NCBI GenBank assembly: GCA_951804945.1
Contig: OX638150.1
Span: 41,168,001-41,232,000 of the forward strand
From: Podarcis cretensis
Lineage: Eukaryota
Length of the DNA: 64,000 bases
Direction of reading: 5' to 3'
The notes beneath the pieces are model-generated. The model was not told where the DNA came from and did not search any database. It was given only the letters and a program-made list of their open reading frames with translations. This document shows positions 1 to 64,000 of the stretch, in pieces. Numbering within the stretch: the stretch's first letter is position 1; every line of letters starts with the position of its first letter. Position numbers and translations under genes: made by a program.

Positions 1-65
1 CTACCCTGGTCTCTTGTTTAAGGAGATTGAGTCCTTCCCCATGCCCAGGTTTCCATCTCCATATA

Positions 66-405
66 GCCTGGGAATGGGAAACTTCTGACCCACGGACCCA
101 GTTAGATCCTCTGGGCTTTCCTGTTTGGCTCTCAAGGCCATTTTGGCCAAGGGACATCCGACTTCCCTACACCCGATGTCAGGTGTGGGGCAGGTAAAAT
201 CCTGGCTCAGCCAAAAGTGGGTCTGCAGGCACTGCCAATCAGCTTTTTAGCAGTGCTTACAAAGGGCTTGGAAGATAGTGCTTTGAAAGGGGCTTCTGAA
301 GACCGATTGTCTTCAGGAGCCTGTTTCAAATTGCTGCGCGAAGACCCCTGTTAGCAAAAAAAGGCCACCTGGTGTCATTGCCAGCCAGATCCAGTTCCCC
401 ACGCA
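66..405. mobile_element. Degenerate hAT-like non-autonomous DNA transposon
   Basis: Ends gggaatgggaaact... and ...cagttccccacgc resemble decayed terminal inverted repeats; no clear target duplication. Confidence 0.3.
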
Positions 406-1621
406 GAATATAGCCCTTTCCTGCTCCTCTCATTGTCATCATTTCTGTCTCCTAGGCTCTAGGCTTTTTCCTTGAACAGTGATTTTATGTGAAGTAGTTG
501 TGAGGCCTCTTTTGGTGATTAAGTTCTACGTCCTTCTCCCTGATGGTAGGAGGAGTATTTTTGGCCACGGAAGCGCTCTCCCATGCACCAGCAGTCATAA
601 CGGTGTGGTGCTTGGCTATGCCATCTGTATGGGAAACAGCGTCTTGAGGCCAGTAAGCCAGCTTTTCCACAACAACTTTCTGCTCCTGTAGCGCTTGTCT
701 TAAAACCTCGTGGACACTTTGGGGGCATTTCAAAGCAATTGTATATGCTGTCAAGTAGGAAGTTAAAAAAAAATAAAAAAATAACGGCTTCTGCAGAAAG
801 ATCTATTGAGCCATCAGTTAGCCATTAATCTTTTGCCCACTTTGCTTAAACAGCCATTGGCACACAACTCTCCCGCTCCGGCACCTGTAAAAGAACCCCC
901 TCCCCTTTTGCAAAACGCTACCCACAGTAGTTGATTGTGCTGTCTTTGGAGGACCTCCCCAAAAGCAACTCTCCAAGAGGGCTCCAGTACAAAAGAGAGC
1001 TGTGTACGACTGGAGTGTAATTCAGTGCCATTGGGACCAAGGGTGTGGTAATGCCATGTGCTCTGGATTACAATAGGGGGCATTTTGTAAGACTAGAGGG
1101 AGACTTCTATTGCGGCTGTGCTGGCTGCAGCTCCGCTTGCCAAGAGTTGGATTATCTCCCCCCATAAACGCCACATTTACACGCAGCTTGAGAAACCCTT
1201 TGGATTCCTTGGTGCTTGCATCACCTATTTGTTTCTCAGTCATGTTAAACCTTCCCTGGAAAATCAAAAAGGCTTAATCAGGAAACTATACGAGTGTGCC
1301 AAAATAATAATAATAATAAAAAATCCAGTGCTCTTACGATGGAGGAGCAGCTGCAAATCCAGTTTCTGAAGGGTTTGGGACTCTTGGCTTTCTTTTCTAA
1401 GACACTACCCAGCACTGTCACTTTTACCCTAGTTTCTTAAGATCTGTCTGCTTTGGAATTCATTGTCATGCCATCGGTGAGGTCTTTGGGTCTTTAAGTT
1501 TTTAACACTTCAGTTGCAGACTTTTCATAATGTTGCTTAGCTGTCGTGGGTCATAAATCTGGGGTTTAGCATCAGAACGTTGGAATTTAATTTGATTCAT
1601 TTTTGTTTCTCCCCTGTGCAG

Positions 1622-1714
1622 AGCAAGATGCTGGTCTTGATGCTCTCTCTTCTGTCTTAGCCCGTCAAAAACAGATGGGGCAGGAAATTGGGAATGAGTT
1701 AGAGGAACAGAACG
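1622..1714 (+). CDS. STX8: Syntaxin-8 internal coding exon (93 bp; start of the SNARE motif; exon 6 by human numbering)
   Basis: Pyrimidine tract plus tgcag acceptor (AG 1620-1621); donor G|gtaagg at 1715. Phase 1/1; translates (E)QDAGLDALSSVLARQKQMGQEIGNELEEQN, recognisable as syntaxin-8. Confidence 0.97.
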
Positions 1715-1872
1715 GTAAGGACTGTCCTGCTTTCACAGTTTGATGGGTTCAAGAGAGCACACAGTCATTATTTTCGGTTACAGATAGGTAGCCGTGTTGG
1801 TCTGCCATAGTCAAAACAAAATAAAAAAAATCCTTCCAGTAGCACCTTAAAGACCAACTAAGTTAGTTCTTG

Positions 1873-1910
1873 GTATGAGCTTTCGTGTGCATGCACACTT
1901 CTTCAGATAC
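1873..1910 (-). ncRNA. Minimal type I hammerhead ribozyme motif (antisense copy)
   Basis: Exact reverse complement of 2211-2248. Confidence 0.78.
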
Positions 1911-2210
1911 ACTGAAACAGAAGTCACCAGACCCTTCTATATAGTGAGAAGGTGGGGAGGGGTATTACTCAGAAGGGTGGTGGGATTGGGTGATTGGCAG
2001 ATAGCTGTGATGAGCCTGTTGACGACATGACAAAGCCATTTTTCATCTTCTCACCCCTTGCTTTTTCCTGTAAGACCTATTGCAGTCGTTAAGAGTCGTC
2101 AACAGGCTCATCACAGCTATCTGCCAATCACCCAGTCCCACCACCCTTCTGAGTAATACCCCTCCCCACCTTCTCACTATATAGAAGGGTCTGGTGACTT
2201 CTGTTTCAGT

Positions 2211-2248
2211 GTATCTGAAGAAGTGTGCATGCACACGAAAGCTCATAC
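2211..2248 (+). ncRNA. Minimal type I hammerhead ribozyme motif (sense to STX8)
   Basis: GUAU-CUGAAGA-A-GUGUGCAUGCACAC-GAAA-GCUC-AUAC: stem I GUAU/AUAC, core CUGANGA and GAAA, stem II hairpin, palindromic AGCU stem III, predicted cleavage after C2244. Confidence 0.8.
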
Positions 2249-3448
2249 CAAGAACTAACTTAGTTGGTCTTTAAGGTGCTACTGGAAGGAATTTTTTTAT
2301 ATTATTTTCGGTGTTGTACCTTCTCATAGTTCTGTTCTACTGAAAACCTTTGGCGCGTCGTCTCTGCTGCATCATTATTAACCACTCCCAATGATAGTTC
2401 CCCCCTTCCCTGAACAGTAATAGAAGAGCCACAATTAATCATCTCCATTTCTAAGTGTGATGGTATAAAAGTGAGTTGACAACAGAGTTTGCTTCCCACT
2501 CCTAGCATTGGGTTTAGGCCGAGCAATGGGAAAGAGAGAGTGCTGAATTTTTAGGTCATCAAAGTACAGATTTCAGAGAAGTTTTAAAAAGTGAAGAATT
2601 GTTTCAAAACTGTTACTCAATCTGCCCATGTCCGCCTGGATCATTATCTCATGTATGGTTTGGTATGGCCTAGATGCCACTGTGTCATAAAATATTTACG
2701 ATGCCTCCCCTTCTCTTCCATCAGTTGCAAAATTAACCAGAGTACATTGGTGTGGATGCCCCTTGGACATAGAATTGGGCCTCAGGGTACTTTTATTTTG
2801 GGCCCTGTGCCTTTGTTGGGGGTCTGCCTCTTAGATCTAGAAAATGAGCTGTAAAAGGAGGACAGATTATACAGCAGTGTCCCAGCAACAGTAGTGCCTT
2901 CGCTCAAGAGGCTACAGTTTCTGTTTGTAGGTAGGTGTAGGGCAGGGCCTTTCAAACTGTGTGTCGGGATACATCAGTGTGTTGGCTGCAGTGTGTAGGT
3001 GTGTCGCACAAACACGCCTCATGCTTCTCCCAGGGCTGGAAAGGGCTTAGTTTAACCTCCGATTTGCTAGTAAATCTGAATTATTGTGTTGCAAAATTAT
3101 GCAGAACTGAATTACTGTGCCGCAAAATGATGCATGTCTGAAAAGCATGCCACCAACATGTAGCTCTGGTGCAGGGTGTTTTGTGTGTCAGGTCATATTT
3201 GTGCTTCTCAAGGGAGCCTTCCATGAGAGGAGAGAGAGACCTAAGCAGGTTAGGTGCGGTTAGCTGTTTGATTATTCCTGTCTGAGCCAGTAGGTGGCAG
3301 CACAGGACAGAAAAATGCCTAGTACATGATCGGTTCTTGACCTTGAGCAGCGCATGATTGGTGGTTTTTCCTGGAGCTGTGCAACGCACCTTTCCCAGTT
3401 TAACATTATTTTTACCTATAGTTTGCCCTTTGGTCTGGGAGTATGCTT

Positions 3449-3808
3449 TGTTGTTGTTTAGGCGTTTAGTCGTGTCCGACTCTTCGTGACCCCATGGACC
3501 AGAGCACGCCAGGCACTCCTGTCTTCCACTGCCTCCCGCACTTTGGTCAGTCTCCTGCTGGTAGCTTCGAGAACACTGTCCAACCATCTCATCCTCTGTC
3601 GTCTGCTTCTCCTTGTGCCCTCCATCTTTCCCAACATCCCAACATTTTCAAGGGAGTCTTCTCTTCTCATGAGGTGGCCAAAGTATTGGAGTCTCAGCTT
3701 CAGGATCTGTCCTTCCAGTGAGCACTCAGGGCTGATTTCCTTAAGAATGGAGAGGTTTGATCTTCTTGCAGTCCATGGGACTCTCAAGAGTCTCCTCCAG
3801 CATCATAA
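3449..3808 (-). mobile_element. BovB (RTE-clade) LINE, 5'-truncated 3' end
   Basis: ORF 3458-3787 reads RVPWTARRSN...YFGHLMRREDSLE...AWRALVHGVTKSRTRL, the BovB C-terminus; (AAC)n tail; 62-bp flanking duplication. Confidence 0.95.
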
Positions 3809-5141
3809 CACACCTTTTCCTGTTTAGCATTATTTTTATCTATTGTTTGTCCTTTGGTCTGGGAGTACGCTTACATATTCTTTTTTAGTTTAAATGAACA
3901 CATCTAGGGCTGACGATTAGAACAGCCTTGCCATTATAAACACTGAAAAGTTGCTAGCCTGATTAAAAAAAAAAAAATGAAGGAAAAGTAGCCTCTTAGC
4001 TGCCATGGCCTCAGCCTCGAGCTCAGAGTTGGGAGGATGAACTGGTCGAGTCTTTGGCTTTCGTACCACCCATGGGCTGAGGAACTGAACAATACTGAAC
4101 TTAAGGCAGGCAGGCAGGAATATGTGGACCCTGAGCCAGGACCTTGATGGGCACCTTCCACCCAGCGTGATTTGCCAGAGAAGTCTAAGTCCTCCTGTTT
4201 CACATAGTCCAGGAGGCAGGTCTGGCAGGAGGCCACAGAAAGGAGCACAAGCACTCTCCTTCAGGACAGGGTGTTGGCATTTTAAAAGTTTTGGCCTCTT
4301 TCACCTTAGCACTGCTTGCTTTGCATGGATCACAACATTTGCAGGCTAGGTTTTATTATGATTATAAAGTCTCCTAACAGATGAAGCACAGGCCGTTGTC
4401 TCTGCCCCTTGTCTGCCAGCCTACATGGTTTCCATGCTGGCCGTTGGGGAAGAGGCTCAGCTTTATCCTCTACCAGCATGGAAGCTCACTTGGTTTCTCT
4501 GCCAGCTGCAGAGGAAGCGATTTGCTTTCCTCCAGCAGGGATATGCAGGAAGCTCCTTCCTCAGTGCCTAGGAAGGAGGGCAGCAGGTTCATGAGTGAGG
4601 GATAAGAGTGATCAGTCTTTCCTCCAAGGAACTGCTGTATTTTCATTCTTGCTACAGAGGTAGACACTTTACTTCCTTCACCACCAGTCTGCTCACTCAC
4701 CTGATCGGAATGCCTTGTTTTTCCTTGTGGTGTCCCAGGCAAGTAGTTATATACAAACACCCGGCTGTATTTTACATCCTGAAGTTTGAGTGGGATCAAT
4801 TGGATCCTGCATTAATGTAGCTTGTAGAAGTCTGGTGATGCACACCCTTTTCTTTCTCCTGGACTAGTATGAGAGACAGATTTGAAGTTAAACCATATTG
4901 TAGCACTCACTCACTTGTTGAGAAGACCCCATGGGAGCAAATCTATAGATTTTTGAGATTTTCTTTTTTCTTACAGTATGGTAGAACTTTGAAATGTTTC
5001 CAGCTGTGTGATCTCTGCAAAGATTTGATCCATCTGGTCTGCTTCTAGAGAGGGTTGCATGAACATTAAGTGACTGGAAGGCAGCAGCTCTGATACTTCC
5101 CCATTTGCTGAGCACTTTCTTCATTGAGAAGGTGTCACTGC

Positions 5142-5275
5142 CAACAACAACAACAATAACAACAACAACAATAATAATAATAAATTTATACCTCACTCAT
5201 CTGGCTGGGTTTCCCCAGCCACTCTGGGTGGCTCCCAACAGAATATTAAAAACATGATAAAACATCAAACATTAA
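5142..5275 (-). mobile_element. L2-type LINE 3' end with (AAC)n(AAT)n microsatellite tail
   Basis: Microsatellite followed by tttatacc...ctggctgggtttccccagccactctgggtggctcccaac, which resembles lizard L2 termini. Confidence 0.65.
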
Positions 5276-6392
5276 TACTAGTAGTCTAAGGGTCAACTGT
5301 ACATATTGTGTCCTCATGCCCTGTTTTTCACCCTTTCTGCTCCCAATCTGATCCTGTTTTTCCCCCAGGGTTTCTGAGGTGCGTATTCAGCCCTGGCAAG
5401 CATTGCACAAAAGTTAACAAACTTGCCTGCTCACATGTCCCTGGGTTTATTAATTTGTTACGTACTACAGGGATGATGGAGTGAGATCAGCCTTGAAAAT
5501 TAAAATTCACAAAAGTTGTCCTAGCCTACAACAACTTTACTTGCCTGCCAGATTTGAAATGGGAAAGTTTTTTTTAAAAAGCATTTCTCTAATCTCAGTC
5601 CTCAGAGAAAACAGATTAAAACCCCAGCTGTTCTGAGATTACTAAACTGAAGGCCTTAGGAGGGAAGAGATGTGGAGACATTAAAAAAAAAAATCTGTCT
5701 TGACATAACTTTAAAAGAGCACCATAGAACAGCATTTGTAAAAAGAGCCAGGGGGAGTGTTCCATTGGTGGTTTCTCATCACAGATTTAAACTGACAAAA
5801 GAACAAACAAATAAATCAAGGTAAAATGATTATGATCTGCCCACACTAATACCAATTCTCACCAAAACTTCACAGTGCATAGCACGTGAATACCTTCTGT
5901 TGCTCATGTGTATGTTTGTTTAGTCAGAGTTGGAGTTGCTGAACTTCAATTTGGGTCTCTTCCATGACTAGTGCTGAGAACTCCCATTCCTAGGCAATAT
6001 AATCAGAACTTTGCACATGGGGTCTCTGATTAGCCTTGTGTGCGATGTGGAGCACATATTTTTCCATAAGTGTTCCGCCCTTGATTAATATCAACTCAGT
6101 ATCTGCACAAATTATCGTTCAGTGATCTGTCTTGGACTGAAGACACAGTTCCCTCATCTGTGTATTTTTGGTCTGTATTGAGGCCATTTTCATAATATGT
6201 AATCTGACAAGTGTACAAGCAACTGTGAGTGTTTGGAGCCCGATGAATTCGTAATGGTCTGCAGGAAAGCAGCATTGCCGAGCCTATGAAACTAGCTCCT
6301 GTAGCTCTCGTTGCTCCCCAAGAGAATGGTAAATGACTGTAATGCAAACCACAGTGAATCAAACTACCCATCATATTTCCATATCACCACCG

Positions 6393-6545
6393 GAGTTGGG
6401 AGAGCCGGGTTCAAACCCCCGCAAAGCTCACTATGTGTCTTGTGCTGGTCACACACTGTCCCCCTAAACTACTGATCAGGGTTGCTGTGATGGTACAAAT
6501 GATAGTGTTTCCTGCTCCAAGAAGGGTGAAATATAAATGAAATTA
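6393..6545 (+). mobile_element. Old MIR-like tRNA-derived SINE
   Basis: B-box-like gggttcaaaccc, core-like cagggttgctgtga and a tataaatg tail. Confidence 0.5.
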
Positions 6546-8221
6546 AAATTAATTAATAGTAAAGTAATGTTGTGGGCAGTGACAGCATAGGAAGCAGGTG
6601 CTTTTTGATTTTTGATTCTTTGAAGAACAAGATTGTCACCAAAAGTGATTTGCATGTTGCAAACAATATCTTTCTAAAGAGTGAGCTTTAAGTACATTCT
6701 TGATTCTGTGAATGTTCTAATTCCTGTGGTATATTTTATGTTCTCCTTTGGGAATGGCTGAAGTACAGTTCTGTTGCCCACGCATCCTTTTTTTACAGCT
6801 TTGTGACATGACCTGCATTCTAAGCCATCAGTTGTGCCCCTGTGACATCTTTATATGCCCTTAGTTATAGGAAATTGCATTGCCATGATGACACAATTCT
6901 GAAGTAAGCCGCATCATTCTTGGTGGGAAGAGAGGAATATCAAGCCTTTCTTTGTCCATCTTGAAGATATGCAGCCAAGCAAAAGAAATAGGAAGTTTTA
7001 GATACACACAAAGAGAAAAATGAGAATTAAAAATTATTTCTCATTTGATTTTACTTTAATAGCAGGTCTGTCATATCTAAGCTCTAGTCTCATGAAAGGC
7101 TGATATTTAAGTGTTAAATAATTTAAGAGGGAAATATGAAATATATGCAAGTGTCTTCTGATTTTTATTTTTAATGTAGCTTCTCTGTCAATCTGTTGAA
7201 GCTGGAATAGGTGTGCTAACTCTAAATTAATTCCAAACATAAATCCACTGAATAAAAATGTCCCACATCCATTTCTCCTGCATTATATCACTACTACCAT
7301 TGCATCCCTTTATCATGTGCAGAGAAAAACCAAAATGAATGGGAAGCAAATGATTAATTTCGAAGAGGAAGTTACGTTGCCAGCTGAATTTTTTACCTCT
7401 ACCTTTTTTCAGAGCACCTTATAAATTTAAATCCACAAAAAATGTAATTTCTGAATTCCTGTTCACCTTGTTCCAGTTGAAGAAAGCAAATCCATCAGCA
7501 CCATATCACCAGAATTGAGCCTTCAAATCCTCTCCCAGCCCCCCAGTATTTTGTAATGATGGGTAACCTATTTTTTGCCCCAGTACTGGACTTTGCATGC
7601 CAAAGGCTAAGAGTTTGACATACTGAGAGTCGATTGCATCCTAGTGATCTCACCGAAGAGGCTTTTGCCTGTTCCTAGTTTACTTAATGCTTTTCTCCAA
7701 GAGGATGTGTAACCCAACCCAAGCATGAACAATCGCACCAGAGACAGGCAATGGAGCCTACATCCTTGGGCTGATTTTTGCCATGAGGTGTTACAGGAAC
7801 AATCTGGGCACTCAGAATCCAGCAACCACAAAGTAATGAGTCACTTAGTCACATCCTGTCATTTACAGTAACTCAGGGTGATAAAGATATTTGTGTGTAA
7901 TATCTAAGGAGCATAACCTCAAGTGGGACACCCTAAAAGAGTGCTGTTCTATTTTGTAATAGGAAATACCTTGGACAATACATATTCTAGTGGTGGAGAA
8001 GAGTCATTGGTTGCTGGCATCAATCTTGCATCCCAAGGAGTTTATAAAGCTGATAATTCTGAGTACCTCAAACATTTTGTTTCCTTACATGTCTAGGAAA
8101 TGACTAATTTTATATGGGTTTGGTATATAGATGTGGTTATTTATTTTGTGAATCTTTTTTTGCCTATTTTAACATTAATCTAGCTCTTTGGATTTTTAAT
8201 TCTCCATGAACTACTGCCTTC

Positions 8222-8930
8222 CTTGATATAGTGTACCTGGACTTTCAAAAAGCTGTCATCGAAGCAGCTCACCAAAGACTTCTCAATAAGCTTTAGTCAT
8301 CAAGGAATAAAGGAGAGGTCCTCTTGTGTCTCAGGAATTGGTTAAGTTGCAGAAAGCAAAGAGTAAGAATAAATGGACAGTTCTCCAAGTGGAGAAGCCT
8401 AGAAAATTGAGTCCTCCAAGGATCGGTATTAGGACCTGTGCTTTTTAACTTGTTGATAAATGATCTAGAGCTAGGAGTGGACAGTGAGGTAGCCAAGTTT
8501 GCTGATTATATTGAATTGTTTGAGTTTGTAAAATGGCAAATGCAGTTCAGTGTAAACAAGTGCAAAGTGATGCATATTGAGGCAAAGCATCTTATTTTCA
8601 CATATATGTTCATTGGGTCTGAACTAGCAGGAAAGAGACCTTGGGTAGCTTCATTAGACAGCTCAGTGAAGATGTCGACCCAGTGTACAGTGTTCGTGAA
8701 AAAGGCAGATTCCATGCTAGGGATCATTAGGAAGTGACTTGAAAATAAAACTGCTGATATCATAATGCTGTTATACAAATCTGTGTCGCGACCACATTTG
8801 GAATACATTAGGAGTACAGTTTTGGTTGCCGCATCTCAAGAAGGATGTTTTAGAGTTGGAAAGGGTTCAGAAAAGGGCAACTAAAATGATCAAGGGGGTG
8901 GAGCAACTTCCCTATGAAAAAAAGTTGCAG
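8222..8930 (+). mobile_element. CR1 LINE reverse-transcriptase fragment (decayed)
   Basis: Reads LDIVYLDFQKA, QGSVLGPVLFNLLINDL, KFAD, WQMQFSVNKCKVMH and LERVQKRATKMIKG, with stops and frameshifts. Confidence 0.95.
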
Positions 8931-9609
8931 AGTTTTATTCCAGAGTTTGGGGGGCGTAAAAATATCCTAAGGTACTTTTTAAAGAACTCTTATAATGTTT
9001 TAATTGGGCCCAAGTAAATTTTAAAGCTGAAGTTTAAAAACAAGCTGGTTTTAGTCATCATTACTGTATGGCTTCTTCCTACTAAAAACATATTCAATAA
9101 GGGAAAAATAATTATTCGTCAGCTGTATCTTGTAAAACACTTTATATAGCAACTACAATTATTGACATTAGCAAGAGATTTGTTTTTGGAAATAGAAAAG
9201 CTTTTGAATGGTTCCTGTTAATAATAATTACAGGGGGAAAGGAAAGTTAGTTACTTTAAAAAAGGGTTCCTTGCAACAGAGTCTAAATCCTCACGTTCTT
9301 CTCTGATGGTTTGTAGAAAGTCTTTTGCTTGTACCAAAAGCTTCAGTTGACACTACCAACTATTTAATTGTAGAGTTACAAATGGAGAGTTCAGATTGCT
9401 TTTTAATCCAGTGTAAAAAAAAAAAAGGAGCTGAATATGTTGTGAATAATCTTTTATCTCTATTCAGGCAATAATGTTAAAAACTACTCCTCCAGGAAAT
9501 GTATTATTTGTGTAAAATGGGATATTTTGTTTTAAAGTTAATTTTTTAAAAAAATCTTTAACCTTTCCTGTGATACTGCAGCAATTTTCTCCATTGAGCT
9601 AATCAATTA

Positions 9610-10111
9610 CAGTAGTACCTTGGTTCTCAAACTCCTTGGTACTCAAACAACTTGGAACCAGAACGCTGCAAACTGGCAGTAAGTGTTCTGCTTTGCGAAC
9701 TTTTTTCGGAAGCCGAACGTGCTCCATTTTGAGTGTTACGCTTCTGATTTGAGAGCCACACTTCCAATTTGAGTGTTACGCTAAGGTCTGTCTGTTTTTG
9801 CTATTTATTTTGCGTTTTTGTTTTTGCAGCATTTTTGTTTTGTTTTTGGGTCTGCGTGGAACCCAGTTCAGCTACTGATTGATTGATTGATTGATTGTGT
9901 GTGTGATTGCAGTACTTTGTTTATTGCTTTCATTTCATGGATCAATGGTCTCATTAGATAGTAAAATTCATGTTAAATTGCTGTTTTAGGGGTTGTTTTT
10001 AAAAGTCTAGAACGGATTAATCCATTTTGCATTACTTTCTATGGGAAAGCGCACCTTGGTTTTGGAACAGACTTCTGGAACGGGTTAAGTTTGACAACCA
10101 AGGTGCTTCTG
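9610..10111. mobile_element. Tc1/mariner-pogo (Tigger-like) non-autonomous element
   Basis: TA on both sides; terminal inverted repeats cagtagtaccttggtt / aaccaaggtgcttctg; internal (GATT)n. Confidence 0.85.
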
Positions 10112-10199
10112 TATATGCATTTCTAGTAAGTTCATTGATGTGTGTCAAAATTAAGGCTTTATATGACAGCTAATGTACCATAGTGAATAAAGTGAGCTG

Positions 10200-10340
10200 G
10201 TAAGGCCTCAGGTCAAATGTCACCTCAACCACAACTTTGCTAGGTGGCCTTGGATGAGCCACTGTCTCTCACCCTCAGCTCCCTAATCTGTAATATGAGG
10301 AGAATGAAAATTACATTCCTTACAGGATTGGTTTACGGTT
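10200..10340 (+). mobile_element. Old MIR-like SINE
   Basis: Core-like ctcagctccctaatctgtaatatgagg...ccttacaggattg. Confidence 0.55.
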
Positions 10341-10354
10341 TGTGGAGATTGGAG

Positions 10355-10460
10355 GTGCAGAAGGCTTCTGGTAAAACCCTGTGTGAAATACTGGAGAGCT
10401 GCTTTCAGTCATTGTAGACAAAGCTGAACTAGCACAGATTCCTATTGTGTTCCTATTGTG
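10355..10460 (+). mobile_element. Squamate SINE 3' part with CR1-like tail (Squam3-like)
   Basis: ctggagagctgct...gtagacaaagctgaactag...ttcctattgtgttcc; related to the copy at 60248-60400. Confidence 0.45.
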
Positions 10461-11817
10461 CATCTGCAGTGGTAGGAGGGGAAGTGGGTTTCATAAGTGC
10501 AAAGTGTTATGTATTATATTCGCAGAAGGACTGATTGTCACCTGTCCTACTTTTCCTTCAACTTGCGCGCAGAGAGTTTATAAATAGTGCATTAGAGCTG
10601 TATGCCACTAGTGATGGTGTCATTTACATATAGCTTCCATCTGGTTCCAGTTGCTTATCTTGCTCATTCTTCACCACTTAAGTCTTAAAGGTTACAATGA
10701 TTTTAACCGCTCGTACAGCCAGACTTTGGCATCTCCCAAATGGGGAGAAGGAAGGGATGGGCAGTTGAGAGGAAAGGCATTTCACCCTTTTGCTTTCACA
10801 GCTCATGATGGCTTATTCCTTAATGAGCTTTTGTGCTCAGTTGTTAGAAACTTACACTGCTCCCTGCCAATGTATTACCTTAATTTTATTCAGACCCCAT
10901 ATCATTGGTCTCCTCCTCTTTAAGTGGAAACAGCCCTGGGGCTGTGTGGATGTGAGATGGGGGTGGGCCCTGGTCTTCAGTGTTCCCTCTTCCATCACCC
11001 TCTCTGCTTCACTTACTTTGGGGAGGAGATCCTAAGTAAACCAAGGAAATCCTAGTTTTGAATTCCCACTATGATCCTGGGAAGAAATATTATCCAAAAT
11101 GACCTGCTGATATTTCTTTGTGGTAGAGGATTAGCCTCGCACAGATATTCTGCAGCTTAGCCACTTAGCATGCTGCCAAGGGGACTGAACCCACCTTAAG
11201 GTCAAATGCTGGGTTTAATGTACTTTGCATGGGCAGAATCTGTGTTGGGGGCATTCAGTGTGCATCTGATTAGCAGATCTGTGCCAGTACAAACATGCTT
11301 GGTTTTATGTGAAGAGTGAATGGTAATAAACACTCTTAAATTCTAGCTGTTCGCACCTCAATAATGAGGTAGCAATTCCCATAACCACTGAGATCGTGCT
11401 CTATTTCTAGCCCTCTGAGAGTCCATACTGATAAAGCTTGAGTAGCTGTTTATCTTGCGGCGTGTGTTCTTTTTTCTGTTCACATTGGTGCCGGGGCTTG
11501 AAGGGTATAAGCTACTTATACCCAACAGAAGACACACATTCATTCCAGAAGAGATGCTCTCTCTGCCTTGTAACAGTGTGGATGAGCTCACAGAAAAACT
11601 GGAAAACCCAAGCAGTGACCTTTGAGCTATTTGCTTTGCAGAGGTATGCTCAGTGAGAAAGAGCCCTGACACTGAGCTGGAATAGAAAAGTTTTTCCTAT
11701 TTATCCAAGGATTTAACGAGTTATGGAAAGGGACTATACCTTATGATGATTTGCCTTTCTAAATGCTGGATCTCATTAAAGATAGGGACCCCTTAAATAT
11801 AATTTAAACCATTCCTA

Positions 11818-11945
11818 CAGGGGTAGGAAGCCTGTGGCCATCAAGAGATTTTTAGACTACAGCTCCCATCATCCCTGACAGTCGGCTGGGCCTGATGGGA
11901 CTTGGCATCCTGACGATGTCTGAAAGAGTCTTCATCTTTGCCTTA
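11818..11945. mobile_element. hAT-type palindromic MITE (decayed)
   Basis: gactacagctcccatcatccctga...gatgggact internal palindrome, same family as 37909-38044. Confidence 0.6.
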
Positions 11946-13037
11946 TCCTAAATTAAAACTTGAAGGCAAAAGAAGGTCTCCCTCCAGTTCTTGAGGAATC
12001 TGCAATGCTTTATAAATTCAAGAGGTATTTAAATATTCTCATTGGAAGCAGAAATGGTTGTTTTGAGAGTGAACAGCCGTTTCATGCAATCTTAATTTGT
12101 CAGTCACCACCCTTCCTCCCCACACAATCCTTCATCTTTTCCCTCAATTAGCAGAGGTTATTTGAAATAAAATGCTTTGAGGAGGAGAGTGGCAAATATT
12201 TTCTTTCCAGAGCCTTTCTTATTTTTCTTGCTTTTAAACACCACATACAATACTTATCTTCTGTTTTATAAGCACTTTTTGGAATAGAGGATGCCATACT
12301 GGCCAGAGCTGTTGGTTTGTCCAATCTATTATTCTGTCATTTTCAGCGTGCAAAATCCTCCCTTCCAATCCTTCCATTTCCTCAAAAAAAAACCCTGCAT
12401 TCAACTATACAGTTCATTAGGGATGAGTGAGGAGGAGAATGTGTCCTTTAACTTGAATATTTGAAAATTCAACCTCGCAGTGAAATCCTATTATTCATGG
12501 TACATTGTTAGCAACTTACTTTCTTCCTAGTAGATCAGATCTGATCACTGGTATTTCTGAAGAAAATAGTCGATTGTTCTTGTCTAGCTGCAGATGGTGG
12601 TGGAATGTATATATATCATATATTTGCACTTTGATCAATTTGGCTGCAGGGATCCCATTGCAGCAGATATTTGTGGTCTGCGTTCAGTGTTGATCTGCTT
12701 CTTGGTGCAATTCAAGGGGTGAGTTCAATTTGCAAAGCAGAATATTGTTTTGTGACCTTTTAAGATTGGGTTCCCCACATGTGTCCTTTAGATAGTTCTT
12801 TATGCCAGTGTGTCTGGTTGGGTGTCTGCATTACTCATTTGTTTTGGATCTAATATTTTCTAACTTCTCTTTTGTATATGTCTAATTGTAGCATGGAATT
12901 CTTCATGGAACTTGTACACATTCACTATGAAGCAGTTGCCTCACGTGTAGACAACCAGAGCACGTGTGAGCCTGTAGCTAGCTTGCCATTCATGTTCCCA
13001 GATCAGGAATGCACAAGCAATCTACCACCCTCTCAGC

Positions 13038-14015
13038 TTTTCTTATATACATACATAAACATACAACAAAAAACAATTGAAGATCCAAATATTGAGATTA
13101 CTCTGAATCTCCTGACTTCCCCCTATCCCTTTCATGGGTCCTAATAATATTTACAACTGCATATCAATACTTGTCCAAATTTTTATCCTGTAAGACAGAG
13201 TTGTTCCGCCTGGCCTTTGGCTTGCAGCCAATTTGATTCCCTCCCCCCCCCTCTCTTTTCTTTTCTTTTCTTTTCTTTTCTTTTCTTTTCTTTTCTTTCT
13301 CTCTTTTCCTTCTCCTCCTGCGATGAGGCTACATTTTAATATTTTAATGTTCCATTACTTTAATGTTGTATTTTATTTTTGTTTTTAAGTTTGTAATCAT
13401 TCATCTTGTTTTTATTATTGCTTGTAAGCCGCTCTGAGCCCAGCCTTGACTGGGGAGGACGGGGTATAAATAAAAAAATATTATTATTATTATAAGTGTG
13501 ACTAAAATCCTGCCAATGTTTTAACCTGTTTACAATGGTCTTGTAAATAAATTATAAACTTTTCCCATTCTTTTTTAAAGTTCTTATCTTCTTGGTTTCT
13601 AAACTTCCCAGTTAATTTCTCCACTTCGGCATAGTCCATCAACTTGGTTTGCCATTCTTCTCTGGTAGGGATTGTCTCTTCCTTCCATCCCTGGGCTAAT
13701 AGCATCCATGCGGCTATTGTCGCATACATAAATAGTCTTTTCTGGTCCTTTGGTATCTCGGTACCTATAATTCCTAATAAAAAAAGCTTCTGGTTTTTTA
13801 ACAAAAGATATTTTAAACATTTTTTTCATTTCATTATATATCATTTCCCAGAAACTTTACTTTACACATCCACCACATATGATAAAAGGTACCTTCTTTT
13901 TCTTTACATTTCCAACAAGTATTTGGACTTGTTCTGTACATTTTTGCTAACTTAACCGGGGTCAAATACCATTGGTATTTGATGCCCTCTCAGCTTTTCA
14001 ATATACACTTTTTCT
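13038..14015 (-). mobile_element. L1-clade LINE 3' end (ORF2 C-terminus and 3' UTR), interrupted by an L2 fragment
   Basis: Minus strand reads [13 protein letters not shown], a CCHC knuckle [19 protein letters not shown] (13861-13920), then KPEAF / LLGI...EEW with a frameshift. Confidence 0.85.
13190..13492 (+). mobile_element. L2-type LINE 3' end containing a (CTTTT)n microsatellite
   Basis: gtaagccgctctgagcc...ggggtataaataaa(att)n terminus; (CTTTT)n at about 13255-13300. Confidence 0.7.
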
Positions 14016-15984
14016 ACTGTACTAGTACCTCCTAAAAGGTGTATGTTCTGAATCATAGTTAAGGCATTCTGAAATAGGTACCAGCTCTCAGGGATGGGCA
14101 TTATGATCTTTTCACATGGAAGACTGAACTATGGATGAAAATGGCCCCCAAGGTAAATTCCTTCCCTAGTATTCTCCATATGTGCAGGAAAGGGAGTCTC
14201 TTTGTGCCTAGTGAGGAAGTGAGGCCAACAAATTGCAAAGCTCTGCATTTTTCACTTACTCCCAGTGGATGCTGCACAAGATGATTAATATTTTAACATC
14301 TTTGTGTTCTCTGTTTTACTTTTAACACTGGAGCACTTTAAATCACTTGGGAAGAAGAAGGTCTGTCTCTTCTCCAGTTACATAAACAATTGGTGGTACT
14401 AGGGCGAAAAAGGGAAATAATTTGGGTGGAGTTAGGAGAGAAGGTAGGATGAAGAAAACTGTTTTACATGTAACATCAAAAACTTAAATTTTCCAACGCC
14501 TGGTGTGAGTGCAGAATTAGATTCCTATGTTCTGCTGGAATTGAGTGCTACAGAACCTCTGAAAGTGTCTTGTAAACAATGTGTTGGAAAGTAGAGAGAA
14601 TATTCCAGGTCTTCAAACAAATGCCTGTCCTGTTTTTCCACCCATCCCCATGTGGATAGGCCTCATTTATTAGAGGATGAAAAATGAGTCAATGACCTTG
14701 TCCACTGCCCTTCCCACATTTTATGTATTTGAGTCCTGTTTACTAGAGTAGAGATGTAAAATTTATGGAACTGCTAGCAGCATTGATAAACCTCCCCCCC
14801 CCCTTGTGGGTAGGATGGGGGTAATGATGAACATTTTGTGAAACACTGAAATATTAGCGGTATGTGCTTGAGAGTTCATACTGCATTTGATAATAGTCAT
14901 TGAGGTCAGAGGTACTTTAAGAATAGAGATGCCCTTAAAATACAACAAACTAATGTTTGAAATAAGGAATTGCAAAGTTAAAGTATATTGAATTGAATTT
15001 CCAAAATATAGTAACTGCCACCAGATGTTAATAAAATAATACTGACAGTGAACCAGCCATTTACATCAGTGTAACCATTTCTATTGTAGCTTTGAAAAAA
15101 TAAATGGTTTTTTTTTTCATATTCTAAAACCAGTATTTGAAGACTCCATGGTTTGTCATCTTAACCCAACACACTGTTATTTCTACAAATTGATCCTCTG
15201 TACCAATTGGTCGGGATCCTTAGGGTTGGTTTTTTGTTTTTTGTTTTTTTACACTTAGCTGCCAATCCCAATTTGCTTTTAAAAGTCTGCCAGCCTTCAA
15301 AAGGGGCTTGCCATGTGTATCGGAGGACCGCTGCTGACATTACAAGCCCTGTTCCAGAAGTGGTTGGTGCATCTCTCTGGAATGTGGTCCTTGAACTAGC
15401 TTCAAGCCTTTCACATCTTGGTTTGATGCTTAGCTTTTGTGCATTTCCAAATGTACCTGATAGGCTGTAATCAGAGGGGATTTTTTTCCCTTTTAAATTG
15501 CTCTTAATAAAATTAGAACAGGTAAAAAATATTTAAAATCAAAATAGTGGTTGGATATTACATTTTAAATGCTCCCTTGTTTATTTATTTGCTTTTGGAG
15601 GTAAGATTTGAAAGATAGGCTTAACTGTGGGGTACAGACCCATTTGAACGGAACTAAAAAAAACACCTGACAGACATGCCACATTAGTCCTCTTGCCATT
15701 GTCAGTGTTTCTCTGTCTCAAAGTGGATATATGTTGACAGCTAGTGCAATTGCCATTTCACACATCTTCCTTGTAAAAGACCTGTTGCCTGGCTTAACAT
15801 CCCAAAGGTTGTTTTTTTAAAAAAAAAATCTTTGAAATTACCCAAATGAATGATTCGCATAAGTATATGTAATTATCTATGGAAGAATGAATCATCTTGC
15901 AGCTGCTTCCAATTAATGTCTATCATTTATGAAATAGTTCAGATACTATTTGGGAGAAATTGACGCTCTGCAACTATACTGTTT

Positions 15985-16300
15985 GGGTCCCCCTCTGCAT
16001 GTTTGTGCTGCTCTCCTGGCCTGCCGTCATCCAAAGATTTGGGTCTTTGCACTACCCTTATGCGGATGACACCCATTCCATCTCTCCATTCTGTTTGAAT
16101 CAGTAGTAGCAGCTGTGCAGTGCTGGACCAGTGTCTGGAGGAAGTGATGGGCTGAATGAGGACCAGTAAACTATGACTGAATCCTAATAAGATGGAGCTG
16201 GAATAGACAGGCAATTCCTGTGTCTGGAAATTAGGAGGACAACCTGTTAGGGAAGGGGGTGCACTCCCTTCTCTAGAGGAACAGTTTTGTAGTGTGTGAT
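15985..16300 (+). mobile_element. L2 LINE reverse-transcriptase fragment (decayed)
   Basis: VIQRFGSLHYPYADDT, with the YADD motif at 16059, followed by LDQCLEEVMG and LNPNKME remnants. Confidence 0.75.
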
Positions 16301-19300
16301 CTGGAAGTAGTATAAAATAACTTCCATTCTGGCTATTTTGTGATAACTGTAGATCCGCTGACAAAGCTCTGAAATCTTAATATCTGTCTTTGTGTTTCTT
16401 CTTGTGTACTAATACTTTGTCCCTTGCTCCAGCCCTTCAGGGTGGAAGAAGCTGCGCATCCAGTTAAAATGATTTCTTTTTACCAGAAAGCAGCTAAAGA
16501 ACAGTTTTGGAAATGGCAACATTACCCTCTTTGTTCTTACCCCAGCACAGAATCAACATTGTGTCATTTAAATTTTTTTAAGGCAGTTGCTACTTCCTCT
16601 AGAGGTCTATATTGCTGTTTTAATACAAATCACTCTCTTGATGATTACCAAATCCATTCCACTGCACGCTTGCAATAACTTAGGCTTTTTACTATTTTGC
16701 TTGACTGCTAGTGATATATTGATGTGATCTTTAGAGAGGAAGAGATGATTGAGCTAGAATAATAGCAGGGAATCTTAGGAGATTGCAAGGACATTTTTTC
16801 ATATTCTTGTGTAGTGGGAAGTAGAAATGTCCTAGATGGAAGGGCTGACCATTTAAGAGCAAAACGAAACATTACCTGTCTAACTGTTATGAAAAACCAC
16901 CCCATTTTGCTTTTTTCACAGCAAGATCTTCATTGAGCTGTTGACTCATGGTAAGTCACCATCTGTTAGGACCCAGTTCACATATATGATTTTATTTTAT
17001 TTAGAAGATTTATAAACCGCTCAATTGAAGAGCTCTCTAAGCAGTATACAATAAGTCGTATCTTTGGTCTCAGCTTTAAATCATAACCAACTGTCCTTTG
17101 GATATCTTCTCTGTTTGACTCCTTGCGTTCTTGAATTTTGGGATAGTGCCATCACATATGGAGATCATCAGCTGCTATTTGTCCACATTTTCAACATCCG
17201 TATGTTTTGTTCTTATCTGTTTTATTTAATTTATTTAGGGTTAAATACCAGCTATATTACAGTTGATAAAAAAGCTAAAACTGACACAGATGGCATTGCT
17301 TGCTGTGCCAGTAAAAACAGATGTCCATCTGCATAGAAGTGTCAGTCATTTTACCCATCTCTTTCTAAAAAAATTCCTTTTTCTGTAACACTTATTGCAT
17401 TAGAAGATGTTATATTTTTGATGGTAACCCCTTAGTATTGTCTGTTGTTAGAACTTAGTATTCAAATCCTGAATACAAGGTTCCTTTTCTAAAAATTTCC
17501 ATGGTTACATAATTTCTCAGTTGACAAATTTGGAACCAGTGGGGGTGATAAGAATCTGATGGCTTTTCACAGTGTCATTGACTCTTATAATACTGTTTTT
17601 TTTACTCGTAGAGCCCTCCATTTGCAGTGCTAGGTGTTTCATTACAAATAAAATATGACAAAAGGGATATAGAAGGACTTTAAAATATTTGTGCAAGATG
17701 TTAGCGTTTTTCATATTGTTCAAGAACTCTGGCATTTTAGGCTTCTGATGTTTCTCAAACTCGCTTTTAAATCCCAAGGTGGGTTAGTAAATGGCATTTT
17801 AGCATTACCTGGTTCCACCGCATACTCAGGATCAGTTTGGTGCTCTTTGGCAATTAAATTCTGTTTTAGACATTTATATCGCAGACTACATGATTCAGTT
17901 GCAGCTAACTAATCCCCTTTTATGGCAGAAAAAGTGAAAACTGGTTGTTCTGGAGCAGTAAGTAAGTAGAAGCTGCTTTTCTTCTGTTTTTCACAGTTTA
18001 TGCTTCTGGGATGAATAATCTGTAAGTAATTTGCCCACACAACATAGGCAGTCTGTACTGTAAAGACTAGGCACTAATAGCACCTTCCCCATTCTGACTG
18101 CTCATTCACCCATTGCTGCTTCTGCCTCTGAAAAGCCACCTAGCATTTGTTTATGGAAGTCCAGAGCATGTAGTGAAAAAGCTGAGTAACAGTCCTTCCT
18201 TTTCCCAGAGTGAGTGCAGGGGAAGATGCATTGGGCTTAATATGACCTCAGAAATAACTTCCTTAATCACAAGTTTGTAGAGGGGGAGTAAGCTTGTTGC
18301 GCCGCCTGTATCGCACTATTCCCTTTTCATATGTTAATCAGTAATTAATCTTGATTTTTGTTGGGTTTAGGAGTTTTACTCTTGGCACATGTGCAGAACC
18401 AATTATATCGTAAATCACCCGCGTTTCAGCAAATGTCATTCTGATAGTTCCCTACTGCATAGAGCACTACTAGTAAAACATTTGAGGTCAGGAACTTGGA
18501 TTCCTCAACCACTGTATTCAAGGAAACCCATTTATTGTTCTGTCTCAGTAGAAAAGGTTCATTTCTCTTAGACTTATATCACATTGGCAGCCAATCAAGG
18601 AAAGTCATAATTGCATTTATGCAATTGGGGGCGGGTGAGCTGAGGCCGCATTAATCTGTCTTAATGAATTAATACCACTGGCCTCTTTTCACCCCCAATA
18701 TGAATGTGGCAGATTCTTAAGAATACAGTATTTTACGTTCTTTATTGAGCAAGAATTACGCTTTGGGCACTCAAACAGAGTGCTTGACCTGCGTCTCTCG
18801 CACTGTAAAATTGCTAAATGTATTCTTTGTACTTGATTCTGCAGAAGGATTTAGAGAGACTTGCCATGGATTGCATGAAGCAGTATTCATCTCAAATTAT
18901 CCTGAGCTGACTACTGGGCCTTTTTGATAGCCTTCTTGTGATGATTTGTGCTGTGGATGATAAAGATGGATGATTTTAAAAAATCAGTTAAAAGGATCTT
19001 TCAGGCTATTAAATTAGGTCTATGTAAACTGGAGGGAAAAGCAATCATACCATGTCCTATTTGGGAAATGAGAATTGGCAGCTTTCTTCTTGTCATCACA
19101 TCAGCTGCTTGAATTGTGCAGAGTCTAATCATATCTCCAGGTTGTTCAGAGAGCATGTTGATTAGATACAATATACAAAAGTGCCTATAAGAGCATCCTG
19201 CATTTAAGGGAATTGCTTTTGCGCTTGCCAAAATCAGGGATGTGAGCTCTTTAATCTTGCCGCCAGCTCAGTGGGAAGAAGATGGTGCATCTGTTTCAAC

Positions 19301-19724
19301 ATTTTCAGTGTCCTTGGTGCTCCTAAATGTGTCCAGCTCTCCTTCTCAGGGTGTCCTAAATGTGCCCCAGCTCTTCTTGGGTTAAATTAGTAAAATCATG
19401 ACTCAAAGGCTGAATCATAGATAATCCAAATTAGATTTTCTATTTCTGTAACAATGTTTTGGCAATGGCTCGTGAAAGGCAAGGAAGGGCATGTGTTGGG
19501 CATTAGACAGGGCAACAAAGATAGGAAGACACTTTGAGACACATGGACCCAGAAGCTCAGCCCCGTGACTGGAATGCATATCCGAGTCCTGTATTCCAGT
19601 TTTGCTCCACACTATACCATAAACAAAGGTAAATGAAGTATTTATAGTTTGGAATTCTTCTTGTTATGCCCCACCCTCAGGCAAGCATCAACAGCCAATG
19701 CAATTTAGACAAATGTTTCTTAAC

Positions 19725-19846
19725 ACCAACTCAAGGATGAAGAAGTTGTTGGACTCTAATTGTTATTAGCCCCAGACAACATGATCAGGGATGATGGGAG
19801 TTGTAGCCCCCCAACATCTGGAGGGCCACAGGTTACCTATTCCTGC
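19725..19846. mobile_element. hAT-type palindromic MITE (decayed)
   Basis: ggggatgatgggagttgtag...aacatctggagggccacaggtt. Confidence 0.65.
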
Positions 19847-21275
19847 TTTAGATCCCCACTGTGCAAACCAGACCTATTCATTCTTGCAGCCCTCTCCAGA
19901 GAGAGGATTTTAAATGTATAACTTCATCACAAGTCTATAATTCCATCTTTAGTTGTGCTCCTTGACGTGTCCTGACGAGCTGGTGTCAGGGTTTGACTCC
20001 AGTTTTTGCTAATCGGCCATTTATTTGCTGTTTTTTGTCCCCACAGTTATTTTAGGAAGAGCTTTCTCATATTCTAGGAAACAGATAGTGGAATTCCTTT
20101 GTAGAACTAAGGGCAGAGTAAGGCAGTTTAATCAACAACATTTTTTGTAGATGACACAAGATGGACAACATAAGATCAGTACTCTTTCTTAGTCAGAGTC
20201 ACCAGTCTTCTATGCATTATTATCCCCGTTTCAAGTTCTAGCCATGTTGCACACTTCAAAACCTGATTCCATCCTGGCCCAGAATTCCCATCCTTCCACA
20301 CAGTGCTGCTGTCCTGGCTGCAGAGTGGGTTGTTTCTTCTGGTTCTTATTACTTAATGCAGCCTCTGTATCTGTATGTATGCATAGCTTTCCTGTTTCCA
20401 TTATTGTGTCTGGAGCAGACACAGCCTGACATACTTAGCATTACCTCCCCTGGTGCTTTCCATATAATCTGACTGGATGGGGAAGGGTGAAAAGAGTGAG
20501 GCTGCTGAGTGACTCTGCTGGAAGCACTGGAGCTTTTGGCTGGGGCGCTGTGGTCCTCCCCACATGGGCCAAATGCACGGCCATACTTGCCGTTCCATAA
20601 CGATCCCATTCACATTGGCTTAGCATTAGCGCCCTGGTTCCCAGCAGGAACTCATTGGAAACTATTTATCATTTCTGACACAGAAGGTAAAATCCCTCTT
20701 GTTTTATTGAAAATACACTCTTTAAGTTTTCATTTAACAGCTGCTATGAGGAGTCTGCCGAGTGCTGGGAACTGTTCTGTGAGAACCGCAGCAATGCGCC
20801 AGAGAAGTTAGCAGTCAGACCTCAGTAAAATGAGGCAGTATGGTCGTTAATCATATCTGTTTACTGACAGGAGGCTCATGATATATCACTTGGCCCACCT
20901 GTTGGATTAATGCTTTTCCTGAATGTTTGCAAATGGTTTTTTGCTAGACAGGTGAATGTTATCTTTTCCTCATTCTGGGAGACGTGAGGTGCAGAAGTAT
21001 GAATCCAGTGTAGTCAACACAGTCAGTGACAAGGGAAGAGTTTCTTTGAGCTCCTGATATCTATGGACATTGATTATGCTCTATAATTTCTTATTTGTTT
21101 CCTTCTGATCTAGTCTAGAACTCTTTGTATGTCAAAATGTAGGATGCAGGAATGGACAATTGGGCATACTCTGCCTCTTTTATAAGTTTTGCCATTTATG
21201 CATACATTTCACCATCCAGTGGTTGAAATCAAGGCTTGAGCAACCATGATTGTGTTCTTTTCATTTTATCGTGTA

Positions 21276-21500
21276 CAGTGGTACCTCTGGTTACAAACTT
21301 AATTCATTCCGGAGGTCCGTTCTTAACCTGAAACTGTTCTTAACCTGAGGTACCACTTTAGCTAATGGGGCTTCCCACTGCCGCCGTGCCACTGGCGCAC
21401 AATTTCTGTTCTCATCTTGAGGTAAAGGTCTTAACCCGAAGTACTACTTCCACGTTAGCAGAGTCTGTAACCCGAGTGTTTGTAACCCGAGGTTCCATTG
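21276..21500. mobile_element. Tc1/mariner-pogo MITE
   Basis: TA-cagtggtacctc...gaggttccattg-TA; related to the copies at 23260 and 35281. Confidence 0.85.
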
Positions 21501-21519
21501 TATGAGCTGTTTCTTTAAA

Positions 21520-21850
21520 AAAATTGATGTATACCCCACCTTTCCTTCACATTGCTCAAATACATTGGTTTTTCTCTCTGCATTTTGTCCTCAAGAACCC
21601 TGTAAGCAATGCTTTTTTTCAGGGGGTACTCAAGGGAAGGGCACTCAGTACCAGCACCTCTTTTTTTGGTTCAAAAGTTGTGACACTTACTGTAACAACT
21701 TCGTGGTGTGTACTGGCACCAATTTTTCTAGGGGAAAAAAAGACAGCCACTGGCCTAAGGTAACCCAGTGAACTTCATAGATGGGTGGAGATTTCAACCC
21801 TGGTCTCCCAGGTCCTAATACAAAACTCTAACCACTGCACCACACTGACC
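21520..21850 (-). mobile_element. Old MIR-like SINE interrupted by a small terminal-inverted-repeat element (about 21607-21745)
   Basis: SINE parts cctcaagaaccctgtaag and ggcctaaggtaacccagtgaacttc...ctctaaccactgcacc flank an insert ending caatgctttttttc / ggaaaaaaaga. Confidence 0.55.
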
Positions 21851-23259
21851 CTTGCACTGTTTCTGCTCTGAAAACATGGACCAAATGTAATTGGAAATGA
21901 TCTAGGTGCAAGTAAGTCCAGTCCAGCTCCCTAATTCCTGGAGAACTGCCACCAAAGGATGCCAAACCTCGCCATATGCACCTTGTACAAAGCTGAGATG
22001 GAAAATCCACTGAATGTTTCTGGGCTGCACCCCTATGAAAAGAATCTCCTTGGCCTAGGAAGGAGCCCATTCCTAGCAGCAGCATTTGAGAAAATCTAGA
22101 GCTGTGCTCCAGGCTTACAAAGCAGCCGGCACCTCAGCTTCATATCCTGTAATATATTTAGGGAGAATTGGCTTCCGGAAGGATACCCCTGGTTTACTAC
22201 TTTTTCATAGACTTGGATCCCAAAGTGCATCTCAGGGCTCTTTTGGAATGACTTGATGCATGTTAATTTAATGGGAGATAGAGACATGGGGTGAATGCAG
22301 ATGATCAACCTGCCAAGTAATAAATGTGGGGAAGCTTGTTTGTTTCTTTAAAAGTGGGTTGAAGTGGAGCAGTAAAGATGACCATGGCTGGCTTAGTAGG
22401 ATTCTGTGGTTGCTCTTGCTCCGCCCCTAATTAGTTAGTCAGTCAGTTGTTCTGTTGCCATGGAGTAAAGATGAACTCCACCATGCATCGCTGCCGTGTC
22501 TTGTCACTAATTCCCAGCTCTTTGTTTCGGGAAGTAGATACTTAATATATCCTCACCAATAAAGCATTCTCTCTTAGAGGATTTTTTCTGGGGTGGGGAA
22601 TTTGGGACATTTAAAAAAGTATATTGTGCTTTAAGTAATACATGTGAAGGCATATACTCTGTGTACTTTCGCATCGTAAAAGCAATATTTTGTATGCACA
22701 TCCCACAGAGAGTCTCAAAACTGAACTCACAAAACCATCAGGATTTCACAGGGGTCTCTCCCAGGCCTATCAGGAAATAAATTGGGACCTTCTGCATGTA
22801 AATGCTGTACCCCTGGCCTGCAGTAATAGTTGGGTTCTGTTCCCTAAGGGGGAAAATACACTAGTCATGAGATTAGCTCGGAGAAATATCTTCCCCCTCT
22901 CAGTGTCACGTGCCATGGATTCGGCTCACCAATTTACCAAATGGTAAATGGGGGAAGTCTCATTGAGAAAGGGCTCTCATCTTTTACCCCACAGTCAGAT
23001 GTGTGACAGAAAAAACTGCACCACATTTTAGAAATTCTGTAGGACAGGGATCTCACATTAATGCCATTAAAAAGTGTATCACGTGCTTAAAATAACTACA
23101 TCAGCATAAACATTTAAAATTCACAATGAAAAATTACAAATAAGCAATATCGCACAAAGAGCAGATAAAGTAAAAGTAGCCAGTTAAACATCTTTAAATT
23201 CAAAATGCACACTAAATAAAATTGTCAAACAGCTTAGACGAGGTACCCTATTAGCTCTA

Positions 23260-23488
23260 CAGTGGTACCTCGGGTTACATACACTTCAGGTTACATACTC
23301 CGCTAACCCAGAAATAATACCTTGGGTTAAGAACTTTGCTTCAGGACGAGAACAGAAATTGTGCAGTGGCAGCGCAGCAGCAGCAGCAGGAGGCCCCATT
23401 AGCTAAAGTGGTGCTTCGGGTTAAGAACAGTTTCAGGTTAAGAACAGACCTCTGGAATGAATTAAGTACTTAACCCGAGGTACCACTG
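23260..23488. mobile_element. Tc1/mariner-pogo MITE
   Basis: TA duplication; perfect inverted termini cagtggtacctcgggtta / taacccgaggtaccactg. Confidence 0.92.
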
Positions 23489-23774
23489 TATATTAAATTG
23501 GAGATTATATTTCTGAAGCTTCCTGTATAAGATAGGGCTTTAATAGTCCTCCTTTTCTCTTCAACACTCAGTTTGTTTGGTTGTGCATTGTCTTTTCCCT
23601 TCTAATTCCAAAACATAATAAAAATGACACTTTGCAATAAAAATGTTTCTCTGCCTTCCTCCCTCAATTATTTGACTATTGAAGAAGGAATATCTTTTTG
23701 GTTCCATCTGTGTCAGGTAACTACCCTGGCAGCCATTATTGACTGCCTCCAAACCCATGTCTTCATGTATCCAG

Positions 23775-23950
23775 TTACAGGTATCTGAAGAAGTGTGCAT
23801 GCACACGAAAGCTCATACCTAGAACTAACTTAGTTGGTCTTTAAGGTGCTACTGGAAGGAATTTTTTTTCTTTTCTTTTGTTTTGTTCATGTATCCAGAG
23901 GTGCTACTGGAAGGAATTTTTTTTCTTTTTTTCTTTTATTTTGTTTTGTT
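23775..23950 (+). mobile_element. Short Penelope-like pseudo-LTR fragment with duplicated 3' end
   Basis: 23781-23860 matches 2211-2290 almost exactly; ttcatgtatccag occurs three times (23762, 23886, 23949). Confidence 0.85.
23779..23820 (+). ncRNA. Minimal type I hammerhead ribozyme motif (sense to STX8, 6-bp stem I)
   Basis: AGGUAU-CUGAAGA-A-GUGUGCAUGCACAC-GAAA-GCUC-AUACCU; predicted cleavage after C23814. Confidence 0.8.
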
Positions 23951-26407
23951 CATGTATCCAGACAGCTAAGACAAAGCATGGTAGAAAATTCCTTACCACT
24001 TAGTAAGTTGGTTGCCTGTGTGGAGCTATAGAATTAGAAGATACTAACCTCTTTTCAACTTAGTAGCCAGAAGTGAAACCTTCGGAGTTTCACCGTTTAT
24101 CAGACAAAAAATTAGTATTAATAGCATATAAGGATGGCTTAGGCACTTACACTGTATACCTGAGGAGGCATGCCACTAAATGGTTTCTAGAATATTGTTG
24201 CACATCGGGGGTCAATGGTGCTCCATAGACAATTGACCAGCTGGACCACACATTGCAGTCTGCCTATGAGGGGACTTCTACAACTTAGTTATTCTAGAAC
24301 TATAGAAAAAAGAAATTCTATTTCCATATCCCACAACAGTTAAGCTTCTTAAATAATTATTAGAATGTTAAAAATTAAGATTGACACTTCAGTATCTTTT
24401 AAAGCATGTTGCTCGTTTCACAGCCCCCACCCCCGAAAGAATAGAAATATGTGACCCAACTTGAAAGTGTGAAGGCAAAAATGTGTGGCCTTGTTTCTCC
24501 AATTCTTGCTGAGTCTGAAAGTGCTACCCTTTCTTCTCTTCCACTGCCGGCTACCTTTTTATAAGGAATCTTTTGTTGTTGTATGAATTCATAATACAGA
24601 CACTGTTTCTAGCAATACATCAGCAAGCCTTACCATAGTCTGAGCATAAATGGGGGGAAACGTGAGACGCTAGTCTGAAATTCCACTTTTCAATGTGGCT
24701 GTACTGTTTGAAGAAGACTGAAATCTATGTGCCATGTTCTGCCTGTGTAATGAAGTTTGCATTGATATTCTGTTAATGCTGATGCCACTCAAAGTCCAAA
24801 ACAACTGCATTTAAGCAGCACATCTTCTTGCATGGGATGATCTTGCTTTTTAGTTGGGTTAACAGCCCGATGAGGTCACTTCTTTGCATATCAAGCTGGT
24901 GTGCATCACCTTTTGTTCCTAAAAACAAACTTCACAAAACCACCACACAAAATCATCCTTTTTTTATTTTCCCCTATTGATCTTCAAAGGATTGCATTCT
25001 AAACAGTATATTGTGGCCTGTGAATGCAAGTTCCCCTAGTTTAGGACCATTTCCTCTGCTGATAGGCAGAAGTTGTAAGGATCATTATACTTTTCATTTA
25101 AGCTGTAATTATATTAAATAGCATTTGTGATTGGTTTGTAGCACATAAGGGATGTTTTATGTTGCACTCGTTATCTGTACATAAAATGGGCAAGAGTTTG
25201 GTAATGGTGTGTCTGCAGAATGAGATGAGGGAGGGTGGTCCCACTTTATGCAAGTAAAGACAAAAGTCATAGCATGTGGTTCCAAAGTGGTTGAATAAGA
25301 GGTACCAACATTGCTTTTAATGAGGAGTTGCCAATACTAGGTTATTATGATCCAAGTGTTAAATTAGATAATCCTACCTAAAAAATTAGATTCTACAACT
25401 CACATCAATTATTCTCTAATGAAGAGGATATTTGCTTGATATATGCCAAGACTTAGAACCTCTCATTAAATCACATTTACTTACAATTTAGATTTTAGTT
25501 TCTGTAATGGTAATGTTGAAGCAACAAGCTCACCCCATCTAACCCAATTTGCCAGTGAAACCAAGGGGTGCTGGGCTTGCGAAACAGTGTCAGGGATAAG
25601 AGCTGTTCTCAAGCTTGTGGCACAAGCAGTCTGGAGCCCTGGGTTGCTCATGGGAGATGAGTACTCAGCTTTATCAAGACTGCATGCCAAATATCAGTTT
25701 TTCCTTGCTGTAAAAATAATATGTGAAAGGGCTCTTGGGAAATCAGCAATGTATATATTATATGAGAGTGGGAATGAGGAGGAATATATGTGGCATTCAT
25801 TCAGCAACCAGATGTAGAGGTCCCGAGCTTCATTTTTTCTTATTATAAACCTGTTGCGAATTAAAAACAAGAAAGAAACAAGCTACCGTGAGATCAGATG
25901 TAGCGTTACTGATGTCAGGTGCAGGATTTATTTTCAAGAACAAGATTTATCTGCGCAAGTCCTTTGGAGAAGTTGTCCCAGGGAAAGCTAGCTGTACTGT
26001 GAGTTTTATCTTCTTTCCAAACTACACTTGTTTTTAAGTGCACGTTTGCTGTTTTCCATGACCAATCACCCTCTTCCTAAAGATTTATAACTCAGCTGTT
26101 TCAATTTGTGATGGGCCGAAACTTTGGAATGCAGATTGTCAGTCCAGATGTCAGACCTTTCCTTAAAAAAAGAAAATGAAGGATTAAATTAGGTATGTGT
26201 GATTTCCCCCCCTTTTCTTTGAAGGCTCAAAATGTCACTTGAAGTCCTAAACTTATTTCCTGTTTCCTTTCAGATGTGATGGTTCACTTTAAAAAGGGAA
26301 AACATATTGCTGAGCACCAAGTGCTGAACTATAAAAAATAAAGTTAACTAGAGTCCTATGGCTAATGTGTAGACTTAAATGAGAATGTTATAGTATCATC
26401 ATATGTA

Positions 26408-26645
26408 GTTTGTTTATTTATAATAATATTTATATATCACTATTTTGTTTTTTAAAAAAACAAAGCGGTTAACAACAATAACACATAAAACCGTACAGTT
26501 AAAACCATATGGAAGTTAAAATCAATTAACTATTGTGGGAAGATGTGTTCTTCATCGCCTGCATAGGCTTCGCAGAATAGAAAAGTTTCCAGCAGGCATT
26601 TAAAAGTTGAAACAGAAGGTGCCTGCTGAATTTCTGTTGGTAGAG
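26408..26645 (-). mobile_element. L2-type LINE 3' end
   Basis: T-rich tail, aaagcggttaacaac and gaaggtgcctgctgaatttctgttggtagag resemble L2 3' sequence. Confidence 0.55.
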
Positions 26646-26651
26646 TACCCC

Positions 26652-26777
26652 CCCCCCACGTGACCCGGAAGTGTCTCTGGACAGCGCTGGCCCCTGGCCT
26701 CTTAAGTGAGATGGGCGCACAACCCCAGAGTCTGTCAAGACTGGCCCGTATGGGCAGGGGTACCTTTACCTTTACCT
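26652..26777 (+). mobile_element. 5'-truncated Sauria SINE
   Basis: ccacgtgacccggaag...ggggtacctttacctttacctt with (ACCTTT)n tail; duplication tagagtacccc at 26641-26651 / 26778-26788. Confidence 0.88.
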
Positions 26778-26915
26778 TAGAGTACCCCACAATGTTCTCT
26801 CTTTCTTGTTGTTATCAAATGAACCTCACCAACTTGGGAAACTACTAGTGACACTCCTGAAGATGAAGTAGTGAGATTAATGCCACATACTGTTCAGGCC
26901 TTGCCCATCTGTTTC

Positions 26916-26936
26916 AGCAGCAGCAGCAGCAGCAGC
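26916..26936 (+). repeat. (CAG)n microsatellite
   Basis: About 7 units, intronic. Confidence 0.85.
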
Positions 26937-29900
26937 TCCTCAGTATACCAGGGAGCAAAATTGGACTACATAGTGCCAGAGGGGGCCTCCAGGAGCACAG
27001 ATAATTAGATGGCTTCCCAAATAAAGGAGAGACCTTCAATAGTCATGTCATGATTGGTGTCATAGAATGAATTTCGGGGCCCAACCACCTCCTAAAGCTT
27101 TTAAACTCTTTAAACTGTCCATGTTTCCATTTTGTAGCAAATAGGAGAGGAAAACAGATATTATAAGTAAGAATAAACACACTCGATAGGAGTTTTAATC
27201 TAGTATCTGGTTACCTGAATATTAAGCACTTAATCCCTTTAGATATATACTAGTACTAGTATAGTCCCCTATCAGTCTGAGGATTGTTAAAGCACATGAA
27301 AGGGAAAGTTTCCCCAAAGGTGCATATACTGTACAGCTTGCCCCATTTTCAGATTTGCTTTCCTGCTCTCACTAAAAAAAATTCCCCTCCCCCAGAAAGA
27401 GGTTGATTCCAGTGTCAGTCATTGCTTTAGGAGCTGGGCTGGCATGCTGCCCACGGTTGAGACAGACTTCATATCCCCAGACTTCATATCCCCAAGTTTT
27501 GAGGGGGAGATGTATGAACTTCCTTTCTGACTTTACTAACAGTCAGGGTGTTTTGGAATATGTGAGCATTAAATTTCAGCTTTCTGTGTGTTCAGTGGCA
27601 TTTTGGGTATGTCCTTCAGTTGAGGTATCAAATGAGGTCCTATCCATTTTTATATAAAGATATCCCAGTGCTTGTTTAAGTCTGGATTTTTTTTAAAAAA
27701 AAATTTTTTTAGTTCCCCTCTAATTTTTCAGGAATTCCAGGTTTATTCTTACTTGTCTTCACCTTTGTAATTCAGGCATTTCCAGAATCTGAGACTCTTC
27801 TGAAAGTGGAGGTATTTAAGTTTGGTTTATCTTCAAGCACACATAATTGTCACAGTGACTTTTCTTGCAGGGAAGAATAGTATGAGCGCTCTGATCAGTG
27901 ACTTAAAGCTCTTGGTTCTGCAACTAATGGTGTTTACTTTGATCTAGTTAAAGTAAACTGCTTGCAAGGTGTTTGAGATGCTATCACTGTACTCCCATGT
28001 GGCAAGGTCTTTGTATTGCAGCAGGATTCCTGCCTTTTGTGAGTTATCAATCAGTGCATAGCTTTCATCACTCAGTGCCAAGCAGGTCAAACAGAGGAGT
28101 TCACATCTGTGTCTTGCTGACCAGTGAGTGTTTTCTAATCGTCCTTTCACTGGTGATATATTGCCAAACAGGCCAGCAGCTCAGAACGGCAGTGGGGATT
28201 TATTGGGCTGAATCTCTTGTTGCCCATTGAAGTTTATGTGTGTATTGGCTTTGGGGCCACCTTGTTTCATAGTTCATGAAGGACTATCCAGCAGGAGACA
28301 GTATCATTTCAACATAGATTTAATGGCCCAGTGACTAAAGGATTACATGTACATCTCTGTTCCCTACTTACCAGGGTCCAGTAGTTCTTCATTGGGATGT
28401 AATATGCATATATTGTGTCCAGTGTAGGAAATATGGACAGAATATATTGATATTAGGTGCTAATTTTATTCCAGGTCCAAAGCCCAGAGTTTTGCACAAT
28501 GCAAACACACCTGTGGTTTAGATTCATACACACGCTACAGCAGGAGGGAAATTATAGGTCTTGAGGACATAGACAGGACAGTTATGCAAAACTAGGAAGT
28601 ATCAGAATATCCGTTGTCATTTCTTACCTGTTGGCAGATGTTATTCATGTTTTCAAACTGGCTTCAAACTAGCATTAGGATTAATCATATTTTGATTTTG
28701 TTTTTCATCAAAATGACTTCATGTACCAGTTTGGGGTAAGCGATGCTTAGAATAGAATGCAGTCAAAGTTAAGGTATCCACATCCCATTTGGGATGGAAA
28801 AAGGATTGGAGCAGCTAATTCCCTTTGATTCTTTAGCTTAAACTAGATTAAATTACTTTTGTTGCAGCTGCTGTTTGTATTTGTCTGTGTTTTGATTTGT
28901 GTGCCCACAGTGGGAACAGAGTGGAATGGAGAAACGATGCACACAGAGCTGGAAAGAAAACAGGCTGTAGCTTCATTATAAATGTGTACAATTGCTTGAA
29001 ATAGATGGCAGGAACCAGAGACTGACAGTACTCAGGCCAGTGGTTCGGTTTAACTTTTCAGCTGGAAGGAGAATGGCACCAGGATGATGGCTGCTGCCCA
29101 TAAACAAATTATTGAGGCTCAAACTGGCCATGACTTTAAACACATGGTTTTAAACTGTGCTCAGACTAGCCATGCCTCTCTGTTTGCAAAAAGGTCCTTA
29201 TCAGGGCCATGAAGTGGTGGGAAGATGGCTTACTTCTTCTCCCATGCTGTTTTCCTGCCAAAAACAATACCCTCTGAAAATGCTCTTACCCATAACTTCT
29301 AAAAATGTGGGGAAATGACAGTTGGGGAGAAGGAAGTTATCAGCAGGAGAATGCCCCAAATTGTTAGCCCTCATCCCGTGCAACATCTTCCACTACTTTT
29401 TGCTTTTTTGTAGACAAGATGTGACCAGTCCAAGCACCTTCTTACATCATGTGCTTAAAGCCCCATCTAGTTAGATCTTGAGAGGGTAATTGCTTTCAAC
29501 TCTGCCAGTCACAGAATGTATTTGTGTGCTAAAAACCACTAAGGTCCTTTAAGGAGGCAGCCTTTGAATTTCATGCAACTCCTATCCGGCTTCCCCATCT
29601 TTTTCCAAGCCTCTTCCTTAATGTAAAACCTTCTGTGTAACAACATAGGCAGTGCTTATATTCACCACTCCTCTTAGGTATATTACCCCTGCCACACCCT
29701 TCACTGGCCCTGCTTTGCATCCTCCTCAAGTATGTATGTCTGACTAGATTAGAACATATCCCTGATAATGCAGCTTGCTTGCCTGGATGGGAATAGAGAG
29801 GAATGTGCATAAAAAATAGTCTATTGTACAAAGGCAAGCTTGACATTTATTGTTCTGTTCACTTTGGTTTCTGGTCCTGCCCAGCATTGGCATATGCCGT

Positions 29901-30048
29901 CCTGAAGGTTGCCTAGAAGGGAATGTGACCTGACCTAGCATGTTGGAAAGCCACTTTGGTCAAGTCGTGTTCTGTTTTACCCTAAACCCTAATCAAGTAC
30001 CAAAACTTCACCACTGCAGTCCTAATTCTGCTTCTGTTGAACATCTAA

Positions 30049-30373
30049 GGGCCAAACTAGATGTAACATTGCATGCATCTTTTCATTTAATATGTACATT
30101 TTAGAAATTAAAATATCACCTGAGGGGGGCTTCCTGTATATTTTCGGGATCATGGAAGGCAAGGATGTGAAATTTAACCTATTCCTCCACTGCATTCATG
30201 ATAGCCATTTTGCTGAAGCTGCTATTTGCATTGGAAAACAATTCTCCATTGGATCCAGGGTGACAGCCGGGTGGGGGGGGGAGTTCCCTCCAAATACAAA
30301 TTGTGATCATTATCAACTAGCCTTTCCTATTTGCATTTAAAAAAAAAATGTGCAGAGATGTCTAATTTGGCTC
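30049..30373. mobile_element. Decayed terminal-inverted-repeat element (PIF/Harbinger-like MITE)
   Basis: taa-gggccaaactagatg ... atgtctaatttggctc imperfect inverted termini. Confidence 0.4.
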
Positions 30374-31131
30374 ATTTGCTTTGAGGAGTTACATAAGGTG
30401 ACACGACCACAACATTTTGCCCCCATGAGTTGGAGTGGCCCATGCAATGTTTCTTGTTAAGGTCTTTCAGATTGCAGATGTTCATATTTTTATGATCTGT
30501 TGCTTTGCTAACTGTTGGTCTGCCTCACATTGAATTTTAATGAACAGCAAAGCAAGGAAAACTTTAAGAATGAGGGGGAGAAACAAGTGACCTCGCTTTA
30601 TATTCAAATGCTTCCAATTAAGGGGTCTGTTATCTTACCCAAGATAACTGGAAAAGGATACTCAAAATACTACCTTGTGTAAATACAGCTATTGCCTGCA
30701 TTATATCACCAGGAGTTCTCAACACATCTGGAACGAAAGTAGTTCCAGTAACATTAAAGCATCCTATTTTGGTTGGCACGCAGATGCTGTGGTATATGCC
30801 AGTCAGTAATGGGTTTTGGAAACAAGCTGCTCTAAAACTCTCCTGAACTATTCTCCTGGGAAATTATTCAATTAAATACAACTAAAATTAATGCTTGTGT
30901 GTTTTGTTTGAATAAAACAAAATAAGCAGCTGGAAAAGAAAATCCCTGGTGCATGTTGGAGAGCAAGGGCTCCAGTTAATATTCATGGATTCTGAGCTCA
31001 GTTCTTGCCCCACTACTCTTTCCACCAAGTACTTATTCTAAGTGATGATTATTGCTGTAACTGATAGTGCGTAGTTATTCTTTCTTCATTCTCCGGAATA
31101 ATTTTGCAGATATAAATAATTTCTTTAGTTT

Positions 31132-31970
31132 CAGGGTAGGGAACCTATGGCCTTCGATATGTTACTGTACTTCAGTTCCCATCACACCTGACCATTGACT
31201 ATACTAGCTAGGGTTGATGGGAGGTGGAAGTTTTTAAGCAGAGGTTGGATGGCCATCTGTCATGGATGCTTTAGCTGAGATGTAGTTGAACAAAATGTTC
31301 AGGGCGATATTCATTCATTCATTCGTAGATTTGTATACGGAAAATCCTAGGGTGGTTCACAACATAAAAATACAAAAGGAGAACACAAAATACATAATGG
31401 AAACAAGAACAAAAACAAACAAATAACCCCCTTTCCACAAACATTTTATTATTTACTAAATTTAGTAAATAGTCAGATGGAGAATGAAATTAAGGAGACA
31501 TTCAAAAGAGGAAATGTTGTAGTAACAGGTGACTTCAATTACCCTCACACAGACTGAGTTCATATGTGCTCCAGTCATGAAGAAAAGATAAAATTTCAAG
31601 ATACCCTAAATGACTGTGCCCTAGAATCACGGAGGCTACCAGAAGGGCAACAACCCTGGGCTTAATCTTAAGCAGTTCTTGGGATCTGGTTCATGATTAA
31701 ATGTTGTTGAGCAGACTGGGAATAGAGACCATAGTGGTATCAAATTCAATATATATGTAAATGGACAGTTGCCAAGAAAACCTAACACACACAATTGACT
31801 TGAAAAGAGGAAACTTAGCCATTACCAAATGTTCTACCTCCACTGTCAGAGACAGTATGCCTTTGAATACCAGTTGCTGGGAATCACAATGGGGGAGAGA
31901 GCAGTTGCACTCATGTTGGATGCTGGGCCAGGTGGGCCTTTGGCCTAATCTATCAAGGTCATTCTCATGA
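31132..31970. mobile_element. Repeat cluster: hAT MITE (31132-31230), CR1 3' piece (31230-31285), L2 tail on minus (31310-31445), CR1 endonuclease fragment on plus (31475-31816), CR1-type 3' end (31820-31970)
   Basis: The endonuclease part reads VVVTGDFNYPHTD, KFQDTLNDCALE and GNRDHSGIKFNI; the other parts match repeats elsewhere in the window. Confidence 0.75.
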
Positions 31971-32914
31971 TGTCAAGACCATTGCCTCTAAGCATTTGCT
32001 GAGGAAAGCAAAGTTTATATCAGCACAACTTGCTTCAGTTTGTTATTATTTGAGACTAGCTCTTGTGTAAAGGGCTGCTTATAGGTTGCTTCCTCTCAGA
32101 CATTTATGAAACTTTCTCATTGTTTCGGCATAGATGAGAATTTATGGCTTTCATTTGCTTTGGGTTTTAGATTTTTCTTTGGGCTTTAGATTCCATTTGG
32201 TGCTCAGTATTAAAGCACTCTGCTTCGCATGTGCACATTGGCCACAATCTTTTTCATCACTGGCATGATACACAATGTTTGCTTTCTTCTATTGAGCATA
32301 GCGTTGTGTTGTTTTGAAGTGTGTAGCCTGGTGTTTTGCGTGATTCATTTCCTTGGCATTTCACTCTAAGGTGCTCCCTTGGATGGTGGCAGTGGCTATG
32401 GAGACTGGGTTGCCTCCAGATTAAGCTTCGTCATACTGTAATGTTCTTGGTATGATATGAAATGTTCTGGGCTTCAGGTTTTGAGATGTTTTTCTTCAAC
32501 CCGGTTCCAGTATACATATATTTACCATGTCCCATGACTAATTTTGTGGTGTATATTTTACAGATATACATTACTCTGTTGATATAGATCTATTTGGAGA
32601 AGCCGGGATTTACACTGTGTACCTCCAGAATAAATATAAGGGATTTGAGCGAGGAAGCTACTGGGAGGCTTCCAGGCGTCCTGATTCCAGCTAGCCAATG
32701 CCATCCATGCAGAGGCTGGCTGCATTGTCACTCATTGGTTTGCCAGCCAATTTATTTGTGTACTCCATCATAACCAAAATGGTAGGTGTGGGGTGTTGTT
32801 CTCTTGCCACTATACTAGTACAATGAACCCCTGGTACTAATGTAGTCTTAATCGCTTTCACATGCTCATCTGTTTCTCAATCCACATCGCCCAGACCTGC
32901 AATTTGTCTATTAT

Positions 32915-33030
32915 TAGGATGGGGAACCTGCTGAACTACAATGCCCAACAGCCCTCCAGCCAGCATGGTCAAGACTGAAGGGAGATTTGGTTAAACAATA
33001 TGTGGATAGCCAAAGGTTTCCCACACCTGT
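32915..33030. mobile_element. hAT-type MITE (decayed)
   Basis: ggggaacctg...actacaatgccca...caaaggtttcccacacctg. Confidence 0.5.
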
Positions 33031-35084
33031 CTCTATACATACTCTCTGCTTGTCTCATGTGATCTTTTTGTCTCTCAGGTAGCTCTCCCTCAGTCTTGCC
33101 TCCCTCTGTGCAGATTCACATCTCTAACTGCCTGACTTGCTTTTTTAAATATTTTCTTTCCATCATTTTCCATCACAGATGGCATCTTTCTCTTCCAGGC
33201 CATTTAGTCATTTCTTTTTATAATTTATAGTCCCTTCTTCATGAAATAGAGGCAGTTTCTAATGATGAGAATAATGCACTTTAGCCACACAGCAAAAATC
33301 AAATCAGTCCATTAGAACTGGCTAACGTTACTGGTGAGAGGAAGGAAATCTGTGACAGTTTTCTCAAACAAGAATATCCTAGATCCTCACCAGACTTGCT
33401 ACTATGTACCTGCTTGTCACCAGTGCTCATCTTCTTCTACTGCTGCTGCCACCTCCTGCAGCTCAATATGCATACCAGCAAATCATATGCGGGACCTAGA
33501 TGCAGCTGTTCCTCCACAGCTGCTGCCATCTCCAGCTGGAGAAAAAGGGTTCTGCAGAAGCAATGAGAGGCTCACCCAACCCTAATACAGCATGCCAGCC
33601 AGATGGTGGAAGGTCATGTTGAACTTGGTCCTCCTCCTCCATACAGAACTTCAGAAGAGTGACCAATTTCAGCCCCCCATGTTATGTCAAAGGGTGGTTT
33701 CTGAGGTTCTGGGGCAATAACTTTTACCTGCAGGAGGTGGCAGCAGCAGTAGAAGAAGAAGAAGATGGGAGCAGTGGCATTCTTTGCCTCTGTTACCTGT
33801 TATGTCTAGTGCTTAGGGCAGTGCCATGCCCTGCCTTTGTCCACTATCATTCCTTCCCTTTGGAACAATGTGTGTTTGCCTGCACTTAAATCATAGGTGC
33901 CATCTCTTCGGGTGCCTGGGCTCCCACAAAATGTTAGTTATGTGTGCCCGTGGGTGCCCAGCCTCTGCCTCCTCCGCAGCTGCCACCATGCACTGCTGCC
34001 ACTGCACACCGGGTGCGACCACCAATTGTCTTACCTCTTTCACTCTTGCACAGCCACTGGACCTGGGCTTCTGCCTCTGCCACAAGGCCCTGATCCAGTC
34101 CCCACCACGTTGCAGGCCCTGGTCCAGTCTCCACCATGACGCCAGAGTGCAAGAGGTAAGGCAGCAGCCGTGGCACCCGATGTGCAGTGGCAGCGGTGCG
34201 TCACGTTGTAACATCATCAAGTCTGAATGAGAGCCTGGCTTGGAACCTCTCACATGGAAGAAAGGCTGAACTGAAATAAAGGAAATCCTCCTCTCCTATA
34301 GTCTTATTAATCTGTAGCTAAGATGCGATTGTACCCAGCGCTGCTGCTAAATCCATTCCCCTCTGCATTTTGCAAGTGCAGTTTGTATTTGGCTTACTCA
34401 GTGGGCAGGAACTGTGAAGCCTGGTCTTTAAGGCAGCTGCCAAATCCAAGTAAGGCTTTTACATATTTTAAATAAATCAGAAAATCAATTAGTACAAATA
34501 CGAGGAGGTTATATGGCAAGCAGCCTGCTTTTCTTCTGAGTGCTATAGGAATCCCGCCATGCTTGGGACTCTGTGTGTGGTTCAGAAGTATAAAAACTCG
34601 CAAGCCTCTTGGGAGAGGGCACACCTGAGTAGCACACAGGCAGAAACTCTGATTCAGAATGGGATGTAACCAAGTAAATCTTCCTTCTCCCGTGGGGGTG
34701 GAGAGAAGGAGCATTTTACTTCCTACAGAAAAAAAATGTTATTTTCTTAAGCTGAGCAGTTTCCAGTTTTCCTTCTTCATTGCCCATCTGCCCTGAATTT
34801 CACAGAGTTCTCTTTCCCTCTCTACCCATTTCCCCCTCCAAATTCTTTCCTGGTGAATTCATGTTAAAGAAGAGTGATGGAAGGGAAGGCTGTTTATTTT
34901 CCTTTTTCTTAACATTTTGTAATGTCCTGGGTTCCTGATCAGTGCCACACACAGACTGCATATTTTGGGCTCATAAAGATTAGGGACTTCCAGGCTTGGT
35001 CTACCTGGAAACCTCAGTGGCACCTTGCCATGAATGAGAGCTTTCCTATACAATGTATAGTATAGATGGACACTTCAGGAATTC

Positions 35085-35270
35085 AGTACACTTCACATAA
35101 TCTCAGCAATCCTTGCTACACCCCTGTAAGGTAGAGCAGTATTTCCCCTCTCTATTACTAATGGTAGGGCTTAACACCAAGAAGAATGCTAGCTTGCCCA
35201 AGACTATCTAGTGAATTTGTGGATGAGGTTAACAGGCGACTCACAGCTCACACTCTTGGCTATTGAAATA
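35085..35270 (-). mobile_element. Old MIR-like SINE
   Basis: acacccctgtaaggtag...gcttgcccaagac...gtgaatttgtggatgag. Confidence 0.5.
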
Positions 35271-35280
35271 CAATAAAGTA

Positions 35281-35519
35281 CAGTGGTACCTCGGGTTAAG
35301 TACTTAATTCGTTCCAGACATCCGTTCTTAACCTGAAACTGTTCTTAACCTGAAGCACCACTTTAGCTAATGGGGCCTCCTGCCGCTGCGCTGCCGGAGC
35401 AAGATTTCTGTTCTTATCCTGAAGCAAAGTTCTTAACCTCAAGCACTATTTCTGGGTTAGCGGAGTGTGTAACCTGAAGTGTATGTAACCTGAAGCGTAT
35501 GTAACCCGAGATACCACTG
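35281..35519. mobile_element. Tc1/mariner-pogo MITE (opposite orientation to the 23260 copy)
   Basis: TA duplication; cagtggtacctcgggtta / taacccgagataccactg. Confidence 0.92.
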
Positions 35520-37417
35520 TACAATATCATTTGTATGGTTTTCAGAGCAGAGAGGTTGGTATTCCAAATGTAAACCATTCCCATAGATGTAACTGTTTAT
35601 AAATTGAAGTGTTTATAATGTACAAACTACAGGAGTGGTTTAAGCAATGAGGCCTTGAAAGTACTGTGGTTGCTCAAGAAAATGCTGTACAATTCCCCCT
35701 TTTTATTGAATGTAAAGGGACTCAAAGTGGGGCATGGTCAATTTATACCCTTGGCAGTTGTTCTTTCTGGAAACAGTTTTCTGTTTTGTGCTCCAGAAGC
35801 CAGAAAAACATAATTCAAAAACAGTGACACTATTTTTTGTTTTAAAAACTACTTTAATGTGGCTGGGTAACTTGTGAAAGTTATCAGTTTTGAATTTTCA
35901 TCGTTCGAACTGAGCAAACGTACTAGTAGAAGCTTTTTCTCATAAATTACTTCATAACCTACCACCTGTCAGTTGGCCTCACCCCTGCCACACTGACTGT
36001 ATATGTGAAGACGGGATTGAATTTACTAAAACGTTGACCTAATATCCAAGAGCAAGAGGCTTGCAACTGGAAGACAACATGTTGAAACTCCACTCGGATG
36101 TTGGCAGCTTGCTAGTTTTTGTACTGCTTAATAATTTTCCTTGTTTTTTCACTCTGAATCCATTGTGAGGTCTGTGATGGAAACCAACCATTCTGTAAGG
36201 AGCTTTTTTATACAGCGTCACCCTTGTGAACCTGATGAGTTTTCAGTGGGTGTATGGCATCCTTAGGAGATGCTTTTCTCTGCCGTTATCTATGATCTCT
36301 TCACCTGGATATGCCATCTCTGAAGAAACTGGAATGTTAACCTCTTTCTATACATATTTTTATGTTCTTATGCTTCTCAGTGCAAGTGGGACCTGTGCTA
36401 AGTGTGGAGTGCCAGGCAGCTGTTCCTTCTTTCCCCTCTCATTTCACTTTATCCCTCTTCCCTACAATGTTCCATTCTGCCCCCTGCCTTCCTTCAGCAG
36501 TCAGCCAGCATTCTGTGTCCACTGAACATGCTCAGTCTCTCCCACTCCCCTGCACCCCCCATTTTGGGGGAATACATGTGAATCTAGATTTGGAGAGTGG
36601 AGTTTGCTATTCACATATATCAATACCTGCACCTTGAATCTCAGCTGGAAACAAATAAGCAAGTAATGTTTTTTTAAATGCCAAAGTGCAGTTAGCGCTT
36701 GCTTATAGTCATGATGTCATTATTTGTGCTGAAAAATGGAATATTGGTGAGAAGAAGCACAACTGTAAGAGAGATATTCTATAAGGAAGCTGTTTAAACA
36801 GGATCATGCTTCAGTTTTTATTCTCAATTATAACTGAGCCTTAGAAATTGTATTTATACCAATATGCAAAGGTGCAAATATTTTCCATTTGCAGGTTTGG
36901 ACAAAATTTGTGGGGCAATAGAGTGCAGTGCAAGTAGCATGAGGGCTGAATGTGTGGGGCCAGTTTCTAATCTCTGGTCATTTGCAGGTAGCTTTGGGGT
37001 GATCCTTGCCCATTGCAAAAGTGGAGGTTCTGTGCAGCCACTCCAAACAGCCCAGATAAAATTTTCACCCTTCTTCTGGTCTAAATTTATAAAGCATTTT
37101 GTTCTAACTACTAACCATGGGTCAAGGAACAGATGTGTCTGCACGTTCTTAATCCGTTATGCTAGCTAAGTGCAGCATCTACATGGGCTACACCTACCGT
37201 GATGCTTTTGGGTGGCTTCTGCTTGGCTTCTGTCACATTTAAAACAGCCATCTGTCTAACCTTCCTCAGAGGGCTGCCATGCCAATAAGTTAGATCAAAG
37301 CTGCAGAGCTCTTGGTTGCTGGAAGGGTGCCATAAAATGATAGCATTGCATTTGTTTGGGTGTGATGGTGGAAAACCTGGATATTAATACTATATAACGA
37401 TATATCTTTTTTAATAG

Positions 37418-37519
37418 AAATCATCGACGATATCACCAATTTAGTAGAAAATACCGACAACAAGCTGCGCAACCAAACCAAGCGTGTAATGACAGTGGAC
37501 AGAAAATCATCTTCTTGTG
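37418..37519 (+). CDS. STX8: Syntaxin-8 internal coding exon (102 bp; second half of the SNARE motif)
   Basis: ctttttttaatag-type acceptor (AG 37416-37417); donor G|gtaaga at 37520. Phase 1/1, in frame with the previous exon: (E)IIDDITNLVENTDNKLRNQTKRVMTVDRKSSSC. Confidence 0.97.
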
Positions 37520-37908
37520 GTAAGATATGGTTTGACTTAAAAGTCTACTTTTTAAATAATTTTTTTAAAAAAATAGCTGCCATTTTGTAGCTTCTAATTA
37601 TTGGCCTGAAGCAGTCTAAATAATTTTTCACTGTTATCTTGTAATGGTTAATGGCAGTTAATTAAGCACGGTTTAAGCAGCTACTGCTTTTGAGAGAGTG
37701 AGGAGAGAAAAGAAGACATGATAGAAGAGGAGTAAAATTAGTATCCTCATATAGAGAAGGGGAGTTATTTGTAGAAGTGATTCCATTTGGTAAAATGTCT
37801 GTGCCTACAGATACCCTACAAAGCAGAGAGTTCTCTTATGTGAAGGCCACCAATGTTGCAATTTGTGTTTCTACTATTGCACTTTCCATATTGTCAAACA
37901 TAATAAAC

Positions 37909-38044
37909 CAGGCACAGGTAAACTCCGGCCCGCCAGATGTTTGGGACTACAATTCCCATCATCCCTGACCACTGGTCGTGTTAGCTAGGGATGATGGGAA
38001 ATATAGTCCCAAACATCTGGAGGGCCGGAGTTTGCCTATGCCTG
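37909..38044. mobile_element. hAT MITE, palindromic
   Basis: 8-bp duplication taataaac (37901-37908 / 38045-38052); caggcacaggtaaactccggccc / gggccggagtttgcctatgcctg termini. Confidence 0.93.
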
Positions 38045-38169
38045 TAATAAACTGTATGTTGCCAGTTAAGCCACGTGTGTACATAATTTTAAATCTTTAT
38101 TTTCTTGGCACATGATAGGTATAGGATATTTAGCACCATTTCGTTTCCATATAATACGTTGGTTTAGTG

Positions 38170-38290
38170 CAGGGTTTCCCAAACTTGGGCCCCAAGCTGT
38201 TTTTGCACTACAATTCCCATCATCCTTGACCACTGGGATGATGGGAATTGTAGTGCAAAAACAGCTGGGGACCCAAATTTGGAAACCCTG
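38170..38290. mobile_element. hAT MITE, palindromic
   Basis: 8-bp duplication gtttagtg (38162-38169 / 38291-38298); cagggtttcc / ggaaaccctg termini. Confidence 0.93.
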
Positions 38291-40499
38291 GTTTAGTGCA
38301 AAACAGTATGAAACACTGGTCGGGCTGATAAAACACAACTGAATACTCTTCTACGATTCCTTGATGTTTCAGATAACTGCATGTGTTAAATTTCAAAAGA
38401 CTTAGATGTAAAACCAATTGTGTGGGGAAGGGGAATCCTTGATCTTTATTGTTGAGTTTTGTGTTCACAGTGCACTTAATTTACTGAATGTCTTAATACT
38501 GAATGTCTCTTAAATGACTTAAGCAAAAAAGAAGGAAGGCCATCAAGTTAGACTCTTCAACTGCACTTAGAAAGATATATCCTGTGTTTGTTAGAAGTAT
38601 TTGTATCCCTCCTTCTGTCTGGCAGAAAAGACTTCAATGCCACGGACAGTAAATGGAAATTAATATTTAATAAACATAATATACTTGGTTAAGATAGTGG
38701 TGGTTCATGATGGCTCTGCGGGGAGGAGGGGATGATGATGGAAAATGTCTGATCTCCTGGCTTTAGATGTTGCTATAAATGTTGTCGTTGTTATTTATTA
38801 GCAACTTTACCATGGTACCGGGGGTGGGGGGAGCTTCAGAAGCATACAGTTTGTGCTAGCATTATTAGCATTAACATCTTAGGCCTAGTGGCAGTCAGCC
38901 ATTTGATATTAAACCCCTACAGATTGCTGTGTAGTTGAGTTCTGAATCTGAAAGCAGGGATTTGCACCCGTATCTAGTCATGAAATCATATAGTGTAGGC
39001 TAGTGATACTTTTTCCATCAAGCAGATGGCAGTTGCTTTTCAGATTGATTCGATTTTACCTAGCAACCTGGCTCTATGAAATGCTAAGAGTCAGAGAACA
39101 AAGGTATATTTTATCTGATATTTCCAAAGACAATTAAAGATGACTTAGTCTATCCTCCACTCTTTTCCCTCTTTCCCCGCCAGTTCTTCCAGCTCACTAG
39201 AAATGCATATGAATGGTAAGATATAGGAATGGGTTGTATTAAAACCTCCCATTTTCTTCTGTTCCACAAGGTGGCATCGCAGCGAGATGTCTCTTTGCTT
39301 TTAGTTTTTATGGTGTCTTTAGGGGAGAACAAAAATCATGCCTTTAATTTCTATCACCTAAATCGGTATGCGCTGCGCTGTATTAACTTCTCACAGGAAT
39401 ATTATTTTTTTACGGTGTTCCTCAGACTTTGCTGCAAACTTTAAATAAATCTGTGGGGTTTTTAAAATGTGGATGACATCCTAAAAGAATGTCCCTAGAA
39501 AGTAGGAGTATGCCCCCAGCTCTCACCTTATTCATCATTCTGGTGCAGTACCCACATTCTTTGGCTATTTTTCTCAGAAAGTCAATTGGCTTGATAAATT
39601 CAGGGCTGCAAGTAATCAGGTTTGTTCAGCTGATGCAAAGTATATATATTCTGACGAGTGAAAGTTCCATCCGCTTTATTTTTAGTATTGCGGGGAGCTT
39701 AGTTCAGTGTGACATGAAGTCAGCCTTTCCTGTGGCCGGTTTGCCAGAAGATTGTGCCAGCGTTCTTTCCAATAACTGCACGGACAATTGCCTTGGGTCT
39801 GAACCAAAAGATGATTTCCCTGAAACAACTTTTTTCCCTGGTTTATGAGCTGTTCCATTTTTCTCTTTGCTCCTTTTCATGTTCCCTAAGCCCAGCTATC
39901 TGGGTATTTGGAATCACTTCCCACGATGTTACTACCATTTGGTTTGTGATGTTGGCACCTGTGTGACACCTCATACTGATAGCAGAGCAATGGACCAAGT
40001 TTGGAGAAGGGGCATAAAAACATAGTAACTTCTTTTTGTAAGATAGGAGGTGGGTTCTTATTTCAGCTGCTATTTACATAATAAAAATGTGCATTAATTT
40101 CATTCATGAAGTTAAGATCAGTCTAATTTGGCCCTGAGACATAGAGATAACTTGTCTGGATAGTGGCCAACAGTGGCCTTTGGCTGCAATGGGGCCCTGT
40201 AACTGCTGAGCTGTCATTTATTTCAGATTCAGACGCTGGGACTGCTGCGCTCATATATCATCCCCTTATGCCTGTCAAAATGTTTGTGCTTTTTGAGGAC
40301 TTCAACTGCTGTGGCATGTTAATCAGAAGTTCAGATAATTGTGCCCAGCATGCTATGATTTGCAGAGTTCAAGACCCTAAGCAGCAGTGGACGCTCGCAA
40401 GACAGCATCGTTTCATACATATTTTTTTCTTCTTTATATCTTGTCAAGAGCATCACAGATCCTAATATGCTCGCCTCCCACCACCATCAGATGCGCTCT

Positions 40500-40645
40500 C
40501 TCCTTTTCCCATTCTCCTCTGGTGAAGTGGAGTAAAGGATAAGTTGCTTGACTTGCCAAGGTCACCCAAACAGCCCCATGGCATGGCTATCATTAAACCT
40601 GTATCTCTGGAATTCTATCCCAATGCTTTAATCACTGAGCAACCT
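40500..40645 (-). mobile_element. Old MIR-like SINE
   Basis: gacttgccaaggtcaccca...ctttaatcactgagc. Confidence 0.5.
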
Positions 40646-43192
40646 CTTTGTCACTTGGCAGAAGTCCATGGTGAAAGCATTCAGAAAGAAATAGTCTGGA
40701 CAGTAAAATCCTTCCAACTCCCACAGTCTCCCCAAAGAAAAATAAACCCCAAGCTTAGTTAATATTTTGTCTCGTTAGGCTTCCAAGAGCAGAAATCTAA
40801 AAATTTAGAGTGATAAGACGCAGGATTGTGAGCTACTCTGGTAGGCAGTTTGGATCTGATACTCATAATTATATCCTTGTTATTTACTCTTTCTTGAAAC
40901 TCAGAAGAGGATTTGGCATGTCTAGTGAGAAAATGCTGTTGTGTGTCTCCCCCCCACCAGCCTTTCACCTTAAAGCAATGGGTAAGGGGGGTCTAGCATG
41001 CCTATGCAGGCTGGGTGAGCGGAAGAGGCCAGCAACACCTAGTTAATTACATTTGCATATGCAGCTGTTCAAATAGAGCCTCTCTGGTGCCTGCTCTCAC
41101 CTCGTGGGGGATTTGGAGCAGCTGTTGCTAGACCTGGCAATCTGGCTCTGCCATTGGAGGGCTGGGGTGCGTCCCCGGGACGCCCCCTCAACCATCTATC
41201 ATTTCAAAGGCCAAGTAATTAGTTATATTTGAATACAAAGAGGGGAAACCTGGCATTGTGTGAACATCCAGGGGCAGCTGCTTATAGTTTGGTTTCCAAG
41301 GATACGTGTCCAGGAGTTAAATCACTGCTTGATATTTCTGGAAAAAGTGCAGAAATGTGATAATCAGAATTTGACGCCTGCTGCTTATTTTATAGCACAT
41401 CCTGCAAGTCGGTGGAGGCTTCCCTGTGATTTTAGGTGGTTGTTTAATTTTCCTTTAAAAACAGAGAAAAAAATACAATTGGCTATCGTGCTGAGGTTCT
41501 GTTGAGATCATAACTTAGTTTGTTTTGTTTTGTGGGAGCTGGGTGAAAATCATATGTGGCCCGCTTTCCTGATTCTGCATGCATTTTTTTTTTGAAGCTC
41601 TTTAATTCCCTTCACCCGAAAGATGGGTATTTCAAAAGCAGATGCTAGGCAGCAGAAATATAGGGTGCAGATAGTAGAAGGATGGTGGAAAGGTCCAGGA
41701 TAAAGACTTTCCCACTTATAAGGGCAATCTTAAGGTGCACGTCAGCCTCCAAAATAGAGATGATAAGGATTCATAGTATTTCATTCCTAAAAGCAAGGAC
41801 ATCCAGGATGCTTTTTCTCGGTTAAAGATACCTTGGTTAACATACCTTGTTCCACCTGAAAGATTTCGCATATCCAACCAGCCAGTCTGTTGCTGCTTTC
41901 CCTTTCCCTCCTCCTCCTTTGTTTTCATATCTGAAACAAAACTGAGAGAGCCATTAGGAGCAGTGCACACATCTTTCCCTCCACCACATGAAACCATGTG
42001 CAGTGTGAACTGGCCCTTCCTCATGAGTGCCTGATCACATGCAGGACTGATCTGTAGCATTTCTGAACTTCAAGAAAATGGCGCGACAGTCACATAAACC
42101 AATAGTTTGTGCAGTTGGCCATTCATGCTGAGGGCCAGTTTGTGTAGTAGAGGAGAGGGACCAGCTCATGTTTGCTCCTCATCCAACTACAGCCCTACTG
42201 TTGGGCTATGATCTGGGGCCGAGGCATTGACCATTTTTTCAAATAAAATGAAAGTGAAAAAGTTATTTTTCAAATAAATGAGGAGGCCATTCTTGAGGAA
42301 AGCATCTAAATCCACGGTGTTGTGTGGTGGATTTCACTGTCTCATTGCTGCTGTAGATGGTGTTCAGTTAACTCTATCCTCCCTTTGTAGTCCTCAAAAA
42401 GAAGGAAGGGTGGAATAAATTGCCCCCGCCCCGCCGCTTTCACTAGAGAAATATAACTGCAAAGTAATTGATTGCCAAAACAGTGGTGAGTGACATTGTG
42501 GATCTGTGATGCCTGTCCTGTAGATGTACATGGGACTGTAATGTTTGGAAATAAGGGACACGTATCATTTCCCTGTATTCATCCTGGTCTGTGGAGTCTG
42601 GGCCAGAGACCTCTGTGGTGCATATGTGTTTCATGGAAAGTGCCATAAGCCACACAAATCCCTGGTTACTCGAAAGGTCTTCTCTGTTGCAGTTTTCAGT
42701 CTTCCCAGTCGTATTCCTTGATGGCTCAATATAACATTTGTTGGCCTTTTCATATTTGCCTTTGAAATGCTCTCCAAATTTCTGCGGTCTCTCTCTCCCT
42801 TCATTTCGAGGGTTCAGATTTGCTCCTTGTCTCTGCTCTCAGTGGATTCTCATCGTGGAGCAGGAGAGACTGCTTTAGGGTGGGTTTATTTACCTAATAA
42901 ACTGGCTCTTGTATCGTCTAGGAAATGCTGACATTTTTGAAAGAGGAACTCCTAGTAACAGGCAAACAAAGGTCCAGCAGTTAGGTCTGGTGAAACAACG
43001 AAATGAAGGTCAGCGAATATTGCCCTCAGCCTCTTTCCCGGTGGCCATGACAGCAGCGGAGGTTTATTTGAAGATCCCAGACTCAGAGTCATTGCTTGCA
43101 TTGTCACCCATCTGAGCGTTCGAGTCTGTGCCAACAGTTTGGGATATTAATGTATTCCACAGATCAGTGAAAAAAGGAATTCCTCTGCACGT

Positions 43193-43267
43193 CTTTCTTT
43201 TCTTTTCTTTTCTTTTCTTTTCTTTTCTTTTCTTTTCTTTTCTTTTCTTTTCTTTTCTTTTCTTTTT
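43193..43267 (+). repeat. (CTTTT)n microsatellite
   Basis: About 14 units; it explains the KEKKR and FFSFL ORFs. Confidence 0.95.
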
Positions 43268-45257
43268 GTTTTCCCTAATTTCCCCCCCCCCCACTCCTTT
43301 CCATACACTTTGTTTGCAGTGTCTTTGTCTGGCGGATGTTGCTGGGCATTTCTAATGAGAAAGCAAAGAATTGTGGAGAGGGAGGGGGAGGGGTGTGTTA
43401 GCACTTTTAAAACATAAGGTGAAAGTTTTTTACAAGCTAGTCAGGTGCATAGAAATTCGTATTCTGGTTGGGATTGTGAATGCAAATATACAGTAGAAAG
43501 CCCCCTTTCTGACACATAAATCTCATTGATTTGCTTCCTGGAGCAAGAAAGTACTTTAGGAAAAATTAAACACTGCTGCTCCACAGGATGCCATGCCTCA
43601 GTGCTTCTTTAGTATTCATCCGTGCTTCATTACCACAGCCACCTCTCAGCCCACCCTGAGCAGCTGCTAAAAGGGGCAAAATTACAGCAATTCATACTGC
43701 GGGTGACTTACTGCCAGGGAATAATTGGTTTCTGTTTGCAAGGGACATTATCACAGTGAAGCTTGGAAAACAGAAATTGTTTGCTGGTTTTGGGGAGGGG
43801 GGTGTTCAATGGAATGTATTTATCAAGATTTTCACAGGATTTGTAGAAAGGGCAGCTCAATGGAAAGAAAAGCTGTTGTTGTTCTTGCGAAGAGACAATT
43901 ATCTAATAAAGAAATGGGTCAGGCAAAGGAATTTGCACAGGTTTCTTAAACGTATCTGTTTATGCGGCTTCCCTAGCAGGAATTGTACTTAATACTTCGA
44001 TATTTTTTTAATATATTCTTTGATCCTTCATGGAAATGTTAATGAGATGAAATGGGCTAAAGAGCTCCAGACACTGCCTGGAGAGGGAGGAATGAAATGC
44101 AGACCCTCTGGAGGGCTTCTGACACACAAGAAGTCCCTTTGTTTCCTGTTTTACAAACCAGAGACATGTCTAAAATCAGCAGCAAAAGAGAGCAGGCTGA
44201 AGAGGCAGTGCCGAAGACTAGGCTTTCTATATTTTAAAGTGGGGGGGGGGGGAATTGTTTGTTGCTGGCTGTGAATGCCTTGGCGTGCTTGATGGGCAGT
44301 GTTCTGTGGCTGTTTGAAGTCCAGAATGAAGGTACTCAGAAGATGTGAGCAGGATGTGGTTAGGCCGTCTTTCACTTAGACTTAATTAAGAATCTTGCAG
44401 GCTTTGTCTCTTGGGGAGCCTGTTTCTGTGAATAGGGAGCTTGGCCCCAAAATTGTATATACCAGGCCCACTGCCTTTGTGTTGGGTTGCCAAACTGAAG
44501 ACAGTAGCAAGTGCAGGCCCCATGTTGCTGGAGGTCATCCTCTTGTTCGGAGAAGTGAGCCCACATCCCCAAGAGAAAGCGAGAGGAGCTGGAGGGAGTC
44601 TTTCTTAGGAACCGGAGAGTAACCAACCTTTATATATGTGTGCGTGTGTGTGTATAAATAAAAAGCCAGTGGGAGGTAGAAGAGGTTTTGTAACACTTTC
44701 CAGCGGATGATTGTTTAGCCTTAAGGAAGGTCAGAGGCTAAACCACAAAGGGCAAACACTTTTCCTCAAGGAGTCAACACTGGGTCCATTTCTGTATGTG
44801 GGACTATATCTGGGGTTTCATACCCAGATATTAATGAGTCCAGGTATACAATTTATAACCTATGATGTTCCCTTCTAGAGGAGTCAGATTTATTTTTAAT
44901 ACTTTAATGATTAACAAAAAAAGATTCATTGTTATTTTGGCTTTTCACAGGAGAAATCCTAGCACTTTGAGAGTGTTGTCCAAAGCTTAATGGCTAGCCT
45001 TCCATTTTCAGCAAAAACCTAAACTCCTGGTTATGGTTTTAGATAAGCCATAAGGTCAGGTCTTTCTATTCATTTGCATGAGAATTAATGCCTATAGAAG
45101 TGACCTTTGCCTCTCAGTTCATCAGAGGTCTTGGTAGTTGTAACTATGTTTAGGGGAGAGAAGTCGAACAGGTGAATAGTGAGGTGGCCTGGATAGGCAC
45201 TTGAAGGACTCTCTATCCTCTATCCCATAGGCTGTGAACATGATTGGATGAGGTAGG

Positions 45258-45380
45258 TCAGGAGCAGCCGCTGTGTTCCCCTCCAGATGTTCTGACCACC
45301 CTGCGTCATTGGCAATGCTGTCTGTGGTTGATGAGTTGCAGTCCATAACATCTAGAGGGACCAGGTTGGCTACCCTCGAG
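45258..45380. mobile_element. hAT-type MITE (decayed)
   Basis: ccctccagatgtt ... aacatctagaggg inverted pair. Confidence 0.6.
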
Positions 45381-46757
45381 GTAGGGGTGATGTCTCTGCT
45401 AGAAAAGCAACTGAGAAGAAACTTGGACCATGCTCTTAACTTGCCATTTATGGGGCACAAAGATAGAGGGAGTCGAACTCTGTGCATTCCTGCATGAGAC
45501 TGGTAGTTTTAAATCTGTTTCATTCTGGCTTTAGGCCAGATTTGGGCCCAGAGACGTCTCTGCTTGTAGTGGACAATCTCAGCTGTTGCTACTATACCTG
45601 CTGATGCCATTTGACAGTAGCATCCTTCTGAATCATATTGTGGGGTTGGGGTGATTCTGCTTCCTTTCTGACTGGTATAAGAGGGTATTATTAACAGCTG
45701 TTCAGTCTATTTCCCCACCATTCTTGTTTCTGTTTTAGGGAGTGGAGATCCACTTGTGAATCAGCATCTAAAAGCTCTTGTGGTTAGATAAGGTGGAATA
45801 GACTTTAAGCAGAAGGCAGACAAGACTGAAGATGCAGTGCTTCCTTCCATTCATACTCACTTAGAAGATCAGATACCTAACCTAGAAATGTCCCTAGTGG
45901 CCATGGGTGCTTTTTTCACTTACACTCAGTATTAGCTGCTGCAACTCTTATTGGAAGGTAAGACCTTCCTGGTGCTGGGGCGGGGGGGGGGGGGGTCATC
46001 ACTCATACTTGAATTATCTTAAGAATTTGATTTGTATAATATGCTCTGTGTGAACATGCCTGGAAACATACCTTATGCAAAACTTTACTTGTATGATGAG
46101 GTATGAGACACTACCTGCATATTTAAAAATTCCACTGGTTACATGCTTGCTTTTTAAGAACAATTCATGGTGGTTATTTATGAAGCCCTGCATGGCTAAG
46201 TCACAGGTATCTCAATAAACACATGCCATATTAAAGTATTCCACGTGTTTGGATCTTAAGGAGAGTTTCCTACTCTGTATATTTCTTTTTCCAAAGAGAG
46301 GGAGGCATTTAGTGGAGGCGTTCGTATTGAGAAATTTTGTTCTTTCATAGCAATATTAAAAATAGAACATCGGGGGTTAGAGTTTCTAAGTTTACTCTCA
46401 AGCTGAGTTGCTGTAGCCCTTCATTCTCTCTGCTGATACTTGTGCACACAGAAAAGAGAAAAATATTTGCACATGGATTAACATTTTTTAGAACTTATTG
46501 CCATTTGTAGGGCAGGGAGAAAACAACAGGATTAGGCAGAGATTCGAATTAATGTACAGTCATTTTGGATTCTGGTTTATGAGGTGAATTCATGGGTTTA
46601 ATTTGCTGCCATGCAGTTTCCACAATGAGTTGCATTTGGAATGAGTTGCAGTTAAAGTTCTTTTGGGGAGAGAAACAGTCAAACTTCTGATTAACTGAGG
46701 CAACCCTAGTTAAAACTAAGGGTGAGTGCCCAAAACAAAATCCCTTATACTTTATAG

Positions 46758-46874
46758 CAGCCTCCCTCAACCTTGGGTCCCCAGATGTTGTTGGACTACA
46801 ACTCCCATCATTCCTAGCTAGCAGACCAGTGATCAGGAGTGATGGCAGTTGTAGTTGAGGGTTGAGAGAGGCTG
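46758..46874. mobile_element. hAT MITE
   Basis: 8-bp duplication ctttatag (46750-46757 / 46875-46882); cagcctccctcaacc / ggttgagagaggctg termini. Confidence 0.9.
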
Positions 46875-46916
46875 CTTTATAGGTATTGGAGTATGACTTG
46901 GGACCTTGGGGTTCAT

Positions 46917-46939
46917 TACTACTACTACTACTACTACTT
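46917..46939 (+). repeat. (ACT)n microsatellite
   Basis: About 7 units. Confidence 0.85.
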
Positions 46940-49900
46940 CTAATGTTTTTCAAAGTTTTAATACATACATGTTCTACATATTTTCTTCCATCCATTCTTG
47001 TTGAATCCATATGAGCATCTTTCTGTCCCCAGTTACTGCAGAGCAGAGCAAATCCTTCTTTAAGGATTTTTCAATGCAGAACTGAGATTGGCTTTGCTTA
47101 AATTGTACGAGTAATAGCAGCTTCCTACTTTAGGGTTTGGTTGCTTACATCTCACTGTGTTTAAATCCCTTCCCCTCATAAGCTAGCTCATTCAACATCA
47201 CTGAACAAGGTGGTTCAGTGGATTAAATGTTGGACACCGGAAGCCCTTCGGCAAGTCACTACCTCTTGGCCCTCTTTCTCTATATCTGCAAAAAGCGGAT
47301 AACCCACAAGTGGATGTTCATGAATGAATGAGGTATGGAAAGTTCAATTGCAAGTTTAAATAATCAGTTTGCACTCTTGTGGCTGTTTTATAACAACTAT
47401 ATGATCTACTTGTGGAAGCCTTTTGCTTATCTTTTGTTGTTGATCAGGCAAGGCTCCCTTTTTGGACTCCTGCAGCGCTTGTCCTTAGCAGTTTGCACCA
47501 AAGGACTGAGGAAGTAGCTTAGGGTTGGTTGTTTAGGTTTCCTCTCAGTAACTTTATCTGAGCACTTTCTGTTCCTATCTACTTTCTCATGGATAATCTC
47601 CTTTCATTTTGTTGAACTCTTCCTGTAAAACAGTTTCTGCCGAATAGCACATGAGTAGTGGGCTATTTTCACATCATGCTATGCTTCAAGCTTCCTTCTG
47701 TGCATGTAAACCTATAAAGAGGATCATCATTTATTCAGCCACAGGTAATTCTCATGCACGCTTAACATACCAAAGAGAAAAGTGTGTGTAAGGAAGGAAG
47801 TAGGCTGAGAGGAAAGAGGCAACACTCTTCCCTTATTTTCTCTCTTAAATGAATTTGATAACCAAAGCTACTGAGGACTGTTGAAAATTACAAAATCAGG
47901 AAAGGGAGGAGAATATTTTGGCTCCAGTTTGTGGCTGATAATGTTCAAGACTGAATTATAAGGAGGAAAGAACTGGTAAAATCAGGCAGTGTAACTTGGT
48001 GTCAAGTCAGCCGCTGAGTTTTTTCTAAGCACCCATTCTTGCCAGGGTATGTATGTGTGTCTTTAGTGGGCATGATCTATCAGAGTGATTTAGCCAGAGA
48101 TGCATCTGCATTTTTGAAAAGGCTGTTTTTGCAGCAGCTAGCGATGAAGCTTTCTTTTGCACAAATAAGTGTGTTCTTTTCCACCTGCCATACCATTGGT
48201 AGAAGAGTATTGGAAGCTTCTTTAAAGGTTCTTGATAGCAGATTATCCAAATGCAGTTGATGAATGTTCACTGTCTGGAGCAGGAGATTTGGAGTCTGCA
48301 TTTCCCAGGGTCTAATCATCTCATAGGGCAGCTGAGTGTGACTCCTTCCCCAATAATCTACTTAACTCAGTAGTTTTCCCCTCCTGTTGCCTCACAAGGA
48401 GAAAGAGGCTCCTAGGCTGTTTGCATGATAAGTAGCTTCAGACTCTCCAAGCCTTTGAAGGGAAAGCTGAGAGTTAATTGTGGCAGCTTGAACTAATGGT
48501 TTCCTATGTTTACTGGTAGGTTAAGTGAGAAAGAGAGCTTGAAAAACACCCTTCATTTAAGTGCAGTAATGGGCCTTACAGCGAATTTCAAGAGACAACA
48601 TGTTAATAACTATTCTCTGTTCTGGGGGGAAGTGTTCGCCATGTTCTAAGGCTGATGGATTTGCAGGAAGGGTATGGATAAGTACATCAGGGTTTTCTCT
48701 TGGGGGAAATTAACTGGGAGATACTCTTGTTTAACTTTTTAAACATCTGCATAACCACTGTGGAGAGTTACCAGCAAGCTGAGTGACCTTTAGGTGGTAA
48801 TTGATCATGTCTCACGAAAGTCCAACTCACTGCATGTAAAAATGCCTACCTGTGTATGTAGGAGATACACATACCCACAGGACTCATTTTACAAGTAAAC
48901 CAAATATATGCTACTCCATAACTATTGTACAATGCTGTGCTTTAGGTTTGTGCTGTTCATTTAAGTTTAGAATCATGGTTAGAAGCACTGTATTTGCCAT
49001 CAAATGGTAAAATAATTCCTGGATTTTCATGCGAAAAACAGCCAAAGAAGTGTTAATATCTTCAGCAGATTTATTAGACTGCACATAATCACGATGTCTG
49101 AAAACTTTACATAGAACTTAAATGCTTAAAAATCATCCCAGTTTCCATGAACATTACAGGATGGTGCACCCTGGGCCACATCATAATATACAGAACTAAC
49201 ACTGGTTTGAGTTACTTAGGTATTCTGGAAACCAATTTAAGGTGAATTATTTCGAGACACTCCATTCAGGTGTGCAACATGAGCGTGGAGCAATTCTGGC
49301 AGTAGACTTGTAACAGCTGTTACAAGCTGTTAGGCAACTGCGATCAAATTTGCAAGTTTAAAGGAATGACGCAAGCAACTGCGGCTGAGTGTATCATTTG
49401 TATCCCTTTTTTTCTAATAAAATTGTGGTGTGTTCTTGGAGTACCAGATGTCTCTAAATTGCATTGTTACCCAGTTTATAGATCGGTGATTCCTTAACAT
49501 GGATTGATGATCTAGTAACAGGTCACAGGAGGCTTGTGGTGCTACCGCCAAAGTTTCAGCAATGAGCCTTGAAGAGAAGCACAGCAAAAGGTGCTAATGG
49601 GGCTTCACTTTAGAAAGTTAGGCATGTGTTGGTGGTTCTCCAGTAGGGCTGCAGGGGTGCGACACAGAGTAGGATATATTTGGTCTTAAGTCATCTACCT
49701 GTAAAATGAGTCAGAGAGGTGTGAGATCATACTCGTGCTGTGGGCTGGGAAGGGGTGACAGAGGGACTCCCATTTTTTGTTTTATGGTATGAGGACAAAA
49801 TGCCAGCAATGCCTGATGCAATTAAAACTTAATAAAGATAAGGTGCGAGCTCATATTGGCTAGATTGAGCTCTATGGCTCTTGAAGCCAAGTTGGCATGA

Positions 49901-50987
49901 TCTGTGCATTCTTTCAGCCCTGATGAAATGAAAAGTGAAGGAATGTTGCATGAAACAAATCAGTTTGGATACTTCAGCAAAATCTCACTTGTCTGCTTTG
50001 AGGGTGGAGGGGAATGCATCCCAGTCTGTTTGATTCTCATTGCCAAGTATTCAGTCAGAGATGCTGGAGTCCCTTGCCTCTCTTGCATTAGACTTGTGTT
50101 GGAACTGATGGACAAGGGTTCACCAATAGTCGCAGGACTGGAAAAGAAATGTATATCCTCCTAGCTATAGGATGGCTTGAGTTGCTTAAATGAGGATTTA
50201 GGAACATAAATACTGAAGGCACTTGTGTTCTCTTGTTTTGTATAATACCTTAGCTTCTGTCTTGAAGAGTGAATATGTATTATCAGGCAGAGCATAAACT
50301 CAAAGTGTGTGTGTTAGTGGAATTCTTAATATATTATTTAATATCTGCATTTCCCATGGGATGTGTGCATTAATCCATCACACAAAAATCTGTTTGCTTC
50401 ATAGGTTTGTTCTCTTCAGGATGAAAAATTATGTAGCTGGATTTTTTCATGCTTAATTTCTCAAAAACTGATTTATGATGGCAGTGGAGCTAAGAGTTTT
50501 TCATTTGTGATAACAGGGCTATGATGGAAATAGAGAATATGAGCCTGGGGACTGGGTAACCCATACTGAAATGTTTATTGCTGTCTTTGAAATGCAACAT
50601 ATTAGGATGAAGATGTGTCTTGGTAAAAGAGAACAGAGCAGTACCAGGCCTAGGGGATATTTTTAGTCTTCCAATAACTGAATGCATTAAAGAGAAATCA
50701 CTTTCATTGTCATACTGTGATCAAGAATGCAGAAGTATTCCAGGAACCACAAGGCCCATAAGGATCTAATATTTTCAATATACCCTTCTATTCGGGTATA
50801 GACCTTTTTTGCATTAACATGGAAAAAAAACCCAGCCAGTGTATTTCTCCCAAAATATCCTTTCTTTTTGTTGTGCTGATGTAGTCGCCTGAGTCAGGGC
50901 TCACTTTTTCTTTTGCTGGAATGTCTACATGCCTGCTCGTATGTTGTGCATGAAGAAGACAATAATTCTAGAGAAAATGTCTATTCT

Positions 50988-51323
50988 GTAAAAGGTAAGG
51001 GGACCCCTGACGGTTAGGTCCAGTCGCGGACAACACTGGGGTTGCGGCGCTCATCTCGCTTTACTGGCAGAGGGAGCCGGCATACAGCTTCCAGGTCATG
51101 TGGCCAGCATGACTAAGCCATTTCTGGCGAACCAGAGCAGTGCACAGAAACACAGTTTCCCTTCCCGCCAGAGCGGTCCTATTTATCTGCTTGCGCTGCG
51201 TGCTTTCGAACTGCTAGGTTGGCAGGAGCTGGGACCTAACAACGGGAGCTCACCCCGTCGCGGGGATTCGAACTGCCAACCTTCTGATCGGCAAGCCCTA
51301 GGCGCAGTGGTTTAACCCACAGC
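50988..51323 (-). mobile_element. Sauria SINE, near full length
   Basis: Tail aaaggtaaggggacccctg; body ggtcatgtggccagcatgactaagcc; tRNA-like head ggggattcgaac...gtggtttaacccacagc. Confidence 0.92.
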
Positions 51324-52059
51324 TTATGCTACATTTGTGGGTGGGTGGTTTTTTTGTTGGTGTGTGTGGGGGGAATAGAGACCAGGTTGCAGTAGCTTGG
51401 TTGAGAGCATGCTCAAGTGGCTGTTGCTGAACTCACAACTGGAGGTACTCACTGTTCCAATCTGAGCAATTGTTGTGGCTCAGGAAAGGGCTTCCATGAC
51501 GACAAAATCATGGTACAGTCCCAGTGTGAGGGTTCTAGTTAATACAAGCAGCACTTGCATCTCAGTGCTTCCTGGCTGCTATCTCAGCATGCTTCTGCAT
51601 TATTGAAGGTAGGGAGGTAACCAAACTGTGCATTTCTTTAGTTATTGTCTTATCTTACTATAGAATGTTTTTGTAAGAAAAAGGTAATTATGCTGCAGCA
51701 GTTTGCCTCTTGGCGGCCATGTGAACTGCAGCACAGCGAGAGCAGGTGGAATGAGTGAGAAAATCGTCGCAGTGAGCAAACGAGCAGGCAGCTGAGTGGC
51801 CCAAGTGGTCTTTCCCTGCTCCCCTGTCACTGCCACCACCCACCTGCTTGCTTGTTAGCTCATTCACATGCACAAGCAACAAGCTGAGGAAAGCCCAGGG
51901 TCCTAGCGGGGAACCTGGCTGAGCGAATGAGCAGGCGAGCCATCAGGCCTTCATGTGCTTCCTGTTGCTGCAGCCCTTTGTCTGATATCACTGTCAAAAG
52001 GCACACTTCCTCCTCTTCATTCCTCTGTGAGGGGGGGCCAAGGAGGAAATGAGATTGTC

Positions 52060-52240
52060 TTAGAATTGTAGAGTTGGAAGGGATCCCTGAGGATCCTCTA
52101 GTCCAACCCCTTGCAATGCAGGAATCTCAACTAAAGCATCCATGACTGGTGGCCATTCAACCTCTGCTTAAAAACCTCCAAGGAAGGAGAGTTCACCACC
52201 TTCCAAGAGACTCTTCCTGATGTTTAGCTGGAATCTTTTG
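52060..52240 (-). mobile_element. CR1 LINE 3' end
   Basis: tagaattgtagagttggaagggatcc...ctagtccaacccc...aacctctgcttaaaaacctcc. Confidence 0.85.
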
Positions 52241-53441
52241 AAGATGGAAACAACATTTGCTTATCTCGAGTCCACAAGGACTGTTCTCCAAGAATTCTCA
52301 AATATTGTAGACAGAGGCTCTGAGATTACACTTTTGGTCAACTAATATCCTTATTTGCTCACAGCTTCCCCCATTTCATAGCCAGCAGTGGGAGCTCCTA
52401 GTGTTTTTGGAGCTGCAGACTGTGGGCTATAGGCATTTGAAATTACTCTTTCCCCACAACGCTATACAGAGGCAGTTTGTATCCTGTGAGTAACTTTTTT
52501 GCTTATGCTTTTTATTCATATGTTTGTCACTGAATCATGTCTGTTGTCTCTGTTTAGTTTCATTTTATTTTCAAGCTAACAGGGCTCTATCAAGTAGTAG
52601 TTATGAACCCACCTGAGTGTTTGTAAGGGTAGAGGTATGATTGGAAATACCATAGAGAGACAAAGTAATATCTTTTGACTGGACCACTACATGAAATGGA
52701 AATGTTTCAAAATATGCTCAAAGCAAGCAATCCTCTGATTGGAAAGGTTTGCTCTAAATGGAGGGTTTGAAGCAACTCTTCTTTCTGGAAAGAAAATAGG
52801 CCGTCTTTGAAATTCCACTTGGAAATAGCGATGCATATTATCTGGCATTGATTTCTCTTTTAGAAAAGTAGCAACAGATTATATATATATATGATGGAAC
52901 CAGAAATGGAGGTCTAACAATGATAGATGAAGGGAAACACTTATCTCATTTCCTCTCATTCAGTTGGGTTATGCATGTGGTTTGGGACCATAAACTCTAG
53001 GGATTATTTCATCATAGAAACAATAAACATTTTGGACTGAAAACTCACTACACACTTTTTCTGACTGAGTTTGACATGCAGGAATTCTCATGGACTTCTG
53101 CTTTTTATTTTCTCTTCTTCTCATTGCTTTGCCAGCCAGTCTCAGTGAAAAAGAAAAGAGTGTTTCTTACCAACTGTTGGATTGGGCTGTGAAGATTTTG
53201 AAACTGTTGTATCTGCACACATTTATTTCTGATTGGCATTCCTGTAGAGTGATTATAGCTTTAATCATTTTTAATCTTTCATACTGGAATGGTGATCATA
53301 AATAAATGCATAAAACAATCTCAGGTGTTTCCGTGATTAAAGGATGCAGCTTGCCTTGTTTGATCTTGGAGGAGCTGTTGGGGTCAATGGTTCATACAGT
53401 AAAGTTGATGGTGGCCTTGGAGGAAGATGTTATTAAATCAA

Positions 53442-54766
53442 TCAATCAATCAATCAAACCTTTATTGCATTAGCATACAGCCATAGCAGGATAAAACAAA
53501 ATGCTATAGACAAGCAACCAAACAAAATTCAAAGCGATATTACTGGGGTTATGACATTTAAAATTACCCTAAGACAATAATGTATAGATTTAGTTACCGG
53601 GGCCGGGAAACTAGAACGCGGATGTATATAAAGCATAAAATGGCCCCAAAATAGGCTCGGCACATTAGGTTAAAATGGTAATGAAAGAATTAAAACAGGT
53701 CCAGGTCTAGGACACACTACCCGGTCAGAATAGACCTGAGTTTCAAGGCCTGCACTATAAAGATTGCCACCCCACGTGAAACTTGGGGATTTGCGTCCAC
53801 AAGAAGCGATTTCAAACAGTCTTCCTTAGATGTAATGGTGGACGGGATCAAGCGGAGGAGCTTAGATCTTATTAGGTCATAAATAGGGCAGTAGAAAAAG
53901 AAATGTATGAAGTCCTCTCCTTCATTCATTGTGCATGGACATAGACGCTGAGTAATAGGGGTCTTAGAATAAATCCCCTGCAAGAAGGCCGTGGGTATAG
54001 AATGGAAACGGGCCATGGTGAACGCTCTTCTCAAATTGGGCTCCGTCAGGTCTATCAAGTAGTTGGCAAGTGATCTTACCACTTTCACTTTAGGGAGCCA
54101 CATGGAGAGGCGAGCTGTGGTGGACTGTGCCCGGTCCATGGCCTCGTCTCTTGTAAGAATCCAGGCCCGGATTTTAAGTTGGTCCCAAGCTGACAGCGTG
54201 TCAAGATCTGGGAGGGAGTAGTGTGCAGTAATAGTCTCCATGGCCTTGGACTATTTATTGCTGTGAGAACAAGTTAAAAAGGCTTGCCTGGCTAAAAGGG
54301 AACCTGGGGATTTGATTAATTTACAATAAAAACTAATAATTCTAATGTGGGCTCTCGCAACAATGGAGGGGAGGCCCAGTTCTGTTCTTAACTGTGCAGC
54401 AACCGAGCCCTTGGGGAGACCCAGTAACTTTCGTGCAAAAGAGTTTTGAAGAATCTCTAGCCGTTGTAGTGTTTTTAAATTCCACCCCCAGATTTCAACC
54501 CCATACAGTAGCATCGGGAGGACTTTGCTGATAAATGCTTTTCTGATTGGTGGAACCAACTGGCCGCCTTTTGCATAGAATTTCTCCAAGGCTTTGATGG
54601 TTCTACGGGCAGCCAGGATGGACATATTTAGGTGAGCTGACCAGCTAAGCCCATGCTGAAAAGTGATACCCAAATACTTGAATGCTGAACAATATTCAAT
54701 AGAGTGGCCCTCAAAGTTCCATAATGGCTTCCGAGTTTTCATGCCAAAAGTAAGAATTTTGGTTAT
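53442..54766 (-). mobile_element. RTE-X-like LINE, 5'-truncated and relatively young
   Basis: ORFs 54251-54742 and 53717-54241 are in one frame split by a single stop. Motifs FKYLGITF, LLYGVEIWG, LRTELGL and C-terminal RLCPC...EDFIHFFFYCPIY. AATAAA then a (TGAT)n tail; duplication tgttattaaatcaa at 53428-53441 / 54767-54780. Confidence 0.85.
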
Positions 54767-55083
54767 TGTTATTAAATCAAAGGTGCAGGTTGTAATCCTT
54801 CTGGGCAGACTCTGTCTTGCCCTTGGGATGTCTACAGTGCCTAGAAGAATGGCAGTTTTAAAATGTGCACAGGCGTTGATTTAGCACCAAGAACTGTTGT
54901 TTACAATACAGCCTGAGTTGGAAACTGCAGCTATTTTATCAAAGTATTATAAATCACTTAAAGCATTTTAAATCAGTTAAAATATGGATAAAAATGGAAG
55001 ACAAATTGCACTTCAGACCTGAGCAACATATTGCACTTATGTGACACTAGAAATTAGACCAGAACTGGTAATTCATACAGGTT

Positions 55084-55446
55084 AGGGAGTGGGTGGCGCT
55101 GTGGTCTAAACCACTGAGCCTCTTGGGCTTGCTGATCAGAAGGTCAGTGGTTCGAATACACATAACAGGGTGAGCTCCCCTTGCTTTGTCCCAGCTTCTG
55201 CCAACCTCGCAGTTCGAAAGCATACCAGTGCAAGTAGATAAATAGGTACTGCTGTGGCGGGGAGGTAAATGGCGTTTCCATGTACTCTGGCTTCCATCAT
55301 GGTGTTCCATTGCGCCAGAAGCGGTTTAGTCATGCTGGCCACATGACCCGGAAAGCTGTCTGTGGACAAACACCGGCTCCTTTGGCCTGAAGCGAGATGA
55401 GCGCCGCACCCCATAGTCAACTGTCCAGGGGTCCTTTACCTACCTG
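55084..55446 (+). mobile_element. Sauria SINE, full length
   Basis: A box gtggcgctgtgg, B box ggttcgaata, tail cctttacct; duplication tcatacaggtt / tcatataggtt (55073 / 55447). Confidence 0.93.
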
Positions 55447-57051
55447 TCATATAGGTTCTTGAGATTTTTTGGAGGTGCTCAGGCCCAGTCACTAATTGAA
55501 ACCCCACATTATAATTTTATATGGTTCAGAAACATAAAATTGCCAAAAAGAGAAATGAATTAAAAAACTGTGTTGCACAACATCTGCCTTTGTTTAGCTA
55601 ATGGCAGGCAGAATTGTAGCAAGAGCGTCTGTCTCTGACTCGGCGCTTGTTAGTTGACAACTGTTGCAAATTTCATTTTTAGTTCCCGCTGGCATCCACA
55701 GGAGACACAGAAAATGTATCGGTAGCTTACACAAATAGTTTTTATCTTCCAACTTTTAAATCTGGAGAAACATTAACTTCACTTATGCCTTGCATGGTGT
55801 GTTAATTTTGGCAAAGCCCTTTATGCTAGGTGGGATTTTATAGCAGTGCTACTTTCCAGAACAATCCAGATATTTACATTAAAAACATGTTGCTTATAAA
55901 TAAGCATTTACTTATTTACTATTTTATTTAGTTCTTGTGGTATGGATCCTTTAACGAAATATTGCTGCTAGGTTTCCATAATTTGGTCAGTAATCAAGCA
56001 GTTCCATTAAACCTGCCTTTTTAAAAAAAATGATTTTTTTTCAGTATGTTATCATCATGTCTGGGGCTATTGTCCATCTGTGCATCACATTTACCATTTA
56101 TATACCGGTAATCACATCTTTTCAACTTCCAACTTCTGAAATTGAATGGTGCAAAGGGATGTGTTTCTTTTATCACAGATTTGACTCTCTGTTTGGTGCC
56201 AAACTTGTTCTAGGAAGCCTAGGCAATTATACATTTTCTCAGGCTTCCTGGATAGTTTTTGTAGGTTGCTATTTCTCAGCCTCAGTGCCCCATGTGTAAA
56301 GTGTAAGTGACCAACTTGGAACCTCTGTCATATAAGCCTAGTGGGAATTGTAAAGGGAAATTTGGAAGAGAATGTTGACTGGTTTGAATTATAGCTGTCA
56401 ACTTTTCCCTTTTCTTGCAAAGAATCCTATTCGAAATAAGGGAATTTCCCTTAAAAAAAGGGAAACGTTGACAGCTATGGTTTGAATACGACTGGATTCT
56501 TCGGTGAATTTTAACCTGGGGTCTTTTGGAGACAATTGAATAAGGAAAAGCCTGTTCCTTCCTTGAGATTTGGGAATTGGGCTAACAGCCAATCCAATAA
56601 GCTTACATACAGACCCTCACCATTGGATGAGACTTTCTGAGTCTTCAGCAACCACTCGCCTAAGCCTGCTCTTGATAACAAAAGCGGATTAAAGAGTTAA
56701 CATTGTTTCCCAAGCTGTAACATTTAAAAAGGAGGTCAAAAGTAACAATGGGTCAGTTTCCCTGGTGCAGGAGGCCACATGTACACTTGAAATGTTTGCA
56801 CTGACACATCACTCAGGTGAAAGAGCCGGGCTGCCACAAAGTAATACAAGACCAATTCCCTAGAGAGGCAGGTGAGGGTATTTACAAATAAGCTACCTTG
56901 AGGGTGTGGAATATTGACTTAAGTGACTGCAAAAGTGATCACTTACCCAACAGGAAAATGTCAGGGAAAGGGCGAGTGCATAGGGGAAGTGTCTCTTTAA
57001 CAGCAACAGCAGACCGGTTTTGGTTAGATTTATGCATTCATCTTCTAGTTC

Positions 57052-57170
57052 AGTGTTGCTAAACTGGTGCTTTCCAGATGTTTTGGACTGCAACTCCATC
57101 ATCCCTGACCATGAGCTGTTGTGGCTGGGGCTGCTGGGAGCTCCAAAACATCTGCAGGGCCATATTGGCT
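57052..57170. mobile_element. hAT-type MITE (decayed)
   Basis: ccagatgttttggactgcaactcc ... ccaaaacatctg inverted pair. Confidence 0.65.
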
Positions 57171-58049
57171 CTCTGTGTCTTACAGTTTGTTCTCTGATGT
57201 CTGGACACTCTGTTAATTAATTGGAGCTTCAACAGGAAAATGAAAAAGAATAACATGGAACTGCAGTTCTCTGGTTGCAGCCAATCTTCGCTCTCAAAAA
57301 GTGGTGACATTTTGCATAGCAAGAGCAACTTGCCTGGGCATCTTTATCACCCATTCCCAAGGTGTTGAAAAAGCACCAAGAGAACTGCTCACTAACTTGG
57401 CAAGACTCTGGCACTTGGAAGCCCTGCAAGGCAGGAGACAGTGCCCATCATTGTGCAGTCCTTCTGTAATGTATGTGAGTGAGTAAAACAGACCCGAGTG
57501 ACTCATTTCAGGGGTACATTTCTGTTTACATTTGCCATGCACGATTTTGCATATTTTCTTTGGAGGCCTAATTTCAGTCATCTTGAAAGTAACTACTTCC
57601 CTTTTTTGAGGCATAGATCTCAAATTTGTTCTTTTCCATCCAGCTATACTAGTCTGGCTTTCCCTCCAGATTTCAATCTCAGCCCCCCCCTTCCTTTTCA
57701 TCTTCCTCTTATATTTTAACAATTCTACCTCTCATGCTATTTGAGGGAGTTTCCCTAGAAATATTATGTATCACAAATTTCTATCTGTGATCTTGATCTG
57801 CTTTCATTCTCTAAGAATCTTGTATCTTTTGACTACTGATTTTAAATGAACGCATAGAATCTAGCAATGAAAATGTAACGGATTTTTAAAAAGCACAGAG
57901 AAACATAGCAGAAAACTGAAGTATAAATATTCATTGTTTTCCTCCTCTTGTGCAAAGACTGTGCCTTTAGCTATGTCGCAGAGAAATGTACATCCTATCT
58001 TTCAACATAAGTAGTGCAATAAAGAACCAAGTTACATATGGCACAGGAC

Positions 58050-58185
58050 AGCCTTCACCATCCTGATGCAGTCCAGATGTTTTGGATTACAACTTTCATC
58101 AGCCCCAGTCTCATCTGGTTGTGCTGCCTGTTGCTGATGGGAGTTGTAGTCCAAAACATCTGGAGGGCACAAGGATAGTGAAGGG
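58050..58185. mobile_element. hAT-type MITE (decayed)
   Basis: tccagatgttttggattacaact ... agttgtagtccaaaacatctgga inverted pair. Confidence 0.7.
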
Positions 58186-58297
58186 TGGCATACGAAATGG
58201 CCATCACATCTCCAAATATTTTTAGTTTTCTTTTAAAGCTAAGACTTCCCAATTGGACCGGAACACCAGCTAAACATAAAAGTAGCCTTGTTGGGGT

Positions 58298-58410
58298 CAT
58301 AGAACTATAGAGTTGGAAGGAACTCTAGTGTCATCTAGTGAAACCCCCTGCAACGCAGACATCCTGTCCACAGCCGTCCCTGGGTGGGCTTGAACCGCCT
58401 ACCTTCTTGC
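58298..58410 (-). mobile_element. Short element with a CR1-like tail and tRNA-like head
   Basis: catagaactatagagttggaagg tail and gggcttgaacc B-box-like head on the minus strand. Confidence 0.55.
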
Positions 58411-58845
58411 TCAAACAGCATCTCTTTGTAAAATTAGCCATCAGGGAGGTGGGATGAGAATAGTAGTATCTCAGATGATAGAGTTATTTGAGATCAGAAG
58501 TTAAGTTCCAGAACTCATTTGTGTTTTGCTAATTACTGAAAATGTTCATATGTCATTTTTCATGTGCAAATCTCTTTTAAGCTTCTAATGTAATTTACAG
58601 TCATATTGGCTTCATTAGTGGAGATGAGCTTTGTTCCCATTTCAAACTAGGGCTGAGTGAGCGGCACTTGTGCAGAATCCACAAATGCCCCTTCTTGTAT
58701 TACGTCAGCTACATGGGAAGAAGCTTTTTTCTACATAGGAAGAACTATTTTATGATGTGAAGTTATTCTTCTAGAAACTTTAATTTTGTATTTGAGATTT
58801 ATAATAATTACAGAGATAATTAGGTTTTGTTTTCATTCCTTTCAG

Positions 58846-58913
58846 GGATGATGGTGGTGATCGTACTACTGCTGATTGCGATAGTCGTCGTTGCTGTGTG
58901 GCCCACAAAATAA
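58846..58913 (+). CDS. STX8: Syntaxin-8 last coding exon (transmembrane tail anchor and stop)
   Basis: ttttcattcctttcag acceptor; in frame (G)MMVVIVLLLIAIVVVAVWPTK then TAA at 58911-58913; hydrophobic tail anchor typical of SNAREs. Confidence 0.97.
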
Positions 58914-59740
58914 CCAATGGAGCTATTACTTTGGAGCCATAGCACTCTGAGGCAAGGAAAATTTGATCTCATTACTGACACTTTCTGTGGACTTGGCTGT
59001 ATTTGACTTGTTCTCAGTGCATTGGCAGAAGCACGGCTGGTAGAGAAATTCATTTTGCAAAAATCTCTGTCCAGTAGGACTTGATATTTTTGAGAATGTT
59101 ACTGGTAGGAGGCGAATCTCCTAACAAACATCAAAGCATAAATGCAGTTAATTCCAATTCCACCTGTCTCTGCTAGGTGGGATCTATAGTTAATCTCTAG
59201 AATGCCAAGCTAAGATATTGGAGTTTTCATTCTAACATTATCTTTGAAGCTGAAATTAATACATCTTGGTTTTGAATGTCAGGGCAGTGGATCTGGTTCA
59301 GGCAAACTGCTGCTCTGATCCATGTTCTGTTGCACATGGATATTTGCACAAACCTTTCAGATGCACATAAATCCTGGATAATCTTTGGCTTGAGACAGAA
59401 CAGTTACTGCTGTTACATTTATATAGACAGGGGCAAATTGGTATTGTTTGGAAAATCAGATGATATTTCTATCCTTAAATGCAAACACTAACACATTATG
59501 CTGTGCTGTGTAGTTTTCCTCCTAACTACATTAATAGCAGGGAAGAAACATGATTACCTGAAGCTCCAAAATCTATATTTTACATGAGAAATTAAAATAG
59601 ATGAGAGTAGCAATACAAAAAGTCACTAATGTTTGCTCACCTCCAGAAATCATTATTTTGCTACATATGTGCCAACTTGATTGATCAATTTACTACAATA
59701 ACAAGACAGAATAAAACACTTAATTTCTGTATTACGCTTT
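58914..59740 (+). other. STX8: Probable STX8 3' UTR (end approximate)
   Basis: Follows the stop codon, has no recognisable repeats and ends near the AATAAA at 59710. Confidence 0.6.
59710..59715 (+). terminator. Candidate STX8 polyadenylation signal AATAAA
   Basis: AATAAA followed 40-85 nt later by a long T/GT-rich tract (59756-59800). An ATTAAA variant lies at 59591. Confidence 0.6.
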
Positions 59741-60247
59741 GGGCACATCATTATTTCATTTTCTGCCCTTCTTTTCTTTTCTTTGTTTTGTTTTCCTGTG
59801 GGTCAGGGAAGTTTGAAATCTAAAGAACTTTAAACACTGCCTCTGGCTGTCAACCCACCTAAGCTCTGATACTTGTTGACTGCATGAATTTTGGGAAATG
59901 GTTCTATGAGAACAGTAGATTTTTAAAGAAAGCTGCATTAGGACGTGTGTGCCCACATCCAAGACAATGCAGGAAGCAGCTGTGCAAATCCTTTTATAAT
60001 CAATACTTCAGTCTCCAGAGCATGTTGTTTTAGCCATGCTACAGTAAATAGTGAACCTCTAATCCACTGTTGGGAATGGGTGGTATACTGCAAAGATGAG
60101 AAATCCTAGATCAAAAAGATATCCACTGGAAGGAGATGGGTGCATGTGCAATCATTACCCCTTTTGTTAAAGACTCCATAGAGGTGGTTGGTTCTAGAGC
60201 TGCTCACCATATGGATGTTCCCTTACAATAGCCCAAAACAACGTGGG

Positions 60248-60400
60248 AACATGGGAAGCTGCCTTCTACTGAGTCAAACCATTGGTCTATCTGGTTCAGT
60301 ATTGGCAGCAGCTCTCCAGGCAGGGGACATTGTCAGTCCTACCTGGAGAGGTTAGGGGTTGAACCTTGGACTTTCTGCTTGCAACGCTCTTATCACAGAG
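60248..60400 (-). mobile_element. Squam3-like SINE
   Basis: ggaagctgccttctactgagtcaaaccattggtc tail; ggggttgaaccttggac B-box-like head. Confidence 0.65.
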
Positions 60401-61499
60401 CAAGCAAAGAATGCAATGGAGAATTATCATGCACAGTCATGCAGTGATCACATAAACATGGCAGACTCTGGTGAGACATGGTCAGCAAAACTATGGATTC
60501 TGTTTGCGTTCTTCTGGAAAGTAACAGCACCACTTTCCACTGAAGATCATTCAAACATTTTGTGTTACTTATTACTGGAGGTTATCTTTTGAACCTGGGG
60601 TTGGCTGAAAGTTGTCTTTTCCATAGATGGTTCCCCCGCCCCCGATCCCCCTTTCTAAGTTGTATAAAGAAATGAAAGCCAAAAAGTAAGTAAAGCAGCT
60701 TTTCTAGAAAGAGATGCGTTCAGCCAGATCTGTATTGGAACCCAAGTTGGTTGAACTGTGTGGTACTGATTAAATGGAGGGAAGAGCAAGAGACATCACC
60801 AGAGTTGGGTGCTTCTTCCATTACCTGTGGTGTGGCTGGTACTCCCCCATGGCTTCCAGAAGAGCTGGTATGGAAATCTAGTGTTTCATTTCTAAAATGG
60901 GGCATGGAAGTGTCATCTTTTGAGCAGGAAGCCTATCCCTAACTTCAGATTTTGGAGAGGAGTTGCTCATGGTTCCTTGGTAGTAAAGGACTTAGTCAAG
61001 GTAAGTTCTCACTCTAATTAATCCATGGAGCAACAACAGTTGCAGGTTGGTGTTGCCACTGGAAAAACCTAGCAGTATTTCCAAGCTTCCCAGTGGGACC
61101 ACCTTTACAAGAGCAGAACATACTTATTATCTGTGATAATGAGTAACAATACCCAATTATTTCTGCTTGGGAAGGCTGGTGTCCAGTGTACTTCCTTCCT
61201 TGGTTCAAATATATGCAGAATAATTGGCTTTCTCAACATGAAGGGTGTTTTGAAGGTGAAAGAAAAATGCAGTTGCTTCAGAACTTCACAAAGGCCGTAG
61301 TTACAGCAGAAGCAAAATTCAGTACACATAAAAACAGCTTATGTTGTTGTGCTTGCTTGATTCTCCACTTCTGATCTAGTATTGTTGCTGTTTTTCATTA
61401 CTTTTCGAAACCTTAGAGGGAACAGTTGTAAGAAATATTTGCTTATTTTCAGTGGAAGATATTGTATTCCCCGAAGCTCACAGAATCACACTGCTAAGT

Positions 61500-61770
61500 A
61501 TGTAAGAGTCCTTCGGATCATACCAAAGGCCCATCCTGTCCAGCATCTTGATTTTCACCGTGACCGGTCAGATGCTTAAGAGACGCCTACAACAGAATAT
61601 GAGCACAATAATTAACTCTCACTTGTTTCCCACAGCTCTGGTATTTAGAGGTAGACTGCCTCTGATCCTGGAGTTAATCAGGATCAGCTATCCCGATTAG
61701 CAGCATTCGATAGCCTTATATCATCCATGAATTTGCCTAATCCCCTTTCAAAGCCAAGCTGATGGCAATT
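61500..61770 (-). mobile_element. Old CR1 3' end in the intergenic gap
   Basis: ggatcataccaaaggcccatc...tccagcatc...ccatgaatttgcctaatcccctttcaaag. Confidence 0.7.
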
Positions 61771-61814
61771 AGCACAACTTGTTCATCCTGTTTCAACAGA
61801 AGAGACTGGCATAA

Positions 61815-64000
61815 GGTGAGTAGAAGTTTACAAGAGTTTATTTGACAGATGTCTGGATTTAGTCCTATCAAATGGATCCTGCACAGTTACATGCTGCTCC
61901 TGGTTCAGTTGTCAGCCCATCTAACAAATAAAAGAAAACGGAGGGAGGGGGAATAAGAAAATCCACAACTTTTTTCCCACATGTCATTAAATATATTCAT
62001 ATATATAACCATAATATATTAGTATGCATTGTAAAGAAACATTGCCCCAAAACTATATGTAATAGTCATAACTAAACAACATTTACAATTCATGATATTA
62101 ACAGGAATAATCAAAACACAGCTGATTTTTTTCCCTGCGTAATAGGGAAAAGGTAAGATGATCAAGGGAATGAGCATACAATGAACCAGCTAAAACAAAA
62201 CATAAAATGGGGAGGAAGCCATTGTTCAATGCTACTCATGAGTGGTGATTGTTTTGGCATTTCAGCTGCTTCTCAGAATGGTTTGTGTTGCCCTTTTACC
62301 ATGTCAGTGTAGAGCTTGGAATGTTTCTCAAGAAGACCTTGAATGTAGTCTGCTGTGTGGCACTCCTAGAGCAGGTGCAAGGCATCAACTTCCTTTTTTT
62401 GAGATTCATTTAAATACTAAATTTGGTGGTAGTTTTACTTATTTTCTCAACTGCAAAAAAAATTTAGTTCTTTAGGAAACTACAGCTTGCCATTCTGCTT
62501 CCTAAACCACCACCTTTGCTGGGCTGTTCTTGCCGAGTTCTAGTCCCTTAAATTTTGGCTGTGAAACCAACAGGAAAGGATTATTGACCTTCTCTGTTAT
62601 GAAAGGTTGCCTAACTGAGTGTTAGCCTCTGAATAAAAAGGACAACCCTAAATGTAAGAGACAATCCTGACCATATACTACCTCCTAAGCACATTTGAAA
62701 GATTTGAAGCGCCACCAAATAAGTAGCCCCAAGTATGCTGAGGCTGTGTTGCTGTATTTCTGTTTTAGAGAAAAAAGAGAACTCCTTTTATTTCATAGTT
62801 TACTGATTGAAGCTGAAAGTCTCTCTGACTCTCCTATATGCTCATTGCAGTATACCTAGACAGGTAAATTCTTTAAATGTGGGATGTGCAAAACAAACCC
62901 TTAAGCCTGCCAGTATAGATGACAAGGAAAAGGCTTTTCTTACTAATTTGGGATGAGGAGAAAGTAATCTAAAAAATTACATTTCTGGTTAATATACAGT
63001 TTCTGAGTTCTAGCCTATTTTACATTTTGTACTATACAGTCAGCATTCTTGGTTTTCTCTATAAGCCCCACCCCCTTTGCTGCCTTTTGCTATCTTGGTG
63101 TCTCCATGCCCCTTTACAGCTCTCTAGGATATCGGTGTCCACTATGGAAGCGCAGGTCATTTTCCAGCTGTCCTATAGGGGATTGGGCAAACGGTGAGGG
63201 TATCTGTTTGTAAACATTGTTTTGAGGAATTATTTAGTGGTTATCAGTACTAATTCCCAAAACCAAACATAGAACTGGCTCCTGAATGCTCACAGGAATA
63301 TATATGTGCTGCTGTGTAGTTAAGATGCAGAACAGAACTGTCAAGGGGAAATGACATCACACCAAATCTGTATTGTAGCCAGAGAATTCCATATGGAAAG
63401 CGAGGAACGAGAGGTTTGTGTCAAGGAGAAAGATGCACTCGTCAGGCTGAGATGGATTTTTAGGAGCTTCGATTTTTCTTTCTGAATTTTCAGTCTAGGA
63501 TAAATCTTTTGTCAGACTACTAAGCACGTTATATGAAAATCAAATCGTTTTCTGTTCAATGCTGGAACACTAATGAGAACTCAGACAAAAGCCCCCCTCC
63601 TCCTCCCTGTTACCTTTAGGACACACAGAAAATATGCAGTCACTGAGCTACCCCACAGGGCACAGCTCAGAGAAGAGTCTGAACCTGACTAAGTTACAGC
63701 TTAGGCAGAGTATCTTTATACCCTGTTTTACCCAGGCTGTGTGACTTGTAAAACCCCTGCGTTCCATTGATTTTAAAATAAAAACCAGGCTTTTCGAAGG
63801 GCTCTCTGTTTTCTTTAGTGTCTAGGTTCTATATGAAAAATAGATGAAATTTTGAGAGGGGTGTTTAAAAACCTTAATAAAAAAAAATTCAACAGTAGCA
63901 AAAGTGAAGATAAACAGAGGGTTACAGTTCAGCTTTAAACCCAATTACTACTTAAAAAATGAACGTTCCATACAGGAGTACCTACCTCACCACTGATGTT
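61815..64000 (-). other. NTN1: Probable 3' UTR end of a convergent gene, likely netrin-1
   Basis: Repeat-free 2.2 kb with an AU-rich block (61960-62150) ahead of a minus-strand AATAAA. NTN1 lies tail-to-tail with STX8 in human. No coding exon is in the window, so the identity is inferred. Confidence 0.5.
61837..61842 (-). terminator. Minus-strand polyadenylation signal AATAAA of the convergent gene
   Basis: tttatt on the + strand at the end of the UTR-like block; a second candidate lies at 62787-62792. Confidence 0.5.

What the first reader, a model, noticed from the sequence alone, without database searches (positions are those of the whole stretch)
1778..2300. Hammerhead ribozyme held in a 196-bp RNA foldback next to an STX8 splice donor
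Seen: the insertion begins about 63 nt after the donor at 1715. Arms 1831-2026 and 2095-2290 are complementary with one mismatch, which would be a G-U pair in the pre-mRNA, around a 68-nt loop, and a 12-bp target duplication flanks it. The sense arm holds a complete minimal hammerhead core. Established: Penelope-like retroelements carry minimal hammerheads in their pseudo-LTRs and often insert with an inverted pseudo-LTR; long dsRNA is an ADAR substrate. Inference: the antisense arm is transcribed first and could sequester the ribozyme, giving a self-masked ribozyme. Editing or unwinding of the duplex might then affect cleavage or splicing of the neighbouring exon. Near-identity of the arms suggests a recent, possibly polymorphic insertion.
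Basis: partly seen in the sequence, partly recalled or inferred. Interest (0 to 1): 0.8.

Follow-up and report, generated by a model that had tools for sequence, protein, structure and literature searches.

The report
Young Penelope-type inverted insertion in STX8 intron
This is a recent 522-bp insertion of a very abundant lizard retrotransposon of the Penelope type, laid down as two inverted copies that each carry the family's usual minimal hammerhead motif; it is an ordinary product of how these elements insert, and nothing shows that it regulates the neighbouring STX8 exon.

Summary
Arms 1831-2026 and 2095-2290 are complementary with one U·G mismatch around a 68-nt spacer. A 12-bp target duplication flanks the element. 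It starts 64 nt after the donor of a real STX8 SNARE exon. The + strand arm carries a complete minimal hammerhead motif, with cleavage predicted after C2244. The motif meets every published hallmark of Penelope-like-element (PLE) min-hammerheads, although no Rfam hammerhead model detects it.

The architecture is the textbook PLE insertion form: two head-to-head 5'-truncated copies, a 34-nt "tail" at one end only, and a target duplication. The family is very high-copy, and many other genomic copies are the same kind of fold-back.

The "self-masked ribozyme that modulates splicing" idea has no support. Masking follows automatically from the insertion mechanism, and forcing the ribozyme fold costs about 70 kcal/mol. 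Such motifs do not cleave as monomers in published assays. No RNA data for the carrier species were available. This scan has noted the same element type many times elsewhere in this genome. Verdict: ordinary member of a known kind.

The parts
1622..1714 (+). STX8 (syntaxin 8) SNARE-domain exon; donor GT at 1715-1716
   Evidence: Translation of 1624-1713 matches 1GL2_D syntaxin 8 residues 7-36, E=1.2e-12. RNA contig record 9 of run X16 covers 1620-1712 as an internal piece of an 874-nt contig.
1767..1778 (.). Left copy of the 12-bp target-site duplication ATTATTTTCGGT
   Evidence: family D5. The empty site in organism B holds a single copy (record 25).
1779..1812 (-). 34-nt 'tail': extra 3' extension present only on the left (inverted) copy
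   Evidence: Alignment A1. Family contigs end at two canonical termini, 1777/1779 and 1813/1814 (table 7). This matches the 30-40 bp PLE tail of PMC8557442 and PMC11167929.
1813..2026 (-). Left arm: inverted copy of the element's 3' region, 5'-truncated at 2026
1873..1910 (-). Hammerhead motif of the inverted copy (sense only on the minus strand; antisense in the STX8 pre-mRNA)
   Evidence: Descriptor scan.
2027..2094 (+). 68-nt spacer: further 5' sequence of the right (sense) copy, itself part of the repeat family
   Evidence: High-copy depth in bins 2014-2115. Contigs of other copies bridge 2094/2095 (records 14, 20, 21, 31). Contigs entering at 2025 carry a conserved upstream sequence (tables 2, 7, 8).
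2095..2300 (+). Right arm: sense copy of the element's 3' region. The 3' end lies in the T-rich tract, with 6/8 microhomology to the target over 2301-2308.
2211..2248 (+). Minimal type-I hammerhead motif. Helix I GUAU/AUAC, core CUGAAGA, bulged A, helix II GUGUG-CAUG-CACAC, GAAA, palindromic AGCU, predicted cleavage after C2244.
   Evidence: Features as defined in PMC4209133. Same architecture as the Poseidon_Ac hammerhead. Not detected by Rfam.
2301..2312 (.). Right copy of the 12-bp target-site duplication
23775..23885 (+). Second, single-arm 5'-truncated copy of the same family with an intact hammerhead (23779-23820), 94-97% identical

Best explanation
What it is. Positions 1779-2300 are one recent retrotransposition event of a very high-copy, apparently protein-less (or heavily 5'-truncated) Penelope-like-element (PLE) family of this lizard lineage.

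Inferred mechanism, by analogy with the characterised lizard PLE Poseidon_Ac:
1. A GIY-YIG endonuclease / reverse-transcriptase dimer cut both strands of an AT-rich target, staggered by 12 bp.
2. Both 3' ends primed reverse transcription at internal start sites near the 3' end of the element RNA. One side used the distal site, which keeps the 34-nt tail (1779-1812). The other used the proximal T-rich site, with microhomology to the target.
3. Both cDNAs stopped early, at the points mirrored by 2026 and about 2027, and were joined head to head.
4. Gap repair produced the 12-bp duplication.

The hammerhead. It is the family's own pLTR motif, carried along as baggage.

In the STX8 pre-mRNA. The two arms form a roughly 200-bp near-perfect intronic hairpin that is removed with the intron. 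The ribozyme is locked in the duplex and, being a monomeric minimal hammerhead, would not be expected to cleave anyway.

Shown versus inferred. Shown: duplication plus empty site, inverted 5'-truncated copies, tail, motif, high copy number, recurrence of fold-backs. Inferred: the enzyme, the order of events, and the lack of host function.
For: - Arms, spacer and 12-bp duplication.
- Precise empty site in organism B, with flanks showing 4 substitutions in about 938 nt. Both junctions are present in an independent sample of organism A (records 17 and 24). All.
- Two canonical family termini 34 nt apart (loose ends at 1777 and 1813/1814). This matches the PLE tail (PMC8557442; PMC11167929).
- PAc protein cleaves and extends both strands and initiates internally (PMC11167929).
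- An inverted 5'-truncated adjacent copy is a standard PLE feature. Dual min-hammerheads on opposite strands 100-700 bp apart were already reported (PMC4209133).
- The motif meets all min-hammerhead hallmarks. It has the same layout as the Poseidon_Ac hammerhead.
- Summed contig depth over the arms is 10^4-10^5 times the flanks, with a 3'>5' gradient. More than 600 joints reflect other fold-backs of the family in three organisms.
- A second, single-arm copy with its own target duplication lies in the window.
- Enforcing the hammerhead fold costs about 70 kcal/mol.
Against: - No reverse-transcriptase or GIY-YIG ORF in the window. No autonomous partner with this 3' end was identified, so assignment to PLEs rests on architecture and motif alone.
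- Rfam hammerhead models do not recognise the motif.
- Self-cleavage is untested.
- The interior of the fold-back is not spanned by any independent contig, so only the two outer junctions are independently confirmed.
- Lack of host function is an inference from absence of evidence. No RNA run of the carrier organism was available.
Confidence: 0.85

Rival explanations
1. One reading: a self-masked ribozyme switch. The antisense arm sequesters the hammerhead. ADAR editing or helicase unwinding of the duplex releases it, and cleavage or the duplex itself modulates use of the STX8 donor 64 nt upstream.
For: The geometry is real: the antisense arm is transcribed first, there are 196 bp with one wobble, and the intact core sits 64 nt from the donor.
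Against: - The arrangement is the generic output of PLE insertion and recurs hundreds of times in the family (PMC8557442; PMC4209133).
- The insertion is absent in a relative at 99.6% flank identity, so it is too young to have been shaped by selection.
- Min-hammerheads are inactive as monomers and weak even as dimers.
- The characterised lizard PLE hammerhead needs its own protein.
- Only one sense copy sits in the hairpin. The nearest other sense copy is 21.5 kb away.
- The penalty to expose the ribozyme is about 70 kcal/mol. Even the isolated motif prefers a non-catalytic fold, -9.2 against -6.0 kcal/mol.
Confidence: 0.03
2. The intronic hairpin matters as double-stranded RNA. It is edited by ADAR and/or diced into small RNAs that act on the high-copy family in trans or on STX8 expression.
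For: The predicted hairpin is long and near-perfect. From general knowledge, long intronic inverted repeats are ADAR and Dicer substrates in other animals. RNA contigs matching the family exist (X16).
Against: There are no raw RNA reads. RNA contigs over the arms come from another organism and from other copies. Their substitution spectrum shows no A>G excess (table 1). Unique intron flanks have zero RNA depth. A single young copy among about 10^4-10^5 is unlikely to be special.
Confidence: 0.07
3. A fold-back or MITE-type DNA transposon with long terminal inverted repeats and a 12-bp duplication.
For: 214-nt inverted arms reach almost to both ends, and there is a flanking duplication.
Against: - The termini are asymmetric: a 34-nt tail is present on one side only.
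- The family occurs as single-arm, 5'-truncated copies with their own duplications.
- The depth gradient runs 3'>5', and fold-back joints fall at many different positions.
- A hammerhead of the PLE type is present.
Confidence: 0.02
4. A non-LTR retrozyme unit that yields circular RNA by double hammerhead cleavage.
For: It carries a type-I hammerhead with a palindromic helix III. Retrozymes are proposed PLE derivatives (bioRxiv 10.64898/2026.07.22.740005).
Against: Retrozymes need two or more direct tandem hammerheads. Here the two motifs are on opposite strands, so any one transcript holds a single sense ribozyme. No tandem direct unit is present at this locus.
Confidence: 0.02
5. The palindrome is an assembly artefact.
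For: No independent contig spans the interior. Palindromes are a known source of assembly trouble (PMC8557442).
Against: Both outer junctions are reproduced with 0-1 differences in another sample of organism A (records 17 and 24). The arms differ at one internal site and have different ends, which is not expected of a chimeric read artefact.
Confidence: 0.02

Closest known systems
Penelope-like elements (Poseidon/Neptune groups) of reptiles, e.g. Poseidon_Ac (PAc) of Anolis carolinensis
   Same: - Head-to-head inverted 5'-truncated copy.
- A 30-40-bp tail at one end only, a target duplication, and heavy 5' truncation.
- The hammerhead lies 55-100 nt upstream of the insertion's 3' termini.
- Same hammerhead layout: core, 1-nt bulge, G10.1-C11.1, and GAAA + 2-nt palindromic insert + UC.
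   Different: - No RT/GIY-YIG ORF here. The sequence after the hammerhead is closed by a stop after 9 codons, whereas the PAc ORF starts in helix II.
- My short-string look-ups in the PAc file found no match, but they are uninformative because of the file's line format. No proper alignment to PAc was made.
Metazoan PLE minimal hammerheads (min-HHR; Cervera & De la Pena 2014, PMC4209133)
   Same: All descriptor features and the emergent hallmarks are present. The paper already reports pairs of motifs on opposite strands 100-700 bp apart, and thousands of solitary copies per genome, including in reptiles.
   Different: Helix II is 5 bp and a perfect 14-nt palindrome, shorter than the 6-8 bp typical of Schistosoma. 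Activity is untested.
Non-LTR retrozymes and Schistosoma Sm-alpha-type SINE-like hammerhead repeats
   Same: Short, non-coding, very abundant units carrying a type-I hammerhead with a weak, palindromic helix III.
   Different: Not in direct tandem at this locus. There is no evidence of circular RNA, and the insertion signature (tail, inverted copy) is PLE-like.
Intronic inverted-repeat SINE pairs (e.g. inverted Alus) as ADAR substrates
   Same: Two inverted retroelement copies in one intron are predicted to form long dsRNA.
   Different: Here both arms come from one insertion event and are near-identical. Editing was not observed or testable.

Membership tests
PLE minimal hammerhead (min-HHR, PMC4209133) | Conserved core C3-U4-G5-A6-N7-G8-A9 ... 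G12-A13-A14 ... U16.1-H17 | tested here: met
   CUGAAGA ... GAAA ... UC at 2215-2244. 0 hits in 300 random windows.
PLE minimal hammerhead (min-HHR, PMC4209133) | [quoted passage not shown] | tested here: met
   A2222 is bulged. G2223 pairs with C2236.
PLE minimal hammerhead (min-HHR, PMC4209133) | Short helix I (4-5 bp) and a helix II longer than the canonical 4 bp | tested here: met
   Helix I is GUAU/AUAC, 4 bp (6 bp in the copy at 23779-23820). Helix II is 5 bp with a CAUG loop.
PLE minimal hammerhead (min-HHR, PMC4209133) | Helix III reduced to a palindromic 15.1-16.1 segment that can pair only in a dimer | tested here: met
   A-GC-U (AGCU) at 2240-2243. The helix III stack alone is -2.5 kcal/mol. 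The cofold prefers a helix-II duplex instead.
PLE minimal hammerhead (min-HHR, PMC4209133) | Self-cleavage (as a dimer, or with the element's protein) | not testable with these tools
   No assay was possible. Contigs cannot show RNA ends.
Rfam hammerhead families (Hammerhead_1, _3, _II, HH9, HH10) | Match to a curated covariance model | tested here: not met
   No hammerhead hit at the gathering score or at E<=10 on 1.4 kb and on 91 nt. This is plausible for motifs that lack a helix III.
Penelope-like element insertion | Target-site duplication with a verifiable empty site | tested here: met
   12 bp. Empty-site contig in organism B (record 25).
Penelope-like element insertion | Adjacent inverted 5'-truncated copy (head to head) | tested here: met
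   Arms 1813-2026 (-) and 2027/2095-2300 (+). Feature as described in PMC8557442.
Penelope-like element insertion | 30-40-bp tail at one end only, corresponding to two RT start sites | tested here: met
   The 34-nt tail 1779-1812 is only on the left copy. Family-wide termini at 1777/1779 and 1813/1814 (table 7).
Penelope-like element insertion | ORF with a telomerase-like RT and a GIY-YIG endonuclease, in the element or in an autonomous partner | tested here: not met
   No such ORF in the 64-kb window. 10 of its 12 ORFs of at least 110 aa were scanned against Pfam and gave no hit. The genome-wide partner could not be searched, so this copy is non-autonomous or truncated.
Non-LTR retrozyme | Direct tandem repeats, each with a sense hammerhead, giving a circular RNA | tested here: not met
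   The two motifs are on opposite strands. There is no direct tandem unit at 1779-2300.
Fold-back / MITE DNA transposon | Symmetric terminal inverted repeats reaching both ends in all copies | tested here: not met
   There is an asymmetric tail, and single-arm copies have their own duplication.
ADAR-edited intronic inverted repeat | Clustered A-to-G differences in RNA relative to DNA of the same individual | tested here: inconclusive
   Only contigs from another organism were available. They show no A>G excess and no unique-copy coverage.

The most novel reading that the evidence does not exclude
This lineage-specific insertion sits 64 nt from an STX8 splice donor and produces a near-perfect hairpin of about 200 bp. 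It might measurably change STX8 processing, or yield hairpin-derived small RNAs or hyper-edited RNA. Because a very close relative has the empty site, it would then be a natural presence/absence experiment for how a fresh PLE fold-back affects a host gene.
Probability: 0.07. Interest if true: 0.45.

Novelty: new member of a known kind. Interest (0 to 1): 0.18.

Why it matters
It matters mainly as annotation. It shows that "ribozyme in a hairpin next to an exon" in this genome is the standard footprint of Penelope-type retrotransposition, so such findings need not be read as host regulatory devices.

It has modest value beyond that:
- The insertion is young and has a clean empty site in a close relative. 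It can serve as a population or phylogenetic marker.
- It could be a test case for the effect of a fresh intronic dsRNA hairpin.
- The locus displays every hallmark of the mechanism recently reconstituted in vitro: cleavage and extension of both strands, two RT start sites, and the tail.

Tried and rejected
- Rfam searches, three in all (whole window at gathering score; 1.4 kb and 91 nt at E<=10), found no hammerhead family. The sub-threshold MIR2118, MIR9672 and mir-598 hits are artefacts of any long hairpin and were rejected.
- Two exact-pattern scans of metagenome contigs for the hammerhead and for the 3' region found nothing. No extra family copies could be fetched, so no covariation analysis was possible.
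- A full-text search for the motif sequence in papers found nothing.
- Short-string look-ups in the Poseidon_Ac supplement are uninformative, because the GenBank text is broken into 10-nt blocks. I read the file instead.
- The Lunse et al. dimer paper (PMC5785218) is not held.
- Pfam on 10 of the window's 12 ORFs of at least 110 aa gave no domains. Pfam on the 30-aa exon peptide gave no hit, but the PDB sequence search did.
- Scan-note searches for an autonomous PLE, or for editing, in this genome returned nothing.
- Organism E could not be scored for presence or absence. Its contigs stop at 1778 and restart at 2355.
- The other STX8 exons were not located. Whether the copy at 23.8 kb lies in the same intron is therefore undetermined.

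Full report
**Observation.**
- The repeat finder gives inverted arms 1813-2026 and 2095-2308, 214 nt long and 98% complementary, with 68 nt between them. It also gives a 12-nt direct repeat ATTATTTTCGGT at 1767-1778 and 2301-2312.
- My base-by-base comparison finds four mismatches in the 214 nt. Three lie in the T-rich outer end (1817, 1820, 1830). One is internal, T1986 opposite G2135, which is a U·G wobble in + strand RNA.
- RNA 1715-2320 folds into one long hairpin at -450.5 kcal/mol, z = -80.

**The exon.**
- Positions 1624-1713 translate to QDAGLDALSSVLARQKQMGQEIGNELEEQN. This matches the syntaxin-8 chain of the endosomal SNARE complex (1GL2_D) at E = 1.2e-12. Pfam was silent on so short a peptide.
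- An 874-nt contig from a run guessed to be RNA aligns to 1620-1712 by an internal piece, with no differences. That is a spliced STX8 mRNA (record 9).
- This run is from organism E. DNA of organism E has C1713T, which explains why the alignment stops 2 nt before the donor.
- The exon is therefore 1622-1714 on the + strand, with GT at 1715-1716. The insertion starts 64 nt into the intron.

**The hammerhead.**
- On the + strand, 2211-2248 reads GUAU / CUGAAGA / A / GUGUG-CAUG-CACAC / GAAA / GC / UC^ / AUAC.
- It has the full catalytic core, a 4-bp helix I and a 5-bp helix II closed by G10.1-C11.1.
- It has one unpaired base after A9. Helix III is reduced to the palindrome AGCU.
- These are exactly the features that Cervera and De la Pena list for the minimal hammerheads of metazoan Penelope-like elements, including those that were not in their descriptor (PMC4209133).
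- A descriptor I wrote after that paper finds three hits in the window. They are this one, its mirror on the minus strand (1910-1873), and a second family copy at 23779-23820. It finds none in 300 first-order Markov random windows.
- Rfam's hammerhead models do not see the motif at any threshold tried. This is a real negative for those models. It is plausible for motifs without a helix III.
- The consensus of the experimentally studied lizard PLE Poseidon_Ac, read across its tandem junction, has the same layout: CUGAGGA, bulged U, helix II, GAAA-CG-UC.

**What the element is.** In sense orientation the two copies and the second locus align as follows.
- All share ...GGUGCUACUGGAAGGA-T(7-8)...
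- The copy at 23775-23885 ends after ...TTTTGTTTTG.
- The left arm continues for 34 more nucleotides, to 1779.
- The right arm ends in the T-rich tract at 2300. The next 8 target bases match the element's continuation at 6 of 8 positions, which is microhomology.

Laying contigs of four public runs shows the following.
- (a) The arms belong to a very high-copy family. Summed contig depth is 10^5-10^6 over the arms against 20-80 over the flanks. This is a qualitative measure, not a copy number.
- (b) The last 100 nt or so are four to five times more abundant than the inner part. This is heavy 5' truncation.
- (c) Family copies end at two canonical termini, 1777/1779 and 1813/1814, with unrelated sequence beyond them.
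- (d) The 68-nt spacer is itself high-copy. In other copies it is contiguous with the right arm (records 14, 20, 21, 31).
- (e) Contigs that enter at 2025 carry a conserved upstream sequence. The sense copy is therefore also 5'-truncated, and the source element is longer than 274 nt.
- (f) More than 600 joints link the left arm directly to the right arm at many different positions, in the DNA runs of three organisms. Head-to-head fold-backs are thus a routine insertion form of this family.

All of this is the published PLE signature:
- High 5' truncation, an adjacent inverted 5'-truncated copy, and a 30-40-bp tail at one end only (PMC8557442).
- A protein that cuts and extends both target strands and starts reverse transcription at two internal sites, whose spacing is the tail (PMC11167929).
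- Pairs of min-hammerheads on opposite strands 100-700 bp apart, already noted in 2014.

No RT or GIY-YIG ORF is present in the window. This copy is therefore non-autonomous or truncated, and its autonomous partner is unidentified.

**Age.**
- In organism A, another sample has both junctions. Record 17 runs 1329-1802 with 0 differences. Record 24 runs 2277-2800 with 1 difference.
- In organism B, a single 1755-nt contig runs from 1329-1766 straight into 2301-2800. It holds one copy of the 12-mer and only four substitutions in about 938 nt. That is a precise empty site (record 25).
- Organisms B, C and D hold 0.63-0.70 of the sampled words. That is the share expected for flanks without the insert. 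Only B was laid.
- The arms differ at one internal site in 196.
- Organism E could not be scored.

**Function.**
- In the STX8 pre-mRNA the antisense arm is made first, and the sense arm will zip onto it.
- Forcing the 38-nt motif into its helix I/II fold inside the element costs about 70 kcal/mol.
- Even in isolation the motif prefers a fold in which CUGAA pairs with an upstream UUCAG, at -9.2 against -6.0 kcal/mol.
- Two copies prefer to pair through the 14-nt palindromic helix II rather than through helix III.
- Published assays found no cleavage of monomeric min-hammerheads and only weak cleavage of dimers. The Poseidon_Ac hammerhead cleaved only with its protein, and cleavage was dispensable for insertion.
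- Only one sense motif lies in the hairpin. The next is 21.5 kb downstream.
- I conclude that the "masking" is a mechanical by-product of insertion and not a device.
- Editing or dicing of the hairpin is plausible on general grounds but could not be examined. No run of organism A is on record as RNA. The RNA-like contigs over the arms come from another organism and from other copies. The unique intron flanks have no RNA depth.

**Other notes.**
- Earlier notes of this scan describe the same element type at many other places in this genome and call it a lizard genome. I used them only as leads. The architecture, the tail and the motif were re-tested here.

**Verdict.** The regulatory interpretation is unsupported. 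This is an ordinary young member of a known kind.

Noticed in passing
window 23762-23960: Two direct 5'-truncated copies of the same family: 23775-23885 with an intact hammerhead whose helix I is 6 bp, and 23899-23947 with only the last ~49 nt. Each is followed by the same 13-bp target TTCATGTATCCAG, so the target is present three times (23762-74, 23886-98, 23948-60). This is either a tandem PLE-style insertion or a repeated hit on the same site.
   Followed up: partly
window 1387: All three DNA runs laid (organisms A, B and E) carry CTAAA inserted behind 1387, which the window lacks. This is either an assembly slip or a rare allele in the assembled individual.
   Followed up: no
window 2223-2236 (and 1885-1898): Helix II of the hammerhead is a perfect 14-nt palindrome, GTGTGCATGCACAC. 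Two RNA copies are predicted to dimerise through it (-35.4 kcal/mol) and not through the helix III palindrome. This could compete with the active dimer.
   Followed up: partly
window 2237 and 2244 (family variants, table 3): Among family contigs, 16-18% by depth carry G2237A (G12 of the core, expected to be inactivating) or C2244T (C17 to U). The family is decaying at core positions, and the intact core here reflects youth and not selection.
   Followed up: no
window 1599: Organism E has nine extra T in the polypyrimidine tract upstream of the STX8 exon acceptor.
   Followed up: no
window 3081-3587, 53717-54742 and other ORFs of 110-174 aa: The window has twelve ORFs of at least 110 aa. Ten were scanned against Pfam and none had a match. 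They are probably chance ORFs or decayed repeats.
   Followed up: partly
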